Below are positions 1-64,000 of a stretch of DNA of 64,000 nt, piece by piece. Position numbers and translations under genes: made by a program. Origin of the DNA: an uncultured Bacteroidota bacterium (GTDB taxonomy: Bacteria > Bacteroidota > Bacteroidia > Bacteroidales > P3); NCBI GenBank assembly GCA_902777005.1, contig CACYSB010000003.1, positions 10,614 to 74,613 of the forward strand, read 5' to 3'. The notes under the pieces are model-generated. The model made no database searches. It was given only the letters and a program-made list of their open reading frames with translations, and was not told the origin of the DNA. Numbering within the stretch: position 1 is the stretch's first letter; each line of letters begins with the position of its first letter.

Positions 1-970
1 GGATGACACCCTTTCTGTGCAACGTGGTCTCGTAGAGGTTGTCCAGACTCTCGTAGTTCACCACGCGGCGTATAGCCTCGGCTAGCAGCCAGTCGCAGCT
101 GAGCACGTGAATCTTCGAGCTCTCACGCTTCAGCGGGATAGTGTCGGTGGTCACCAATTCCTCGAGCTCGGATGCCTCAACCTTCTCGATGGCGTTGCCA
201 CTGAGCACGGGATGGGTAATCATGGCACGCACGCTGAGAGCGCCGCTTTCCTTGATGATGCCGGCTGCCTTGCAGATGGTGGTACCGGTATCAATGATAT
301 CGTCAAGCAGGATGACATGCTTGCCCTTGACATCGCCAATGAGGCGCATCTCGCCAATCTCGTTGGGCTTGTTGCGGTGCTTGTAGCAGATAACGAAGCT
401 GTTGTTGAGCGTCTTGGCATACATGCCGGCGCGCTTGCTGCCTCCCATGTCTGGGCTGGCGAACATCACATCCTCGATGTTGAATTTCTCGCGGATATAC
501 GGCATGAAGAGACTCGAGCCGTAGAGGTGGTCGACGGGCAGGGTGAAGAAGCCCTGAATCTGGTCGGCATGGAGGTCCATGGTGATGACGCGGTCGACAC
601 CGGCGGTGGTAATCATGTCGGCGATGAGGCGCGATGCGATGGGCACATGGGGCTTATCCTTGCGGTCCTGACGGGCGAAACCGTAGTAAGGTATCACGGC
701 GACAATCTTCTGTGCCGATGCGCGCTTGGCGGCATCAATCATCATAAGCAACTCAAAAAGGTTGTCGGTCGGCGGAATGGTCGACTGGATGATGAACACT
801 ATACCGCCACGGATAGTCTCCTCGTACGAGGGTTGAAACTCGCCGTCAGCATACTGAAAAACGGTGGAATTGCCGAGCGGAATGCCATAGATTTCCGCCA
901 CGCGGCTTGCCAAGTCCTTGGTAGCGCGGCCGGCAAAAATGAATACCTTATCAGAACGTGTGTCGCTCAT
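1..970 (-). CDS. prs: ribose-phosphate pyrophosphokinase (3' end runs off the window)
   Basis: Own translation of the minus strand from ATG at 970-968: MSDTRSDKVFIFAGRATKDLASRVAEIYGIPLG... It carries the motifs DLHADQIQGFF and VILLDDIIDTGTTI. It is absent from the ORF track because no stop lies in the window. The + ORF 107..988 is its antisense shadow. Confidence 0.9.
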   Translation of the reverse strand, partial: MSDTRSDKVFIFAGRATKDLASRVAEIYGIPLGNSTVFQYADGEFQPSYEETIRGGIVFIIQSTIPPTDNLFELLMMIDAAKRASAQKIVAVIPYYGFARQDRKDKPHVPIASRLIADMITTAGVDRVITMDLHADQIQGFFTLPVDHLYGSSLFMPYIREKFNIEDVMFASPDMGGSKRAGMYAKTLNNSFVICYKHRNKPNEIGEMRLIGDVKGKHVILLDDIIDTGTTICKAAGIIKESGALSVRAMITHPVLSGNAIEKVEASELEELVTTDTIPLKRESSKIHVLSCDWLLAEAIRRVVNYESLDNLYETTLHRKGVI

Positions 971-1035
971 TATTATATTTATTTATAGTTCTTTACAATG
1001 ATTTACCAGGCTTTTAACCTCTTGTTTTTCGTGTG

Positions 1036-1043
1036 CAAAGATA
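1036..1043 (-). promoter_or_regulatory. Bacteroidota -7 promoter box (TATCTTTG) for prs
   Basis: The reverse complement of caaagata matches TAnnTTTG, about 65 nt upstream of the prs ATG. Confidence 0.5.
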
Positions 1044-1095
1044 CACATTTTTAGGCTTCTGACAAAAAAAATTTTACCATATCAAAAAAAGTGTG

Positions 1096-1103
1096 TACTT
1101 TTG
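1096..1103 (+). promoter_or_regulatory. Bacteroidota -7 promoter box (TACTTTTG) for tRNA-Leu
   Basis: TAnnTTTG match 30 nt upstream of the tRNA 5' end. Confidence 0.5.
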
Positions 1104-1132
1104 CACCCGCTTTTCGAGAGAAGAATGGCGAT

Positions 1133-1215
1133 GCCCTGGTGGTGGAATGGTAGACACGGTAGACTCAAAATCTGCTGCTCGCAAGGGCGTGAGGGTTCAA
1201 GTCCCTCCCGGGGTA
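1133..1215 (+). tRNA. tRNA-Leu (anticodon CAA), class II with long variable arm
   Basis: GCCCTGG acceptor pairs with CCGGGGT. D-arm is GGTGGAATGGTAGACAC. The anticodon loop is CTCAAAA. The variable arm is long (TGCTGCTCGCAAGGGCGTG). T-arm is GAGGGTTCAAGTCCCTC. Very similar to E. coli tRNA-Leu architecture. Confidence 0.9.
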
Positions 1216-1220
1216 CAAAA
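1202..1220 (+). repeat. attL core: 19-bp direct repeat TCCCTCCCGGGGTACAAAA (3' end of tRNA-Leu)
   Basis: Identical 19-mer recurs at 20350-20368. Confidence 0.85.
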
Positions 1221-1221
1221 C

Positions 1222-1248
1222 GGCGGTCGCAAGGCCGCCTTTCTTTTT
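1222..1248 (+). terminator. intrinsic terminator after tRNA-Leu (element-borne)
   Basis: GGCGGTC/GGCCGCC stem with GCAA loop, followed by TTTCTTTTT. Confidence 0.65.
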
Positions 1249-1341
1249 GCCATAAATTACACATTTTAAGCATATTATAAGCATAACTGACGCATTATCA
1301 ATAGTCACGTTATTACCCATTTTTACCCGTTATTTACACCC

Positions 1342-1377
1342 TTTTCCTCAAAATGTTTTCCAAATGTTTTCCACGGA
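1342..1377 (+). repeat. subterminal repeat block (putative integrase arm-type sites, ATGTTTTCCA words)
   Basis: TTTTCCTCAAAATGTTTTCCA recurs perfectly at 1476-1496. CTCAAAATGTTTTCCAAATGTTTTCCACGG matches 20285-20313 at about 27 of 30 positions. Confidence 0.6.
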
Positions 1378-1475
1378 AAACAATTACCAAAAACAACATT
1401 ATGCATTTGGATAACATTGAGTAACAACGAGTAATGAACATTTCAAATACCACCAGATTGTTTCATATTGAATCA

Positions 1476-1496
1476 TTTTCCTCAAAATGTTTTCCA
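1476..1496 (+). repeat. second copy of the 21-bp TTTTCCTCAAAATGTTTTCCA repeat
   Basis: Perfect 21-bp direct repeat of 1342-1362. Confidence 0.7.
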
Positions 1497-1512
1497 TATC
1501 GTTTATTTTTCG

Positions 1513-1520
1513 TAATTTTG
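1513..1520 (+). promoter_or_regulatory. -7 promoter box (TAATTTTG) for integrase
   Basis: TAnnTTTG match 30 nt upstream of the ATG at 1550. Confidence 0.45.
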
Positions 1521-1549
1521 CAACCCTGAAAGACATAAAATAGATAATT

Positions 1550-2722
1550 ATGGCAAAGAGTAAAAGTATCCTGATCAGCGGTAATCCTTTTGTGCAGATT
1601 CGCGACACAAAAGAGGGTGACAAGTATACTATGCGCCTTGTGTACAATCTTGGCGACATATATGAAATGGATGCCGATGGCAATAGGAAACGTCACCAGC
1701 AATGGAAATATGAGAAGCTGAACTTGTGGCTTTGGAACAAGAAACACCTCTCCCCTGCCGAAAGCGAGCATAACCGCGTGGCAAAGGAAGCCGCAAAACT
1801 TGTTCGCGAAGAGCGTGAACGACAATTCTTAAGCAAAACCCAGGGATACACTTTTGCCGTTGACCGCAACAAGATAAACCTCTACGACTGGATGGAGGAT
1901 TACATCAAAGAGTATGTCAAAGCCGATGAAAGGGTAATTAGACTCTCCACAAAACGTTTCCGCGCGTTCATTGATAGTAATAAGAGATACGCCATCTTCT
2001 CAAAATGCATACATCCCGACCAGCTCACGCCAGAAATGGTAGAAGCTTTCGTCGACAAATTGGAAGCCGACTGTCGGGGTGAAGGGGCGAAAACACTCTA
2101 CAAGCGATTTAAGAAGATTATCACCGCAGCCACAAAGCAGGGAATATTCCTCGACAATCCGTGCGATGGTATATCCGCGAAAGTGGAAGATGAAGGAAGA
2201 TTGAAAAAGGATGTGCTGACAGCCGATGAAATCACACGGCTCATCCAATGCAAATTCGACCGTCAGAGCGACGATGTACGACGAGCATTCCTATTGTCGC
2301 TTTTCACAGGATTGCGATACTGTGACGTGAAAGAGCTTCGCTATCGCAACATCAACTACGAGGAATGCACCCTCACATTCCAACAACAGAAGACCAAACG
2401 TACCAACACTGTACCTCTGAGGCATGACCTCATCGCCCTGATAGGTCGCGGAGAACCCGACCAGCTTCTTTTCCACGTAGGCAGCCCTACCGCCTGCAAC
2501 AAGGCATTGCAACATTGGGTCGAACGTGCTGGCATCAACAAGCATATCACATGGCATTGCGCCAGACATTCATTCGGGGCACTCACCTACTATAATCTCA
2601 AAGACCTCCGCGCCACCAGCGAGCTCCTCGGGCACGCCGACACCAAAGTCACCCAAATCTACACCAAGGTATTCGACGACCGTAAGAGAGAACTGGTCGA
2701 TAGTCTTCCTGCCATTGAATAG
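1550..2722 (+). CDS. tyrosine site-specific integrase
   Basis: C-terminal catalytic region WHCARHSFG...LLGHADTKVTQIYTKV (R, H-x-x-R, H, Y). Lies next to tRNA/attL. Confidence 0.9.
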   Translation: MAKSKSILISGNPFVQIRDTKEGDKYTMRLVYNLGDIYEMDADGNRKRHQQWKYEKLNLWLWNKKHLSPAESEHNRVAKEAAKLVREERERQFLSKTQGYTFAVDRNKINLYDWMEDYIKEYVKADERVIRLSTKRFRAFIDSNKRYAIFSKCIHPDQLTPEMVEAFVDKLEADCRGEGAKTLYKRFKKIITAATKQGIFLDNPCDGISAKVEDEGRLKKDVLTADEITRLIQCKFDRQSDDVRRAFLLSLFTGLRYCDVKELRYRNINYEECTLTFQQQKTKRTNTVPLRHDLIALIGRGEPDQLLFHVGSPTACNKALQHWVERAGINKHITWHCARHSFGALTYYNLKDLRATSELLGHADTKVTQIYTKVFDDRKRELVDSLPAIE

Positions 2723-2895
2723 CCTCCCATTTTCTGTAAAAATGCTCTACAAACAGTCTTTTTGCAGAAAAAAGAGAGGCTGTTCCCTATGTAAAAATTA
2801 GTTAAAAAAAGCGTTTTTTTTGACGTTTTTCGCACTTTGTTTTGGATGAAAAATAATCATCCAATCTGCATCTATTTGTTTTCCAAATTAATGTG

Positions 2896-2903
2896 TACTT
2901 TTG
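2896..2903 (+). promoter_or_regulatory. -7 promoter box (TACTTTTG) for the xis-like gene
   Basis: The GTGTGTACTTTTGC context is nearly identical to the tRNA promoter context at 1091-1104. Confidence 0.45.
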
Positions 2904-2957
2904 CCGCCGACTTAACATCAATAGGCAACAATAATCAACAACCAAAAATAACACATT

Positions 2958-3188
2958 ATGGAAGACATTATGACCTTTTCGGCAGCGTGTGAGTTTCTAG
3001 GCATCACCTCAAGACAGATGTACGGTTACACTGGGCGAAAACTCATCCCTTACTACAAACCGACCGGACGGCACATCTATTTCCGCAAATCCGAGCTTGT
3101 AGAGTTCGTGACCGCCAACCGCATTGCCACCGCAGCCGAGGTGGAAGCACAAGCACAGCAACTGGCACGTAAACCCGCTGCGGTATAA
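2958..3188 (+). CDS. excisionase-type (MerR/HTH_17-like) DNA-binding protein
   Basis: A 76-aa protein with FSAACEFLGITSRQMYGYTGRKLIPYYKPTGRHIYFRKSELVEF, typical of Bacteroidales mobile-element Xis/HTH proteins. Lies next to the integrase. Confidence 0.65.
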   Translation: MEDIMTFSAACEFLGITSRQMYGYTGRKLIPYYKPTGRHIYFRKSELVEFVTANRIATAAEVEAQAQQLARKPAAV

Positions 3189-3230
3189 TCGTCCTGTGGC
3201 ACTCATTCCGCACATCATATCGGTAGACGG

Positions 3231-3273
3231 TACCCAAAAGGTGTGTACCCAAAGTACCCAAAAAGTGTGTACC
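3231..3273 (+). repeat. iteron-like direct repeats upstream of rep
   Basis: TACCCAAAAGGTGTGTACC (3231-3249) and TACCCAAAAAGTGTGTACC (3255-3273) have a 24-bp period and one mismatch. An extra GTACCCAAAG lies between them. Confidence 0.6.
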
Positions 3274-3347
3274 TTTCAGTCATACCATCACCTATCGTCA
3301 ATTATAATGTACACGCGCGAACGTATGCACCCAATAATAATGTCAAA

Positions 3348-4352
3348 ATGATAGACACGCTAAATATGATGATTGGGAGCAAATTGATGAGCGGAATGAG
3401 TCCGTTGTCGATTGATAAATATATCTCGATGGATAAAACGGGAATATATGTGCGAAAAGGGACTCCGTATATAGTTGGTCACATAAACAACTACCGAGTG
3501 TATGCCGACGACAATGGAATCCGCCTCTCCGGCAGCATCGCCAAGTTGAGCAAGGGAGAAAATGTGTCCACCCCAACACATAAGGACATCGACAATGGCC
3601 TCCAGTTACTGTCAGACACATTACATCTCGACGTTGGTATGGCCTCGGTTCTAAGAATCGACATTGCTTGTACCTTTGGAATGAGCAACCCCGTTGCCAA
3701 CTACTTAAACTTATTGACATCCATACCAGGATATGAACGCGCATCCGTTGGAGACAATTCCCTCTACTTTTATTCTCCAAATCGCAAACTGTACTTTTAC
3801 GACAAGCGAGCCGAATTGTATAGCCGTGGGGAACGTATTCCTCGCACATGGTTGAACATACCCAATCTGTTGCGTTATGAGATGAGATTCAACTGGACGG
3901 TGGGGAAGCAAATTGTTCAAGACACACTCAAAGTCTCCTGCCTCCGAGAGCGCCAGCCGATGGCGCGGCTGGCGAAGTTGTGGGCGCAGGGGTATCAGCA
4001 TATCGCGAAAAAGCAGGACAATCCATTCTTGAAGGTGATGACTCCTAAAGATGCCATAAATGTAATGCTTATTGACCTGTTGCGGAATGCGCCCGACAAT
4101 TATCTTGACAATGTGGATGAAATACTAAAGCAATCAGGCAATCTCGACAAAAAGCGACGATACCGGATGCGACAACAAATTGAGGGGAAGATGAGATTAT
4201 ACAATAATCCTTTAATAAACGAACTTGATGCTGAGATAGAATCGGCAAAAGCAAGTAGTTACCAGTCCAAACGCGCACGCGCGCGAGGAAAGAAACACCA
4301 AAACACAATATACAACCATGCCAAACAAGCCATACAAAAAACCGACCCTTGA
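3348..4352 (+). CDS. putative rolling-circle replication initiator (phage/plasmid gene II/X or Rep_trans-like)
   Basis: N-terminus MIDTLNMMIG resembles the MID-x-L starts of gene II/X Reps. LRIDIACTF and LYFYSPNRKLYFYDKRAELY are Rep_trans-like blocks. Start chosen at the internal ATG at 3348 because 3243-3347 overlaps the iterons. Confidence 0.45.
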   Translation: MIDTLNMMIGSKLMSGMSPLSIDKYISMDKTGIYVRKGTPYIVGHINNYRVYADDNGIRLSGSIAKLSKGENVSTPTHKDIDNGLQLLSDTLHLDVGMASVLRIDIACTFGMSNPVANYLNLLTSIPGYERASVGDNSLYFYSPNRKLYFYDKRAELYSRGERIPRTWLNIPNLLRYEMRFNWTVGKQIVQDTLKVSCLRERQPMARLAKLWAQGYQHIAKKQDNPFLKVMTPKDAINVMLIDLLRNAPDNYLDNVDEILKQSGNLDKKRRYRMRQQIEGKMRLYNNPLINELDAEIESAKASSYQSKRARARGKKHQNTIYNHAKQAIQKTDP

Positions 4353-4725
4353 GCAGTTGGAAACTGTTCTTAAAGTCACAGGTGGCATCCTTTCAAGGAC
4401 TGCCGAGATACTGGGATGCTGCCGCCTCACCCTCCGCCGTTGGATACGAAGTGACCCTGAATTTGCCGATGCTATTTACGATGCTCGGATGCGCTCCTTT
4501 GACAGTTGCCTTTCCTCGGCACAACTTTTAGCATTTGGCGTTCCAATCACGGAAAACGGTCAACTGAAGGGATGGAAGATTAGACCCGATGTACCAATGC
4601 TGATATTCCTCATGAAGAAGTTAGGCCGCGAAGAAGGTTTCGATCCCGACAATCCCATAAAACCAAAGAACCGTCAGCAAACAGATATGGAGCGATGGAT
4701 TGAGCAGGAGATGAACAGAAAGTAA
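4318..4725 (+). CDS. small HTH protein resembling a phage terminase small subunit
   Basis: TLEQLETVLKVTGGILSRTAEILGCCRLTLRRWIRSDPEFADAIYDAR followed by RPDVPMLIFLMKKLGRE. The pattern is recalled from TerS-type proteins and no HMM was run. Confidence 0.35.
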   Translation: MPNKPYKKPTLEQLETVLKVTGGILSRTAEILGCCRLTLRRWIRSDPEFADAIYDARMRSFDSCLSSAQLLAFGVPITENGQLKGWKIRPDVPMLIFLMKKLGREEGFDPDNPIKPKNRQQTDMERWIEQEMNRK

Positions 4726-4787
4726 TGGCTGAAATGTGATACAACACAACAGAACTGACTAAAAAATAGGTAGATAAACATCCCTAG

Positions 4788-4812
4788 AATTGTGGGTATA
4801 CAAACCACAATT
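4788..4812. terminator. hairpin between convergent genes
   Basis: AATTGTGG / CCACAATT 8-bp stem with a 9-nt loop. Confidence 0.4.
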
Positions 4813-4982
4813 AAATAAGCGGTAATGACAAAAAAATTTATTTCCATAGCCTTTCGGGGGAAACATTTGAACTATCACGCATGGCCGTCCCTCTTCACAT
4901 AAAAAAAGTTATTCGCTGGATTGTCATGATTTATAAGGTGTTCATTGTCTCCGGCATATGAAAAACCATTATCTCAATAGGG

Positions 4983-7900
4983 CTACATCAGGCTATTAAT
5001 CTCGTCGAGCATATTCTGGTAGCTGGTGACTTCGTGGTAGCGGACTTTATTGGTGGAGATGTTGTTGAAGAGCTTCTTGGCGCACTCAATCTTGGCCTTC
5101 TCGGCACCTTTCAGCTGCATGGAGTCCATGCTGCCTTTGGTCTCGGCAATGAAGAAGACATGCTTCACTCCAGCATTGTCGTTGAAGGCGATGGCCCAGT
5201 CAGGGGCATAGTTGCCCACAGGTGTCGGTATCTGGAACGACCGCGGCAGCTTGGCATAAACACACACTTCCTCGGCTTTGTCCAGCTCTTCGGCAAAGGT
5301 ACGCTCGCCTTGGCTGTCGGCAAACACATAGTCGAGAATGTGTTTCTTGGCCTCGTAGGCTTTGTCGATGGTCTGCCGGCTCTTCTCCTGAGTGAAGATG
5401 GCAGAGTCATATTGGTTTTCTGTGCGGTTGTAGCTGATATGTTCCACAATCATCGTGGCTTTCTGTTCACGGATGATATGGCTCACCTTGCGGATGAACT
5501 CTTCGGGGTTGTTCTTGAACATATACAGTTTCGACAGCTGTATCCCCTTGAGTATTCGTACTACCGTCCGACGGGTCAACGTGGCGGCTTTGGCGATGTC
5601 GCCCACCAGGTCGTAGGGTACGTTGCTGGTCGACACTTCACGCAGTTCCCTTGTTCGTGTACTCTGCTCTCCTGTAAAGTCCAATTCATCTTCGCCTTGT
5701 GTTCCTGTGGTGACCACATATTTCAGCTGTGTGACATTCAGGTCTCTGTCGATGGCACCAACGGACTTTTGAATCAACTCTTCGCTGTCATAGTGTACCG
5801 TATAGACATAGCGATGGTTGATTTCATTCCATAGGGCCTTGAACTCCTTCTTCTCGGCATTGTCGTTCAAGTGGTCGTTCACCACCTCGGCCTTGTCGTT
5901 GGCATCTTCCACCATATCCACCAAGGCGGTGGGGTCGAAGATGCTTTGTATCATCTTGTGTACCTGTTCCTCGATGGGTTGTAGTTTCTTGCTCATGGGG
6001 GCAAGTGTGCCATTCTCCAAGTCGGTATGGTAACCCTGCCGTATGTTGCCCTTCTCGTCGATATAGTCGTTGTCGAACAGATAGCTGACAATGCTGGCAG
6101 CTTCCTGTTCCGAGATGGTGTGCAACCCGCCATCCACCTTGAGGGTAATGTCCTTAAAGTAGTCCACAGTGGCCTGTGTCGGTCGCTCGCGAAGGGTTTC
6201 TTTGGTCTCTTTCTGTAGTGCGTCGACAAATGAGCTGTAGTTTTCGTTGGCGATGACGGTCAGTTTGTTGGTATCGTGTACGGCATCACCTAGACGTTCT
6301 TTGTCCATACGGTTGCCCTCTTTATCCACGCAGATACGTAGGCCGCGCCCTACCTCTTGCCGTTTGGTTGTGGCACTGTTGGCATGACGCAATGTGCATA
6401 TCTGGAACACATTGGGATTGTCCCAGCCTTCTCGCAGGGCGGAGTGGGAGAAGATAAAGCGTGTCGGTTCGTCGAAGCTCAACAGGCGCTCTTTGTTTTT
6501 CAATATCAGGTCGTAGGCCGAGATGTCGTCCGAGGTGTCTTTGCCCCGTTTCACTTCACTATTGACCGAGTGGCCTTTCTTGTCTATGGAGAAGTAGCCG
6601 TTGTGTACTTCGGTGGCTGGGAAACGCCGCAGATAATCCTGATAGTCGTCCTCAAACAGCGTCAAGTTCTCGTTCAGATAGCGGTTATATTCATCTTCGA
6701 ACATCTGCCACAGTGGTCCCTTCACCTCGTTCCCTTCACTGTCGTAACTTTTGTAGTTGGCAACCTCGTCGACAAAGAACAGCGACAGGGTCTTAATGCC
6801 CTGCTTGAACAGGGCTCGCTCTTTCTCGAAGTGCGACTTGACGGTCTCACGGATTTGTATCTGCTGTATGGCTTTCTCGCTCACGTCGCCCATCACCTCA
6901 CCCTGGTGAAGTGACTGACCATTCTGGAAGTGGATGGTGTTGGTGCGAGGATTGATTTCAGTTATGACGAACTCCTTGTAGGCTGGAAGCCCTGAAGCAT
7001 CGTAAAGTGAATCGTTCTGTCTAAACTTGCAGGTCTGACGGCGTGGACTTGCTGCGCCTTTCACTTCAATCTCTAGCCGCACCTCGGGGGCTTTGTTCTT
7101 CGAGAGGATGATGCTGTCGAAGTAGATATAGCTTTGGTTGCCCAGCAGGTTTTGTACGGTGATACCTTTCACCTGTATCTTCTTCACCAGGCGCTGCCTG
7201 TAGGCATCGTATGCATCGAGGGCATAGATGCAGTTGTGCGAGGTCTTGTGGGTGGCCGAGTAGTTGAGCACGAAGAGCGGCTTGAAGTTGCGCAAGGCTT
7301 TCTGGGTGGCTTCGCCTTCCATCTTCTGCGGCTCGTCCATTATGATGATGGGGCGGTTGGCGGCAATCACGTCGATAGGGCGACGGCTCTGAAAGTCGTC
7401 ACGTTTGGAGTAGATGATGCGCGCCTCTTTGTTCTTGGCATCTTCCTTGAACGAGGTATTGAAGGCCTGCACGTTGATGATCATCACGTTGATGCTGGCA
7501 TCGCTGCTGAACGAGTCTATCTGCGTGAGGTTGTTGCTGTTATAGATAAAATAGCGGGCTTTCTTGCCATACTGCTCCATGAAGTGTTCGTCGAGCATCG
7601 TGAAACTCTTATATACACCTTCACGGATAGCGATACTGGGCACCACCACGATGAATTTCGACCAACCATAACGCTTGTTCAATTCAAACATGGTCTTGAT
7701 ATAGACGTATGTCTTACCGGTACCGGTCTCCATCTCGATGTCGAGTGAGCAGGCTCCCAGCCCGACAGGCTGACTCAGCGTCGGCGACAAAGGTATGTCG
7801 CCAGTCACCTGTTGCTGGTGGATATTGTCTAATAGTTGCTGTCCCGTCAGCTCCACGTCGCTGTTGCGCCAGCCGACTTCCTCCTCATACACCTCGCCAC

Positions 7901-8054
7901 TGTCAACGTCAAAGGCCTTTACCTGCTTGCCTTTCCGACGGCCTAAGTCACGACGGTACTGTGCGTTGGCCTTCGACGGCTGCCCGGCAAACACATCCAC
8001 CGTGCTTTCCACCGCATCGGTCTGGTATTGCTGTATCTTGAATTTGAACTTCAT
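4983..8054 (-). CDS. res: Type III restriction endonuclease Res subunit (SF2 helicase plus PD-(D/E)xK nuclease)
   Basis: Starts MKFKFKIQQYQTDAV. Motif I is ETGTGKTYVY, motif II is IIMDEPQKM. The C-terminal nuclease is APDWAIAF...FFIAETKGS. Start taken at the second Met (8054), 8 nt after the upstream stop. Confidence 0.85.
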   Translation of the reverse strand: MKFKFKIQQYQTDAVESTVDVFAGQPSKANAQYRRDLGRRKGKQVKAFDVDSGEVYEEEVGWRNSDVELTGQQLLDNIHQQQVTGDIPLSPTLSQPVGLGACSLDIEMETGTGKTYVYIKTMFELNKRYGWSKFIVVVPSIAIREGVYKSFTMLDEHFMEQYGKKARYFIYNSNNLTQIDSFSSDASINVMIINVQAFNTSFKEDAKNKEARIIYSKRDDFQSRRPIDVIAANRPIIIMDEPQKMEGEATQKALRNFKPLFVLNYSATHKTSHNCIYALDAYDAYRQRLVKKIQVKGITVQNLLGNQSYIYFDSIILSKNKAPEVRLEIEVKGAASPRRQTCKFRQNDSLYDASGLPAYKEFVITEINPRTNTIHFQNGQSLHQGEVMGDVSEKAIQQIQIRETVKSHFEKERALFKQGIKTLSLFFVDEVANYKSYDSEGNEVKGPLWQMFEDEYNRYLNENLTLFEDDYQDYLRRFPATEVHNGYFSIDKKGHSVNSEVKRGKDTSDDISAYDLILKNKERLLSFDEPTRFIFSHSALREGWDNPNVFQICTLRHANSATTKRQEVGRGLRICVDKEGNRMDKERLGDAVHDTNKLTVIANENYSSFVDALQKETKETLRERPTQATVDYFKDITLKVDGGLHTISEQEAASIVSYLFDNDYIDEKGNIRQGYHTDLENGTLAPMSKKLQPIEEQVHKMIQSIFDPTALVDMVEDANDKAEVVNDHLNDNAEKKEFKALWNEINHRYVYTVHYDSEELIQKSVGAIDRDLNVTQLKYVVTTGTQGEDELDFTGEQSTRTRELREVSTSNVPYDLVGDIAKAATLTRRTVVRILKGIQLSKLYMFKNNPEEFIRKVSHIIREQKATMIVEHISYNRTENQYDSAIFTQEKSRQTIDKAYEAKKHILDYVFADSQGERTFAEELDKAEEVCVYAKLPRSFQIPTPVGNYAPDWAIAFNDNAGVKHVFFIAETKGSMDSMQLKGAEKAKIECAKKLFNNISTNKVRYHEVTSYQNMLDEINSLM

Positions 8055-8062
8055 CACATACA

Positions 8063-9862
8063 CTATTCTGATATAATCACCCAATGACCACCTCTTTTGG
8101 CAGGCCCCTCTCTCTTTATCTGATTATTAAACTTAAGTTTGTTTATATGATTTTGTATGGCGGTAGTTGATATACCTATTCTTGAAGAGAGTTCTTTTTT
8201 GGTTATATAGGGGTTTTCTTGTATGAGTGACAGTATCGTTGATATTGTTAATTCAGAATCGTTTGGCCCATTAGACAACCCATTAGGCAACCCATTAGAC
8301 AACCCATTAGACAACCCATTAGACAACCCATTAGACAACCCATTAGACAACTCTTGGTGATTGAACTCAGTATTAATCTTGTATGTCGTCCCCCTTCCTT
8401 TGCCAGTAGGAATTAACAACTCTATACCCGTCAAGTATTTTAGTGTCTTTGCCACTTCCAGGGAGTTCTTTTCCATAAGTGTCTGAAGTCGCTGATTGGT
8501 CACCTCTTTCTCCACATAAGCCACCGATAGAGCCGATAGCGCATCACTGTCTAACTTGTTATATCCGTCGCCTAAAAAGTTATGCAAAAAAACCTCAACC
8601 TCTTTAGGGTACATGGAAATCATCCATAGTTTCAATTGGACTTCTTTCAGTTCGGTCACCTCATCCAAGTCGGGTTTTCGCCATTTCTCCGTTTTACAGG
8701 CATTGAGAATGGTAGGGAAACCTGAACCGAGGTTCTCACCATAACCAATCATCCGTAGCATATTCTGTATCCGAGGGTTCCTCGCCTTCGAACTTCCGCC
8801 TTCATAAATTTGAGCAACCGGAAGTTTCAAAGTTCCAGGGTTTCTAAAGCAGAAACATCCATCGTGTTTTTCGATTCTCAATATGCCACCAGATATGAAG
8901 AAATCAGCGTGAATGATACTGTTGGTAAAGGACTCGCGGATGGCTTTGTGTGCAGGTGTGTCATCGTCTCTTTGCATCCCTTCCAATCGGAATGGGCGTT
9001 TTAGGTCACTGGATAGCTTTACCAATACACGGCGGAAGAAATTATACAGGTTGTTTTCCCATGTTCCATCATAAGTCAACCGATCGCTATAACGCATATC
9101 ACCTTGCAAATCGGTCATATCTATATAGTCCATCCTGAAGTTTGAGAAACGCTCCCTTACAGATAGGCCTTTGCCAAACATCAGAAGTCCAGCGAGTGTC
9201 AGTCCCTCTTTTCCGGTGGCACGGTCTATTGTATAACCTCCGAGTTGTTTTAGAAATTCTTTGTCGTCCAGCTGATTGTACACATGCCCGATATTCCTGT
9301 TTTCAAACTCGTTCCTGTAACTCTTCAAGGTAGGCATGTCGATGTCATCCATCGTATAGTAGTCTATAAGATTCCCGTCGTTCCCGTCTTCATTGGCATC
9401 ACGTATCATGGCCTTGACTTCGCTCTCATCGCAATGATAGTCGCCCTCATGATTGCGCTTGAAAGTCCCCTTATACACATTGCCGTTGATATAGACAGGC
9501 TTATTACGATATATGGCTTGGGGTATATGGGCAACAAGCAACACAGTTGTATCATCATACTCTACAACTTGCACATCTTCATCTTTCAACAAATTGGAAC
9601 TTACCTTCTCGCTATTAATGGTATTCCAGAAGTCCTTCCGTTGGCGTTCCGCATGGTTGATGCCATAAATAGTGAAACGTTCGTCGAAAGTTTCAGCATT
9701 CAGATTCTCTTCGATACCTAGTATAATATAGCCCCCATTGGTGTTGGCAAATGCGGAATATGTTTCCCAGATAGACTTAGGGATACTATTTTCGGACCTT
9801 TTGCACTCCAACGTAATGCGTTCTCCGTAATTTAATAGTTCGTCTATAAATGTCTTGTCCAT
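8063..9862 (-). CDS. AlbA_2 (Schlafen-like divergent AAA) / HATPase_c_4 / C-terminal wHTH protein
   Basis: ECKRSENSIPKSIWETYSAFANTNGGYIILGIEE is AlbA_2-type. FTNSIIHADF is HATPase_c_4-type. The C-terminal wHTH is ITKKELSSRIGISTTAIQNHINKL. Confidence 0.7.
   Translation of the reverse strand: MDKTFIDELLNYGERITLECKRSENSIPKSIWETYSAFANTNGGYIILGIEENLNAETFDERFTIYGINHAERQRKDFWNTINSEKVSSNLLKDEDVQVVEYDDTTVLLVAHIPQAIYRNKPVYINGNVYKGTFKRNHEGDYHCDESEVKAMIRDANEDGNDGNLIDYYTMDDIDMPTLKSYRNEFENRNIGHVYNQLDDKEFLKQLGGYTIDRATGKEGLTLAGLLMFGKGLSVRERFSNFRMDYIDMTDLQGDMRYSDRLTYDGTWENNLYNFFRRVLVKLSSDLKRPFRLEGMQRDDDTPAHKAIRESFTNSIIHADFFISGGILRIEKHDGCFCFRNPGTLKLPVAQIYEGGSSKARNPRIQNMLRMIGYGENLGSGFPTILNACKTEKWRKPDLDEVTELKEVQLKLWMISMYPKEVEVFLHNFLGDGYNKLDSDALSALSVAYVEKEVTNQRLQTLMEKNSLEVAKTLKYLTGIELLIPTGKGRGTTYKINTEFNHQELSNGLSNGLSNGLSNGLSNGLPNGLSNGPNDSELTISTILSLIQENPYITKKELSSRIGISTTAIQNHINKLKFNNQIKREGPAKRGGHWVIISE
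8267..8350 (-). repeat. 7 tandem copies of a 12-bp unit (CCCATTAGACAA on +) encoding (LSNG)x7 linker
   Basis: Read directly. One copy has G for A (8279-8290). The array is in frame and lies between the HATPase_c_4 and wHTH domains. Confidence 0.95.
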
Positions 9863-9864
9863 AA

Positions 9865-10002
9865 TTATATGTTTTTCTCCTTACGACTTGCCTTACAATA
9901 GTCACCTGCACTCCTTGTCATATTATATTCGCCCGACTCCCTGTCTTGCAGCAACTGCTCCAAGACAGGTTGCAAGTCTTCGTATTCGTAGATTCGCTTC
10001 AT
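9865..10002 (-). CDS. possible 45-aa ORF (MKRIYEYEDLQPVLEQLLQDRESGEYNMTRSAGDYCKASRKEKNI)
   Basis: Own translation, below the track threshold. Its stop is 5 nt before the AlbA_2 ATG. It contains a 9-bp inverted repeat (9940-9948 / 9961-9969). Coding status is uncertain. Confidence 0.2.
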   Translation of the reverse strand: MKRIYEYEDLQPVLEQLLQDRESGEYNMTRSAGDYCKASRKEKNI

Positions 10003-10088
10003 AACCAAATTATTCTTTCTCAACTTGTTTTTCTATACAAACAACAGTCTCGGTCTTGTATTGTTATATTTTGAATTTATCCCATGCT

Positions 10089-10124
10089 TTATTTAGACAA
10101 CCTATTAGACGACCCATTAACAAA
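10089..10124 (-). repeat. degenerate copies of the same 12-mer (scar)
   Basis: TTATTTAGACAA, CCTATTAGACGA and CCCATTAACAAA compared with CCCATTAGACAA. Lies in the intergenic gap. Confidence 0.5.
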
Positions 10125-10173
10125 CGCCCGATTATTAAGACTAATTATTCTCATTTTCAAACCTTTAAATGCA

Positions 10174-11126
10174 TCAAAACATTGTTTCAACCAAGGGAGT
10201 TGTGACTTCTCCATTTCCAATAAAATGTAGAGTCATGGTAATTAGTGATAAACATCTATTATAAAAATAGTCATAGTATCTATCATCTGTAATGTCAACC
10301 TTGTCAGTTTCATGATGCCTTATTCTAAATTTATTGCCTATATCTGTAAGAGCCTTATATTCCGTGTTAAATAGTACCTGAAATTCAGCACTTCCATTAG
10401 ATATTGCAGTGATTAACATTTCCGAAGAACGCTTTTTGTCTATTCCATCCGCAACATAGATAGTTTTGATTCTCTCTAAAGCATCCCATATTTTTCAGTA
10501 GCTATCTTATGGTTTGCAGGGTATGGGCTTTTGTAAAAGGCTATAGATTCTTCGACTAATTCCCTCAGACCTGGTTCTTCAAAGCCAGATACAGTTTCCT
10601 GCGCCTCATTAACGATTGTGTCCATCTCAGTAATGCGTTCAATCTGCTTGTTCTCAGTCATCGTATAGGCTAAACCTGCCATTTGGAACACTTCATTTAA
10701 TCCGTTCCTAAAATCCAGAAACGCACTATTATCATCACTAAAAGACAAGTGATAATGTTGGAAATACTCATGATACTTCCCCTCTCTAACGGTCTTTACA
10801 TATCTTGCAATATACTCTATAAAATCAAGCAAAGCGTACTGCTGAGCCTCATTCGGTTCCACATATGGTACAATCTGAATTCCATCATATCCATCCGAAT
10901 AAAATAAATCGGGAATGCGAACGTGCACATATTGAAAAAACTTTTTCAAATCAACGCCACAAACAACCATATTATAGTCTGAACAATATTCAGGGAACAC
11001 ACTCGCAAGATTATTATAGTATCTACTACAGAAATCAACAATAATTTGATATTTGTCACGTGTAATTGTTGATGTAGAAATCACATTACTACGTAGATAA
11101 TGGCGTTCTGTGTACAATTCTTTCAT
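10174..11126 (-). pseudogene. frameshifted gene for a two-domain protein with a HEPN-like (AbiJ-type IRH motif) C-terminus
   Basis: ORFs 10476..11126 and 10174..10419 are contiguous. The downstream frame is open from 10494. One extra A in the A5 tract (T5 at 10491-10495 on +) fuses them: ...ATEK IWDALERIKTIYVADG...GNKFRIRHHETD... Confidence 0.6.
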
Positions 11127-11129
11127 AAC

Positions 11130-13127
11130 TTAGATGATTCTTCTGATTGTATCTTTACTGTATTCTTCCCAGATTTGTTCGAAGTTATCGGCGACTTGAT
11201 CGGTGGCGAGGCTGGCGTCGCGGAGGACGAAATAGTAGGGGTGCTGTTTGGCGATGGCTTTGATGGCGGTCTCGTTGACATCTTTGTCGAAGCAGGCCAT
11301 GAGGTAGCCTTCGGCAACATTCCAGACGGCCTTGCCTGCAATCTCTTGTTTCTCAATCTTGGCCGATAGTTCGATGCCCAGTTCTATCATCGCCTGGAAG
11401 AGCAGGTCTTCGTCCGTGCGGTCAGATTTGATATTGTCAGCAAATGCTTCCAGCTGTTTCCCGTCGAACTCCGCAGGGGTGTAGTAGACATCCTGCATAT
11501 TCGAGCTGTCGAGTTTCAGCACACGGAAACCCACATCCAGTTTCTTCTGCTCTCCGCTGAACAGGTCGCCCTGCTTGGCTTTCTGCTCTTCGAGAATCTT
11601 CTTGCCAGCACGACGGATACGCTCCTTGCCGAGCTCACATATATTCAAAGGGCGTTTTTTTATGCTTAAGAAATCAATTGCATTTTGTATTATTTCCTTT
11701 TGACTTTTACTCTTTGAACTCTCAAGTGCTTTTGTCAAATCCTCTTGTATTTGAACCAAAATAAATTTGACTTTATTCCTGTTTAAATCTATATTGTATT
11801 GCAATGCTGCTTCAGCAGAAGTTGCTGACCCAGAATAGAAATCAAGGATAATAAAGTCATTGTCATCATTATCATTGAATCCCATTAAATATTTCACCAA
11901 ACTTACCGGCTTCGGGAAATTAAATACTTTCTTATCAAATAGTTTAAGTTGATATTCTCCTGCGTTTTCATTAGTTCCAACCCCCACCTTGCTATTGATA
12001 AGATTTGTTGGTACCTCTGGTGCATACTCTGTTTTATCGTAGGAGGGGCTAAATTTCATTGTGGGAATATTGATAATGGTACCATTTTTTATCTCATTAT
12101 CAAGGTAAGACTGTTGCCATTTAAACTTTGCCCTCAAGGAAAAATCTTGAACAAATAAACCTTTCTTTACTTCAACATCATTAAGCAATTCTACATCGTA
12201 AGCATCTGTACCGTACATCCCAGCTGGTATTATCCCATCTGGAATATTTGTATGAACAACATTTGCCTTAAATTTTAATATGCCAACGGGATTAGGTTGA
12301 TTCAGCAAACCATTTGAACTTGACGAAGATTTTCTTATTCCTCTGAATTTCTTATCGTCTTTGTTCTTTTGGTAACACAATACATATTCTATGATTTGAC
12401 GACTCTTTATTGATAGGTTTTCAGGTGTTTCCGTTTTGGCCCAGTTATAGATATCAATAAATGATTTGGAACCAAAGACTTCATCACAAACTTTTTTTAG
12501 ATTTGAGACCTCGTTATCGTCTATAGAAATAAAGATAACGCCACCATCACAGAGTAAGTCCTTTGCTACTTTTAAACGAGGATAGATATTGTTCAACCAT
12601 TCGGTATGAAACCGTCCTTCAGTTTCTGTAATTTCATACATTCGATTGCCAGCATTGTCGTACTGCCCGCTATTGCAAACATACACTTCTTTATCTATCG
12701 AGAAGTCGTCTGGATAAATAAAATCCTTTCCAGTATTGTAAGGCGGGTCGATATAAATCATCTTCACCTTGCCCAGGTAGTTCTCGCGCAGCAGTTTCAG
12801 CACTTGCAAGTTGTCGCCCTCGATATAGAGGTTCTGCGTGTTGTCGAAGTCCACACTCTCCTCCCTACAGGGACGCAGGGTGTCGGTGGTGGGTGCATTG
12901 GCCAAGCGGATGGCGTTGCGTTTGTCGGGCCAAGTGAACTGATAGCGTTCTTCCGGACCTTCCACGATGTCCTTCGACAGTTCTTGCCGCAGCTGGTCGA
13001 AGTCGATAGCCACCTCCGGCCATCCGTTCTCGTCCAGCCGCTCCGTCAAACAGTTCGGGAACAACTCCCCAATACGTTTTATATTTTCATCCACCACATT
13101 GGCGGTCTGCATCTTCAGTTTCTCCAT
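11130..13127 (-). CDS. mod: Type III restriction-modification methyltransferase Mod subunit (N6-adenine, beta class)
   Basis: MIYIDPPYNTGKDF is motif IV. IILDFYSGSATSAEA is motif I. Motif IV precedes motif I. Confidence 0.9.
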   Translation of the reverse strand: MEKLKMQTANVVDENIKRIGELFPNCLTERLDENGWPEVAIDFDQLRQELSKDIVEGPEERYQFTWPDKRNAIRLANAPTTDTLRPCREESVDFDNTQNLYIEGDNLQVLKLLRENYLGKVKMIYIDPPYNTGKDFIYPDDFSIDKEVYVCNSGQYDNAGNRMYEITETEGRFHTEWLNNIYPRLKVAKDLLCDGGVIFISIDDNEVSNLKKVCDEVFGSKSFIDIYNWAKTETPENLSIKSRQIIEYVLCYQKNKDDKKFRGIRKSSSSSNGLLNQPNPVGILKFKANVVHTNIPDGIIPAGMYGTDAYDVELLNDVEVKKGLFVQDFSLRAKFKWQQSYLDNEIKNGTIINIPTMKFSPSYDKTEYAPEVPTNLINSKVGVGTNENAGEYQLKLFDKKVFNFPKPVSLVKYLMGFNDNDDNDFIILDFYSGSATSAEAALQYNIDLNRNKVKFILVQIQEDLTKALESSKSKSQKEIIQNAIDFLSIKKRPLNICELGKERIRRAGKKILEEQKAKQGDLFSGEQKKLDVGFRVLKLDSSNMQDVYYTPAEFDGKQLEAFADNIKSDRTDEDLLFQAMIELGIELSAKIEKQEIAGKAVWNVAEGYLMACFDKDVNETAIKAIAKQHPYYFVLRDASLATDQVADNFEQIWEEYSKDTIRRII

Positions 13128-13135
13128 AAGACAAC

Positions 13136-13414
13136 CTATAATAAATTTGCAACCAATTCAATCCAGAACTTACTATCTTCAAAGATTGACGGGTCTTTTA
13201 ACTTGGGATTCTCAAACAAATATGCCTTTGCTGTAGGAGTTAACCTGTAGTCGAGGTATCCTCCAAATTCACATTTAATTCCTTTGCCTAATCCGATATA
13301 TTCCAAATGCTCCAATTCTGCAAAGTCACTTGAACTGTTGTCCAACTTATAGTTCTTGGATGCTAATAAAACAATAATTTCTTTTTCTCTTTTTGTCAGA
13401 TGAACTTTGTCCAT
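13136..13414 (-). CDS. hypothetical 92-aa protein
   Basis: ATG start, tightly packed between the DUF4391 gene and mod. No recognisable motif. Confidence 0.5.
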   Translation of the reverse strand: MDKVHLTKREKEIIVLLASKNYKLDNSSSDFAELEHLEYIGLGKGIKCEFGGYLDYRLTPTAKAYLFENPKLKDPSIFEDSKFWIELVANLL

Positions 13415-13415
13415 A

Positions 13416-14016
13416 TTATATTTGTGCTTTTAATTTTACAAGTTCTTGGTGCAATTCATATTTCTTGTGCGTTTGTTTCTCCAACCGGCATTTCTTTTCG
13501 AGGACTTCAATCTGTCGGAGCAGCTTCTCTTTCTGTTCACGGTTGATTATCTGCTGTTCGATGGTTTCTTCCGAAGAGGCATCAAGGCTTCCAATGCTTG
13601 CCACAATGTTGTTCCATACATCATCGAGATTCAAACCTTGAAGATGAATAGCAGTTTCTTCCGTAGGCATCCAAGCCGACTGTTGCAGCCGGGTGTGGAA
13701 GATACAAAGTTGCGTTTTGTCTTCATGCTGCAAGGCAAATACGATATTCTGGGGTATCAACTTATGGAGCAAGAGAATGTTCTTTGGGTCATACTCCTTG
13801 CGCTTCAACACGACCTGCAAGACATATATGCCTTTTATTTCGTTTCCATCCGTCAGCGCTGGTACAGTCGCCGGAGAGATGCGAGCCACAAGAACCATCC
13901 TGCTAATGTCAGCATCGAACCGTTCACGCTCCGACGCCTTGAGATTGAATTTCTCAAAGACGGCCTTTTTCGATAGCGGCTGACTGATGGCGGTGGCAAC
14001 GGGTAGTCCAAACATA
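13416..14016 (-). CDS. DUF4391-like protein
   Basis: MFGLPVATAISQPLSKKAVFEKFNLKASERERFDADISRM... is recalled as the DUF4391 type that accompanies helicase/MTase/Res cassettes. Start at ATG 14016, since the track start is TTG. Confidence 0.5.
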
Positions 14017-14020
14017 GGTA

Positions 14021-17000
14021 TCACTTGATTACAAGGAAACAAATAAGTTCGAAGTCGTCCAAGCCCGAAATATGCTCTTTGAACAACTCACCCTGCACAC
14101 CATCAAGGAAACTGTCAATGTCCGATTTCTCCTTGACGTTGATAATTGAGTTAATGGCTTTGCTGAGCAAGTCAGAATACTTATCCATGCGTAGGCCGTC
14201 GCGGGTCTCTTTGTTGAAGGTGCTGCAGAGTTTTATGTCTGGCTGATCCATGGGCTTGCAGAGCAGTCGCATCTTGTCGAGGAGGTCCTTGGGGTGCAGG
14301 TGATCAACCATCACCTCGCCATCATCTTGGATGTAGACCATATAGAACGGGTGCAGCTGGTTCTTGTGGTCGATATTGACACCGGCGGTTCTGTTTTTCA
14401 GCACGAAGACTGTGCCCGCAGGCGCCTGCTCGTTGCCACGCACCACAGCATGAAGACCAAAGGGGGTATGTTCAATATCGTGGTTGCCCTGCATATATTC
14501 CAAGAGATCCAACCGGAACTCATTCAGGCCAAGGTCCATGATGCTGACACCTGTATTCATCTCTTCAAGGTCGACGACATCCTCTTTCAGACGTTCCAAC
14601 TGCCGACGGCGGTATTCGAGGTCGTCCTTCTCCTCGGGCGAGAGGAGATTGTCGTCGCCGGTGGCAGTCATCACGGTCACTTTCATGCGGGCTTCGACAC
14701 GACCTTTGAGGTTGATATACTCGTCGAGCGTCATATCGGGCCAATAGTTGACCAGCTGTATTTTTGTATTCTTGGAGCCTATACGGTCGATACGGCCGAA
14801 ACGCTGGATGATACGCACGGGATTCCAATGGATGTCGTAGTTGATAAGGAAGTCGCAGTCCTGCAGATTCTGACCCTCGCTGATGCAGTCGGTGGCGATT
14901 AGCACGTCAATCTCCTCGTGCAGATGAGGATAGACAGCGTCACGCTCCTTGGACACAGGAGAAAACAAGGTAAGCACCTTGTTGAAGTCAAGCCTTTCGC
15001 GTAGTTTCATAGTACTTCTGGCCTCCACGTCGCCGGTGACAAGAGCCACATTCAAGCCATACTTGGATTTGATGGCATCAGCCAGGTTTTTATACAGATA
15101 TTCTGCCGTGTCGGAGAAGGCCGTAAATACAAGTACCTTCTTGTTGCCATTGTTTATGGGAGTGACGAACTTAGACTGGAGATCCGCCACAAGCTGTTGC
15201 AACTTACTGTCATGCTCGGGGGTGATAGGCTCAAGTTGGGAGAGAAGGTTGTGGATGATATTGAGGTCAGCCTTAATTTCCTCCTGCCACGAGAGATAAT
15301 CCATATCCTCCAGCCGAATACGGTTCTTCTTCTTACCGATGGTGAAGTCCTGCTCGTCCTCGTCGGCATCCACACCCTCGTAGTCATCGACAGACACCAG
15401 CACGTCGCCCTGTCTGAATCTGGCTATTGTATCAAGGGTTTCCTGCATATAGTCGCGGATGCGGCCCAGGGTGAGTCGGAAGGAGTTGACAGAAGACTCC
15501 AATCGTTTCAGCAACTGCATATTCATCAGTCGCTGGATGCCGCGTTCGCGCTCCTCGATACTCAAGCGGTGGCCCGATGAGCCTTCTTCCTCCGTGTATT
15601 TCCACAGCTGGCTGGGTTGGATGAAGGCAGAAGGAGCATAGATAGCAAGATGAAGCAACTGCAATTGTTCGAATATCTCGTTGTAGTTGATGGCTGTATC
15701 GAGGTCGGTCAGATGAGGTTGACGTGAGATAGGTTTCAGTCGTTCGGGGAAAGTGCCGATGTCAGAAGTGTCGTAATATTGTTGGATGTGCTTGCGGCTG
15801 CGGGCGATGGTGACGGCATCGAGCAGACGGAAGAAATCGAAGTCAAGCATACGGAGCAGTCGCTCGGTGGTGCGTTCCTGCGGAGGCAGATTAGCCCACA
15901 TGTTATAAGCCCCTTGGGCTTGACGGAAGATGTCGTCGATGCCTTTATTGGTAGGCAACAACTGGTCGAAGGCTTTGGATTCCCCTTCGTAGGCCAGCTG
16001 CAGTTGGTTCTTGAGGTCGTTGAAGCGGTTGTTTACGGGTGTGGCCGAGAGCATCAGCACCTTTGTCTTCACACCAGAGCGGATGACCTTGTTCATCAAT
16101 CGTAGGTAGCGGTTGTCACGTGGATTCTCGCCATCCTCGTCGGTCGACACCTTGCCGCCGTTGCGGAAGTTGTGACTCTCGTCGATTACTACCAGGTCGT
16201 AGTTGCCCCAGTTGACACGCTCCAAGTCAAGGTCGTTGCTCTGCCCATGGTCACGGCTGAGGTCAGTATGATATAGCACATCGTAGTTCAGACGGTCTTT
16301 GGCCAAGGGGTTGTTGGTGTAATTCTGGCGGTAGGTGTTCCAGTTCTCATATAGTTTCTTAGGACATAGCACCAAAATGGTGCGGTTGCGGCTCTCGTAG
16401 TATTTGATGACAGAAAGGGCCGTAAACGTCTTACCGAGCCCCACGGAGTCGGCAAGGATGCAACCGTTGTACTTCTCCAGCTTGTTGATGATGGCCAAGG
16501 CGGCATCACGCTGGAAGTTGTAGAGTTTGTTCCAGATAATGGAGTTCTTGAATCCAGTAGCCTCATTGGGCAGCTCGTCCTCGCTGATGTCTTCTAGAAA
16601 CTCGTTGAAGATATTGTATAGAGCTACAAAGTAAAGGAACTCTGGAGCGTTCTCTTTATAGGCGTTTCCGATGCTATCGATGACTTCGTCAGTCACTACC
16701 TGCATACGGGATGAATCATTCCAAAGCTGGTTGAAGAGGTCGATATAAGCCTTCGAGAATGGAGCTTCGGACTTTTGAATCATAGTATAGGCATGATTCC
16801 CTTTCTCGCAGCCGAGGTCGACGGTTGTGAATCCGTCAAGCGGGGAATAACTATTGTCATCGAGCGTAATAAACCCCATCATCTGTTCGTTGGTACGATT
16901 GGATTTAAAACAGACCTTCTGACGAATCCACTCGGCACACTCGCGGGCAATAGCCTTTTGGGTTAGTTCATTACGGAGCTTCACCTCAAACTCAGAGCCA

Positions 17001-17320
17001 TATAAGGTACGTTCCCTGTCCAGACGAGGAATATAGAATTCCCGCTGTTGTTTGGGTGTTTTTTCGGTGGTGAAGGTTGGCGAGGTAAAGATGAAGCGCA
17101 GCTCCTTGATATCCTTTAGCGCCTCTTTCAACTCCTGATAGGCATAGATGGAGAAACAGGAGGCTGCTATCGAAAGACGACTATCCGGCTTGATTTGTTG
17201 CATCAAGTCGTCACGTAGGGTCTTGTTTATGTTGTTAATCAGCTCCATCGTGCGAAATGCGCCTTGAGGTTTGTGCTCCAAAGCCTCCAACGGAGCGGTT
17301 TTACCCAATAAGAAAGGCAT
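14021..17320 (-). CDS. SNF2-family helicase with N-terminal PLD-like (degenerate) domain
   Basis: Motif I is LADSVGLGKTFTAL, motif II LVVIDESHNFRN, motif III LMLSATPVNN, motif VI QRFGRIDRIGS. The N-terminus SIAASCFSIYAYQELKEALKDIKELRFIF is typical of this helicase class. An alternative start is at 17248. Confidence 0.85.
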   Translation of the reverse strand: MPFLLGKTAPLEALEHKPQGAFRTMELINNINKTLRDDLMQQIKPDSRLSIAASCFSIYAYQELKEALKDIKELRFIFTSPTFTTEKTPKQQREFYIPRLDRERTLYGSEFEVKLRNELTQKAIARECAEWIRQKVCFKSNRTNEQMMGFITLDDNSYSPLDGFTTVDLGCEKGNHAYTMIQKSEAPFSKAYIDLFNQLWNDSSRMQVVTDEVIDSIGNAYKENAPEFLYFVALYNIFNEFLEDISEDELPNEATGFKNSIIWNKLYNFQRDAALAIINKLEKYNGCILADSVGLGKTFTALSVIKYYESRNRTILVLCPKKLYENWNTYRQNYTNNPLAKDRLNYDVLYHTDLSRDHGQSNDLDLERVNWGNYDLVVIDESHNFRNGGKVSTDEDGENPRDNRYLRLMNKVIRSGVKTKVLMLSATPVNNRFNDLKNQLQLAYEGESKAFDQLLPTNKGIDDIFRQAQGAYNMWANLPPQERTTERLLRMLDFDFFRLLDAVTIARSRKHIQQYYDTSDIGTFPERLKPISRQPHLTDLDTAINYNEIFEQLQLLHLAIYAPSAFIQPSQLWKYTEEEGSSGHRLSIEERERGIQRLMNMQLLKRLESSVNSFRLTLGRIRDYMQETLDTIARFRQGDVLVSVDDYEGVDADEDEQDFTIGKKKNRIRLEDMDYLSWQEEIKADLNIIHNLLSQLEPITPEHDSKLQQLVADLQSKFVTPINNGNKKVLVFTAFSDTAEYLYKNLADAIKSKYGLNVALVTGDVEARSTMKLRERLDFNKVLTLFSPVSKERDAVYPHLHEEIDVLIATDCISEGQNLQDCDFLINYDIHWNPVRIIQRFGRIDRIGSKNTKIQLVNYWPDMTLDEYINLKGRVEARMKVTVMTATGDDNLLSPEEKDDLEYRRRQLERLKEDVVDLEEMNTGVSIMDLGLNEFRLDLLEYMQGNHDIEHTPFGLHAVVRGNEQAPAGTVFVLKNRTAGVNIDHKNQLHPFYMVYIQDDGEVMVDHLHPKDLLDKMRLLCKPMDQPDIKLCSTFNKETRDGLRMDKYSDLLSKAINSIINVKEKSDIDSFLDGVQGELFKEHISGLDDFELICFLVIK

Positions 17321-17565
17321 GAGACTTATGTGCTCATGTCCGTCTACTTGTGGGTTTCGGCTACCTCTGAAGGAACGGAATAAAAACCATCAGGCTTTTT
17401 CCATGGAACAAATTTCACGCCTGAAGGTATGCTGATGAGAATAGCATACACAACAAGCGAAAGCAAAATGCTCCGTCCTCCTTCATGAAATTTGCCGAAT
17501 TTACAAGTAGGGACAGTTATTAGCAATGCTTTTCTTGCAAAGCTTACAACGCGCGTAAGCAGTTG

Positions 17566-17573
17566 CAAAAGTA
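17566..17573 (-). promoter_or_regulatory. -7 promoter box (TACTTTTG) for the helicase/RM operon
   Basis: Reverse complement of caaaagta. It implies a leader of about 240 nt before the helicase ATG. Confidence 0.4.
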
Positions 17574-17704
17574 CGAAGATTTTCTGGAATAGCCAAATTT
17601 ATTTATTCGCGTGTGCGTGATAATGCATAGTATTTATACGCGAACAGGTGTTTTTTCAAAAGAAGAAACCACACCAAAAAACTCACAGAAAACCATTAGT
17701 AACA

Positions 17705-18375
17705 TTACACATTTTGACATACAACATGTGATGCTGGCAGATGTCGATTGTCGTATCCGTCTACATTATAGAATAAGGGTGTTGCCTTGTTTTTGCCGTA
17801 GATGGGCTTGTTGAACATATGGGCGTTTTGTAGGACATACTTGATGCCGTCGACACCGCAGCCCCAAGGCGAGGCGACATCGCCATAAGTAACTTCTTTT
17901 ATATCCACATAGCCGATGATGGCACCAGTTGGCCATTGCTCATAAGGTGGTAGTATGCCTTTGGCTATATATCCATTCACCACGTCCAGCAACTGGCCAT
18001 CGAGCACTTCATCCAGTCGTTTGGCATCGCGGGTCTTGCTGGCGGCGATAAGGAACCGCTTGCAAGGTGGCACCAGTTTATCACGGCACTCTATATCTTT
18101 TATACCTGCAGCAATCAGCGTTGCCCACGGCTGACGTATGGCGAGACATTTCATCTGGCGGCTGCGGTTTGGTGCTTTATTCTTTTTTGCAATACGATGG
18201 GTGATACCAGACGCACGTTTTGTATTACGTTCCGCTGCGGTATGGTTCAGTTCTCTATACAGCAGATTATTCACGTCAGCCTTTGTGAGTCCGAGGGAGA
18301 GCAGATGCATAGTCTTCGCCTCAAACCCCATGTCGGCAAGAGCGATGTGCTGCACCTGTTCTCTGAAACTGTCCA
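17705..18375 (-). CDS. ASCH (PUA-like) domain protein
   Basis: MKCLAIRQPWATLIAAGIKDIECRD is an ASCH signature. Start at ATG 18375, 22 nt downstream of a minus-strand TATCTTTG box (18397-18404). The track start is TTG. Confidence 0.7.
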
Positions 18376-18528
18376 TAGCATTAGCTGTATCTCTTTGCAA
18401 AGATACAACTTTTTAATAAAACTGAGAGTAAAAAAGTGATGTTTTTTGATAAAACCGAGACGAATAAATGCATAAATAATCAGCGAGTGATTATTTATGC
18501 TTATATTTGACAAAAAATGTTATAACTC

Positions 18529-19803
18529 TCAATCCTTCAAACATCCAATTGGCACCACATAAATTCCATCCTCACGACGATAGGCGAACTTGCCGACAGC
18601 AGTAAGTATCATTCTGAATGCAGGAGCCTTCATCTTAGTGGTGTCAATCTTGCCTGTCAAGTCATTTAACGCTCGTACGCCATCTTCTATCAATTCCTCA
18701 CCTCCAAGTTTAATCTCTATCAGGCCATATGAGCCGTTGCGCAAATGTACTACAGTGTCGCACTCCAAACCATTCTTGTCTCGATAATGGTATACTTGTC
18801 CATCAATAGAATCCGCAAATACCCTTAAATCGCGTACGCACAATGTTTCAAATAACAGGCCAAACGTATTCAGGTCGTTCATAAGGTCGTTTGGCCCCAG
18901 TCCGAGAGCAGCTGTTGCAATGGAAGGGTCTGTAAAATAACGATTGTCTGATGTCCGTATTGCTGTCTTTGAGCGCAAGTTGGGATTCCATGCCGCCATA
19001 TCCTCGATGACAAATATTTTTTTTAGTGCTGCCACATAAGAATATACAGTCTTGTCGTCCACGCTGTCCACATCATTCGCCCTAATGTCAGCTGCAATAG
19101 TGCTTATAGGAATCTGTGATCCTTGATTGCGAGCATACGATTGCATAATACGGCGTGTACGTTCCGAATCTCTTTTCACACCATCCACACGAGAAATATC
19201 TCTTTTTATCACAGCATCAAAATAATCAAATGCCCTTCCCAAAGCGACATCTTTTTTTTGCAGGGTTGCTCTTGGCCATCCTCCTCGACAGGTCAAATAT
19301 GCGATGTCTTCCAGATTCAGTGTATTTTCCGCAAACAGTTGCTCGGGAGCATTGAATAGTTCTCTCATGCTCACACTCCCATTCGATTCTCCCGATTCCC
19401 ACAAGCTCATCGTTCTCATTGTAAGCCATGAAACACGTCCGGTACCCGTGTGCCTCAATTCTTTATCATCTACAGGAACCGCCGACCCTGTCAGAATAAA
19501 CTGTCCATCATCATCTCTATGGTCAACTTCATATCTAACAGCATCCCATAGAATAGGAACGGACTGCCATTCATCAATAAGTCTAGGTGTCTCCCCAGTA
19601 AGAACTCCTTTGGGGTTCAATATGGCTAGTTGATGCCAGTTTGTTCCTTCCTCAGGATCGTCCATATACACCACACTTTTAGCCTGCTGCTCAGCAGTCG
19701 TGGTCTTTCCGCACCATTTTGGTCCCTCTATGAGGACGGCTCCTGTACCTTCTAGCTTCTTTTCCAGAAGTTTATCGGCAATTCTTTGTTTGTACTTCTT
19801 CAT
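18529..19803 (-). CDS. AAA+ ATPase (AAA_14 plus DUF4143 type)
   Basis: Walker A is LIEGPKWCGKTTTA. The architecture is common in Bacteroidales. A minus-strand TACTTTTG box lies at 19826-19833. Confidence 0.8.
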   Translation of the reverse strand: MKKYKQRIADKLLEKKLEGTGAVLIEGPKWCGKTTTAEQQAKSVVYMDDPEEGTNWHQLAILNPKGVLTGETPRLIDEWQSVPILWDAVRYEVDHRDDDGQFILTGSAVPVDDKELRHTGTGRVSWLTMRTMSLWESGESNGSVSMRELFNAPEQLFAENTLNLEDIAYLTCRGGWPRATLQKKDVALGRAFDYFDAVIKRDISRVDGVKRDSERTRRIMQSYARNQGSQIPISTIAADIRANDVDSVDDKTVYSYVAALKKIFVIEDMAAWNPNLRSKTAIRTSDNRYFTDPSIATAALGLGPNDLMNDLNTFGLLFETLCVRDLRVFADSIDGQVYHYRDKNGLECDTVVHLRNGSYGLIEIKLGGEELIEDGVRALNDLTGKIDTTKMKAPAFRMILTAVGKFAYRREDGIYVVPIGCLKD

Positions 19804-19873
19804 TTAGCATCATATTTTCACGCTGCAAAAGTACAAAATAAATTTCATATAGATAGAATTTTATAAAAATTTG

Positions 19874-19940
19874 TTTCCAAAGTTGGCTGAATTTCATTTC
19901 CAAAGTTGGCCGAATTTTATTTCCAAAGTTGGCCAAATTT
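19874..19940 (+). repeat. three direct repeats, 23-bp period (TTTCCAAAGTTGGCYRAATTT)
   Basis: Copies at 19874-19894, 19897-19917 and 19920-19940. Each contains the CCAA-ag-TTGG half-palindrome. Confidence 0.9.
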
Positions 19941-20004
19941 TAATGCCATTTAGACATTTCCTTATTCGAAGATATGGAATTCACCCCAACATGAAGTTGC
20001 GTGT

Positions 20005-20150
20005 CGTTCGTTTGTCGCTTGTTTGTCGTTTGTTTGCCAGATTGCTTGTCGCTTAATCTCCAGTATTCTGCGCAAAACATTCGTTTCCATTTATTTGGAA
20101 ATGCCATTTGTTTGCCGTTTTGTTTGTCGTTTTTCTGTTGGTTGGCGCAT
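20005..20150 (+). repeat. two clusters of degenerate TTGTTTGYCG words flanking a TTCCA-n7-TGGAA palindrome
   Basis: Read directly. The segment is strongly T/G-skewed and non-coding. Confidence 0.6.
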
Positions 20151-20207
20151 TGCCTATGTTTTAGAAGAGTTTTTCCCCTTTCTTGCCTATGAATTAGAAA
20201 AAAGTTG

Positions 20208-20215
20208 TATCTTTG
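20208..20215 (+). promoter_or_regulatory. outward-facing -7 promoter box (TATCTTTG) at the island's right end
   Basis: TAnnTTTG match. Transcription would cross attR and stop at the 20372-20407 terminator. Confidence 0.4.
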
Positions 20216-20284
20216 CAAACGAAACGGTCGAAGATTGGGGTGTGTGGTATGCAAAAAAGGGACGTAATATTGTGCGTTAGTGAC

Positions 20285-20313
20285 TCAAATTGTTTTCCAT
20301 ATGTTTTCCACGA
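20285..20313 (+). repeat. right-end copy of the subterminal repeat (CTCAAATTGTTTTCCATATGTTTTCCACG)
   Basis: About 27 of 30 positions identical to 1348-1377, in the same orientation. Confidence 0.6.
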
Positions 20314-20349
20314 GGCACATAACAATATGATTATCAGTATACATACGAT

Positions 20350-20368
20350 TCCCTCCCGGGGTACAAAA
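20350..20368 (+). repeat. attR core: 19-bp direct repeat
   Basis: Identical to 1202-1220. Confidence 0.85.
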
Positions 20369-20371
20369 AGA

Positions 20372-20407
20372 GAGCCTGTTTTTCAACAGGCCCTCTTCTT
20401 TTTTTTT
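20372..20407 (+). terminator. intrinsic terminator (probably the native tRNA-Leu terminator)
   Basis: GCCTGTT-tttc-AACAGGC stem followed by a long T run. Confidence 0.6.
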
Positions 20408-20506
20408 ACCGTTTTAATACACCGTACCAACACTGGAATCCAGGTTGGTACGGTGAAATAGACAGGACAGCGGAGGCCTGCAACGCAGGCACATCCTCAA
20501 TACATC

Positions 20507-20776
20507 CTACCACCCGCTGCCGAAGTAATTGTCGTCTTCCTCCCAGATTTCCTGGGCCTGCGTGTTGTAGTCGGCGTCGTAATCATCGCCAAAGAGTATT
20601 AAGTCCTGGAACAGACGCACGCTACTCATGGCATAGCCTTGTTCCATTTTGAAACTGACCACAAACAGCGTCTTCTGCAACCGGCCGGGGATGTCTTTCT
20701 ACATGAAAAACACAAACGCCGACCCCAACATGGTGCCCACAAAAGGCAATAGTATTCCTATAACATGAGCTCTCAT
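20507..20776 (-). pseudogene. remnant of a ZIP-family metal transporter gene
   Basis: Own translation: MRAHVIGILLPFVGTMLGSAFVFFM-TAG-KDIPGRLQKTLF... matches ZIP/ZupT-type N-termini. There is an in-frame stop at 20699-20701, and the sequence then diverges and ends at 20507. The ATGA overlap with the upstream gene is preserved. Confidence 0.45.
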
Positions 20777-21063
20777 CTGTTTTTTCTTTTGGGATTAGAC
20801 GGGAACCAACCCTTCTTCACACGATCGCGCTGCTTGAAGAGTTCAAGGATGGACCAAAGGCTGGAGAAAGCCACCACGCCGAGGATGGTCGACGGTATAG
20901 TCGCTGCCGCCAGCAGCGACCCAGCAATGCAGCCCAGCGCCACCACGAGGAACACCCACCAGCAGCGCACGCCGAAATAATACTCAGCCTTGATGACGAT
21001 GGGGTGAAATAGACCTATGCACATGAAGGATGATATCCCGATGATTATACCTATAAAATTCAT
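20773..21063 (-). CDS. small multi-pass membrane protein (DUF4491-like by recall)
   Basis: A 96-aa protein with three hydrophobic segments. A minus-strand TATCTTTG box lies at about 21113-21125. Confidence 0.55.
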   Translation of the reverse strand: MNFIGIIIGISSFMCIGLFHPIVIKAEYYFGVRCWWVFLVVALGCIAGSLLAAATIPSTILGVVAFSSLWSILELFKQRDRVKKGWFPSNPKRKNR

Positions 21064-21244
21064 TGTCTGTCTGTTTGCCTGATTGTTTTAATACTTGAGC
21101 ATTGCTGTTTCTCGTTGCAAAGATACACATAATCTGCAAAACGGGGAGTAACCAATGTTGGCTATTGCATTATAATAAATACAATGTACCAACGTTATTG
21201 CCAGCCGCACAGGCAACCGGTCCTACATAATATATATACACCGG

Positions 21245-21370
21245 CTCCGCTTCGTATCCGCTCCGATTGTTCTACGGTTGTTCTACTGTTGTTCAACGGT
21301 TACAAAGCGGGAAACAAGCGTTAAACAGACGTAGAACAGACGGAGAAGAGACGGAGAGGCTACGGAGAGG
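21245..21370 (+). repeat. CTCCG/CGGAG imperfect palindromic element, copy 1
   Basis: The left half is rich in CTCCG words and contains GTTCTACGGTTGTT. The right half is its approximate complement (CGTAGAACAGACGGAG...CGGAGAGG). Confidence 0.7.
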
Positions 21371-21433
21371 TGACAGACCGAAGGCTGTTGAAAGCGGTTG
21401 AAAAAATAATTTTTGCGGGTTGTTTTTATTTTG

Positions 21434-21441
21434 TATATTTG
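21434..21441 (+). promoter_or_regulatory. -7 promoter box (TATATTTG) for korAB
   Basis: TAnnTTTG match 45 nt upstream of the ATG at 21486. Confidence 0.5.
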
Positions 21442-21485
21442 CACTTTCAAAAAACAAATAATAATAAATTAAACATATAAATAAC

Positions 21486-23327
21486 ATGTCAGAGAATCAG
21501 ATAGTTAATAAAGAGGACCTTGTGGTCCGATTTGCTGGCGACTCGGGTGACGGCATGCAGCTCAGCGGCACGCTCTTCAGCGACGCCTCAGCACTGACCG
21601 GAAACGACATTGCCACGTTCCCCGATTATCCCGCCGAAATCCGTGCCCCGCACAACACCATTGCCGGCGTGAGCGGCTATCAGGTGCATGTGGGCAACCA
21701 CATCTACTCGAGCGGTGACAAGTGCGACATCCTCGTCGCCATGAACCCCGCTGCATTCAAGAGCCAGTTGAAATGGGCCAAGAAGGGTGCCACCGTCATC
21801 GTCGACATCGACACCTTCACCGAGGAAGCCATGGAGAAGGCCGGCTACAAGGAGAACCCCTTCACCGACGAGTTGGAGCGCGCCTACACCATCATCAAGG
21901 CCCCCATCACCAGCTTCACCGAGAAGATCGGCGACGCCCAGGGCGTCGACAAGAAGACCGCCGACAAGAGCCGCAACATGTTCGCCCTCGGCATCATCTT
22001 CTACGCCACCCACAAGACCTTAGACCATACTTTTGCATATCTGGAGCGCAAGTTCGCCAAGAAGCCCGCTGTCATCACGCTGAACAAGGCTGTGCTGACC
22101 GAGGGTTATGAATATGCCGACAAGCTGGAGGTGATGCACTCGCACATCTTCGAGGTTGCCCACGCCGACAAGATGGAGAAGGGTCGCTACCGCAACATCA
22201 CCGGTAACGTGGCCACCGCCTGGGGTCTGCTGGCCGCCAGCGAGAAGAGCGGTCGCCGTCTCTTCCTGGGCTCCTACCCCATCACCCCCGCCACCGACGT
22301 CATGGTCGAGCTGGCCAAGCACAAGAGCCTCGGCGCCCGCGTGTTCCAGGCCGAGGATGAGATTGCCGGTGTCTGCTCCGCCATCGGCGCCAGCTATGCC
22401 GGTGCACTGGCCTGCACCAGCACCTCCGGCCCCGGTCTGTCGCTGAAGAGCGAGGCCCTGGGTCTTGCCGTGATGACCGAGCTGCCGCTCGTCGTCGTCG
22501 ACGTGCAGCGCGGCGGCCCCTCGACGGGTCTGCCCACCAAGACTGAGCAGAGCGACCTCGACCAGGCCCTATACGGCCGCAACGGCGAGGCTCCCCTGGT
22601 GGTTGTCGCCGCCAGCAGCAGCGCCAACTGCTTCTACTGGGCCTTCAACGCCGCCAAGATCGCCCTTGAGCACATGACCCCCGTCATCCTGCTCACCGAC
22701 GGCTATCTGGGCAACGGCAGCCAGCTGTTCAAGATACCGAGCATGAAGGACATGCCCGAAATCAAGCCGCGCCTGGCCAAGGAGAACGACCCGAACTACC
22801 GTCCGTTCCGTCGCGACGAGGAGAAGTTCGCCCGCGAATGGGCCCTGCCCGGAATGGAAGGCCTGAGCCACCGCGTGGGCGGCCTCGAGAAGTGCCCCGA
22901 CGGTCCCCTGAGCACCGACCCGGAGAACCACGCCCTGATGACCAAGAACCGTCAGGAGAAGGTGAACCGCGTGGCCAACTACATCCCCGACCAGGAGGTG
23001 ACCGGCAACCCCGACGCCGACCTGCTCGTGGTTGGTTGGGGCGGCACCAGCGGTGCCCTCACCCTTGCCGTAGAAGAGATGAACAACGAAGGCAAGAAGG
23101 TGGCCTACACCCACTTCAACTACATCTGCCCGCTGCCTAAGAACACCGGCGACATACTGCGCAAGTACAAGAAGATTGTGGTCTGCGAGCTGAACAACGG
23201 CCAGTTCGCCGGCTACCTGCGCACCCAGTTCCCGGAGTGCCCCATGACCCAGTACAACAAGGTGATGGGCCTGCCCTTCGAGGTTGGCGAGCTGAAAGAA
23301 CACTTCACCAAACTTCTTGAGAAATAA
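21486..23327 (+). CDS. korA: 2-oxoacid:ferredoxin oxidoreductase subunit alpha
   Basis: A 613-aa protein. VVRFAGDSGDGMQLSG, YPITPATD and DVQRGGPSTGLPTKTEQSDL are typical of KorA. Confidence 0.9.
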   Translation: MSENQIVNKEDLVVRFAGDSGDGMQLSGTLFSDASALTGNDIATFPDYPAEIRAPHNTIAGVSGYQVHVGNHIYSSGDKCDILVAMNPAAFKSQLKWAKKGATVIVDIDTFTEEAMEKAGYKENPFTDELERAYTIIKAPITSFTEKIGDAQGVDKKTADKSRNMFALGIIFYATHKTLDHTFAYLERKFAKKPAVITLNKAVLTEGYEYADKLEVMHSHIFEVAHADKMEKGRYRNITGNVATAWGLLAASEKSGRRLFLGSYPITPATDVMVELAKHKSLGARVFQAEDEIAGVCSAIGASYAGALACTSTSGPGLSLKSEALGLAVMTELPLVVVDVQRGGPSTGLPTKTEQSDLDQALYGRNGEAPLVVVAASSSANCFYWAFNAAKIALEHMTPVILLTDGYLGNGSQLFKIPSMKDMPEIKPRLAKENDPNYRPFRRDEEKFAREWALPGMEGLSHRVGGLEKCPDGPLSTDPENHALMTKNRQEKVNRVANYIPDQEVTGNPDADLLVVGWGGTSGALTLAVEEMNNEGKKVAYTHFNYICPLPKNTGDILRKYKKIVVCELNNGQFAGYLRTQFPECPMTQYNKVMGLPFEVGELKEHFTKLLEK

Positions 23328-23413
23328 AGTTTTTAATCTCAATCAGATTGTAAAAGAAATCTACGCAATCAACGAATCTTTTACAATCTGATTGAAAAAG
23401 AAAAAAGAAAGAT

Positions 23414-24393
23414 ATGGAAAAGCATTTTGTTCCCAAAGCGGATAAAGAATATACCAAGGCTGATTTCCAGAGCGACCAGATGGTGAAGTGGTGCCCCGGT
23501 TGTGGCGACCACGCCATCCTCGCCGCCCTGCTGGCCACATCGGCTGCTCGAGCCGTATCCCCTACTACGTGGACACATACGGTTTCCACAGCATCCACGG
23601 CCGTGCCTGCGCCATCGCCACGGGTGTGAAGCTCGCCAACCCCGCACTGAGCGTGTGGGTGAACATGGGCGACGGTGACTCGATGGCCATCGGCGGCAAC
23701 CACCTCATCCACGCTGTGCGCCGCAACCAGGACCTGAACATCACCATCTTCAACAACGAGATCTACGGCTTGACCAAGGGCCAGTACAGCCCCACCACCA
23801 AGTTCGGCCAAATAACGAAGACCTCGCCCTACGGCACCATCGACTACCCGTTCAACCCCGGCGAACTCGTCATGGGCGCCCAGGGCACCTTCTTCGCCCG
23901 CACCCTCGACTGCGTGCCGCAGCTGAGCACCGACTGCATGACCCGCGCCGCAAAGCACGACGGCTGCAGCGTTGTTGAGGTGCTGCAGAACTGCGTCATC
24001 TTCAACGACAAGACGCATGCCGCCATCACCGACCGTGCAGTCCGCGACGACCGCACCATCGTGCTTGAGCACGGCAAGCCCATGCTCTTCGGCAAGAACA
24101 AGGAGAAAGGTCTGCGCTTCAACGGCCGCCAGCTGGAGGTTGTCACCCTCGGCGAGAATGGCATCACGCTGGACGACATCATGGTGCACGACGAGACCAC
24201 CGAGGACACCGGCATCCACATGATGCTGGCCCACATGGGCGGCGACCTGCCCGTGGCCCTCGGCGTTATCCGCAACGTCAAGAAAGTCAGCTACACCCAG
24301 CTCTACGAAGAGCAGATGGACGAGCAGATGGCCTCCGGCAAATACAAATGCATGGACGACCTGCTCAACAGCGGCGACACCTGGGAAGTATAA
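23414..24393 (+). pseudogene. korB: 2-oxoacid:ferredoxin oxidoreductase subunit beta, disrupted by an out-of-frame internal deletion
   Basis: The N-terminal part ...WCPGCGDHAILAAL is in one frame. GHIGCSSRIPYYVDTYGFHSIHGRA...GDGDSMAIGGNH is in another. The junction is near 23531-23540, and about 12-16 residues normally separating these motifs are missing. Confidence 0.7.
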
Positions 24394-24416
24394 CCGCAGT
24401 TAGCCGTCAGTTAATA

Positions 24417-24459
24417 GTTAAGAGGCTGGGAAACCGGCCTCTTAACTTTTTCTTTTTTT
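24417..24459 (+). terminator. intrinsic terminator after korB
   Basis: 13-bp stem GTTAAGAGGCTGG/CCGGCCTCTTAAC with a GAAA loop, then a T run. Confidence 0.8.
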
Positions 24460-24476
24460 CATTCTAAAAAACTTCG

Positions 24477-24484
24477 TATATTTG
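24477..24484 (+). promoter_or_regulatory. -7 promoter box (TATATTTG) for the S8 peptidase gene
   Basis: TAnnTTTG match 25 nt upstream of the ATG. Confidence 0.5.
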
Positions 24485-24508
24485 CATTTTGTATATAGTA
24501 CCTAATTT

Positions 24509-26638
24509 ATGAAAAGAATAATCCTTACACTATTAGCAGTGAGCCTTTTAGCCACACTGTCGGCACAAACGGCAAAATGTGGCATAGACACTAAAGCGCT
24601 TGTGCGCGAAGAAGTGGCCGCAGGTGCAAAGACCATCAGTTTCCTTGTGAAGGTAGTACCGGACTTCGACCGTGCGGTGTTCGAGAAGGCTGGCGTCGTC
24701 ATTGGTGCGCAGGGTGGCCCTATAGTCACCATGCGCGTGCCGGTGGAGAGCCTGGGTCTGCTGGATAGCAGCAAGGAGGTGGTGCAGTACAGCATCTCGC
24801 ACCGCGTGGGCGGAATGGACTGCGACAAGGCACGTGCAGACACGCGCGCCGACAGTGTACAGAACGGCCTGGGTACCATCGATGGAATACACATCGATGG
24901 TGAGGGTGTGCTAATAGGCATCACCGACTGGGGCTTCGATTATTCGCACCCCAACTACAACGGCCAGACCTCGAGCAACTGGCGTATGGAGCGTGCCTGG
25001 GACCACTTCAAGAAGAGCGGTCCTGCACCGGCAGGCTACAACTACGGCACAGAAACCATCGGAGCCTATGAACTTGCCGATGCACACGGCGACACGTCGA
25101 ACCTCTACGGCTACGGCACGCACGGCACACATGTGGCGGGTATTGCCGCTGGCAGAGGCAAAAGCGGCAAATACCGTGGGATGGCCCCCAAGGCACGTCT
25201 GCTCTTCTGCTCCTTCGGATTAGGTGAGGCCGAATGGATAGATGCTGTAGACTGGATGTACCGCGTGGCCAAGGAAGAAGGCAAGCGACTGGTAATCAAC
25301 AGCAGCTGGGGCATGTACTCGTTCAGCACCCTTGACGGCACTTCGCTGCTTTCTCAGCACATCAACAGTCTTTCCGACTCTGGCATAGTGTTCTGCACCA
25401 GTGCGGGCAACAACGGCGACGCCAACTTCCACGTCAGCAAGACATTCATTGACACCGTGGCGGACACGCTACGCACCATCGTCAAGGCCGCCAGCGAAAT
25501 ATACGTCATCCAGGAGACCGGGCAAGCCCTTATCATGTGGGGCGAGGTCGGCCACGATTTCGAAGCCACCGTGCGCATCAAGAACGGTAACAACATCTGG
25601 ACTGCTCCTTTCTACAGCACTGCCAACGACACCGTGATATATGACACCATGATATGCGGAGAGGATACCGTCAAGTGGCGCGTAATGATGGAGCACAGCA
25701 ACCCTTGGGATAACAGGCCTCACATGCAGCTTGACCTCGACAAGACTCCTCTTGAGAAGCAACTGCTCATAACCGCCGAGAGCGGCACGGTGCACGCATG
25801 GAACGTGGCCAACAAAGAGAACCACGCCGGCAATGAGGGCTGCTACTTTATCAGCGACAGTCGCGAAGGCTTCACGGCTGGTGACAACAACTACGGCATC
25901 GGCGAGCCTGCCTGTGCCGAGAAATGCATCAGCGTAGCCGCCCACATGTCCGACTCGTGGAACGTCACCACCCATGAATGCCGTACAGGCGACCACGCCT
26001 CTTTCACAAGCTACGGCCCCCTCATCAACGGGGAACAGAAGCCAGAGATATCAGCCCCCGGACAAGCAATAATATCATCCATCAGTGTATGGTCAGACGA
26101 CAGCCGCAACACAGCCAGCGAAAGCATGATGGACCTCACTGTGAACGGCCACACCTACCGCTGGGCAGCCATGAGCGGCACTTCTATGTCGTGTCCGGTG
26201 GTGACAGGCATCACCGCCCTTATCCTCCAAGCCAATCCCGACCTAAGCGTCACCGACATACGCCACATAATCACCAGCACCGCCCGCAACGACGACAAGA
26301 CCGGTCCGCTGGTAGCCAACGACAGTGCCGATGTTCGTTGGGGATGGGGCAAGATTGACGCTCTGCGCGCCGTCAACGCCGCCATGGATTATGTGAGCAT
26401 CCAGCAGGCCGAGAAGTACCGTCTGCCGCTGCACGTGTATCCCAACCCCACCACAGGCAAGCTGACGATAAACACTGGCTGCGGCGAGAAACAGACTGCC
26501 GAAATCATGAGCATCGACGGCAGAAAAGTGATGGAGATGCCCGTGACGCTTGAAGCTTCAATAGACGTCAGCGGAATGTCCAAAGGGGTGTACATTCTGC
26601 GCGTCGGCTCCCGAACCGAGAAAATCATAGTCAAGTAG
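24509..26638 (+). CDS. S8 (subtilisin-like) serine peptidase with T9SS C-terminal sorting domain
   Basis: Has a signal peptide. Catalytic residues are D (GITDWGFD), H (HGTHVAGI) and S (GTSMSCPVV). The C-terminus is YPNPTTGKLTI...GVYILRV...EKIIVK. Confidence 0.85.
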   Translation: MKRIILTLLAVSLLATLSAQTAKCGIDTKALVREEVAAGAKTISFLVKVVPDFDRAVFEKAGVVIGAQGGPIVTMRVPVESLGLLDSSKEVVQYSISHRVGGMDCDKARADTRADSVQNGLGTIDGIHIDGEGVLIGITDWGFDYSHPNYNGQTSSNWRMERAWDHFKKSGPAPAGYNYGTETIGAYELADAHGDTSNLYGYGTHGTHVAGIAAGRGKSGKYRGMAPKARLLFCSFGLGEAEWIDAVDWMYRVAKEEGKRLVINSSWGMYSFSTLDGTSLLSQHINSLSDSGIVFCTSAGNNGDANFHVSKTFIDTVADTLRTIVKAASEIYVIQETGQALIMWGEVGHDFEATVRIKNGNNIWTAPFYSTANDTVIYDTMICGEDTVKWRVMMEHSNPWDNRPHMQLDLDKTPLEKQLLITAESGTVHAWNVANKENHAGNEGCYFISDSREGFTAGDNNYGIGEPACAEKCISVAAHMSDSWNVTTHECRTGDHASFTSYGPLINGEQKPEISAPGQAIISSISVWSDDSRNTASESMMDLTVNGHTYRWAAMSGTSMSCPVVTGITALILQANPDLSVTDIRHIITSTARNDDKTGPLVANDSADVRWGWGKIDALRAVNAAMDYVSIQQAEKYRLPLHVYPNPTTGKLTINTGCGEKQTAEIMSIDGRKVMEMPVTLEASIDVSGMSKGVYILRVGSRTEKIIVK

Positions 26639-26640
26639 CA

Positions 26641-27633
26641 ATGCTCAACCTGTTCCGCAAAAACATGGCCGTTCAGGTGCTGCTCATAGTAGTGGCACTG
26701 GTTCTGCTATGGTTGCAACCGCTTATCACACCGCCGCCAATGACAGCGAGTCCCGACACCGACGGCGTACTCTACTCTCTGCTGGTCAACTGGCTCTCAG
26801 GAGTTTCCCGTCTGGCAGTCATCATAGCCATGATACTTGTGCTTGCGGAAGGGTTGCTACTCAACATACTGCTGTCGGACATAGGCCTCGTGCCACAGAC
26901 GACACTGCTGCCGACTCTCCTCTACATCACCATGATGAGCGCAACGGCCACCACACTGACCCCCATAGTACCTGTCTCTGCTGCACTCATCGGCTGCACC
27001 TACCTGCTGATGCTGCGCGGCACGCTGCTCACCATACCCACCAGCCGTATCTGCAGCGCCACAGCGCTGATAGGCCTCTGCTCGCTCTTCTACCTGCCTG
27101 CGCTGGCCATCCTCGTCAGCTACCTGTTCGTTGCCATTAGCTTCCGCCTCTACAACTGGCGCGACATCGTGGCGCTCCTGTTGGGCTTCCTTGCTCCCTA
27201 CGTGCTGCTCGTCACCGTGCTCTTCATGACCGACGGACTGGCCGAATGGTGGAGCGCAACGGCAGCCTCACTGGGCGGTTTCTCTTTCCATATTGCAGCC
27301 ACGGAACCGCTTCCGCTCATAGCCAACATACTACTGGCTCTCATCGTCGCCGCCTCCATCTTCATGCTTTGGGGCAAACTCGGCGAACACCCCGTAATGT
27401 GGCAGAAGAACGCCTCCACCGTGATGCTGCTCTCCATCGGCGCCATCATCATGCTCTTCTACTCCCACCTGCTGCCCGTCGACCTCTCCTTCTTCGCCAT
27501 TCCTTTCGCTCTCTGCGGCACACACATGCTGCTCCCCAAGCGCAACGGCAACATAATCGGTCACCGCAAACAGCGCCTCTGGATATACGACGTGTTATTC
27601 ATCCTAACCTTTGTTGCCGCTCTCGTATGCTGA
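26641..27633 (+). CDS. polytopic membrane protein, function unknown
   Basis: A 330-aa protein with many hydrophobic segments. Its stop overlaps the rnhB start. Confidence 0.6.
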   Translation: MLNLFRKNMAVQVLLIVVALVLLWLQPLITPPPMTASPDTDGVLYSLLVNWLSGVSRLAVIIAMILVLAEGLLLNILLSDIGLVPQTTLLPTLLYITMMSATATTLTPIVPVSAALIGCTYLLMLRGTLLTIPTSRICSATALIGLCSLFYLPALAILVSYLFVAISFRLYNWRDIVALLLGFLAPYVLLVTVLFMTDGLAEWWSATAASLGGFSFHIAATEPLPLIANILLALIVAASIFMLWGKLGEHPVMWQKNASTVMLLSIGAIIMLFYSHLLPVDLSFFAIPFALCGTHMLLPKRNGNIIGHRKQRLWIYDVLFILTFVAALVC

Positions 27634-28226
27634 AACCCTGGCTCATAGAAGGCCGCCGCGAGGCAGGATGCGATGAGGCTGGGCGCGGACCTCTGGCAGG
27701 CCCTGTGGTAGCTGCCGCCGTCGTGTTGCCACCCGACTACCGCAACGACATCCTCAACGACTCCAAGCAACTCACCGAGCGCCAACGCAACCTGCTACGC
27801 GCCGACATCGAGGCCAATGCCCTCGCTTGGGCCGTGGCCGTGGTTAGCCCCGAAGAAATCGACCGCCTCAACATCCTGCATGCATCGACCCACGCCATGT
27901 GCCTCGCCGTCCAGCAACTCCAAGGCCCTAAACCCGACTTCCTGCTCATCGACGGCAACCGCTTCTACAACGAGACCGACATCCCCTACCAGACCTTCGT
28001 CAAAGGCGACGCCACCTTCATGAGCATCGCCGCCGCCAGCATCCTCGCCAAAACCCACCGCGACGAGATTATGATCAAACTACACGAAGAGTTTCCGGAA
28101 TACGGATGGGACCGCAACAAAGGCTACCCCACCGCAGCACACTATGAAGCGATAGAGAAACACGGAGTGACACCGCACCACCGCCGCTCATTCAACCTTT
28201 ACAGACAACATACATTATTCGAATAG
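27627..28226 (+). CDS. rnhB: ribonuclease HII
   Basis: GCDEAGRGPLAGPVVAAAV and DSKQL motifs. Start at the ATG at 27627 (MLKPWLIEG), not at the track's 27246. Confidence 0.9.
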   Translation: MLKPWLIEGRREAGCDEAGRGPLAGPVVAAAVVLPPDYRNDILNDSKQLTERQRNLLRADIEANALAWAVAVVSPEEIDRLNILHASTHAMCLAVQQLQGPKPDFLLIDGNRFYNETDIPYQTFVKGDATFMSIAAASILAKTHRDEIMIKLHEEFPEYGWDRNKGYPTAAHYEAIEKHGVTPHHRRSFNLYRQHTLFE

Positions 28227-28229
28227 ACC

Positions 28230-28775
28230 ATGCTAGACTTCATAAAAGAAATACGTCGCCGCAACATCATCCGCGACCTCAAGGCCGCACCGCGGGAGAA
28301 GAAGATTGACAACCTCGAGGAGGTTCGCACCATAGGCCTCATCTGCCGTCTCGGCGATGAGAACTCATGGAACATCCTCCACCACTTCACCAAAGTGATG
28401 GAAAACCAAGGCAAAAGCGTCCACATCATGGCTTTGCTGCCGAAAGAACAGGATCTGGGCTTCGTGATAACCCACACAAACACCTACATCTGCCGCAGCA
28501 AGAATGACATCAATTTCTGGGGGTTACCGTCGGACGACAGCATTCAGCCTTTCATAGAGCGCCACTACGACCTGCTCATCGACACCATCGGAGACGAGAA
28601 CTTCTTTGCCCAGTACATAGCGCTGCGCACAGACGCCAGCCTCAAAGTGGTCTATGCCACCCCCTCCGAGGACCCCTCAGAAGTCTTCGACCTCATCATC
28701 CGCGGCGACGGCCAGGTGGAGCTCAAGGATTTCTTCAATAACATCGTCAAATACCTCAGCAAGATACAGAAATGA
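28230..28775 (+). CDS. conserved hypothetical protein
   Basis: A 181-aa protein, translationally coupled to dapA. Confidence 0.55.
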   Translation: MLDFIKEIRRRNIIRDLKAAPREKKIDNLEEVRTIGLICRLGDENSWNILHHFTKVMENQGKSVHIMALLPKEQDLGFVITHTNTYICRSKNDINFWGLPSDDSIQPFIERHYDLLIDTIGDENFFAQYIALRTDASLKVVYATPSEDPSEVFDLIIRGDGQVELKDFFNNIVKYLSKIQK

Positions 28776-29662
28776 AACAGCCCCTCTTCACGGGCACCGG
28801 CGTGGCCCTCATCACGCCCTTCCGTCGCGGCCAGGAGACCGTCGACTTCACCAAGCTCGAGGCTCTCATCGAGCACATTGTCGCCTCCGGCGTCGACTAT
28901 ATAGTGGCCCTCGGCACCACCAGCGAAGCCGCCACACTCACCGACAGCGAGCGTGCCGCCGTCCAGGAGTTCATCGTGGAGACCGTAAACGGTCGCATCC
29001 CCATCATGCTCGGCCTCGGCGGCAACAACACCCTCGCCCTCACCGAGACCATCTCCCGCACCAACTTCGAGGGCATCAGCGGCCTCCTCTCAGTAACACC
29101 TTTCTACAACAAGCCCAACCAGCGCGGCATCATGGCACACTACCGCATCGTGTCCGAAACCTCACCGGTGCCCGTCGTCATGTACAACGTGCCCGGCCGC
29201 ACCGGTGTCAACATCACCGCCGACACAGCCCTCGCCATCGCCGCCGAATGCCCTAACATCATCGGCATCAAGGAGGCTTCCGGCAACCTCATGCAGGTAA
29301 TGGAGCTCCTGCGCAACCGCCCTGCAGGCTTCCGCGTCATCAGCGGCGACGACGCACTCACCTACCCCATGCTCGCACTCGGCGCCGACGGCGTCATCTC
29401 TGTCATCGCCAACGCGCTCCCGAAAGAGACTTCCGACATGGTACGCTTCGCACTCAAGGGTGACTACAAGCACGCTCTGCCCCTCCACTACCGTCTCCTG
29501 CCCCTCATGCACGCCATCTTCGACGAAGGCAACCCCACCGGCATCAAGGCTCTCCTCGAAACCCAGGGGCGCATCACCAACGCTCTCCGACTCCCACTCG
29601 TAAAAGCCTCCAAGCAGCTCTCCAACAAGATTGCAACCCTCTACAATGAATTTGGAGCCTAA
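28772..29662 (+). CDS. dapA: 4-hydroxy-tetrahydrodipicolinate synthase
   Basis: GTTSEA, YNVPGRTG and IIGIKEASG are DapA motifs. Confidence 0.9.
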   Translation: MKQPLFTGTGVALITPFRRGQETVDFTKLEALIEHIVASGVDYIVALGTTSEAATLTDSERAAVQEFIVETVNGRIPIMLGLGGNNTLALTETISRTNFEGISGLLSVTPFYNKPNQRGIMAHYRIVSETSPVPVVMYNVPGRTGVNITADTALAIAAECPNIIGIKEASGNLMQVMELLRNRPAGFRVISGDDALTYPMLALGADGVISVIANALPKETSDMVRFALKGDYKHALPLHYRLLPLMHAIFDEGNPTGIKALLETQGRITNALRLPLVKASKQLSNKIATLYNEFGA

Positions 29663-30365
29663 CATCGAACAGGTGCGGCAAGAATACCTCCGCCGCGTGA
29701 CCGGCGGCAACGGCGCGCTTCTCCATGATGTGCAGGCTCACATCGCCTCACGCATGGGCAAGATGCTGCGCCCCAGGCTGACACTCCTCGCTGCCGCCAC
29801 CCTCGGCGATGACCACCTCAACTCACGTCGCACCTTGCTCCTCGCCGTAGCCGTCGAGATGCTCCACAACGCCTCACTCCTCCACGACGACGTCATCGAC
29901 CGCGCCAACACCCGACGCGGTATCCCATCCGTCAACGCACGCTGGGGCAACCCCGTAGCCGTACTCGTCGGCGACTACCTTCTGGCTCAGATCATGAACC
30001 TCCTCGACGAGGTCGACGACCGCGACGCCACGCGCCTCATCAACAGCACCGTCATCCAAATGGTTCAGTCCGAGCTTCTACAACAGGAGACGGCAGTCAG
30101 CGGTCAGCAGACAGCAGACAGCAACAACCGCCAGCAGCTAACCGCCAGCAGCTACCTCGCCGTCATCGACGGCAAGACCGCCCGTCTCTTCGCCACCGCC
30201 TGCGCCCTCGGCAACCCGCTCTACGAGGACTTCGGCCTCCATTACGGCCGCCTCTTCCAGATGCGCGACGACATAGCCGACGGCGAGGCGCCCGACTTCG
30301 TAAACGAGCTAATCGAGCGTGAAACGCAAGAAATCAACAACCTGAAATACATATTATCGATATGA
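29646..30365 (+). CDS. polyprenyl synthetase family protein (unusually short)
   Basis: LLHDDVID is the first Asp-rich motif and QMRDDIAD the second. Only about 35 residues follow the second motif. Carries a low-complexity insert, AVSGQQTADSNNRQQLTASS. Confidence 0.65.
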   Translation: MNLEPNIEQVRQEYLRRVTGGNGALLHDVQAHIASRMGKMLRPRLTLLAAATLGDDHLNSRRTLLLAVAVEMLHNASLLHDDVIDRANTRRGIPSVNARWGNPVAVLVGDYLLAQIMNLLDEVDDRDATRLINSTVIQMVQSELLQQETAVSGQQTADSNNRQQLTASSYLAVIDGKTARLFATACALGNPLYEDFGLHYGRLFQMRDDIADGEAPDFVNELIERETQEINNLKYILSI

Positions 30366-30856
30366 AAAAAATCATACTTACCCTCATGGGCCTCGTCATG
30401 GCCGCCGGCCTCATGGCCCAGAACGCCAAGATGCCGCAGAACATCACCCTCAAGAGCATCGACGGCCAAAGCGTACAGTCGTCCGTCATCCAGAACGACG
30501 GCAAGCCCGTCATCATCAGCTTCTGGGCCACATGGTGCAAACCCTGCAACCGCGAGCTCAACAACATCAAGGAGGTCTATGAAGAGTGGCAGGAGGAGAC
30601 CGGCGTCAAGCTGGTGGCCATCAGCATCGACGACGCCCGCAGCGCCGCGCGCGTGAAACCCCACGTCGACGGCAACGACTGGCCCTACGAGGTCTACCTC
30701 GACCAGAACTCCGACCTCAAACGCGCCATGGGCGTGGTCAACGTGCCCCACACTTTCATCCTCAACGGCGACGGTGAGATAGTGTGGCAACACGCTGGCT
30801 ACCAAGACGGTGCCGAGGAAGAAACCATCGAAGAAGTACGTAAGTTGCTGAAATAA
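30362..30856 (+). CDS. TlpA-like thiol:disulfide oxidoreductase (redoxin)
   Basis: Signal peptide plus the FWATWCKPCNRE CxxC motif. Confidence 0.8.
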   Translation: MKKIILTLMGLVMAAGLMAQNAKMPQNITLKSIDGQSVQSSVIQNDGKPVIISFWATWCKPCNRELNNIKEVYEEWQEETGVKLVAISIDDARSAARVKPHVDGNDWPYEVYLDQNSDLKRAMGVVNVPHTFILNGDGEIVWQHAGYQDGAEEETIEEVRKLLK

Positions 30857-30875
30857 GGCTTTTTCAGCGTAGCCC

Positions 30876-30963
30876 CTCCGTACCCGCTCCGTACCCGCTC
30901 CGACTGTTCTACGGTTGTTTAACGGTTTTTTGTCGAACAGCAGTCGGAGCGGGTACGGAGAGG
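30876..30963 (+). repeat. CTCCG/CGGAG palindromic element, copy 2
   Basis: Perfect 18-bp inverted repeat CCGTACCCGCTCCGACTG (30889-30906) / CAGTCGGAGCGGGTACGG (30941-30958). The loop contains GTTCTACGGTTGTTTAACGG. Confidence 0.8.
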
Positions 30964-31005
30964 CATCGTAGCGGATGCGTAGAGTGATAGATACAGATTG
31001 TAACA

Positions 31006-32004
31006 ATGACAACAATATTGGCCATAGAGTCGAGTTGCGACGACACGTCGGCGGCGGTGCTGCGCGACCGTGTGGTGCTTAGCAACGTAATCGCCAGCCA
31101 GAAGGTACACGAGCAGTACGGCGGCGTGGTGCCAGAGCTCGCCAGCCGCGCCCACCAGCAGAACATCATACCGGTTGTCGACGCCGCCATCAAGCAGGCC
31201 GGCATCGCCAAGGAGGAGATTGACGCCGTGGGCTTCACGCGCGGCCCGGGACTGCTGGGCTCGCTGCTCGTGGGCGTCAGCTTTGCCAAGAGCTTCGCCA
31301 CAGCCATCGACCGCCCTCTGATAGAGGTCAACCACCTGCAGGCCCATGTGCTGAGCCACTTCATCGACCGCGGCGAGCCGATGCCGCAGTTCCCCTTTAT
31401 CTGCCTGCTTGTCAGCGGCGGACACACACAGATACTGCTGCTCAAAGACTATTTCGACATCGAGTGCCTCGGCACCACCATCGACGATGCCGCAGGCGAA
31501 GCCATCGACAAAGCCGCCAAGATCATGGACCTCGGCTACCCCGGCGGCCCCGTCATCGACCGCCTGGCCAAGGAGGGCGACGCCGACGCCTACCGCTTCG
31601 CCACGCCGCACATCGCAGGCTACGACTACTCCTTCTCGGGCATAAAGACCTCGTTCCTCTACTTCCTGCGCGACCGGCTGAAGGAAGATCCCGATTTCAT
31701 CGAGAAGCACAAGGCCGACCTCTGCGCCAGCATCCAGAAGACCATCGTGGACTTCCTGATGAAGAAGGTGGAGCGCGCCGCAATAGACCACAAGGTGCGC
31801 CAGCTGGCCATAGCCGGAGGCGTGAGCGCCAACAGCCTGCTGCGCAGCGAGCTGCAGCGCATCTGCCAGAAACACCACTGGCAGGCCTTCATACCACCCT
31901 TCAGCTTCTGCACCGACAACGCCGCCATGGTGGCCATAGCGGCCCACTTCAAGTATCTCAAAGGAGAGTTCGCCGACATCAGCCTGCCGCCGTACACAAG
32001 GTAG
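31006..32004 (+). CDS. tsaD: tRNA N6-adenosine threonylcarbamoyltransferase
   Basis: LAIESSCDDTS, HxxxH-type region and AGGVSAN motifs. Confidence 0.9.
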   Translation: MTTILAIESSCDDTSAAVLRDRVVLSNVIASQKVHEQYGGVVPELASRAHQQNIIPVVDAAIKQAGIAKEEIDAVGFTRGPGLLGSLLVGVSFAKSFATAIDRPLIEVNHLQAHVLSHFIDRGEPMPQFPFICLLVSGGHTQILLLKDYFDIECLGTTIDDAAGEAIDKAAKIMDLGYPGGPVIDRLAKEGDADAYRFATPHIAGYDYSFSGIKTSFLYFLRDRLKEDPDFIEKHKADLCASIQKTIVDFLMKKVERAAIDHKVRQLAIAGGVSANSLLRSELQRICQKHHWQAFIPPFSFCTDNAAMVAIAAHFKYLKGEFADISLPPYTR

Positions 32005-32023
32005 AAGACAATGCATCTTTACC

Positions 32024-33034
32024 ATGAAGACAAGAATGACAAGAAAGACATATTGGACGAAAGGTGTATTCATTTTGTCTTTCTTTTCTTTCTTTTCGTT
32101 CGACATAAAAGCGCAGGACATACATTTCTCGATGTTCGACCTTGACCCGCTGCTCTTCAACCCCGCCTACAGCGGCTTCTTCGACGCTTCGGCGCGCTTC
32201 GGGGCGGTGTATCGCAACCAATGGGCCTCGGTGAGCACACCGTTCCAGACGGTCAGCGCCACCGCCGAGGTGGCCTTCCTGCGCAGCCAGCGCAACCGCA
32301 ACGGCCTCAACGGCGGCCTGTGGGTGAGCAACGACCGCGCCGGCACCCTCGGCTACGGCTCCACCACAGCGTCGGCCATCGTCAGCTACTTCCAGGGGCT
32401 GGGCGACGGCAGCAACATCCTTTCCATAGGCCTCGAAGGTGGCATCGGGCAGGTGGGGTTCAGCACCGACGGCATCGAGATGGCCGACGGCACCGAGAGC
32501 TTCAACCGCACCAAGGTATTCTACCCCACCCTCGGCGCCGGAATAGCTTGGTACTGCCAGGTGAGCGACGCTGTCTACACCAAGCTGGGCCTCTCAATGC
32601 GCAACATCAACGAGCCGGACATCAGCTACACGGGCATGAGCGCCGACACGCGGCTGAGCCGCCGCTTCAACATCTATGGGCGCGCCGAGTGGCGCTTCGC
32701 CGACAGCTGGGGACTGCTGCCTGTGGTGGGCTACCAGCGACAGCGCAACTTCAACGAGCTGGTCTACGGCGGCGACGTGCGCTGGTACCTCAACGAAGAG
32801 CCGCACAACTATTTGGCCTTCAGCGCCGGTATCATAGGGCGCCACGCCGATGCGGCGGCCATAAACCTCGCCGTGATGTGGCGTGAGTGGACCTTCGCCT
32901 TCTGCTACGACGCCAATGTGTCGCGTCTGGCAAGGGCCAGCCACACCATCGGTGCCTTCGAGGTGGGCATAGTATACCTGATGAGCAAAAACAACAAGCG
33001 GCAACGCAAAGCAATACAATGCCCCATCTTTTGA
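32024..33034 (+). CDS. PorP/SprF-family T9SS membrane protein
   Basis: AQDIHFSMFDLDPLLFNPAYSG is the PorP/SprF signature. Confidence 0.75.
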   Translation: MKTRMTRKTYWTKGVFILSFFSFFSFDIKAQDIHFSMFDLDPLLFNPAYSGFFDASARFGAVYRNQWASVSTPFQTVSATAEVAFLRSQRNRNGLNGGLWVSNDRAGTLGYGSTTASAIVSYFQGLGDGSNILSIGLEGGIGQVGFSTDGIEMADGTESFNRTKVFYPTLGAGIAWYCQVSDAVYTKLGLSMRNINEPDISYTGMSADTRLSRRFNIYGRAEWRFADSWGLLPVVGYQRQRNFNELVYGGDVRWYLNEEPHNYLAFSAGIIGRHADAAAINLAVMWREWTFAFCYDANVSRLARASHTIGAFEVGIVYLMSKNNKRQRKAIQCPIF

Positions 33035-34575
33035 CCATACTGCTGCTTTTGTTACTGCCGCTCTCCCTACAGGGGCAATATAAAGTGACGCATCTCGAGA
33101 AGCCCATCAACACCACGGGCAGCGAGACAGGGGCTGTGCGCGTGGGCGACACGGTGCTTGCCTACAGCACCATGCCGCCAGAAGTCGGGGGCAACAAGAT
33201 GTTCGGCTTCAGCAGTGCACAGATGCAGGTGTGGCAGGCCCGCATAGCACGCAGCGGCAAGCTGGCGCGGCCGAAGCCGAACCGCTGGGGGCTCAACACC
33301 CGGCGCGAGCACACCGGCAACCTTGCCCTCGACCCCTACACCAATGACCTCTACTTCACGCGCTGCCGCGTGGGTGACCCCGACCTGCGGTGCGAGATAT
33401 TTTGGGCAAAGAAACAGCGACGCGGCTGGAGCAAACCGCAGCCCTTGCGCGGCAAGGTGAACACAGACAACTACACGGCCACCCACCCCGCCGTGGGACG
33501 GCTGGCTGACAGCACGGTGATACTCTACTTCGTCAGCGACCGCGAAGGGGGCATGGGCGGCATGGATATATGGTACACACTGGTGAAGAACGGCGTGGCG
33601 GGCGAGTGCGTAAACCTCGGTCCGCAGGTCAACAGCCCTGCCGACGAGATAACCCCCTACTACGACCAAGTGAACGGCGTGCTATACTTCAGCAGCGACC
33701 GCACGGGCGGAAAAGGCGGCCACGACATCTACTGCGCCGTGGGCCAGCGCAACACCTGGCAGAAAGCCGAAGCCGTGTGCCAATGCATCAACAGCGAGCA
33801 GAACGACATTTACTTCACCATCAGCCAGCGCGACTCCGCCACCGGCATACCCGTCAGCGGATACCTCAGCAGCAACCGCGCCGACAGCTACTTCCTCAAC
33901 GACTCCATGTGCTGCAACGACATCTACCAGTGGCAACTGGATAGCACCATGCTGCCCTCCAGAGATACCGTCGTCGCCATCGATACCACAACTCCTAACT
34001 CAGAACTCACAACTCATAATTCAGAACTCAAAACTCAGAACTCCTTCATGTTCCCCCTGTTCCTCTACTTCCACAACGACGAACCAGACCCCATGAGCCG
34101 GCAGGCCACGACGGCGACGAGCTATCAGGAGTGCCAGCGGCGCTATGCACAGCTGCGCGGCGAGTACCTAAGCCATCAGACCTCGGCCATCGACTCGGCC
34201 ATGATGCAGCTGTTCTTCGACACCTGCGTGGTGGGCAACTACGAGCGCGTGGAGGCCCTGTTCGACTATGTCGAGGAGCAGCTCGACGAAGGCCACCGCG
34301 TGGTGCTGACCATCGCCGGCTATGCCTCGCCGGTCTTCCAGAGCGAATACAACCAGCTGCTTTCGGAGCGAAGGATTGCCTCCTTCGTCAACATGCTGCG
34401 CGCCTGGCGCGGCGGCATGTTCGCCGACGCCATGGACGACGGTCGCCTCACCATCGTGCAGAAGCCCCATGGTGCCGTTGCGCCCACTACCGAAAGCCTC
34501 TCCAAAGACCCCGTCTACGGCCTTCCCGCCGCCATCTCCCGCAGGATAGAAGTGCTCTCCTGCGAGGTGAAGTAG
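33019..34575 (+). CDS. OmpA-family protein with TolB/PD40-like repeats
   Basis: Start at MPHLLTILLL (signal peptide). Has repeated Y(F/Y)(T/S)SDR blocks. The C-terminal OmpA-like region is TIAGYASPVFQSEYNQLLSERRIASF. Confidence 0.7.
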   Translation: MPHLLTILLLLLLPLSLQGQYKVTHLEKPINTTGSETGAVRVGDTVLAYSTMPPEVGGNKMFGFSSAQMQVWQARIARSGKLARPKPNRWGLNTRREHTGNLALDPYTNDLYFTRCRVGDPDLRCEIFWAKKQRRGWSKPQPLRGKVNTDNYTATHPAVGRLADSTVILYFVSDREGGMGGMDIWYTLVKNGVAGECVNLGPQVNSPADEITPYYDQVNGVLYFSSDRTGGKGGHDIYCAVGQRNTWQKAEAVCQCINSEQNDIYFTISQRDSATGIPVSGYLSSNRADSYFLNDSMCCNDIYQWQLDSTMLPSRDTVVAIDTTTPNSELTTHNSELKTQNSFMFPLFLYFHNDEPDPMSRQATTATSYQECQRRYAQLRGEYLSHQTSAIDSAMMQLFFDTCVVGNYERVEALFDYVEEQLDEGHRVVLTIAGYASPVFQSEYNQLLSERRIASFVNMLRAWRGGMFADAMDDGRLTIVQKPHGAVAPTTESLSKDPVYGLPAAISRRIEVLSCEVK

Positions 34576-34605
34576 AAAATATTTTGCCCATATAAAAAAA
34601 CTTTG

Positions 34606-34613
34606 TATCTTTG
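34606..34613 (+). promoter_or_regulatory. -7 promoter box (TATCTTTG) driving the islet leader
   Basis: TAnnTTTG match, about 285 nt upstream of the methyltransferase ATG. Confidence 0.5.
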
Positions 34614-34619
34614 CACTCC

Positions 34620-34865
34620 GAAAGACATAGGCTTATCGAGAGTGGATAAGCCATATAATATTAACAAAGCATTACTATTATTTCGCGTGACCGAAAAACC
34701 CGGCAAAGTTTCACGGAGATAAACACGATTAATAATAGTGAGGTTCCGATTAGGAATCTGTAATATCATAGTAGAATGCTCGCTTTATGTGAGCTTCTTA
34801 GGATATTACAGGTCTCCTTGCCGGGTTGCCTGGGTCCGCGAATAAGAAGCTCTCTTCTTTTTCGC
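34620..34865 (+). ncRNA. highly structured leader or ncRNA of unknown class
   Basis: Hand-found helices: 34630-37/34645-52 (8 bp); 34674-82/34731-39 (9 bp) plus 34686-89/34724-27; 34758-67/34802-11 (10 bp) plus 34752-55/34815-18; 34774-83/34889-97-type inner hairpin at 34774-83/34789-97. A 10-bp pseudoknot pairs 34697-34706 with 34818-34827. The terminal hairpin is 34838-34865. Confidence 0.4.
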
Positions 34866-34898
34866 ACGATTGATAGCAATGCACAAAAGTTATCAATC

Positions 34899-35981
34899 AT
34901 GCCTGACAATGTAAATCTTCACGCAGCAATGCGTGCAAAAAAAGATGAGTTCTATACTCAACTTGTAGATATAGAAAACGAGCTGAAACACTACCGAGAA
35001 CACTTTCGGGGTAAGACGGTGCTATGCAACTGCGACGACCCTCGCGTCAGCAATTTCTTCCACTATTTTAGTTATAACTTTGAGCAGTTGGGTTTAAAGA
35101 AACTTATCACTACCTGCTACAAGAACCAAGAACGAGACCTATTTAGCCAGCATGATTCTGAACGTGCTATTTTGCTCGAATACACAGGCGACCACAACGG
35201 CAACCGTATACCTGATCCTGAAGAAATAGGCATCAATTATCTACAGGGCGATGGTGACTTCCGTTCCGCTGAATGTATAGAACTGCTAAAGCAGGCTGAC
35301 ATCATTGTCACGAACCCGCCATTCTCATTGTTCCGAGAATATGTTGCACAACTTATTGAATACAATAAAAGATTTGTCATTATTGGCAATCAGAATGCCA
35401 TAACAAATAAAGACTTCTTTCCTTTAATAAGAGACAATAAGGTATGGATGGGTGCAAGTATTCATAGCGGAGATAGAGAGTTTGGTGTACCCGACGATTA
35501 CCCACTTAATGCTGCAGGATGGAGGCAAGATGAAAAAGGCAATAAGTTTATTAGAGTAAAAGGTGTTCGTTGGTTCACAAATCTTGATTACAAAGAAAGA
35601 CATGAAGATTTAATACTTTACAAAAACTATTCTCTAGAAGAGTATCCAAAATACGACAACTATGATGCAATAAATGTCAATAAGACATCAGATATTCCAA
35701 TGGATTATTATGGTGCAATGGGAGTACCTATCACTTTTATGGACAAATATAACCCTGAGCAATTCGAAATCATCGGAATATGTGCCGGGAATAGCAGACT
35801 GAACAAGTTTTACGGAGATATTACATATACACCTCATCCCGAAGACAGAGGCGGTTGTGCAGTATTAAATGGACAGCGTGTATATAGCCGCATCCTTATC
35901 CGACGTCGACGCCGAACAATTCCCTATACCGTAGGCGATGAGAATCCACTGCCAATAGCTGCAGAAACAGATAATAATTAA
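34899..35981 (+). CDS. EcoRI-methylase-family N6-adenine DNA methyltransferase
   Basis: KKDEFYTQLVDIENEL...VLCNCDDPRVSNFFHYF...IIVTNPPFSLF (NPPF). Start at ATG 34899, because the track start at 34776 lies inside the structured leader. Confidence 0.8.
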   Translation: MPDNVNLHAAMRAKKDEFYTQLVDIENELKHYREHFRGKTVLCNCDDPRVSNFFHYFSYNFEQLGLKKLITTCYKNQERDLFSQHDSERAILLEYTGDHNGNRIPDPEEIGINYLQGDGDFRSAECIELLKQADIIVTNPPFSLFREYVAQLIEYNKRFVIIGNQNAITNKDFFPLIRDNKVWMGASIHSGDREFGVPDDYPLNAAGWRQDEKGNKFIRVKGVRWFTNLDYKERHEDLILYKNYSLEEYPKYDNYDAINVNKTSDIPMDYYGAMGVPITFMDKYNPEQFEIIGICAGNSRLNKFYGDITYTPHPEDRGGCAVLNGQRVYSRILIRRRRRTIPYTVGDENPLPIAAETDNN

Positions 35982-35985
35982 AACC

Positions 35986-37068
35986 ATGGAGATAAAACTA
36001 CACCAAATAAAGGTCCGCGACCTTGTGAAAGACTACTGCGACAATGCAGAAAACGGCGTCCGTGCCTATAGCGGACAACTCGACGTGCGCCCACCATACC
36101 AACGCGAGTTTGTATACAAAGACAAGCAACGCGACGCCGTGATTGAGACCCTCACGCAGGGATTTCCTCTCAATGTGATGTACTGGGCAGTGCGCGAAGA
36201 CGGCACCTATGAGATTATCGATGGCCAACAGCGCACCATCAGCATCTGCCAGTATGTGACGGGCGACTTTGCCTATATGTTTCGCTACTTCCACAACCTC
36301 GCCGACGACGAGCAGCAGCAGATACTCGATTACGAGTTGCAGGTGTATCTATGCTCTGGCACCGACAGCGAAAAGCTAAGGTGGTTCAAGACAATTAACA
36401 TCGCCGGCGAGGAATTGACCGACCAGGAACTGCGCAACGCCGTCTATGCAGGTAGCTGGCTGGCCGACGCCAAGCGTTACTTCAGCAAAGGCAATTGTGC
36501 CGCCTACAACATGGCCAGCAAGTATGTGAGCGGTGAGGTGAACCGTCAGGCTTACCTCGAGACTGCTATTCGCTGGATTAGTGAGGGTAACATAGAGACC
36601 TATATGGCAAAGCATCAGCACGACGCTGGCGCCGTGGCGCTATGGAACCACTTTAGCAATGTCATCAGTTGGGTAAAGGCCATATTCCCAAAATACCGCA
36701 AAGAGATGAAAGGTGTTGACTGGGGTACGCTGTACCGTCTACACCATGACAGAGATCTCGATGCACAGAAACTGGAGACTGAAGTAGGACGTCTCATGCA
36801 AGATAGCGACGTGCAGCGCAAACGTGGCATCTACGAGTATGTACTCGATTATGACGAGAGGCACCTCGACCTACGAGCTTTCGATGACAACACTAAAAGA
36901 GAAGTCTATGAACGGCAACTTGGTATTTGCCCTGTATGTGGAAAACATTTCGCCATCGAGCATATGGAGGCAGACCATATCACCCCATGGTGTCAAGGTG
37001 GCCGTACAACAGCTGATAACTGCCAAATGCTTTGCAAAGAGTGTAATAGACGCAAGTCGGGCAAATAG
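35986..37068 (+). CDS. DUF262 (ParB-like NTPase/nuclease) protein with C-terminal HNH endonuclease
   Basis: PPYQREFVY and IIDGQQRTISI are DUF262 motifs. CPVCG...ADHITPW...NCQMLCKECNRRKSG is the HNH domain. Confidence 0.8.
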   Translation: MEIKLHQIKVRDLVKDYCDNAENGVRAYSGQLDVRPPYQREFVYKDKQRDAVIETLTQGFPLNVMYWAVREDGTYEIIDGQQRTISICQYVTGDFAYMFRYFHNLADDEQQQILDYELQVYLCSGTDSEKLRWFKTINIAGEELTDQELRNAVYAGSWLADAKRYFSKGNCAAYNMASKYVSGEVNRQAYLETAIRWISEGNIETYMAKHQHDAGAVALWNHFSNVISWVKAIFPKYRKEMKGVDWGTLYRLHHDRDLDAQKLETEVGRLMQDSDVQRKRGIYEYVLDYDERHLDLRAFDDNTKREVYERQLGICPVCGKHFAIEHMEADHITPWCQGGRTTADNCQMLCKECNRRKSGK

Positions 37069-37138
37069 ACGATTGCCCGAAGTGTTAAAGTTTAGTTAAA
37101 AAAGGCTCTTCCGCCCGGAAGGGCCTTATATTATATAT

Positions 37139-37172
37139 GCGCCGCTTTTCTTGTGGGGAGGAAAAGCGGCGC
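37139..37172. terminator. bidirectional hairpin terminator
   Basis: Perfect 12-bp stem GCGCCGCTTTTC / GAAAAGCGGCGC with a 10-nt loop, between convergent genes. Confidence 0.6.
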
Positions 37173-37211
37173 GAGGGTTCTTTGAAATGCTGAGAAGATT
37201 GGTCAAATAAG

Positions 37212-38072
37212 TTATTGTGCACCGAAATGGGCTTTGAGCTGGTCGAGCTTGCGCTGCTTGCGGCGGTCCCAGATTTCGGTGATGAGCTTCTTGGTGCTGA
37301 GGGGGAAGTCGGACTTCATCATCCAGTCGTAGTAGGAGGGTTCCTGCTCAAAGACTTCGACGACGGTCTTGCCCTTGTGCTTGCCGAAGTTGAAGACCTC
37401 GCGGTGCTTGGCGTCGTAGCCTATGTGGCCCACGAGGTCGGCCCACTGGCTGTTGGCGGTGAAGCGGCTCAGGGCTGCGATGTCGTTGACGACGGGCTGG
37501 CTCACCTTGCCGGAGCGGTCCTTGTAGTCGACACCCTGGTAGCGGTCGAGCTGCGCCTTGAGGACCTCATAGGTGGCTATGGTGTCGGCTGCAGCGGAAT
37601 GGGCATTCTCGAGATCTTTCTGGCAGTAGAACTTGTAGGCGGCCACGAGGGTGCGCTGTTCCATCTGGTGGAAGATGTTCTGCACGTCGACGAGTCGGCG
37701 GCAGCGGAGGTCGAAGTCGATGCCTGCGCGGAGGAACTCCTCGACGAGCAGCGGCACGTCGAACTTGTTGCTGTTATATCCGGCGAGGTCGGCGTCGCCG
37801 ATGTACTCCAGCAGGCTGGGGGCCAGCTCGCGGAATGTGGGCTTGTCGGCCACGTCGGCGTCGGTGATGCCGTGCACGGCGGTGGTAACCTCGGGGATGT
37901 GGATGGTCTTGCCCTCGGCGTCGGCGGGGCGCACGCGCTCCACGCGGGTGTCGGTGGTGCCGTCTGGCATCACCTTGTGGAGGCATATCTCAACGATATG
38001 GTCGTGACCTACCTGCACGCCGGTGGTCTCAAGGTCAAAGAAGATTATGGGTTTGGTGAGGTTGAGCTCCAT
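37212..38072 (-). CDS. DnaQ-like 3'-5' exonuclease domain protein
   Basis: FFDLETTG is Exo I and HSAAADT is Exo III. Confidence 0.8.
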   Translation of the reverse strand: MELNLTKPIIFFDLETTGVQVGHDHIVEICLHKVMPDGTTDTRVERVRPADAEGKTIHIPEVTTAVHGITDADVADKPTFRELAPSLLEYIGDADLAGYNSNKFDVPLLVEEFLRAGIDFDLRCRRLVDVQNIFHQMEQRTLVAAYKFYCQKDLENAHSAAADTIATYEVLKAQLDRYQGVDYKDRSGKVSQPVVNDIAALSRFTANSQWADLVGHIGYDAKHREVFNFGKHKGKTVVEVFEQEPSYYDWMMKSDFPLSTKKLITEIWDRRKQRKLDQLKAHFGAQ

Positions 38073-38079
38073 TGGGTGT

Positions 38080-38901
38080 TCAGTTTAGTTTGTTTATCGT
38101 CTGGCGGATGGCCACAAGGTGTTCCAGCAGTCCTTCGGCAATGTCGAGGCGTAGCATGTTGGCGCCGTCGCTTTTGGCGCGAGCCGGGTCGGGGTGTGTC
38201 TCCATAAAGATGCCGTCGGCACCCACAGCGATAGCGGCGCGGGCGATGGTCTCTATCATGTCGGGGCGGCCGCCGGTGACGCCGCAGCCCTGGTTTGGCT
38301 GCTGCAGTGAGTGGGTGATGTCGACAACCACAGGTACAGAGTTCTTCTGCATAGTGGGCACGCCACGGAAGTCGACCACAAGGTCCTGATAGCCGAAGGT
38401 GGTGCCGCGCTCGGTGAGCATGAAGTTGTTGCTGCCGAATGCACGCATCTTGCCAGCCACCTGCTCCATAGCCTCGGGCGAAAGGAACTGCCCCTTCTTG
38501 ACGTTGACGCAACGTCCGGTCTCGGCGGCGGCCTTCAGCAGTTCCGTCTGACGGCACAGGAAGGCGGGTATCTGCAGCACATCGGCATAGTCGGCCGCCA
38601 AGCGAGCCTCTTCGTTGGTATGTATATCGGTTACAATGGGCACGCCGTATTTCTCCCCCACCTCGCGCAGCACACGTAGCGCCTCAAGGTCGCCGATGCC
38701 AGTGAAAGAGTTTACGGATGTGCGGTTGGCCTTGCGGTAGCTGGCCTTGAAGAGGAACGGTATCTGTAGGCGGTCGGTTATTTCCTTAAGCCGCTGGCAC
38801 ACCACGAAGGGGTTCTCGTGGTCCTCTACAACACAAGGACCGGCAATTAGGAAGAAATTGCCGGTCTCTGTGTAGTTTATGTTCTTTATTTTCGGATACA
38901 T
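38080..38901 (-). CDS. kdsA: 3-deoxy-8-phosphooctulonate synthase
   Basis: FLIAGPCVVE, FKASYRKANRTS and DITHSLQ motifs. Confidence 0.9.
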   Translation of the reverse strand: MYPKIKNINYTETGNFFLIAGPCVVEDHENPFVVCQRLKEITDRLQIPFLFKASYRKANRTSVNSFTGIGDLEALRVLREVGEKYGVPIVTDIHTNEEARLAADYADVLQIPAFLCRQTELLKAAAETGRCVNVKKGQFLSPEAMEQVAGKMRAFGSNNFMLTERGTTFGYQDLVVDFRGVPTMQKNSVPVVVDITHSLQQPNQGCGVTGGRPDMIETIARAAIAVGADGIFMETHPDPARAKSDGANMLRLDIAEGLLEHLVAIRQTINKLN

Positions 38902-39353
38902 TAGTATGACATTTCGTCGTTGCTGCTGTAGTCGTCGGGCTCGGCATCACCGTCGCCACGCATCTGACGGCGCTCAGCAGAACGCTGCAGGCTGATGATG
39001 AGGGCGCCAAGCATGCGTGTGAGCTCCATGAGGAGTTCGCGCGACTGCTCCTTCTGCTCGGGCGTGAACATACCGAGGTTGGCTGCCACTTCGGTATACA
39101 CGACACACTCACGGATGGCCGTTTTGGCTATCTTCAAGTAGTGGTCGAACTGGCTTTTGCTGCGGCTGGAGCCCTCGGCTATGTTGAGGGCGATGTCGTA
39201 GGCCGAGTGGCAGAAAGCGCCCACGAGGGACTTGTGCTTTTCGTCGCCAGCGACATTGGCGGTCACCCAAGTGGCGTAGTCAGTAGCTTTGGCATAGACG
39301 CGCAGGTCTTCGAAGCGGAAAAAGCTGACGGTCTTTTCTTCTTGCTGTTCCAT
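38901..39353 (-). CDS. four-helix-bundle protein (23S rRNA intervening-sequence-type)
   Basis: FEDLRVYAKA...IALNIAEGSSRSKSQFDHYLKIAKTAIRE. Its stop overlaps the kdsA start by 1 nt. Confidence 0.7.
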   Translation of the reverse strand: MEQQEEKTVSFFRFEDLRVYAKATDYATWVTANVAGDEKHKSLVGAFCHSAYDIALNIAEGSSRSKSQFDHYLKIAKTAIRECVVYTEVAANLGMFTPEQKEQSRELLMELTRMLGALIISLQRSAERRQMRGDGDAEPDDYSSNDEMSY

Positions 39354-39393
39354 TGTAAGTAATGTTTAATGGTTTATGGTTTATGAATTAGAC

Positions 39394-40377
39394 TTATGAT
39401 ATTTCGGCAAAATATTTCATAAACTGGGTACGCATGGCGACGGAAGCCTTGTCGGTGGGCTGCACGGCCAGCTTGCCACGGAAGGCGGCGATGTTTTCGT
39501 ATCCCTTTTTCTGCATCCATGCCTGCAAGCCTGCGTTGAGTTCCTTGAGGGTATCGATGCCGTTCTTATATAGGCAGCTCACCACCTGCACGCTGCTGGC
39601 TCCGGCGAGGAGCATCTTCACCACATCGTCGGCGGTGTAGACACCCGTGGAGGCTGATATGTCGCAGCGCATCTTCTTGCTCATCAGAGCCACCCAGCGG
39701 AGCGTTTTGTACATATCCTCATGGGTTGACAGGTAACTGGCGTTCTTCATAGTCTCACTATCGGTGTCTATATCCACCTCGACACTCTTATTGAACATGG
39801 TGACACCCTGTATACCCATCCAGCTTATCTGCTGGAGTGTTTTGGCCATGTCGGTGAAGTAAGTGCCCAACTTGATACTGATAGGTATGGTGATAGACTT
39901 GCGCAACGTATTGATAATCTGCGTATAGGTACGCTCGATATCATCGGCGGAGAGGTTGGTCTCATAGGGCAGAATAGCCATATTGAGTTCCAGCGCGTCA
40001 CAGCCGGAATCCTGGAAACGCTTGGCATAGTTGAGCCAGTTCTCATAAGAGAAGCAGTTGATGCTGCCAATCACGGGGATGGTCAGCTTGCGCTTGGCTT
40101 CACGGATCATGCCGAAGTGCTTCTCCAGCGAGTCGTCGGCCACATGCATGGCTATGTACTCGTAACTTACACCGTAGTTGTCGGTGGGGGCAAACATGTG
40201 GGTGTTGCGCTTTATGTCGTGGATAATTTGCTCCTCGAAGACCGACTTCAGCACCACGGCGCCGGCACCAGCCTGTTCCATCTGCACCATTTTGTCGACA
40301 TCAGCGGTCAGTCCGCAGCTTCCCACCACGATGGGGCTCTTCAATTCAAGACCCAAATATTTGGTTTTTGTATCCAT
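39394..40377 (-). CDS. dihydroorotate dehydrogenase-like protein
   Basis: YLGLELKSPIVVGSCGLT...AGAGAVVLKSVFEEQ. A minus-strand TACTTTTG box lies at about 40412-40419. Confidence 0.8.
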   Translation of the reverse strand: MDTKTKYLGLELKSPIVVGSCGLTADVDKMVQMEQAGAGAVVLKSVFEEQIIHDIKRNTHMFAPTDNYGVSYEYIAMHVADDSLEKHFGMIREAKRKLTIPVIGSINCFSYENWLNYAKRFQDSGCDALELNMAILPYETNLSADDIERTYTQIINTLRKSITIPISIKLGTYFTDMAKTLQQISWMGIQGVTMFNKSVEVDIDTDSETMKNASYLSTHEDMYKTLRWVALMSKKMRCDISASTGVYTADDVVKMLLAGASSVQVVSCLYKNGIDTLKELNAGLQAWMQKKGYENIAAFRGKLAVQPTDKASVAMRTQFMKYFAEIS

Positions 40378-40511
40378 AATTGTTCGATTTTTTTCCTATC
40401 AATAATCTTTGCAAAAGTATGTAAAATATATTTATAAAAAAAATATTTCTTTCCATTTTTTAATATTTATTTCATACACCACTGATAATCAGCGCACACA
40501 AAAATCATCAC

Positions 40512-40546
40512 AACCTGTAACCTGTAACCTGTAACCTGTAACCTTT
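40512..40546 (+). repeat. heptanucleotide tandem array (AACCTGT x4, then AACCTTT)
   Basis: Read directly. Lies between divergent promoters. Confidence 0.95.
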
Positions 40547-40622
40547 CACTTTTTTCACTTCCATTTCATAAAAAAGTTGTATTTTTGCACTCGTTTTTAA
40601 AGAAGAAAATAAAGATTCAGAT

Positions 40623-41297
40623 ATGGAAAAACAGATTGAAGAAAAGAACACCGAGATGGGCAGCGTAATCACCCGCTCGGAGGAATTCATCCAGAAGAAC
40701 CAGAAGACCATCATCATTTGCGTGGTGGCAGTTCTCATTGTCGTGCTCGCCATCTTTGGCCTGCGCAAGTGGTACTTCCAACCCCGCGAGGTACGCGCCG
40801 CAGAGGAGATGTTCGCCGCCGAGCAGTGGTTCGCCCAGGGCGACTACGAGAAAGCCCTCAACGGCGACGACACCTTCCGTGGTTTCCTTGGTGTCATCGA
40901 CAGCTACAGCTGCACCAAGGCTGGCAACCTGGCCAAGTACTATGCCGGTATGGCCAACCTGCGCATGGGCAACTATGACGAGGCCGCCAAATGGCTCGGC
41001 AAGTACAGCGGCAAGGATCTCTTTACCGCTCCCCTCGCCGTTATGGCCGAGGGCGATGCTGAGATAGAACTCGGCAACACTGAGAAAGCAGTGAACCTCT
41101 ACCTCAAAGCCGCCAAGATGAACGACAACTACATCACCTCGCCCTCCGCTTGGTTCAAAGCAGGTCTGGTTTATCTGACCATGGGTAACAACAGCAAAGC
41201 CCTCGACTGCTTCAAGAACGTCAAGCAGAACTACCCTGAAGCCACCGAGTGGCAGGATATTGACAAGTATATCGCCCTTGCCGAAGCTGCTGAATAA
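40623..41297 (+). CDS. membrane-anchored TPR-like protein
   Basis: N-terminal TM segment. A TATTTTTG box lies at about 40573-40580. Confidence 0.6.
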   Translation: MEKQIEEKNTEMGSVITRSEEFIQKNQKTIIICVVAVLIVVLAIFGLRKWYFQPREVRAAEEMFAAEQWFAQGDYEKALNGDDTFRGFLGVIDSYSCTKAGNLAKYYAGMANLRMGNYDEAAKWLGKYSGKDLFTAPLAVMAEGDAEIELGNTEKAVNLYLKAAKMNDNYITSPSAWFKAGLVYLTMGNNSKALDCFKNVKQNYPEATEWQDIDKYIALAEAAE

Positions 41298-41312
41298 GCG
41301 CGAATATACGAC

Positions 41313-41346
41313 AAAAAAAAGCCTCCGCGATGCGGAGGCTTTTTTT
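41313..41346. terminator. bidirectional intrinsic terminator
   Basis: A8-GCCTCCGC-gat-GCGGAGGC-T7, between convergent genes. Confidence 0.8.
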
Positions 41347-41360
41347 GTTTATCGTCGGTG

Positions 41361-42041
41361 TCAACCCAGCATCTTCTCTAGGGCGGCAACCATATTCTCG
41401 GCACCGGCAAAAATCTCGCTGATGCGTGAAGCTGCCATGTAGGCTGGAGTGGTGAGTACTTTGCGCTCATCGTCTACACAGACGTCGGTAGGGCCACAGG
41501 CCTTCACCTTGCAGCCGAACCCCTTGGCCACCTGCGACGCCTGGTTGTCGTCGGGGCCCAAGGTCAGCTCCACCTCATAACGTCCCAGCACCTTGGCCAG
41601 CACCATGGGGGCTATGCACATAGCAAGCACCGGCTTCTCGGCGCGGAAAGTGGCGAGGATGGCATCCTGCACACTGTCTATGACCTCCATGCGAGGGCCG
41701 TCGAAGGCGAAGGTGCTCAAGTTGCGAGCTGCACCCATACCGCCTGGCAGCGCCAACGCGTCGTAGTCGGCGGGGCTGTACTGCTCCAACGGCAGCAGGT
41801 TGCCACGGGCTATGCGCGCACTCTCCACGAAAATGTCGCGCTGCTCCATGTCCAGCACCGTCCCCTCTTCCTCGTCGTCCTGCACGTCGATGTGGGGCAC
41901 CACCTCGAACATGCCTTCCGGCGCGAAGCACTGGTACTGCCAACCACGGCGGTCGATAGCGAGCAGGAGAGACAAGCTCTCCTGCAACTCGCTACCGTCG
42001 CGGTTTCCGCAGCCACTCAATATAACTGCTATTTTCTTCAT
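41361..42041 (-). CDS. elbB: DJ-1/PfpI-family protein (ElbB-like)
   Basis: MKKIAVILSGCGNRDGSELQES... is an ElbB-type N-terminus. Confidence 0.75.
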   Translation of the reverse strand: MKKIAVILSGCGNRDGSELQESLSLLLAIDRRGWQYQCFAPEGMFEVVPHIDVQDDEEEGTVLDMEQRDIFVESARIARGNLLPLEQYSPADYDALALPGGMGAARNLSTFAFDGPRMEVIDSVQDAILATFRAEKPVLAMCIAPMVLAKVLGRYEVELTLGPDDNQASQVAKGFGCKVKACGPTDVCVDDERKVLTTPAYMAASRISEIFAGAENMVAALEKMLG

Positions 42042-42042
42042 A

Positions 42043-43248
42043 TTACTTGTTGAAAGCGTCCACGCTCTCTTTAATGAGCTGGAAAGTAGCCTCGATGTCG
42101 TTGTCCAGACCCATGCTGAAGCGGATGAGGCCTTCGCTCATACCCATCTCCTTCTGGATGTCCTCAGGAACCTCGCTCGACGTGCTCTTGCCGCTGTTGC
42201 TGAAGAGGGTCTTGAAGTAGCCAAGGCTGACGGCCAGGTAGCCGACACCCTTCTGCTGCATCAGCTCCATGATCTTGCTGGCGCGGTCGGCAGTGCCCAT
42301 GTCGATGCTGATCATGCCGCCGAAGCCATAACCCTCGTTCATCATGCTGCAGAACAACTCGTAGTCAGGATGCTCGGGCAGACCGGGGTAGTTGTATTTG
42401 AAGCCAACCTCTTTGAAGCGTTTGGCCAAGTACATGGCGTTCTCGCCGTGCTTCTTCATGCGGATGTGGAGCGTATGGAGATTCTTGTTGATGGAGGCGC
42501 TGCGCATGGGATCCAGGACGGGGCCGAGGAGCATGCAGGTACCGTTGTTGACATCAATCAGGCTGTTGATGTACTCGGCGCTGCCGCAGATGGCACCGGC
42601 CACGCAGTCGTTAGTACCGTTGATGTACTTGGTCATTGAGTAGACAGTGACGTCGGCACCCAGACGGCAGGGGCTGAAAATCATCGGGGTGAAGGTGTTG
42701 TCGACGATGAGTTTGGCACCGGCGGCATGGGCCATCTTGCTCAGCTCGGGAATATTGGCGATGCGGAGCAGAGGATTGTTCATGGTCTCGGTGTAGACAA
42801 CTTTGGTATTGGGATGCTCGGCGAGAGCCTTCTTAACGGCGTCAAGGTTCTGCATGTTCACAAAGGTAGTGTTCACGTTGAACTTCTTGAGGTAGTTGGC
42901 CATGAAGGCGAAGGTGCCACCATAGGTGGTCATGCTGGCCACGATGTGGTCGCCGGCGTTGACTTCGTGCAGCAAGGCGCTGGTGATGGCGGCAAGGCCG
43001 GAACCAGTGACCCAAGCCATCTCGGTGCCTTCCATTGCTGCGAGGCGCTGGCAGAGGGCGAGGTTGGAGGGGTTCCAGTGGCGGCTGTAGAGGAAGTAAC
43101 CCTCGGTCTCACCGTGGAAAGTCTCGGTCATGAGGTGTGCCTCGGGGAAGGTGAATGTGGCGCTGTCGCAGATTGCGGGGTTAACGCCACGGTTGGCATC
43201 GCGGCCATCAATACGCTGAATAGCGGTTGCGGGATCAAATTTGCTCAT
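42043..43248 (-). CDS. Cys/Met-metabolism PLP-dependent enzyme (gamma-lyase/synthase family)
   Basis: SMTKYINGT contains the PLP lysine. The fold-type I trans-sulfuration family pattern is present. The exact reaction is not assignable. Confidence 0.8.
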   Translation of the reverse strand: MSKFDPATAIQRIDGRDANRGVNPAICDSATFTFPEAHLMTETFHGETEGYFLYSRHWNPSNLALCQRLAAMEGTEMAWVTGSGLAAITSALLHEVNAGDHIVASMTTYGGTFAFMANYLKKFNVNTTFVNMQNLDAVKKALAEHPNTKVVYTETMNNPLLRIANIPELSKMAHAAGAKLIVDNTFTPMIFSPCRLGADVTVYSMTKYINGTNDCVAGAICGSAEYINSLIDVNNGTCMLLGPVLDPMRSASINKNLHTLHIRMKKHGENAMYLAKRFKEVGFKYNYPGLPEHPDYELFCSMMNEGYGFGGMISIDMGTADRASKIMELMQQKGVGYLAVSLGYFKTLFSNSGKSTSSEVPEDIQKEMGMSEGLIRFSMGLDNDIEATFQLIKESVDAFNK

Positions 43249-43340
43249 GTTTGTCTGTTATTTAGTTTTTTTACTTATTAAAATTTGGAACTGCAAAAAT
43301 ACAACATATTTTCGACATGACAAAAAAAATGTTTTATCGC

Positions 43341-43481
43341 CTCCCCGACAATTCTACGACACCCCTCACTATCCTCTACGACTGTTCTACGGTTGTTTAC
43401 CGCCTGTTCGCCGGTTTATTACGTTAAACAACCGGTGAACAAGCGGAGAACAGGCGGAGAGGAGTCGGAGAGATAGCGGAG
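43341..43481 (+). repeat. CTCCG/CGGAG palindromic element, copy 3
   Basis: Shares CGACTGTTCTACGGTTGTTTA with copy 2 (about 22 nt identical). The right half is AACCGGTGAACAAGCGGAGAACAGGCGGAGAGGAGTCGGAGAG. Confidence 0.7.
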
Positions 43482-43554
43482 TGCCACTGGCGCTCCTGTG
43501 GAGAGACTCTGTTTTAAAAATATTCTTTTTTATGCTTTTTGCGAAATTATTTGT

Positions 43555-43562
43555 ATATTTGC
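43555..43562 (+). promoter_or_regulatory. -7 promoter box (TATATTTG) for the RND operon
   Basis: TAnnTTTG match 38 nt upstream of the ATG at 43600. Confidence 0.5.
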
Positions 43563-43599
43563 ATTTTAAAATTGAAACCTTAACTAAATATATGAGACT

Positions 43600-44643
43600 A
43601 TGAAACAAACCATTACCATTATTGCGGCGGTGGCGATGCTTCTGTGGTCGTGCGGGGGCAAGCGTAATGCCGATACGGGGTGGAGCGATTCAACACCCGT
43701 GAAAATCATGGTTATCGACAACATGGACGCCGCTACGGAGCGCAACTATGTGGGCGACGTCTCCTCGGAGAAAGATATCAGCCTGTCGTTCACTTTCGGC
43801 GGCACCATCACCAACGTGTACGTCAGCAACGGACAGTATGTCACCAAGGGGCAGGTGATAGCCACCATCGACAGTGCGTCGGCGGCGAGCCTGCACGCCA
43901 CCGCTGTGGCGACCTTGCGCCAGGCCGAGGATGCCTACCGCAGGCTGGAGCCCGTCTACAAGGAGGGCGGCCTGAGCGAGGTGCGCTGGATGCAGATGGT
44001 GACGGACCTTGAGAAAGCACGCCAGGCGGAGCTGAGCAGCCGCCGCCGTGTGGACGATTGCACCATGCGCGCCCCCTTCAGCGGCACCGTGTCGTGCTCA
44101 GCCCACCACGTGGGCGAAGAGCTGCGCCCGGGCGAGGTGTACTGCAAGATACTTGACATGAACAAGCTGCGAGTCTCCTTCTCAGTGCCTGAGCAGGAGA
44201 TGACCCGCATAGCCATAGGCGGGGCGGCGAAGGCTGTGGTGCCGTCGCTCGACAACCGCGAGCTGAAGCTGCGCATCAGCGACAAGAGCCTTATTGCAAA
44301 CCCGCTGGGCCACACCTACCGTGTGCATGCCTCGGTCGTGGAGGGCGACGTGAAGGACCTGCTGCCGGACATGGTGACCAAGGTGACCGTGGCCAGCGAG
44401 GTGAAAAACGATGACAGCGAAGAGCGCCGCGTGGTGATGCCGTCGAACTGCATACACACGATGCCGCAGGGCCAGATAGTGTGGGTGATAGAGAACGGCG
44501 CCGCCAAGCAGCGTACCGTGACGGTGGGCGACTTTGTGAAGAGAGGCGTGCTGATCACCGACGGCCTGACGCAGGGCGACACCGTGATTACCGAAGGCCA
44601 CCAGAAGATGTACACTGGAGCAAAGGTGAAAGTAATTGAATAA
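43600..44643 (+). CDS. RND efflux periplasmic adaptor subunit
   Basis: Lipoprotein-like N-terminus with a barrel-sandwich/coiled-coil pattern. First gene of a three-gene operon. Confidence 0.85.
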   Translation: MKQTITIIAAVAMLLWSCGGKRNADTGWSDSTPVKIMVIDNMDAATERNYVGDVSSEKDISLSFTFGGTITNVYVSNGQYVTKGQVIATIDSASAASLHATAVATLRQAEDAYRRLEPVYKEGGLSEVRWMQMVTDLEKARQAELSSRRRVDDCTMRAPFSGTVSCSAHHVGEELRPGEVYCKILDMNKLRVSFSVPEQEMTRIAIGGAAKAVVPSLDNRELKLRISDKSLIANPLGHTYRVHASVVEGDVKDLLPDMVTKVTVASEVKNDDSEERRVVMPSNCIHTMPQGQIVWVIENGAAKQRTVTVGDFVKRGVLITDGLTQGDTVITEGHQKMYTGAKVKVIE

Positions 44644-44647
44644 GGCT

Positions 44648-47600
44648 ATGGCACGAAGGACTAATATCATAGAGGCGGCGATGCGGAGTTTTCCGATGCT
44701 GGTGTTCACCCTGCTGGTGGTGATCGGCATCGGCATCTACGCACTGCCGAACCTGAACAAGAACGAGTTCCCCAACGTGGCCATCAGCCAAGGCGTGGTA
44801 GCCGTGGTGTACCCCGGCGCCACCGCCGAGGAGATAGAGGAGCAGGTGGCCGGCAAGGTGGAGGACTACCTGTTCACCTACACCGACGTTGACAAGACGA
44901 AGACATACTCGTACAGCAAGAACGGCATGCTGTATATCTTTGTGACACTGGTGAAGTCGGACAGCGACCCGAAGATTACCTGGTCGCGCATCCGCGAAGG
45001 GCTGTCGCTGTTCCGCATGACGAACCTGCCGCAGGGTGTTGTGGCCACGGCCGTCGTCGACGACTTCGGCAACGCGTCGTCGCTGCTGCTGGCCATAGAG
45101 AGCAATGAGCGGTCGCCGCGCGAGCTCGAGGAGATGGCCAAAGGCCTCTCGACCCGATTGCGCACCATACACGAGATGGGCAAGATAAGCATCGTGGGCA
45201 GCCAGCGCGAAGAGATAGCTGTGCACATGGACCAGATGAAGCTGACGCAGTACGCCATATCGCCGGCGGCAGTGCAGGCCGAACTGGCGGCACACGGCTT
45301 CCGCACCATATCGGGCAAGATAAGCAGCCAGGATGGCAACGCCCTGGTGCATGTGTCGATACCCTACGGCAGCATCTACGACCTGGGCGAGCTGGTCATC
45401 TTCGCCGACCCGATAACGGGGCAGACGCTGAGGCTGCGCGATGTGGCACGCCTGGAGTCGCGCTACGAGCTGTCGAAGCCGCACATCAAATACTCCGACA
45501 AGAACGTAAAGGACAACCCATGCCTGATGCTCTCGATAGAGATGCGCCCCGGCAACAACGTGGTGGCCTTCGGCAAGAAGGTTGACAAGATAATAGCCGA
45601 ATACTCCAAGACCATCACTCCGGACATCAAGATACACCGCATCACCGACCAGCCGCAGGTGGTAGACCGCTCTGTGCGCTCGTTCATGAAGGACCTGATA
45701 GAGGCTATACTGGTGGTCATCATCGTCATGCTGATGCTCTTCCCGATACGCACAGCCCTGGTGAGCTCGACGTCGGTGCCCATATGCATCGCGGCGACGC
45801 TGGGCATCATGTACTTCCTTGGCTTCGAGATGAACACCGTGACCCTGGCCGCCCTCATCGCCGTGCTGGGTATGATAGTGGACGACTCGGTGGTGGTGAT
45901 TGACGGATACACCGACCTGCTGCATGCGGGCCACTCGCGATGGTACTCGGCGGCAGTGTCGACGAGCAAGCTTGCCAACTCGATGCTCTTCGCGACGGCA
46001 TCGATAGCCATGATGTTCTTCCCGGCGCTGGCCATCTTCAGCGACAACATGATGGGCGACTTCGTGAAGCTGTTCCCGTGGACAATACTGATAGCGCTGG
46101 CATGCAGCTTCCTGTACGCCATACTTGTGATACCCTTCCTGTCGTCGCACCTGATAAAGACCAAAGCCAACAAGCAGCCTTCACGCTTCGAGAAGATACA
46201 AGAGAACTTTTTCGGCGGTCTGCAGAACGGCTACAAGTGGCTGCTCGACCGATGCTTCCGCCACAAGAAGCTGACACTGGGCATAGGCGTCGCATCGGTG
46301 GTGGTCGGCGGATTGCTCTTTGCACTCATCAACATACAGGTGCTCCCCAAGGCCGAGCGCAACAGCTTCGCTGTGGAGATTCACCTGGCGGCAGGCTCGA
46401 CGATAGCAGAGAGCAGCAGGGTGGCCGACTCGCTGACGCACATGCTGCAGAAAGACCCGCGAGTGGAGAGCATCACGACCTTTGCCGGAATGTCGTCGCC
46501 GCGCTTCCACATGATGTATGCACCACAGCTGGCATCGGACAACTACGCGCAGTTCATCGTTATCACCAAGAGCGACAACGCCACGAAGGAGATGATTGCC
46601 GAGTACGCACAACGCTACGAGAACATCTTCCCCAACGCGCAGATACGCTTCAAGCAGATGGACTACCAGTTCTCACCCTCGCCGATAGAGTTCTATGTCA
46701 AGGGTGACGACTACAGCAAGATAGCACCAATACGCGACACCCTGATAAGGCTGATGAAGGAGAACCCCAACTTCTTCTATGTGCACTCGGACTACGACGA
46801 GACAGAAGAGATGCTCGACATAGTGATGAAGACCGATGAGGCGAACCGCCTGGGCATCACCCAGTCGACGCTGTCGGTGTACCTGAGCGGCGCTCTTACG
46901 GGCACGCGCCTGTCATCGCTGTGGGACGGCGACTACAACATACCGATATCCGTCTACTCCGAAGGCAAGGAGGAGATGGACTACGGCGAGCTGGGCGACC
47001 TGCTGGTGCCCTGTGCGCAACCCGGCGTGTGGGTGCCGCTGCACCAGGTGGCCGACATAGTGCCGAGGTTCCAGCACAACAACATGCCGCACCGCAACGG
47101 TGTGCGCTGCGTGACGGTGTCGGCCGACGTGGTGGCCGGTGCCGGTCAGATAAAAGAATTCTGGAAGATAGCCAAACAGCTGAACAAGATAGAGATGCCA
47201 GAAGGCGTCACCTGGGAACCCGGTGGCACGGTGGCATTCTCGGCAGAAGTCTTCCCCTCGTTGATGCTGGCGGTGCTGGCAGCCGTGGTGGTGATGTTCA
47301 TTGTGCTCATCATACACTACGGGAGGATAGGCATCTCGCTGCTGTCGATATCGATGGCTGTACTGTGCATCTTTGGCGCCAACTTCGGCCTATGGATTTT
47401 CGGGCTGGACTTCTCCATCACGGCAACGCTGGGCTTGATCTCCCTCGTGGGCATCATCGTGAGGAACGCAATTATCATGTATGACTACGTGGCCGAGCTA
47501 AGGAGCAAGTACCTGCTGTCGGTGACGGAGGCTGCCTATCAGGCCGGTCTGCGCCGCATGAGGCCCATCTTCCTCACCTCGGCGACGACAGCCTTGGGTG

Positions 47601-47773
47601 TGGTGCCGATGATTATGGCCGGCACACTGCTGTGGATGCCCATGGGTGTAGTGATATGCTTCGGCACTATCTTCACGCTTCCGCTGGTAATCACCATACT
47701 GCCTGTGGCCTATTGCGTGGCCTTTGAGAACAAGAAACGCCAGAACTTCCGTCCGTTGAATATGGCTAACTAA
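44648..47773 (+). CDS. RND efflux permease (AcrB family)
   Basis: About 1040 aa with a 12-TM AcrB-like layout. ATG at 44648, since the track start is TTG. Confidence 0.9.
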   Translation: MARRTNIIEAAMRSFPMLVFTLLVVIGIGIYALPNLNKNEFPNVAISQGVVAVVYPGATAEEIEEQVAGKVEDYLFTYTDVDKTKTYSYSKNGMLYIFVTLVKSDSDPKITWSRIREGLSLFRMTNLPQGVVATAVVDDFGNASSLLLAIESNERSPRELEEMAKGLSTRLRTIHEMGKISIVGSQREEIAVHMDQMKLTQYAISPAAVQAELAAHGFRTISGKISSQDGNALVHVSIPYGSIYDLGELVIFADPITGQTLRLRDVARLESRYELSKPHIKYSDKNVKDNPCLMLSIEMRPGNNVVAFGKKVDKIIAEYSKTITPDIKIHRITDQPQVVDRSVRSFMKDLIEAILVVIIVMLMLFPIRTALVSSTSVPICIAATLGIMYFLGFEMNTVTLAALIAVLGMIVDDSVVVIDGYTDLLHAGHSRWYSAAVSTSKLANSMLFATASIAMMFFPALAIFSDNMMGDFVKLFPWTILIALACSFLYAILVIPFLSSHLIKTKANKQPSRFEKIQENFFGGLQNGYKWLLDRCFRHKKLTLGIGVASVVVGGLLFALINIQVLPKAERNSFAVEIHLAAGSTIAESSRVADSLTHMLQKDPRVESITTFAGMSSPRFHMMYAPQLASDNYAQFIVITKSDNATKEMIAEYAQRYENIFPNAQIRFKQMDYQFSPSPIEFYVKGDDYSKIAPIRDTLIRLMKENPNFFYVHSDYDETEEMLDIVMKTDEANRLGITQSTLSVYLSGALTGTRLSSLWDGDYNIPISVYSEGKEEMDYGELGDLLVPCAQPGVWVPLHQVADIVPRFQHNNMPHRNGVRCVTVSADVVAGAGQIKEFWKIAKQLNKIEMPEGVTWEPGGTVAFSAEVFPSLMLAVLAAVVVMFIVLIIHYGRIGISLLSISMAVLCIFGANFGLWIFGLDFSITATLGLISLVGIIVRNAIIMYDYVAELRSKYLLSVTEAAYQAGLRRMRPIFLTSATTALGVVPMIMAGTLLWMPMGVVICFGTIFTLPLVITILPVAYCVAFENKKRQNFRPLNMAN

Positions 47774-47789
47774 CAAAGGAGGATTTGAA

Positions 47790-49154
47790 ATGAAACTCAA
47801 GATAAAAGGGACCGGACTACTGAAAGCACTGCTGTGCGTCAGCCTACTGACAGCCTACGGTACACAAACGTCGGCCCAGACGCTGACCTTGGACAGTTGC
47901 CTGGCATTGGCGCGTAAGCACAACGCCGACATACGGACGTCGCAGCTGGAGGTGATGAAAGCGCAAGAGGTCAAGAGGCAAGCATTCACCAAATATTTCC
48001 CGCAGCTGCAGTTGGGAGCCTTCGGTTACTATGCCGCAGAGCCGCTGATTCGCTTCGGTCTGGAAGACATCCAGTCGAACGACATGCGCGAACTGCTAGA
48101 ACTGATATACGAAATAGCAGAGACCTCCACCGATGTCAAAAAGGAGTTGACGCTGATGAAGAAAGGAGCCAGCGTGTCGGGCACCGTGGTACAGCCCATA
48201 TTTGTCGGCGGACGCATAGTGAACGGCAACCGGCTTGCCAAGCTGGGCGTGGAGGCTGCAGAACTGCAGGCGACGGCGGAGATGCGCGACGTGATGGAAA
48301 ACATCGAGTCGTCGTACTATCTCGTCACAGGCTTGCAGCAGAAAGTGGCCACACTGGAAGCGGCCCTCAATCTGATAGACTCGCTGGACCATACCGTGGA
48401 TGTGGCGCTGGCCAACGGCTTGGTGACCAAAGCCGACGCCCTGCAGGTGCAGCTGAAGCGCAACGAGATGCTCGCCAACCAGCAGATGCTGACCAGCGGC
48501 ATACGCCTGTCGAAGAGACTGCTCTGCCAACAGATAGGTATTGAGTACTCGGACGACATAGTCTTCGAGGAGCCCTCCTCCCCCAGCCTGCCGCCCCTCA
48601 ACTTCAACAAAACGCTGCAACCCGACAGTCTGCGTCCGGAGATGCAGCTGCTGCGCATCAACGTGGAAGCCGAGAAGCTGAAGAAAAAGATGACCATCGG
48701 TGAGCAGCTGCCGCAGATAGCCTTCATAGGCATCGGCTTCTACGGCAACATCATCAAGACCGACCCCTCGGCCAACGGTATAGCGATGCTCTCGCTGCAA
48801 GTTCCGCTGACAGCCTGGTGGGAGAACGCCCACAAGATACACCAGCACAACATAGCCATAGAAGAAGCTCAGATAATGCGTGACAACTACACCAACCTGA
48901 TGTCGCTCGAGGAAGAAAAGGCCTACAGCGACATGGTGGACGCCTATATGCTGATGAAGTCGGACAGCTCGGCGCTGGAAGTGGCGCAGGAGAACTACCG
49001 GCTGGCCAACCTCAACTATGAAGCCGGCAACGCCACCCTCTCGGAGGTGCTGCAGGCTCACGCCCTGCTGCTGCAGGCCGAGAACGCCATCACGGACCGT
49101 CGCACGACGTATGTAGTGGCGCGCCGACGTCTGCTTGACCTGAGAGAGAACTAA
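47790..49154 (+). CDS. TolC-family outer-membrane efflux protein
   Basis: A 454-aa protein with a signal peptide and duplicated coiled-coil repeats. Third gene of the operon. Confidence 0.85.
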   Translation: MKLKIKGTGLLKALLCVSLLTAYGTQTSAQTLTLDSCLALARKHNADIRTSQLEVMKAQEVKRQAFTKYFPQLQLGAFGYYAAEPLIRFGLEDIQSNDMRELLELIYEIAETSTDVKKELTLMKKGASVSGTVVQPIFVGGRIVNGNRLAKLGVEAAELQATAEMRDVMENIESSYYLVTGLQQKVATLEAALNLIDSLDHTVDVALANGLVTKADALQVQLKRNEMLANQQMLTSGIRLSKRLLCQQIGIEYSDDIVFEEPSSPSLPPLNFNKTLQPDSLRPEMQLLRINVEAEKLKKKMTIGEQLPQIAFIGIGFYGNIIKTDPSANGIAMLSLQVPLTAWWENAHKIHQHNIAIEEAQIMRDNYTNLMSLEEEKAYSDMVDAYMLMKSDSSALEVAQENYRLANLNYEAGNATLSEVLQAHALLLQAENAITDRRTTYVVARRRLLDLREN

Positions 49155-49184
49155 CTAAAAGAAGAATAAACAAAACACACTATA

Positions 49185-50537
49185 ATGAAGAAAAGCATTT
49201 TTATCGCTGCACTAACAGTGCTCTTCGCAATGGGCACCCAAGCACAGAAACCTGTGTTTGAGAGCGCCACACAAACTTTCGGATACAAGAACGACAACGG
49301 AACATGGAAGCTGATGCCACAGTACCAGCGCGCCGGCGAGTTCGAGGGTAATGTCAGACGATGGGCACCGGTGAAAGTGGACGGCAAATGGGGCTGCATA
49401 GACATCGACGGCAACATGGTGTGCCGCAACATGTTCCCCAGTAAAGAAGTGGCTCAAGAAGCCGGACACCAATGGGAGAATCTGGTTGAACCTGGCAAGT
49501 GGGTGTACCCCGCCCGCAACGCAAGCGACGGTCGCTGGGGTTTTGTGGACTACTACGGCCGCTGGAAATACCAGCCGATTTATCAAGCCGCCAACCCCCA
49601 CCAGGGGCGCGATCCGAAGAGTTACGCCTCGGTCAAGAAAGACGACCGCTGGGGCTGCATAGACGGACGCGGTGTGCTGGTTGTCAACAATATCTTCCAC
49701 AGCGCAGAGCAGGCGGAAGAGGCCGGTGCACAGTGGGCCGTTGGCCGTAACTACTACACATGGCGCGTGCCCGTCACCAATCCCAAGAATGGTCTTTGGG
49801 GATTTGTTGACTATCTGGGGCGCTGGGCGGTACAACCATTGTACGAAGAAGTCACCCCTATGGGTAGCGACAACAACTACCCATACACACAGGTGAAGCA
49901 GGAAGGACGCTGGGGCAACATCGACCGCAACGGCAACATCGTCAGCACCCCCATATTCTTCACGCAGGAAGAGGCCGCTGACGCCCTGCTGCAGTATGAG
50001 CACGGACGCAGCCTCGAAGGATGGCGCTATCCCGTAAGCAATCCCGTAAGCGGCAAGTGGGGCTGGGTCGACTGGAGTGGCGAGTGGCGCATACAGCCCA
50101 AATACGAGGCCGCCACACGATTTGCCAACGATACAGGACTCTTCGCCACAGCCAAACTGGATGGCAAATGGATGGTGGTCAGCGACACCGGCGACGACCT
50201 CTCGCGCAACGTCTTCACGCTTAGTAGCGAGGCCTGGCTTGCTGGCGACCAGTGGGACCGTGGCGAGGAGCTGGGTCATTGGCTCTACCCCATCATGGAC
50301 CCCGGCACACAAGCTTGGGGATACGTCGATTACAAAGGCGAATGGGTCATTAAGCCAACGCTCGAGGATGCTAAGCTTTTCACCTATGTATGGAACGACC
50401 GTGTGGCTCCTGCCAAGATGGACGGCAAATGGGGCTGCATCGACCACACAGGACAGTTCGTGGTAAAGAACCAATACAACACCTCAGCCGAAGCGCAGAT
50501 TGCCGGACGTCGTTGGGCAGAAGGACGAAAATTCTGA
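49185..50537 (+). CDS. secreted WG-repeat (KWG) protein
   Basis: At least ten repeats of the W/K-WGFVDY-G-W type. Confidence 0.75.
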   Translation: MKKSIFIAALTVLFAMGTQAQKPVFESATQTFGYKNDNGTWKLMPQYQRAGEFEGNVRRWAPVKVDGKWGCIDIDGNMVCRNMFPSKEVAQEAGHQWENLVEPGKWVYPARNASDGRWGFVDYYGRWKYQPIYQAANPHQGRDPKSYASVKKDDRWGCIDGRGVLVVNNIFHSAEQAEEAGAQWAVGRNYYTWRVPVTNPKNGLWGFVDYLGRWAVQPLYEEVTPMGSDNNYPYTQVKQEGRWGNIDRNGNIVSTPIFFTQEEAADALLQYEHGRSLEGWRYPVSNPVSGKWGWVDWSGEWRIQPKYEAATRFANDTGLFATAKLDGKWMVVSDTGDDLSRNVFTLSSEAWLAGDQWDRGEELGHWLYPIMDPGTQAWGYVDYKGEWVIKPTLEDAKLFTYVWNDRVAPAKMDGKWGCIDHTGQFVVKNQYNTSAEAQIAGRRWAEGRKF

Positions 50538-50541
50538 TATC

Positions 50542-51858
50542 ATGAGGACTTTGATAAATAATGCGACCATCGTCAACGAGGGTCGCATTTTCAATGGTTC
50601 GGTACTCATAGAGGGTGACCAAATAGCCGATATTGTTGAAGGCAACTGCCATATCGAAACAGGAAACACTGTTGATGCGACCGGATTACTGCTGCTGCCC
50701 GGCGTAATTGACACTCATGTACATTTCCGCGACGGCGGCATGAGCGAAAACCCAGCCGGTAACTTCTACACAGAGAGCCGAGCAGCACGTGCTGGTGGTG
50801 TGACATCGGTGATAGACATGCCCAACACCAATCCACAGACTACCACCCTTGAAGCTTTGGAGGCCAAGGAGGCACTCGCTGCTCGAGACAGTGCCGTCAA
50901 CTATGGCTTCATGCTCGGCGCCACAAACAAAAACATAGATAGCTTGCTGGCCATAGAGCCTACACGCTATGCCGCAATAAAGCTTTTCCTGGGCTCTTCG
51001 ACGGGCAACATGCTTGTCAATGACCGGGAGCAGCTCGACCGCCTCTTCCGCGAAGCCCGCAAGCTCATCGTGGCACACTGTGAGGAGGAGCGCGTCATCC
51101 AGGCCAATATGGCTAATGCCAAACTACAATATCAGGGCACTCCAGAAGAGACTGCAGCACTACATCCCAAAATACGCAACAGCGAGGCTTGTTTTCTAAG
51201 CACTTACCACGCCATAGAGCGTGCTCGGAAATACGGCACACGATTCCATGTGGCACATATCTCAACAGCAACGGAGCTCAGTCTGCTCAGCAACTTCGAT
51301 TTGGGGAGAAAGAACATCTCCGCAGAAGTGACACCTAACCACCTGTGGTTCGACGACCGTGACTATGCGGAGTTGGGCAACCTCATTAAGTGCAATCCTG
51401 CCATCAAGAGCAACGACGACCGGCTGGCACTATGGACAGCCCTTGAAGACGACATAATAGACACTATAGCCACCGACCATGCACCACACCCACTGGAAGC
51501 AAAACACAAGCCATACTTCGACGCACCGAGCGGCATACCATCGATACAACACTCTCTGCAGATGATGCTGGAGGCAACCATCAACAACGATGAACTGCTT
51601 ACAATGATAATACAGAAGATGTGTCATAATCCAGCGGTACTCTTCGGCATAAAGGATCGTGGCTTTATCCGCAAAGGGTATAAAGCAGATTTGGTGCTGG
51701 TGCGCACTGGCGTGGAAGAGACCGTCACCAAGGAATCATTGCTGAGCAAGTGCGGATGGAGCCCCTTGGAAGGTCAGACCTTCCACTCTCGCATAGAGTC
51801 TGTATACGTGAACGGCGGCACCGATGGCACCGCCGAACAACTGGTCTTTTGTAAATAA
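50542..51858 (+). CDS. pyrC: dihydroorotase-type amidohydrolase
   Basis: DTHVHFRDGG (HxH) and ATDHAPH. Start at ATG 50542 (MRTLINN). Confidence 0.8.
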   Translation: MRTLINNATIVNEGRIFNGSVLIEGDQIADIVEGNCHIETGNTVDATGLLLLPGVIDTHVHFRDGGMSENPAGNFYTESRAARAGGVTSVIDMPNTNPQTTTLEALEAKEALAARDSAVNYGFMLGATNKNIDSLLAIEPTRYAAIKLFLGSSTGNMLVNDREQLDRLFREARKLIVAHCEEERVIQANMANAKLQYQGTPEETAALHPKIRNSEACFLSTYHAIERARKYGTRFHVAHISTATELSLLSNFDLGRKNISAEVTPNHLWFDDRDYAELGNLIKCNPAIKSNDDRLALWTALEDDIIDTIATDHAPHPLEAKHKPYFDAPSGIPSIQHSLQMMLEATINNDELLTMIIQKMCHNPAVLFGIKDRGFIRKGYKADLVLVRTGVEETVTKESLLSKCGWSPLEGQTFHSRIESVYVNGGTDGTAEQLVFCK

Positions 51859-51860
51859 TG

Positions 51861-53702
51861 CTATTTGATGCCAACAACAAGCTTAATCTTGTCGATGGAA
51901 GTTTCACGCTTCAAACTCGTATCGATATCCTTCGCTGAGGGACTCTTCTGAACCTCAATAAATGTTTCCTGAAGGTTGATGATACGGTCGCACTGACGAC
52001 TGTAGCGGCGCAAGTCCTCGAGATTCGTAATCTCACTGACATCGCTGTAGGCTTTGTACATGCGGCTATATGCCTTCACGATATTGCGGAAAGGGTTCTC
52101 CTTAAAGTCAATCATTGCCTCATTGCGCTTTATCTGGTCAAGTTTCTTCTTAGTAGTGAGGCAGAGGTTCTGCATTTCGATGTGTGCATTGAGCATGTCG
52201 ATGAAACTGCGGCCACGTTCCACTGTGGCGAAACTAGGTCTAAGATCTGTCTGTTTACGTAGAAGTTTATAACCATTGGCGAGAGTTCGGTCGAGCTTCT
52301 TAACCGATGTGATTGTATCGTCGTTACGGGCTATCGTAGTGCGCAGCGTGAGAACGTCCATATAACACTGTTGCACGTGACGCACCTCTTCAAGCTGCGC
52401 CCCGTAAACCTTGGCGCCCTCGGGATCACGGAAAGTAGGCGGGGGTATGAGGTTCTCGTTTATCTCACGGTATGCTACCACCACATCGTACAACTGCTTA
52501 TTAGCAGTGCCTCGATTCATGATGGTGTCGGAACGCTGCGTAATCTCCTCCAACTGGCTGAAGTAATCAACATACAGCTGTTGAGCAGCCACAAAGTCCT
52601 CAAGACTCTGTATGAAGAGTAGACTCTCGGCGTTGGTGGTGAAGGACGGCGTCTGGTTCAACCCTTTCAGTACTTCTTTGTACGAGCCAACCACTTGGCG
52701 GTATTTCTTTCCATACTGGTTACTTATGGCATCAGTACCGCTAACGATAGTGGCACGCAGGTCGATGGTCTGCATGTAACGCTGTTGCACATTGATGACG
52801 GTACGCATGCGGTTTATATATTCCTCATATTCCTTCACGTCGGCAAACGATACTGGCACCGAAGTATGTTTGAAGACTTTGGTGTAACTGCGGTATACGT
52901 CACTATTTTCTTTCTCGCAGCGTACCTTTAACACATTCTTGAAGTTCTCTATTTGGAATGGCAGAGAGTTGTTGCCAAGCACATTCTCCAGCATGTCATT
53001 CTGAAAAGCATTAAGTTCGTCCAGCTTGGCTATACTCCCATTTGTAGCATTGCCTACCGACAAGTCATACTTGTTGTACACCATCAGATAACTGTAGTAG
53101 AGGTCCTTTAACTCTTTAAGTTTCACCTTGTCAGTTACACCAGCGCCATCACATTTCTCTATGATTGCCCTATGGTGCAACTCAATGTTTGAACGCAAAT
53201 CCGAAGCAATACGGTTACGTTCCTCTTGCAGACGGCGGGCCTCTTCTATGGCACGCTGACGTGCTGCCTCCCTCTCGGTCTCTATGCGCTGTTGCTCTAG
53301 ACGGCTGTAACGTATACTCATCTTGCCCATCAAGTCAGCCAGCAGACGCAGACGGTACTCGTATATAGGGTAGTCGGCCAGCACCGTGTTGCTATCAAGC
53401 CAAATAAGGCTGTCACGAAACTCATAATCGTTCTCTATCGAGCTGATGGCATTCTGGGCTTTAGTGCGGATTGAAACGCAAAGGTTAGTGAGCGCCACAT
53501 AATCCTCAGGCTGTTCTGCAAGGTAGGCCATCGCAGCCGCTGTGTCGTTGACCCAAGCTGAATCCAGACCGTAGTTCCCCAGTATCTCCCCCACACTGAG
53601 TACAGTTGGCGGCTGTATCGGCTTTGGTTTTACCTTCGGCCTCTGGGCGACTGCAGTACCACAAAACACAATGGCTATCAGGAGCAATAGCAGACGTTTC
53701 AT
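51861..53702 (-). CDS. secreted repeat/coiled-coil protein, function unknown
   Basis: Signal peptide, a charged coiled coil (EREAARQRAIEEARRLQEERNR), and about three internal repeats of roughly 110 aa with a VQQxYMxxxxLRxTI core. Confidence 0.6.
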   Translation of the reverse strand: MKRLLLLLIAIVFCGTAVAQRPKVKPKPIQPPTVLSVGEILGNYGLDSAWVNDTAAAMAYLAEQPEDYVALTNLCVSIRTKAQNAISSIENDYEFRDSLIWLDSNTVLADYPIYEYRLRLLADLMGKMSIRYSRLEQQRIETEREAARQRAIEEARRLQEERNRIASDLRSNIELHHRAIIEKCDGAGVTDKVKLKELKDLYYSYLMVYNKYDLSVGNATNGSIAKLDELNAFQNDMLENVLGNNSLPFQIENFKNVLKVRCEKENSDVYRSYTKVFKHTSVPVSFADVKEYEEYINRMRTVINVQQRYMQTIDLRATIVSGTDAISNQYGKKYRQVVGSYKEVLKGLNQTPSFTTNAESLLFIQSLEDFVAAQQLYVDYFSQLEEITQRSDTIMNRGTANKQLYDVVVAYREINENLIPPPTFRDPEGAKVYGAQLEEVRHVQQCYMDVLTLRTTIARNDDTITSVKKLDRTLANGYKLLRKQTDLRPSFATVERGRSFIDMLNAHIEMQNLCLTTKKKLDQIKRNEAMIDFKENPFRNIVKAYSRMYKAYSDVSEITNLEDLRRYSRQCDRIINLQETFIEVQKSPSAKDIDTSLKRETSIDKIKLVVGIK

Positions 53703-53731
53703 ATTCTATATTATTATCATTTATCTCTTTT

Positions 53732-55156
53732 TCAATCCCCATAGGAAGAAGCATCAAAGCAGTGCGTACAAATGCTCTCCTTTGGCAGGCCTATGGCCTC
53801 ACAGACATCAGCCACGGTGTTGAACTTTAGGGTGTCCACACCTACATGCTGACGTATAACCTCCACCATATCGGCATACTGTTTCGTATCTGCGTTCTGG
53901 TATAAAGCAAGCTGCTCTTTTGGAAGCCGAGCGGCGGGCGTGCCCTCAAGTTCCTCTATAACGCGACGTGTTATGAGTTCACGGTCGGTCTTGCTTTCAC
54001 TGAAATTGAGGAAAGTACAGCCATGCACCAGCGGAGGACAACTGATGCGCACATGCACTTTCTTGGCACCATAGTCGTAAAGCATCTTCACGTTGTCGCG
54101 GAGTTGCGTGCCACGCACTATCGAGTCGTCACAAAAGACCACCTCCTTGCCCTGAAGCACGGCACGGCTGGGGATGAGCTTCATCTTGGCCACCAGGAAA
54201 CGGTCGGCCTGGCTAACCGGCATAAAACTGCGGCTCCATGTGGGGGTGTACTTCAAGAGGCCACGCTTGTAAGGTATCTGGCGACCATTGCTGTAGCCCA
54301 GCGCCATACCGATACCACTGTCGGGTATGGGACTCACAAAGTCCGGAGTGATGTCATCGCGCTGACCCATAATGCGACCCAAATTATAGCGCACCTCTTC
54401 GGCATTGATACCCTCATATTCGGTGCAAGGATAGCCATAGTATATCCAGAGGAACGAGCATATCTGGTTCTTCTTCTCTGCCTGGCGCAATACCTTGATA
54501 CCGCCGTCCACAGTGACCTTTACAATCTCACCTGGACCCACGAAACGACAGGTCTCATAGCCGAGATTAATATACGAGTGACTCTCGCTGGCCACAGCAT
54601 AATCATTGCCCCTGCGGCCTATAACTATGGGGGTGCGGCCATAGCGATCACGGGCCGCAATAATGCCGTCAGGCGTCAATATCAGCATCGAACAACTACC
54701 TTTCACCCTATTGTACACATTCTCGATACCGTCCACAAAGTCCTTACCCTGAGAAATAAGCAGTGCGACAAGCTCCGTGGGGTTTGTCTTGCCGCGACTC
54801 AAGTCTGTGAACTGCTGGTGACGTTCCAGACAGTCCTGCTCCAGCTCATCGATGTTGTTAATCTTACTCACCGAGGTAATAGCGAAACGACCCAAGTGCG
54901 AATTCACCATCACCGGCTGCGCCTCGGTGTCACTGATGACACCGATACCCACATTACCTGTCATCTCACCCAAGTCCTTGGAAAACTTAGGGCGGAAATG
55001 CGAGTTCTGGATGTTGTGGATGTTCTGGTGTGCCTGACCATTATCAAATGTTGCCAGACCAGCACGTTTAGTGCCAAGGTGCGAATGATAATCTGTTCCG
55101 TAGAACAAATCGGAGATACAAGGGCGTTCACTTACTACGCCAAAGAAACCGCTCAT
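53732..55156 (-). CDS. amidophosphoribosyltransferase-like protein (class II GATase plus PRTase, MSGFFG variant)
   Basis: The PRPP loop is VVFCDDSIVRGTQL. The N-terminus lacks the usual Cys1 (MSGFFGV), as in the second Bacteroides paralog. Confidence 0.75.
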   Translation of the reverse strand: MSGFFGVVSERPCISDLFYGTDYHSHLGTKRAGLATFDNGQAHQNIHNIQNSHFRPKFSKDLGEMTGNVGIGVISDTEAQPVMVNSHLGRFAITSVSKINNIDELEQDCLERHQQFTDLSRGKTNPTELVALLISQGKDFVDGIENVYNRVKGSCSMLILTPDGIIAARDRYGRTPIVIGRRGNDYAVASESHSYINLGYETCRFVGPGEIVKVTVDGGIKVLRQAEKKNQICSFLWIYYGYPCTEYEGINAEEVRYNLGRIMGQRDDITPDFVSPIPDSGIGMALGYSNGRQIPYKRGLLKYTPTWSRSFMPVSQADRFLVAKMKLIPSRAVLQGKEVVFCDDSIVRGTQLRDNVKMLYDYGAKKVHVRISCPPLVHGCTFLNFSESKTDRELITRRVIEELEGTPAARLPKEQLALYQNADTKQYADMVEVIRQHVGVDTLKFNTVADVCEAIGLPKESICTHCFDASSYGD

Positions 55157-55306
55157 AATGCTTTTTGATTTTTTAATTATATTAGAATATATTGATAACG
55201 TTTACGTTGCCTATCCCAATAACATAATATTAAAGTGCAAAGATACACTTTTTCCTATTATCATTTATAAAAAGTTACCAACAAGATTTCACCGCACCGA
55301 CAACAG

Positions 55307-56155
55307 TCAGTATTTGAGGAATTCTGCGACCTCTCGCTCACTAATATTGCGATAGTGGTAGGTAGCCTGTGGCTCACCGTCAGCTATCAGCATTATCAGC
55401 GGCCTGTTGCCATATGTAATGCCCATAAAGCGTTCGTTACCTATGTCGGCAGGCTCCAGATATACTATATCCGTGGTGTCGAGATTATGCCTTTTAGCAA
55501 TTGAACCAATCTTCTCGCGACTCATGCGGCAGTAGGGACATCCGGGAGTGACAAAAGCCACTAATTTGTGTCCTTCAGAAAGTTGACGTTCATCGAGGGT
55601 CTCGTGCAGCAAAGCCTTGTCATAGAGCATATCTTCGTCGCCAAACATCCAGCTGTCTGGCACAGATATGGTGAAAACCGCCACTAGCACAGCCACCACC
55701 AGTCCAGCAGTAATCAACACTTTTTTTCTGTTCGTAAGGCATCCACGGTCTTCACCATTATTTACCAGTCGCATATACAACAGCACCAATACTATAAGCA
55801 CTGCGTTCTTCAGCAGCGACACCGCCGGAGACATATCGGCCAACCGACCCATGCACTGACACGAGTCCGTGCGTCCTATCAAAGCAGCGTAGCAGAGGAA
55901 GATGCTAAATAGCAGAAGCATCGCCATTGCAGCGAGATTAACCCACTTGCGCCACCAACCTATAGCGATGAGGACTCCCAGCAAAAACTCAGCAGCTATA
56001 CATATACGCGTGGCAATATATGTCAGCGTGAGCGGCATAAAACCGAAAGAAAAGACGTAAAGTTCAAAGTCATCTATGGCCACAAGCTTGGCCACAGCAG
56101 ACAAAATAAACAGTGCGGCAAGCAAAACCCGCAATGCAATCCTACTTGCGGCCAT
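55307..56155 (-). CDS. MauE/DoxX-type membrane domain fused to a thioredoxin-fold (CxxC) domain
   Basis: LSAVAKLVAIDDFELYV is the MauE/DoxX-like N-terminal half. The C-terminal half has TPGCPYC. ATG at 56155. Confidence 0.65.
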   Translation of the reverse strand: MAASRIALRVLLAALFILSAVAKLVAIDDFELYVFSFGFMPLTLTYIATRICIAAEFLLGVLIAIGWWRKWVNLAAMAMLLLFSIFLCYAALIGRTDSCQCMGRLADMSPAVSLLKNAVLIVLVLLYMRLVNNGEDRGCLTNRKKVLITAGLVVAVLVAVFTISVPDSWMFGDEDMLYDKALLHETLDERQLSEGHKLVAFVTPGCPYCRMSREKIGSIAKRHNLDTTDIVYLEPADIGNERFMGITYGNRPLIMLIADGEPQATYHYRNISEREVAEFLKY

Positions 56156-56408
56156 ATTCACGACACGAGACCTTGTGAATATCAACACGTGTCAGCGAAT
56201 GCGTCGGTGGCGTAGAGTTACTGTCGGTGATATGTTTTTCCTCGGCAAGTTCGGTGATGCTTTCGCATTTCATGCCACCGTCGACATAGATGAAACGGAG
56301 CGTGTTGTCCTCTTCAACGTCGTTGTATACACACTTGCACTGGCGTTCCTTGTTGCAGGAAACAAGCATCAGCATCGCGGCGGAGACTATAAGCAATATC
56401 TTTTTCAT
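56142..56408 (-). CDS. small Cys-rich lipoprotein (paralog 1)
   Basis: MKKILLIVSAAMLMLVSC lipobox, then C-x5-C-x-C...C. Start at ATG 56408. Confidence 0.5.
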   Translation of the reverse strand: MKKILLIVSAAMLMLVSCNKERQCKCVYNDVEEDNTLRFIYVDGGMKCESITELAEEKHITDSNSTPPTHSLTRVDIHKVSCREYGRK

Positions 56409-56415
56409 GGCATTA

Positions 56416-56673
56416 CTATTCTTCAAAGATGGAGTCAATACGGAACTCATAGTCGGTACAAAGCAGCGGCTCAAGCCATATAGAGTCAAGCTCGTCGTGA
56501 GACTCATAGTACCTCAGCGATGTGCATTCGCCTTTGTCTATCTTGACAACACGCACGAGCGATGAACCCGCGCCTCGCACAATGCAGCGGCACGTTTTCT
56601 TTTTCGAACATCCCACTGCTGTCAGCAGCAGCACGACACCTGCCAGTATCAATATCTTGCGTTTCATAATCAT
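56416..56673 (-). CDS. small Cys-rich lipoprotein (paralog 2)
   Basis: LLLTAVGC lipobox with the same Cys spacing. ATGA overlap with the ftsK stop. Confidence 0.5.
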   Translation of the reverse strand: MIMKRKILILAGVVLLLTAVGCSKKKTCRCIVRGAGSSLVRVVKIDKGECTSLRYYESHDELDSIWLEPLLCTDYEFRIDSIFEE

Positions 56674-59237
56674 AATGATTTCAATAATTCTTCGAGGCTC
56701 ACCTCGTCGTGTATCAGCACGTCGCGTGGCTTCGAGCCGTTGCTTGGTCCCACAATGCCTGCGGCCTCCAACTGGTCTATTATGCGACCAGCACGGTTGT
56801 AGCCGAGCTGCAGCTTACGCTGCAAGAGGCTGGTGCTGCCGAACTGCGACGCAACCACCAAGCGGGCGGCATCATTAAAGAACTCGTCCTTGCTCTTGGC
56901 ATCAAACTCCTTGTTGGGTTCTTCATTCTCATCCAGATATTCCGGCAACTCGAAGCCGTCGGGATAGCCGCGTTGATCTCCTATATATTTGACCAACTTG
57001 TCAATCTCCGGTGTGTCTATCAAGGCACACTGCAGACGTATCATATCCTTGCCGGCCAACGAAATAAGCATATCGCCGCGGCCTATCAGTTGCTGTGCAC
57101 CACCGGTATCGAGGATGGTCTTGCTGTCGATGCCGCTGGTAACGCGGAAGGCCACACGCGCTGGGAAGTTGGCCTTGATGGTACCAGTGATGATGTTCGT
57201 CGTCGGACGCTGGGTGGCTATGATAAGGTGTATACCAACGGCGCGTGCCAGCTGTGCCAGACGCGCTATCGGCAATTCCACTTCCTTTCCGGCCGTCATG
57301 ATAAGGTCACCAAACTCATCTATAACCACCACTATGTACGGCAGGTAGCGGTGTCCGTTGGCCGGACTCAGCATCCGCTTGCAGAACTTGTCGTTGTATT
57401 CTGTTATCTTGCGCACCTTGGCCTGTTTCAGCAAGTCGTAGCGCGAATCCATCTCTATGCAGAGGCTGTTGAGCGTGCGCACCACCTTCTTGACGTCGGT
57501 TATAACGGGCTCCTCGTCGCCAGGCATCTTGGCCAGATAATGGCGCTCCAACGCCGAGTAGAGGCTAAATTCAACCTTCTTGGGGTCAACAAGCACCAGC
57601 TTAAGCTCGCTGGGGTGCTTGGTGTAGAGCAGGCTCGCCAGCACGGCGTTCAGACCCACACTCTTACCGGTACCAGTGGCACCGGCCATCAGCAGATGCG
57701 GCATCTTGGCCAGGTCGGTGACGAAACATTCGTTGCTGATGGTCTTGCCGAAAGCCACAGGCAGCTCCATCTTCGCCTTAGCGTTCTGGAAGGCTTCGCT
57801 TTCGAGCATGGTCTTCATGGCCACTATCTGCGGCTTGGCGTTAGGCACCTCGATGCCGACGTTGCTCTCGCCAGGTATCGGGGCTATGATACGTATGCCG
57901 AGGGCGGCCAGCGAGAGGGCAATGTCATCCTCAAGATTCTTAATCTTGCTGATGCGCACACCTGGGGCAGGCTTAATCTTGTATAGGGTCACCGTAGGAC
58001 CCGGCGTAGCGGTAATCTCGGTAATCTCTATGCCGTAGTCGCGCAAGGTCTGCACGATACGGTCTTTGTTTGCCACGAGTTCTTCCTTGGAAACACGCAC
58101 ATTGGAAACCTCCCAGTCTTCCAGCAGTGCCGTCTCGGGCATCACATAGTCGCTCAGATCCAGATGCGGGTCGTAGGGCTCGTCGATACCGTAGTGGCGG
58201 CGATAGTCGTCGTCATCCAGTTCCTCGGGAGTCTCTTCTTCCTGAGGTTCCGGTTCCTGCAGGGCCTCGCCGCCGGTGGGCTCTTCTATCGTGAAACTCA
58301 CATCGCCGGATGTGGGCTCGCCGGTCTCAGGGACGCTGACATCAGCGTCGAGGGCAATCTCCGCCCCTTGCGCTCTGGCGTTGATGCGGGCGAACTCGTC
58401 GTCGATGCTGAAAGCGGGCTCTTCGTCCACCGGAAGCTCATCTTCGGGCTGAAGCTGCACCGGCTGGCGGAAAAGCTTAAGTGCCTCCTCCTCAAAATCG
58501 GCATCCACGCCCTCGTCTTCCTCTTGGCGGACGGCATCAACTGCCTCAGCCGACCGTTCACCTTTCACCTTTAACCTTTCACCTTCATCCTCAGTCGCCA
58601 CAGACTCAATCTCGTGCCCCACAACCTTAAGGCCCTTCACCATCTCTTCTTTCAACTTCTCACCAGTTTCCTTAATTTTCTCACCTTCCACTTTGGGCAG
58701 CTCAACCTTGTGCACGAGCACCAGGAACAGTACGGCCACAAACAGCAGGGCCACGAGCGTCCACCAGCTCATAAGCCTATGCAGAGGTTCGGCCATCTGC
58801 AGGCCTATGCCGGCGTAGCTCTCGAAGCCTGCGCTCTTGACCCACGCGCCGCCGATATAGCCCAAGGTAAGCGAACACCAAAGCATCCAGAAGACGGTGC
58901 TGCCGAAGGTCTTCCACCAAGGCATCACCACTACGTCCCACAGCCGCATGCCGTAGACGAAGAAGAGCAGCGAGAAGCCCAGGCTGCCGATGCCGAAAAG
59001 GTTGACGGCGAAGAATTCCGCCACCCCCTTGCCCAGCGAGCCGGCCCATCCGCCGCGCGCGTCAGTGACATAGTAGCCCGTCATGGCCACAACAAGGAAG
59101 ACGGAGAATAGCACGTAGAACGCCCCACGGATATGGGCGAAACGCTTGCTGCGCAGGAACGCCACGAAAGCTGCCGCACGGCTCTTGCCTGCGGCGCCCT
59201 TGCCTTTGGCTGTCGTTTTCTTTTTACCCTTGCCCAC
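56670..59237 (-). CDS. ftsK: DNA translocase FtsK
   Basis: N-terminal TM segments. Walker A is AGATGTGKSV and Walker B is VVVIDEFGDL. The gamma domain is SLLQRKLQLGYNRAGRIIDQLE. GTG start. Confidence 0.9.
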   Translation of the reverse strand: MGKGKKKTTAKGKGAAGKSRAAAFVAFLRSKRFAHIRGAFYVLFSVFLVVAMTGYYVTDARGGWAGSLGKGVAEFFAVNLFGIGSLGFSLLFFVYGMRLWDVVVMPWWKTFGSTVFWMLWCSLTLGYIGGAWVKSAGFESYAGIGLQMAEPLHRLMSWWTLVALLFVAVLFLVLVHKVELPKVEGEKIKETGEKLKEEMVKGLKVVGHEIESVATEDEGERLKVKGERSAEAVDAVRQEEDEGVDADFEEEALKLFRQPVQLQPEDELPVDEEPAFSIDDEFARINARAQGAEIALDADVSVPETGEPTSGDVSFTIEEPTGGEALQEPEPQEEETPEELDDDDYRRHYGIDEPYDPHLDLSDYVMPETALLEDWEVSNVRVSKEELVANKDRIVQTLRDYGIEITEITATPGPTVTLYKIKPAPGVRISKIKNLEDDIALSLAALGIRIIAPIPGESNVGIEVPNAKPQIVAMKTMLESEAFQNAKAKMELPVAFGKTISNECFVTDLAKMPHLLMAGATGTGKSVGLNAVLASLLYTKHPSELKLVLVDPKKVEFSLYSALERHYLAKMPGDEEPVITDVKKVVRTLNSLCIEMDSRYDLLKQAKVRKITEYNDKFCKRMLSPANGHRYLPYIVVVIDEFGDLIMTAGKEVELPIARLAQLARAVGIHLIIATQRPTTNIITGTIKANFPARVAFRVTSGIDSKTILDTGGAQQLIGRGDMLISLAGKDMIRLQCALIDTPEIDKLVKYIGDQRGYPDGFELPEYLDENEEPNKEFDAKSKDEFFNDAARLVVASQFGSTSLLQRKLQLGYNRAGRIIDQLEAAGIVGPSNGSKPRDVLIHDEVSLEELLKSL

Positions 59238-59275
59238 TTAACGTATCACTTAACGCTTCACACTTAACTCTCCCA

Positions 59276-60028
59276 CTACTCTTCCTGCAGCAGCTCAAGC
59301 TCTTCCTGCAGCTGGGTGCCGAGGGTCTCGAGTTCCTCCTCGCTGAGGGTGTCGTAGCCGTCGGGCAACAGGAAGTCGGCTTCCTTGACCTTGCCCTTCA
59401 CCACCTCGGTGGCGGTGTAGGTGATGGCTTTGCCTTCACCGGCATCGACAGTGCACTGCAGGGGCATACCCTTGATGCCGTTGAAGAGGATGTTGATGCG
59501 CGGGCCTATTTCGTCGCTTATCCACATCTCTGTCGGATGGTCGGTGCCCTCCTCGTCGTAGCGGTGCTGTATGAGCTTCTTGGCTGTCACGCCGGCGATT
59601 TCCTTGGTCTCACTGGTGTACTCGAAGTAGAAATGGCCGGGCTCTGTGTCGACAATCTCGAGGCTGTCGAAGGCGCTGGCCTCCACTGTGTTCTTGATAA
59701 TCAGCTTGCCGTCGCCCTGATAGTCGAACTCCGAGCCCTGGTTGCGGAGGTAGCTCAGCAGCATGCCGTAGTTCTCGCAGCGGGTCATGGTGAGGTTCTG
59801 CACGAGCACGCACTCCGAGAAGGGTGACTGGAAAAAGATGGCGCTCTTGGTGTACATGTCGTTGCCAGAGACCTTGATCTCGGCAGTGGCGGCCTCTTCG
59901 GGAATCTGCATGGCCACCTGGCCGGTGGATTCCACCTTGTACTTCACAATGCCCTTAAAGCTGTTCTGGGCACTCAACATACTGGCAGTCATAAGCACTG
60001 CGGCAGCGATAGCAAAGATTTTCTTCAT
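59276..60028 (-). CDS. secreted hypothetical protein
   Basis: Signal peptide MKKIFAIAAAVLMTASMLSAQ. Lies upstream of ftsK. Confidence 0.6.
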   Translation of the reverse strand: MKKIFAIAAAVLMTASMLSAQNSFKGIVKYKVESTGQVAMQIPEEAATAEIKVSGNDMYTKSAIFFQSPFSECVLVQNLTMTRCENYGMLLSYLRNQGSEFDYQGDGKLIIKNTVEASAFDSLEIVDTEPGHFYFEYTSETKEIAGVTAKKLIQHRYDEEGTDHPTEMWISDEIGPRINILFNGIKGMPLQCTVDAGEGKAITYTATEVVKGKVKEADFLLPDGYDTLSEEELETLGTQLQEELELLQEE

Positions 60029-60126
60029 CTTATATACTCTTTTTTAAATATTATCAATTATGACAATAACACCGCCCTGCCGTTTTTATTGTGTGAACGA
60101 CACATTTTTTTTACGCCTTTCATTAT

Positions 60127-60248
60127 CCTCTCCCACTCCGCACCGTCATTCCTCCGTCCGTATAACGGTTGTTTACCGGTTGTTTAGCGATTAAAATCGG
60201 AGAACAACCGGTAAACAACCGGTGAACTATCGGAGAGGGGACTGAGGG
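60127..60248 (+). repeat. CTCCG/CGGAG palindromic element, copy 4
   Basis: Perfect 19-bp inverted repeat CGGTTGTTTACCGGTTGTT (60166-60184) / AACAACCGGTAAACAACCG (60203-60221). CTCCG words lie on the left and CGGAGAGGGG on the right. Confidence 0.8.
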
Positions 60249-60354
60249 ATTGCGAAGTACCACCGGCATTACAGTGAAGCGGGGTGGATTGACTGGTTCT
60301 GTATCATTCCGGCAGGTCTTTTTAAGCTTTTTTTTGTACATTTTATAAAAAGTC

Positions 60355-60362
60355 GTATCTTT
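60355..60362 (+). promoter_or_regulatory. -7 promoter box (TATCTTTG) for the HDIG gene
   Basis: TAnnTTTG match 22 nt upstream of the ATG at 60384. Confidence 0.5.
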
Positions 60363-60383
60363 GCAAATTGTAACATTGACGCC

Positions 60384-62369
60384 ATGAGCAATATATTAAC
60401 CTCTACGGTAAAGCGTTTACCGTTGCTATACAAGGTGTTGGCGATGCTGATCACGGCAGCCGCCATCGTGGTCATCTTCCCGCATACGCGCCACGGTGTG
60501 CACTACGACTACAAGGTTGGAGCAGTGTGGCGCGGAGCCGACCTGGTGGCTCCGTACGATTTCGCGGTGCTGAAATCGGCCGACGAGATACGCGACCAGG
60601 AGGAGATCGAGCGGCAGCGCGCGATACTGTACTACAGGGTGGATTCCACAGCCCGCGAGACGGCTGTGAGGCGTCTGGATAAGACCCACAGGCATCTCGA
60701 CGGCACCGAGCGCCGCAGGTTGCGCCGCCAGATCGACAGCATCTACCGCATAGGCTACATAGCGCTGCCCGAGGGCTACACCGACATTCAGGGGCATGAG
60801 GTGGTGGTGCTACAGGGCAACGTGGGCAGCATGCACAGGGGCAGCGAGTATGTGAGTGCCGCCGACCTCGACGCGGGCCTGCTGCGCGACAGCCTGCTGG
60901 TGCCGAGCCTGGTGCCCGACGAAGCGCGCACGGCGCTGGAGCTTGAGAGCCGTCTGTCGCAGATAAGCTACAGCAGCCAGATGGTGATGGCGGGGGACCA
61001 CATTGTGAGTAAAGGCGAGGAGGTGAGCGAGGAGAAGGCTTTGGTAATACGCAGTCTGGAGGCGGAGAACGACCGCCGCTTCAGCGATTCGTTCAGCCTT
61101 GCCGGCCAGATGGCGGGCCAACTGCTGCTGGCGGTGATAGCCTTCGTGGCCCTGTACATGTTCCTGAAGAACACGAGGCATCCGATACTGGAGGATAACC
61201 GCAAGGTGACCTTCGTCATGCTGCTGATACTGCTGATGTCGGCCGTGGTGGCACTGGTGACGAGGGTGAACCCCGACTGGGTGCTGCTGGTGCCGCTGTG
61301 CATTGTGCCCATTCTGATGCGAGTCTTCTTCGACATGCGGGTAGCGCTCTACATACACCTGACGACGGTGATAATACTGGCCAACCTGGTGCCTAACTCG
61401 TTTGAGTTCATCTTCTACCAGCTGATAACGGGCATGATGAGCATAATAGCGGTGAGGGACTTGGAACGCCGCAGCCAGTTTTTCATATTGGCACTGGTGA
61501 TATTCCTCAGCTACTCGTTCATATACACGGCCGGCGTGCTCAGCCAGGACACTAACCTGCATGCGCTTACGCTGAACCGCTACCTGATGTTCTTCCTGAA
61601 CGCGATATTGACTTTGCTGGCCTACCCGCTGATATATCTCTTCGAGAAGTTCTTCGGCATCACGACCAACCTGACGCTGCTGGAACTTAGCAGCACGGGG
61701 CATCCGGCACTTCGCGAGCTTTCGCGCCGGGCGCCGGGCACTTTCCAACATTCGATGCAGGTGGCCAACATCACGGAGGACCTGATGGGCGACATAGGCG
61801 GCAACGCGCTGTTGGCGAAAGTGGGAGCCCTGTATCACGATATAGGCAAGACGCGCAACCCTTTCTACTTCACGGAGAATCAAAGCTCGGATTTCAACCC
61901 GCACGAGGAGCTGGACTATGCGGAGAGCGCACAGATAATCACCTCGCACGTCACCGACGGTCTTGAGCTGGCGCGCCACTACCACCTGCCAACGGAGGTG
62001 CAGGACTTCATTCGCACACACCACGGCACCACCTACACGGGCTACTTCTACGCCAAAGAACTGGAGCGCCACCCTGATGGGGACTTCGACGCGAGCCTGT
62101 TCCGCTACCCCGGACCGCGCCCCTACAGCCGCGAGACAGCGGTGGTGATGATTGTGGACACGGTTGAGGCTGCCTGCCGCAGCCTTAAGGTGCACAGTAA
62201 GGAGGCCACCGACAAGATGGTGGACCAGCTGATAGACGGCAAGATACAGGCCGGGCAGCTGGACAACTGCGACCTCACCTACGGCGACATTGCCCGCATC
62301 CGCCGGATGCTCAAAGAGAAGATGATGAGCATCTACCATGTGCGCGTCGAATACCCGACGGTGAAATAA
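60384..62369 (+). CDS. 7TM-HD (HDIG) membrane phosphohydrolase, PgpH-like
   Basis: Central 7TM block followed by an HD domain (HSMQVAN...LYHDIGK...RTHHGT). Confidence 0.85.
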   Translation: MSNILTSTVKRLPLLYKVLAMLITAAAIVVIFPHTRHGVHYDYKVGAVWRGADLVAPYDFAVLKSADEIRDQEEIERQRAILYYRVDSTARETAVRRLDKTHRHLDGTERRRLRRQIDSIYRIGYIALPEGYTDIQGHEVVVLQGNVGSMHRGSEYVSAADLDAGLLRDSLLVPSLVPDEARTALELESRLSQISYSSQMVMAGDHIVSKGEEVSEEKALVIRSLEAENDRRFSDSFSLAGQMAGQLLLAVIAFVALYMFLKNTRHPILEDNRKVTFVMLLILLMSAVVALVTRVNPDWVLLVPLCIVPILMRVFFDMRVALYIHLTTVIILANLVPNSFEFIFYQLITGMMSIIAVRDLERRSQFFILALVIFLSYSFIYTAGVLSQDTNLHALTLNRYLMFFLNAILTLLAYPLIYLFEKFFGITTNLTLLELSSTGHPALRELSRRAPGTFQHSMQVANITEDLMGDIGGNALLAKVGALYHDIGKTRNPFYFTENQSSDFNPHEELDYAESAQIITSHVTDGLELARHYHLPTEVQDFIRTHHGTTYTGYFYAKELERHPDGDFDASLFRYPGPRPYSRETAVVMIVDTVEAACRSLKVHSKEATDKMVDQLIDGKIQAGQLDNCDLTYGDIARIRRMLKEKMMSIYHVRVEYPTVK

Positions 62370-62370
62370 A

Positions 62371-62398
62371 GGTTACTGGTTACAGGTTACAGATTACA
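62371..62398 (+). repeat. heptanucleotide array GGTTACT GGTTACA GGTTACA GATTACA (reverse complement of the 40512 unit)
   Basis: Read directly. Starts 2 nt after the stop codon. Confidence 0.9.
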
Positions 62399-62427
62399 AA
62401 TTTATAGAATAGAAACAAACAGATAAT

Positions 62428-64000
62428 ATGAAGAAGAAGATACTGATTCACGCGGGACTTATACTTGCCATGCTGGCAGTAGCCTGCATTTATATGTCAC
62501 CGGTGCTCCAGGGCAAGGACATTGTGCAGGGCGATACACTGAAATGGAAGGCCATGGCCAAGGAGCAGCACGACTTTCACGACAAGACGGGCGAGTACAG
62601 CACATGGACCAGCTCTATGTTCGGCGGCATGCCGTCATACCAAGTGACCACGCCTCCAAACAAGTCGTTTTTTTACAAGACATTCCAGTTTCTTAACCTA
62701 AATATTCTGGGACACGACAATAATATCGGCATCATCTTCCTATACCTCCTAGGATTCTATGTCGCATTGATAGCAATTGGGCTCTCCCCATGGCTCAGTT
62801 TCCTTGGAGCACTGGCCTTCGGACTTGGCAGTTACAACATCATAATCATAGAAGCGGGGCATATCACAAAGGCCTACGCGATGTCAATGATAGCTCCCAT
62901 CTTCGGAGGTATGCTCTTGATACTGCGAAGGAGGAAGTATGTCTGGGGCGGCATTCTCTTTGCAATGGCATTGGGCATCCAAGTGGCCAGCAACCACATC
63001 CAGATTACCTACTACACGATGATAGGAGCCATAATCCTTGGCATTGTGTATTTCATTTACGCCATCAAGGACAAGACGATGAAACCCCTGCTGACAGGAT
63101 TATGCATCATGTTGATAGGAGCGCTGTTCGCCATAGGGGTCAACGCTCGCATGTTCGTGAACCAAGAGTATGTGAAATACACTATGCGTGGCGGCAACGA
63201 GCTGACGGTGACAGCGGAGGACCTGTACCATGAGCAGAATGCCACTGCCAGCCAGAACACCAGCACAGGACTTGACAAAGGATACGCTTTTGCATGGAGC
63301 TACGGCGTGGGAGAGACATACACACTGCTGGTACCGGGCGCTTATGGCGGCGGCAGCGGCGAGAAGGTCAGCACAGAGAGTGCATTCTACAAGACCTTCC
63401 ACAGCAACCAGGCACCGCTATACTGGGGCAACCAGCCGTTTACCAGCGGACCCGTATACTTTGGAGCCATCATAATATTCTTGTTTGTCATGGGTCTTTG
63501 GGTAGTAAAGGGCCCGGAACGCTGGTGGCTACTTATCGCCACCATTCTGGCGATACTGATGTCGTGGGGCAAGAACCTGATGGGCCTAAATGGCTTTCTG
63601 TTCGACCACTTGCCGATGTACAACAAGTTCCGCACGCCATCCATGAGTTTGGTGATTGCCAACGTAACCATGGTAATAATGGCTGTACTGGCGCTGAAAG
63701 CCATCTTTGACAAAGACAACCCTGTGGAGCAAAAGAGACTGAACCTTGGTTTGTATTTCTCCTCAGCCATCACAGCAGGGTTTATACTTCTGATGATGGT
63801 CTTCTCAGGAAGCTTTTCATTCTCTGGTGCAAGCGACATACAAATGGCATCACAATACGGTGCGCAGTGGAATATGATCCAGGATGTGCTCATCAAAGAC
63901 CGCAAAGCGCTTTTTATGGCCGATTCCTGGCGCTCAATAATACTGATTCTGATTGCCGCCGCGTTCCTGTGGCTGTATATCAACCGAAAAATAAAGAACA
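62428..64000 (+). CDS. large polytopic membrane protein (YfhO-like), 3' end beyond the window
   Basis: Own translation from ATG 62428 stays open to the window end: MKKKILIHAGLILAMLAVACIYMSPVLQGKDIVQGDTLKWKAM...SMFGGMPSYQV... Not in the ORF track because it has no stop. Confidence 0.7.
   Translation, partial: MKKKILIHAGLILAMLAVACIYMSPVLQGKDIVQGDTLKWKAMAKEQHDFHDKTGEYSTWTSSMFGGMPSYQVTTPPNKSFFYKTFQFLNLNILGHDNNIGIIFLYLLGFYVALIAIGLSPWLSFLGALAFGLGSYNIIIIEAGHITKAYAMSMIAPIFGGMLLILRRRKYVWGGILFAMALGIQVASNHIQITYYTMIGAIILGIVYFIYAIKDKTMKPLLTGLCIMLIGALFAIGVNARMFVNQEYVKYTMRGGNELTVTAEDLYHEQNATASQNTSTGLDKGYAFAWSYGVGETYTLLVPGAYGGGSGEKVSTESAFYKTFHSNQAPLYWGNQPFTSGPVYFGAIIIFLFVMGLWVVKGPERWWLLIATILAILMSWGKNLMGLNGFLFDHLPMYNKFRTPSMSLVIANVTMVIMAVLALKAIFDKDNPVEQKRLNLGLYFSSAITAGFILLMMVFSGSFSFSGASDIQMASQYGAQWNMIQDVLIKDRKALFMADSWRSIILILIAAAFLWLYINRKIKN

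Follow-up and report, generated by a model that had tools for sequence, protein, structure and literature searches.

A covarying leader RNA of mobile restriction-modification operons in Bacteroidales that looks built to switch them on and off

Introduction

Restriction-modification (R-M) systems are self-toxic, and the means of control described for them are, as far as we are aware, controller proteins, autorepression by the methyltransferase and antisense RNA. The locus described here raises the question of what a long, strongly folded stretch is doing between a promoter and the first gene of such a system. It lies in a window of 64,000 nucleotides (the whole stretch of DNA analysed; contig CACYSB010000003.1, positions 10,614 to 74,613) from an uncultured Bacteroidales bacterium, and the coordinates below count from the first letter of that window. 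A sequence-only reading had described the region as a structured leader or non-coding RNA of about 250 nt and of unknown class, a description supported by the upstream promoter, by the position of the 3' end of the element 0-8 nt from the ATG, by strong covariation and by the lack of an Rfam match. With a probability of roughly 60%, we propose that 34619-34898 is the 5' untranslated mRNA leader, roughly 280 nt long, of a low-GC, horizontally mobile Type II R-M operon for phage defence and belongs to a large and undescribed Bacteroidales family of structured cis-regulatory RNAs. The leader looks built to switch the operon on and off.

Results

The operon and its promoter

The leader sits between a Bacteroidetes-type promoter (34583-34613, + strand) and the methyltransferase ATG at 34899. 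The promoter consists of a -33 TTTG (34583-86), a 19-nt spacer and the -7 box TATCTTTG (34606-13). The pattern TTTG-N17-21-TAnnTTTG has nine matches in the window against 0.5 expected, and a TAnnTTTG box stands at the matching relative position in homologous loci. Transcription is predicted from the sequence to start near 34619. The operon's first gene encodes an EcoRI-family N6-adenine DNA methyltransferase (34899-35981, + strand; Pfam PF13651, E = 9e-149; PADLOC MTase_II, 1e-129), and 4 nt downstream of it begins the gene for a DUF262 (GmrSD_N)-HNH nuclease (35986-37068, + strand; Pfam PF03235 and PF01844; PADLOC REase_II, 2e-134, full length). This nuclease is the cognate Type II restriction enzyme; the adjacency of a methyltransferase and its cognate nuclease, by which Type II systems are recognised, is found at the locus, and the pair is kept in most of the 80 loci compared, across phyla.

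Pfam support between 34576 and 37172 is confined to these two genes, which does not fit a C-protein-controlled system with its small HTH controller gene and C-box. The family comparison yielded no conserved ORF within the leader, and no partner gene was found to travel with the islet, which is low in GC, mobile and flanked by unrelated housekeeping genes. The possibility that the methyltransferase begins further upstream, with the ATG of 34776, was rejected, as that ATG is in frame in the window only and other loci are out of frame or closed.

The fold of the leader

The minimum free energy (MFE) of 34614-34898 is -100.2 kcal/mol, compared with -62.3 +/- 5.0 for dinucleotide shuffles (n=200; z = -7.55; 0/200 as good), which together with the covariation rules out chance structure. 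The minus strand folds well too (z = -6.7), yet the G-U pattern fits the + strand only, and the abundance of G-U pairs on that strand indicates that the selected molecule is the + strand RNA. Every pairing drawn in the sequence-only reading (H1 to H5, a 10-nt pairing and the TTGATA/TATCAA hairpin) was recovered in place. Its estimate that such a 10-nt complement has a chance expectation of a few percent also agrees with our calculation (about 2.9e4 10-mer pairs x 4^-10, or about 0.03). That reading had taken the 10-nt pairing to form a pseudoknot; the pairing exists, but it is nested in the consensus fold (P1 > P2 > P3 > H4), and H2 is what would cross. In the largest subtype, covariation is seen for another pseudoknot, UUCACGG/CCGUGAA.

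Both conservation and covariation are present in homologous loci, in keeping with the sequence-only reading. P1 and Y:X' (see below) fell out of register when 125 sequences were aligned with a profile HMM, and MAFFT alignments were used in its place. Across 121 sequences, 89.9% of cells are paired, compared with 35-43% when the partners are slid, and both sides have changed in 419 cells against 143 in shuffles. Compensatory changes back P1, P2, P3, H4 and the start-codon-proximal hairpin. G-U pairs are common but A-C mismatches few in H4, Y:X', P3 and the start-codon-proximal hairpin; P1 and P2 are almost without G-U.

The closing helix P1 (34682-92/34833-42; 5' arm UUCGCG-U-GACC), added by the MFE and consensus folds, shows compensatory changes at six of eight pairs in the 121 sequences. 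P2, which is the 10-nt pairing mentioned above (34697-706/34818-27; 5' arm AACCCGGCAA), does so at all eight, with one pair reading CG in 47 sequences, AU in 43, GC in 21 and UA in 4; its duplex energy is -16.0 kcal/mol for cognate arms and -7.1 for non-cognate ones. P2b (34715-20/34812-17; 5' arm GGAGAU) changes from GGAGAU/GUCUCC to GGAAAU/GGUUUCC in other members. The junction region (34715-34758), placed by the MFE and by constrained folds of 35 members, holds the 5' arm of P2b, a small CAC/GUG hairpin (34724-40) and a hairpin Pb (34742-58). It contains invariant unpaired nucleotides, and its architecture varies between subtypes. The 3' arms of P2b (34812-17), P2 (34818-27) and P1 (34833-42) follow one another in 34812-34842.

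The P3 arm spans 34758-34811. P3 itself, the H3 of the sequence-only reading (34758-67/34802-11; CUGUAAUAUC/GAUAUUACAG), is hypervariable yet always paired, with 115 distinct arms among 121 sequences, a mean length of 14 bp, 10% G-U and duplex energies of -13.7 (cognate) against -6.2 kcal/mol (non-cognate). Inside it lie an internal loop, in which an AUG (34776-78) is conserved, and the hairpin H4 (about 34778-83/34789-94), in which strand X (GCUCGC) pairs with strand Y (GUGAGC). H4 covaries at eight of nine pairs, with frequent G-U (UG in 48, GU in 31) and energies of -13.9 (cognate) against -10.8 kcal/mol (non-cognate). Further downstream, the start-codon-proximal hairpin (34868-77/34889-98; GAUUGAUAGC/GUUAUCAAUC) stops 1 nt short of the AUG; its arms are nearly invariant, 6 of its 11 pairs show compensatory change with some U-G wobble, and it appears in the MFE structure of 86 of the 121 members.

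The leader's 5' part is variable and in the window carries the 5'-proximal hairpin H1 (34630-37/34645-52; GGCUUAUC/GAUAAGCC, loop GAGAGUG). H1 is confined to the window's subgroup, where it covaries in three loci (L013, L038 and L009) with the GAGAGU loop kept; elsewhere in the family it is absent or other hairpins take its place. It is followed by a conserved 5' block (34668-34683; AGCAUUACUAUUAUUU, family consensus AGCAUUAGCUAUUAUU), the most invariant segment in alignments A1-A3. Three sites are complementary to the block. The first is GAUGCU, where H4 has its base; the second is the AAUAAUAG loop; and the third is UGAUAGC, which belongs to the 5' arm of the start-codon-proximal hairpin. 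The second of these complementarities is H2 (34674-82/34731-39), whose 3' partner UAAUAAUAG lies in the loop of the small CAC/GUG hairpin and which is kept in the family with no informative variation. The three pairings are 90-98% paired with so little variation that covariation neither supports nor refutes them, and we infer that the block may act as a switch strand.

One strand with two conserved partners

Y has a second, long-range partner. Positions 34791-34800 (GAGCUUCUUA) are a perfect 10-nt complement of strand X' at 34843-52 (UAAGAAGCUC), and this Y:X' pairing, a candidate antiterminator, is incompatible both with H4 and with the terminator-like hairpin downstream. It shows compensatory changes at seven of nine pairs on alignment A2 and at eight of nine on A3. 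Its energies are -15.3 kcal/mol (cognate) against -10.9 (non-cognate), and its cognate duplex energy equals that of H4. The mutually exclusive partners of Y are thus both conserved, X:Y and Y:X' each covarying at 8/9 pairs. X' is a look-alike of X and supplies both the loop and the inner stem in the terminator-like hairpin (34838-34865, the former H5), which reads AAGAAG-CUCU-CUUCUU (34844-59) followed by UUU and is extended by GCGAA/UUCGC, an extension that re-uses the 3' arm of P1.

By a lenient rule, a hairpin with a U-run is present in 72 of 121 members, although it is weak (median about -4.6 kcal/mol); in the main clade it has about -5 kcal/mol and 6-7 bp, mostly A-U. A generic terminator scan of the window did not report it. 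Given this weakness and the failure of the generic scan to report it, control could be mainly translational or act through RNA stability. The X/Y/X' triple recurs in a divergent clade (Alistipes, Porphyromonas), with stronger hairpin and U-tract terminators. When members are folded singly, the MFE structure is the closed fold for about 70-76% of them and contains Y:X' for none; Y:X' crosses P1-P3 and requires unfolding of the domain or a pseudoknot, both outside the energy models used.

Distribution, cargo and novelty

Homologous leaders lie upstream of 35 of the 80 related methyltransferase loci in genomes. Among 120 metagenome loci located through the 5' block, mostly from rumen and gut, about 115 carry the leader. 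Members were found in Bacteroidales only, though the operon itself spans many phyla. They also occur in metatranscriptome assemblies as low-depth contigs, one of which reaches upstream of the predicted start. About 90% of downstream genes are DNA methyltransferase or R-M genes from at least five families (EcoRI-type, HsdM, N6_N4, C5 and Type ISP), and at about 8% of loci the leader is followed by genes for surface proteins or other non-R-M functions (lipoprotein, GT2, DUF2334, sulfatase-family). Any R-M-specific rationale must accommodate this minority. An ORF on one RNA contig, MAEKKRTFRD, was considered as a further kind of downstream gene; a comparison of N-termini indicates that it is probably another EcoRI-type methyltransferase variant.

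The same leader is found fused to various gene cassettes at a point immediately before the ATG, and partial leader remnants exist. In Bacteroidota copies of the operon that have no leader, the promoter box, where it is near the gene (7 loci), stands 20-44 nt before the ATG, which indicates that the leader is an optional add-on. A second copy of the repeat or MITE kind was not found in the window, and blastn against plasmid and phage collections gave no match. Eight pattern matches to the start-codon-proximal hairpin in viral contigs were set aside as chance, as none fits the family profile.

No Rfam 15 family matched, RF00162 included: cmscan at the gathering threshold gave no relevant match in the window or in 12 other loci, and at E <= 10 the leaders of the window and two further loci (L045 and L158) returned only chance matches to histone 3' UTR, miRNA and snoRNA models. 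The likeness to SAM-I riboswitch segments that the sequence-only reading had noticed, and had itself doubted, did not hold up. Besides the missing RF00162 match, GGCUUAUCGAGAG lies in H1, a hairpin of the window's subgroup that most members lack, and AAACCCGGCAA is P2, which varies freely with compensation. Literature searches for RNA leaders of R-M systems and for the conserved 13-mer returned nothing relevant.

Discussion

A model for gating the operon

The comparison establishes a conserved RNA structure, two mutually exclusive conserved pairings and a gene association, and the best reading of these is a previously undescribed RNA switch, acting in cis, that would gate expression of the R-M genes. 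Its proposed architecture runs from nested P1 and P2 through a multi-helix junction to a hypervariable P3 capped by H4, and then to a weak terminator-like hairpin with a U-run and a start-codon hairpin, a layout that would correspond to an anti-antiterminator (X:Y), an antiterminator (Y:X') and a terminator. The closed fold would be the thermodynamic default, in which X:Y pairs, the terminator-like and start-codon hairpins form and the operon is attenuated. In the alternative fold, Y:X' would pair and the terminator-like hairpin would be lost. The start-codon hairpin may also lose its 5' arm to the invariant 5' block, and read-through and translation would follow. The choice between the two folds could be made by a small molecule, by a host protein or by the ribosome.

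Competing explanations

A metabolite- or ion-binding riboswitch is a specific version of this switch rather than an exclusive competitor of it: P1, P2, the junction and P3 would form the aptamer, and a ligand (SAM, SAH, a nucleotide or a stress signal) would set X:Y against Y:X'. We regard it as possible but doubtful. The size and complexity of the leader resemble those of large riboswitches, and the invariant unpaired nucleotides in the junction, the covarying pseudoknot of the main subtype, the P1 3' strand common to a downstream hairpin and the five unrelated families of SAM-dependent DNA methyltransferases downstream all speak for it. However, SAM, SAH and other riboswitch models are unmatched even at E <= 10, the family is found in Bacteroidales only although the operon occurs in many phyla, and lipoprotein, GT2, DUF2334 and sulfatase-family genes are served as well; a subtype-dependent junction would be unusual for a single ligand pocket, and SAM control of a co-transcribed M-R pair would seem to have no clear physiological logic. 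The restriction to one order fits a host-specific partner, and a Bacteroidales factor, either an RNA-binding protein or a NusG/UpxY-like elongation factor, could bind the 5' block or H4 and so decide termination or translation. The very conserved 5' block and start-codon hairpin arms suggest sequence-specific recognition, and the surface-structure and R-M genes downstream resemble the accessory sets under such control. Bacteroides capsule operons provide an established case of NusG paralogues that depend on a leader, and GCAUUAGC in the block loosely resembles the GCGGUAGC or YGCGNAGCR of ops hairpins (PMC11685472). That resemblance is weak and is lost in the window itself (GCAUUAC), the islet has no co-travelling partner gene, and covarying RNA structure over about 230 nt is not something that ops-type elements require. 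On these grounds we consider a protein-dependent attenuator rather unlikely. A leader that merely dampens or times expression without any signal appears improbable. It would keep a self-toxic operon low or delayed and stabilise the mRNA, with the alternative pairings serving folding kinetics, and several observations suit it: most members are predicted to have the closed fold as their ground state, R-M systems require low, balanced expression, a 5' hairpin like H1 is typical of mRNA stabilisers and the same operon can do without the leader. Strong compensatory evolution of a second, exclusive partner of Y is nonetheless hard to explain without a functional alternative state.

The ribosome would be the selecting agent if translation from the conserved AUG inside X melted H4 and freed Y for X', a logic like that of the trp, erm and Bacteroides tetQ leaders. 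About 90% of members have this AUG where X begins, and many short ORFs of 8-12 codons end just beyond Y. These points are outweighed in our judgement, and a leader-peptide attenuator seems quite improbable: the ORFs are 1-48 codons long and occupy each of the three frames with respect to the gene, they encode no conserved peptide, and the loop indels do not come in multiples of three. The AUG lies within GAUGCU, which is complementary to the invariant AGCAUU block, and in the divergent clade AGCGUU is matched by AACGC, the AUG having been lost by compensatory change, as in L079; pairing thus explains the conservation of the AUG. The inverted repeats could also act at the DNA level, as inverton- or attC-like recombination or inversion sites of a mobile cassette, or the leader could simply be a mobile element's conserved end. 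In favour of this, the islet is mobile and low in GC, leaders are joined to different cassettes just before the ATG, partial remnants occur and P1 and P2 are almost devoid of G-U. But the many G-U and few A-C combinations in H4, Y:X', P3 and the start-codon hairpin argue against it, as do the position of the promoter outside the repeats, upstream of P1, and the lack of an adjacent recombinase gene. A reverse-strand profile gave weak and partial matches only, with no inverted interior among the loci compared, and no joints were seen in assembled contigs, which would miss rare variants. An inverton in particular was rejected, with the promoter not between the repeats, the minus-strand matches only weak or partial and the neighbours being housekeeping genes; a DNA-level role of any kind strikes us as very improbable.

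Implications

The preferred reading, an RNA switch in cis, would add a new family of structured RNAs with hundreds of examples in gut and rumen microbiomes. A covarying leader common to Type I, Type II (m6A, m4/m6, m5C) and Type ISP systems would be a different and portable solution to the control of R-M genes. We offer as a tentative suggestion that this is the first RNA sensor, of a riboswitch-like class, to serve immunity genes of bacteria specifically. As a portable leader, it would make the expression of many R-M types and some phage-relevant surface genes in Bacteroidales conditional on a cellular signal, for which a metabolite (SAM, for instance), a signal of stress or infection and a host factor are candidates. 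If the leader senses a signal, R-M defence in the dominant gut order would be conditional rather than constitutive, which would bear on phage-host dynamics, gene transfer and the genetic tractability of Bacteroidales. The leader is, in addition, a natural regulatory part on which Bacteroides engineering could draw, and a well-supported orphan RNA for the discovery of its ligand or partner.

Relation to known systems

Known R-M operons are controlled by controller (C) proteins with C-boxes, by autorepression by the methyltransferase at the promoter and, in EcoRI, by antisense RNAs. The presumed purpose is the same here, namely low or conditional expression of a self-toxic methyltransferase-nuclease pair on a mobile unit, whereas the islet has no C gene or other regulator ORF and control would be exerted by a cis-acting folded leader RNA. 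Since the leader serves unrelated R-M types, it cannot depend on the DNA specificity of one enzyme. SAM riboswitches (SAM-I, RF00162, and others) likewise stand upstream of SAM-using enzymes and have a multi-helix domain closed by a P1 common to the expression platform. The leader differs from them in having no cmscan match at any threshold used, in carrying its SAM-I-like string in the non-conserved H1, and in preceding DNA methyltransferases instead of genes of methionine or SAM metabolism.

Within Bacteroidales, UpxY proteins, which are NusG paralogues, recognise the leaders of Bacteroides capsule operons at opsX pause sites (PMC11685472). Both cases involve long transcribed leaders before accessory, phage-relevant operons and a short, highly conserved element, but opsX measures about 40 bp, acts as a DNA/RNA pause element and has its cognate Y gene first in the operon (PMC11685472), and the R-M leader is a covarying RNA structure of about 230 nt without a NusG-like gene. 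Three-structure attenuators and riboswitch expression platforms (trp-type, PyrR-dependent pyr, T-box) share with the leader a strand that has two exclusive conserved partners, one of which overlaps a hairpin and U-run just before the regulated gene, and a large upstream structured domain that contains the anti-antiterminator. The leader has no sequence or model similarity to any of them and its terminator-like hairpin is weak in the main clade; its candidate antiterminator strand lies deep in the domain, about 80 nt from its partner, and a second conserved hairpin abuts the start codon.

A leader RNA family upstream of restriction-modification operons

The RNA at 34614-34898 on the + strand belongs to an extensive family of structured 5' leaders found ahead of restriction-modification (R-M) operons in Bacteroidales, a family apparently undescribed before. 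It lies in a 323-nt gap between a PorE/OmpA-like outer-membrane gene, which ends at 34575, and the gene for an EcoRI-family N6-adenine DNA methyltransferase (34899-35981; Pfam PF13651, E = 9e-149; PADLOC Type II methyltransferase, 1e-129), followed after 4 nt by a DUF262-HNH nuclease gene (35986-37068; PADLOC Type II restriction enzyme, 2e-134, full length). A promoter of the Bacteroidetes type, TTTG-N19-TATCTTTG, stands at 34583-34613, so that transcription is predicted to start near 34619 and the leader to span about 280 nt. This promoter is one of nine exact matches to TTTG-N17-21-TAnnTTTG in the window (1036-60363; 0.5 expected), which may help to annotate its transcription units. The TAnnTTTG box is kept at the equivalent relative position in homologous leader loci, and the sequence upstream of the promoter is unrelated from locus to locus. 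Family members also occur in metatranscriptome assemblies of bovine and other gut origin, where one leader contig has a word depth of 35.6 against 3-9 for neighbouring coding contigs and one low-depth contig extends 5' of the predicted start; such contigs, assembled and of low depth, show no more than that the family is present in RNA libraries.

The gap and both R-M genes have a GC content of about 36-53%, against about 60% in the genome. Similarity of the window to DNA contigs from other samples extends only from about 34598 to about 37136, beyond which they diverge; thus the promoter, leader and R-M pair form one mobile islet. The divergence points fall inside the promoter and at terminator hairpins (37102-37173), respectively, and look like the ends of the islet.

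A search with the methyltransferase, using one genome per species, returned 80 loci from many phyla, most of them accompanied by the same nuclease gene. In 35 of these, all labelled Bacteroidales or unclassified, iterated nhmmer placed the leader before the methyltransferase ATG. In seven leaderless Bacteroidota copies of the operon with a promoter box near the gene, the box is 20-44 nt before the ATG, and the leader is therefore an optional insertion. Scanning metagenomes with the invariant 5' block, a conserved segment at 34668-34683, yielded at least 120 loci, mostly from rumen and gut and nearly all profile-confirmed; plasmid and phage records gave no match to the leader. A second, divergent clade of the leader, with AGCGUUUGCUAUUUAUUC as its 5' block, is carried by four further loci (L025; L030; L055, an Alistipes; and L079, a Porphyromonas), some 240-340 nt before the methyltransferase ATG.

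Several loci depart from the common arrangement. In five (L003, L034, L056, L071 and L049), the nuclease gene begins about 1 kb past the end of the methyltransferase match, and an extra gene seems to be inserted between the two. At L004:1703-1811, L058:2582-2698, L125:8830-8891, L134:4539-4645 and L175 (oriented 1369-1482), either partial copies of the leader's 5' part occur as far as about 1 kb before a full leader or the leader itself is interrupted; cassettes exchanged at the conserved 5' block may have left these remnants. In a Nitrosopumilus MAG (L007), a tandem heptamer array, (CCAGACA)n, abuts the expected methyltransferase start.

Fold and covariation of the leader

The sequence-only reading had proposed a pseudoknotted leader, and every pairing it listed is found in the window sequence. 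The RNA has a folding energy of -100.2 kcal/mol; shuffles give -62.3 +/- 5.0 kcal/mol (z = -7.55), and none of 200 folds as well. The 10-nt pairing taken to close the pseudoknot (34697-706/34818-27) is real, but in the minimum free energy (MFE) structure it is nested, as P2, within a closing helix, P1 (34682-92/34833-42). P2 encloses P2b, two small hairpins, H3 (hereafter P3) and H4, and the domain is followed 3' by H5 and by a hairpin ending 1 nt before the ATG (the start-codon hairpin). The proposed H2 reflects a conserved complementarity, with little variation, between the invariant 5' block and the AAUAAUAG hairpin loop. H1 is confined to the window's subgroup, the variable 5' part elsewhere having other hairpins or none.

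Homologues were aligned with MAFFT (A2, 35 sequences; A3, 121 non-redundant sequences). Compensatory changes occur in six of eight pairs of P1, all eight of P2 (one pair being CG in 47, AU in 43, GC in 21 and UA in four sequences), eight of nine in H4 and 6/11 in the start-codon hairpin. Overall, 89.9% of cells are paired, compared with 35-43% when partners are slid, and 419 cells are changed on both sides (143 +/- 11 in shuffles). P3 is hypervariable yet always paired, with 115 distinct arms in 121 sequences (mean 14 bp, 10% G-U) and duplex energies of -13.7 kcal/mol for cognate arms versus -6.2 kcal/mol for arms from different members. Since G-U pairs are common (in H4, UG:48, GU:31 and UG:27) and A-C rare, selection acts on the + strand RNA rather than on DNA or the opposite strand. 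The largest subtype also has a true pseudoknot, in which an interior UUCACGG pairs with a CCGUGAA located between the P2 and P1 3' arms, and two positions of this pairing show compensatory changes.

A strand with two partners

When covarying helices were sought in an unbiased scan, the top-ranked pairing lay outside the nested fold. It joins the H4 3' arm (Y, consensus GGUGUGGGC; window GAGCUUCUUA, 34791-800) to X' (GCCUGCACC; window UAAGAAGCUC, 34843-52), a segment some 80 nt further downstream that resembles the 5' arm of H4 (X, GCUCGCACC). Y:X' shows compensatory changes in 7/9 pairs in A2 and 8/9 in A3, and its duplex energies (cognate -15.3, non-cognate -10.9 kcal/mol) match those of X:Y (-13.9 and -10.8 kcal/mol). 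A short hairpin with a U-run after it, AGAAAGG-loop-CCUUUCU, takes its loop and inner stem from X', and Y:X' therefore excludes both H4 and that hairpin. The window's version, AAGAAG-CUCU-CUUCUU-UUU, spans 34844-62. In the main clade this terminator-like hairpin is weak (median about -4.6 kcal/mol; 72/121 satisfy a lenient rule), and a generic terminator scan of the window did not report it. The hairpin can also be lengthened by pairing of the P1 3' arm with a segment downstream that looks like the P1 5' arm. The divergent clade keeps the X/Y/X' triple and the main clade's overall logic and has stronger, convincing hairpin and U-tract terminators, but it is without the GAUUGAUAG start-codon hairpin.

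The 5' block (AGCAUUAGCUAUUAUU) has complements in GAUGCU, at the base of H4, and in UGAUAGC, part of the 5' arm of the start-codon hairpin; these pairings are 90-98% paired and vary little, and in L079 a change to AGCGUU is matched by AACGC. The AUG in GAUGCU is kept in about 90% of members, which its pairing to the 5' block explains; the short ORFs it opens vary in frame, length and peptide. An N-terminal methyltransferase start at this ATG (34776) was rejected, being in frame in the window only.

Downstream genes

Among the matches listed, 109 metagenome loci have an assignable first gene: 82 EcoRI-type methyltransferases, nine HsdM-type (six full-length, one representative Pfam-checked as PF02384, and three N-terminal fragments assigned by resemblance), three N6_N4 (PF01555) and two C5 (PF00145) methyltransferases, one Type ISP enzyme of 1615 aa and three probable methyltransferase-like proteins without a Pfam hit. 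The other nine (8%) are non-R-M genes: two lipoprotein operons (five loci), DUF2334, sulfatase-family and GT2 glycosyltransferase genes and an 85-aa protein. In L103, L149, L196 and L097, the leader stands before an operon of four genes for signal-peptide proteins and lipoproteins (211, ~272-289, 188 and ~351-383 aa), which have no Pfam match. A tRNA gene (L121:2347-2420) lies about 60 nt upstream of the leader preceding the lone GT2 gene, which suggests a small islet beside a tRNA.

Different methyltransferase families are preceded by closely related leader subtypes, and similarity between loci ends between the start-codon hairpin and the ATG, so the leader behaves as a self-contained module recombined onto different cassettes.

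Discussion

We consider the leader to be a cis-regulatory structured RNA (probability roughly 0.85). Its interpretation as a structured leader is borne out by homologues that conserve and covary, and cmscan of the window and 12 other members against Rfam 15 returned no family at the gathering score or at E <= 10. The suggested likeness to a SAM-I riboswitch is excluded by the same search, the look-alike string falling in the non-conserved H1. An inverton or recombination site acting at the DNA level is disfavoured by the G-U pattern, a promoter outside the repeats and the lack of a recombinase nearby. Because the enzymes behind the leader differ in specificity and fold, it is unlikely that regulation works through the DNA site or protein of any one of them. 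The papers searched held nothing relevant on RNA-based R-M control, candidate RNA motifs near methyltransferase genes or the conserved 13-mer, and neither restriction nor methylase genes are named in the main text of a 224-motif survey.

That two alternative folds gate the weak terminator and the start codon is somewhat favoured, with the 5' block as the strand that would link the two decisions. In single-sequence MFEs, about 70-76% of members adopt the closed fold (H4, P2, P1 and the start-codon hairpin) and none adopts Y:X', which would make the closed, attenuated state the default. To form, the alternative fold would then need either an effector or an arrangement with a pseudoknot; candidates for what selects between folds are a small-molecule ligand, a host protein, the ribosome or no signal at all. 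The layout of the leader resembles a three-structure attenuator, with an anti-antiterminator, an antiterminator and a terminator.
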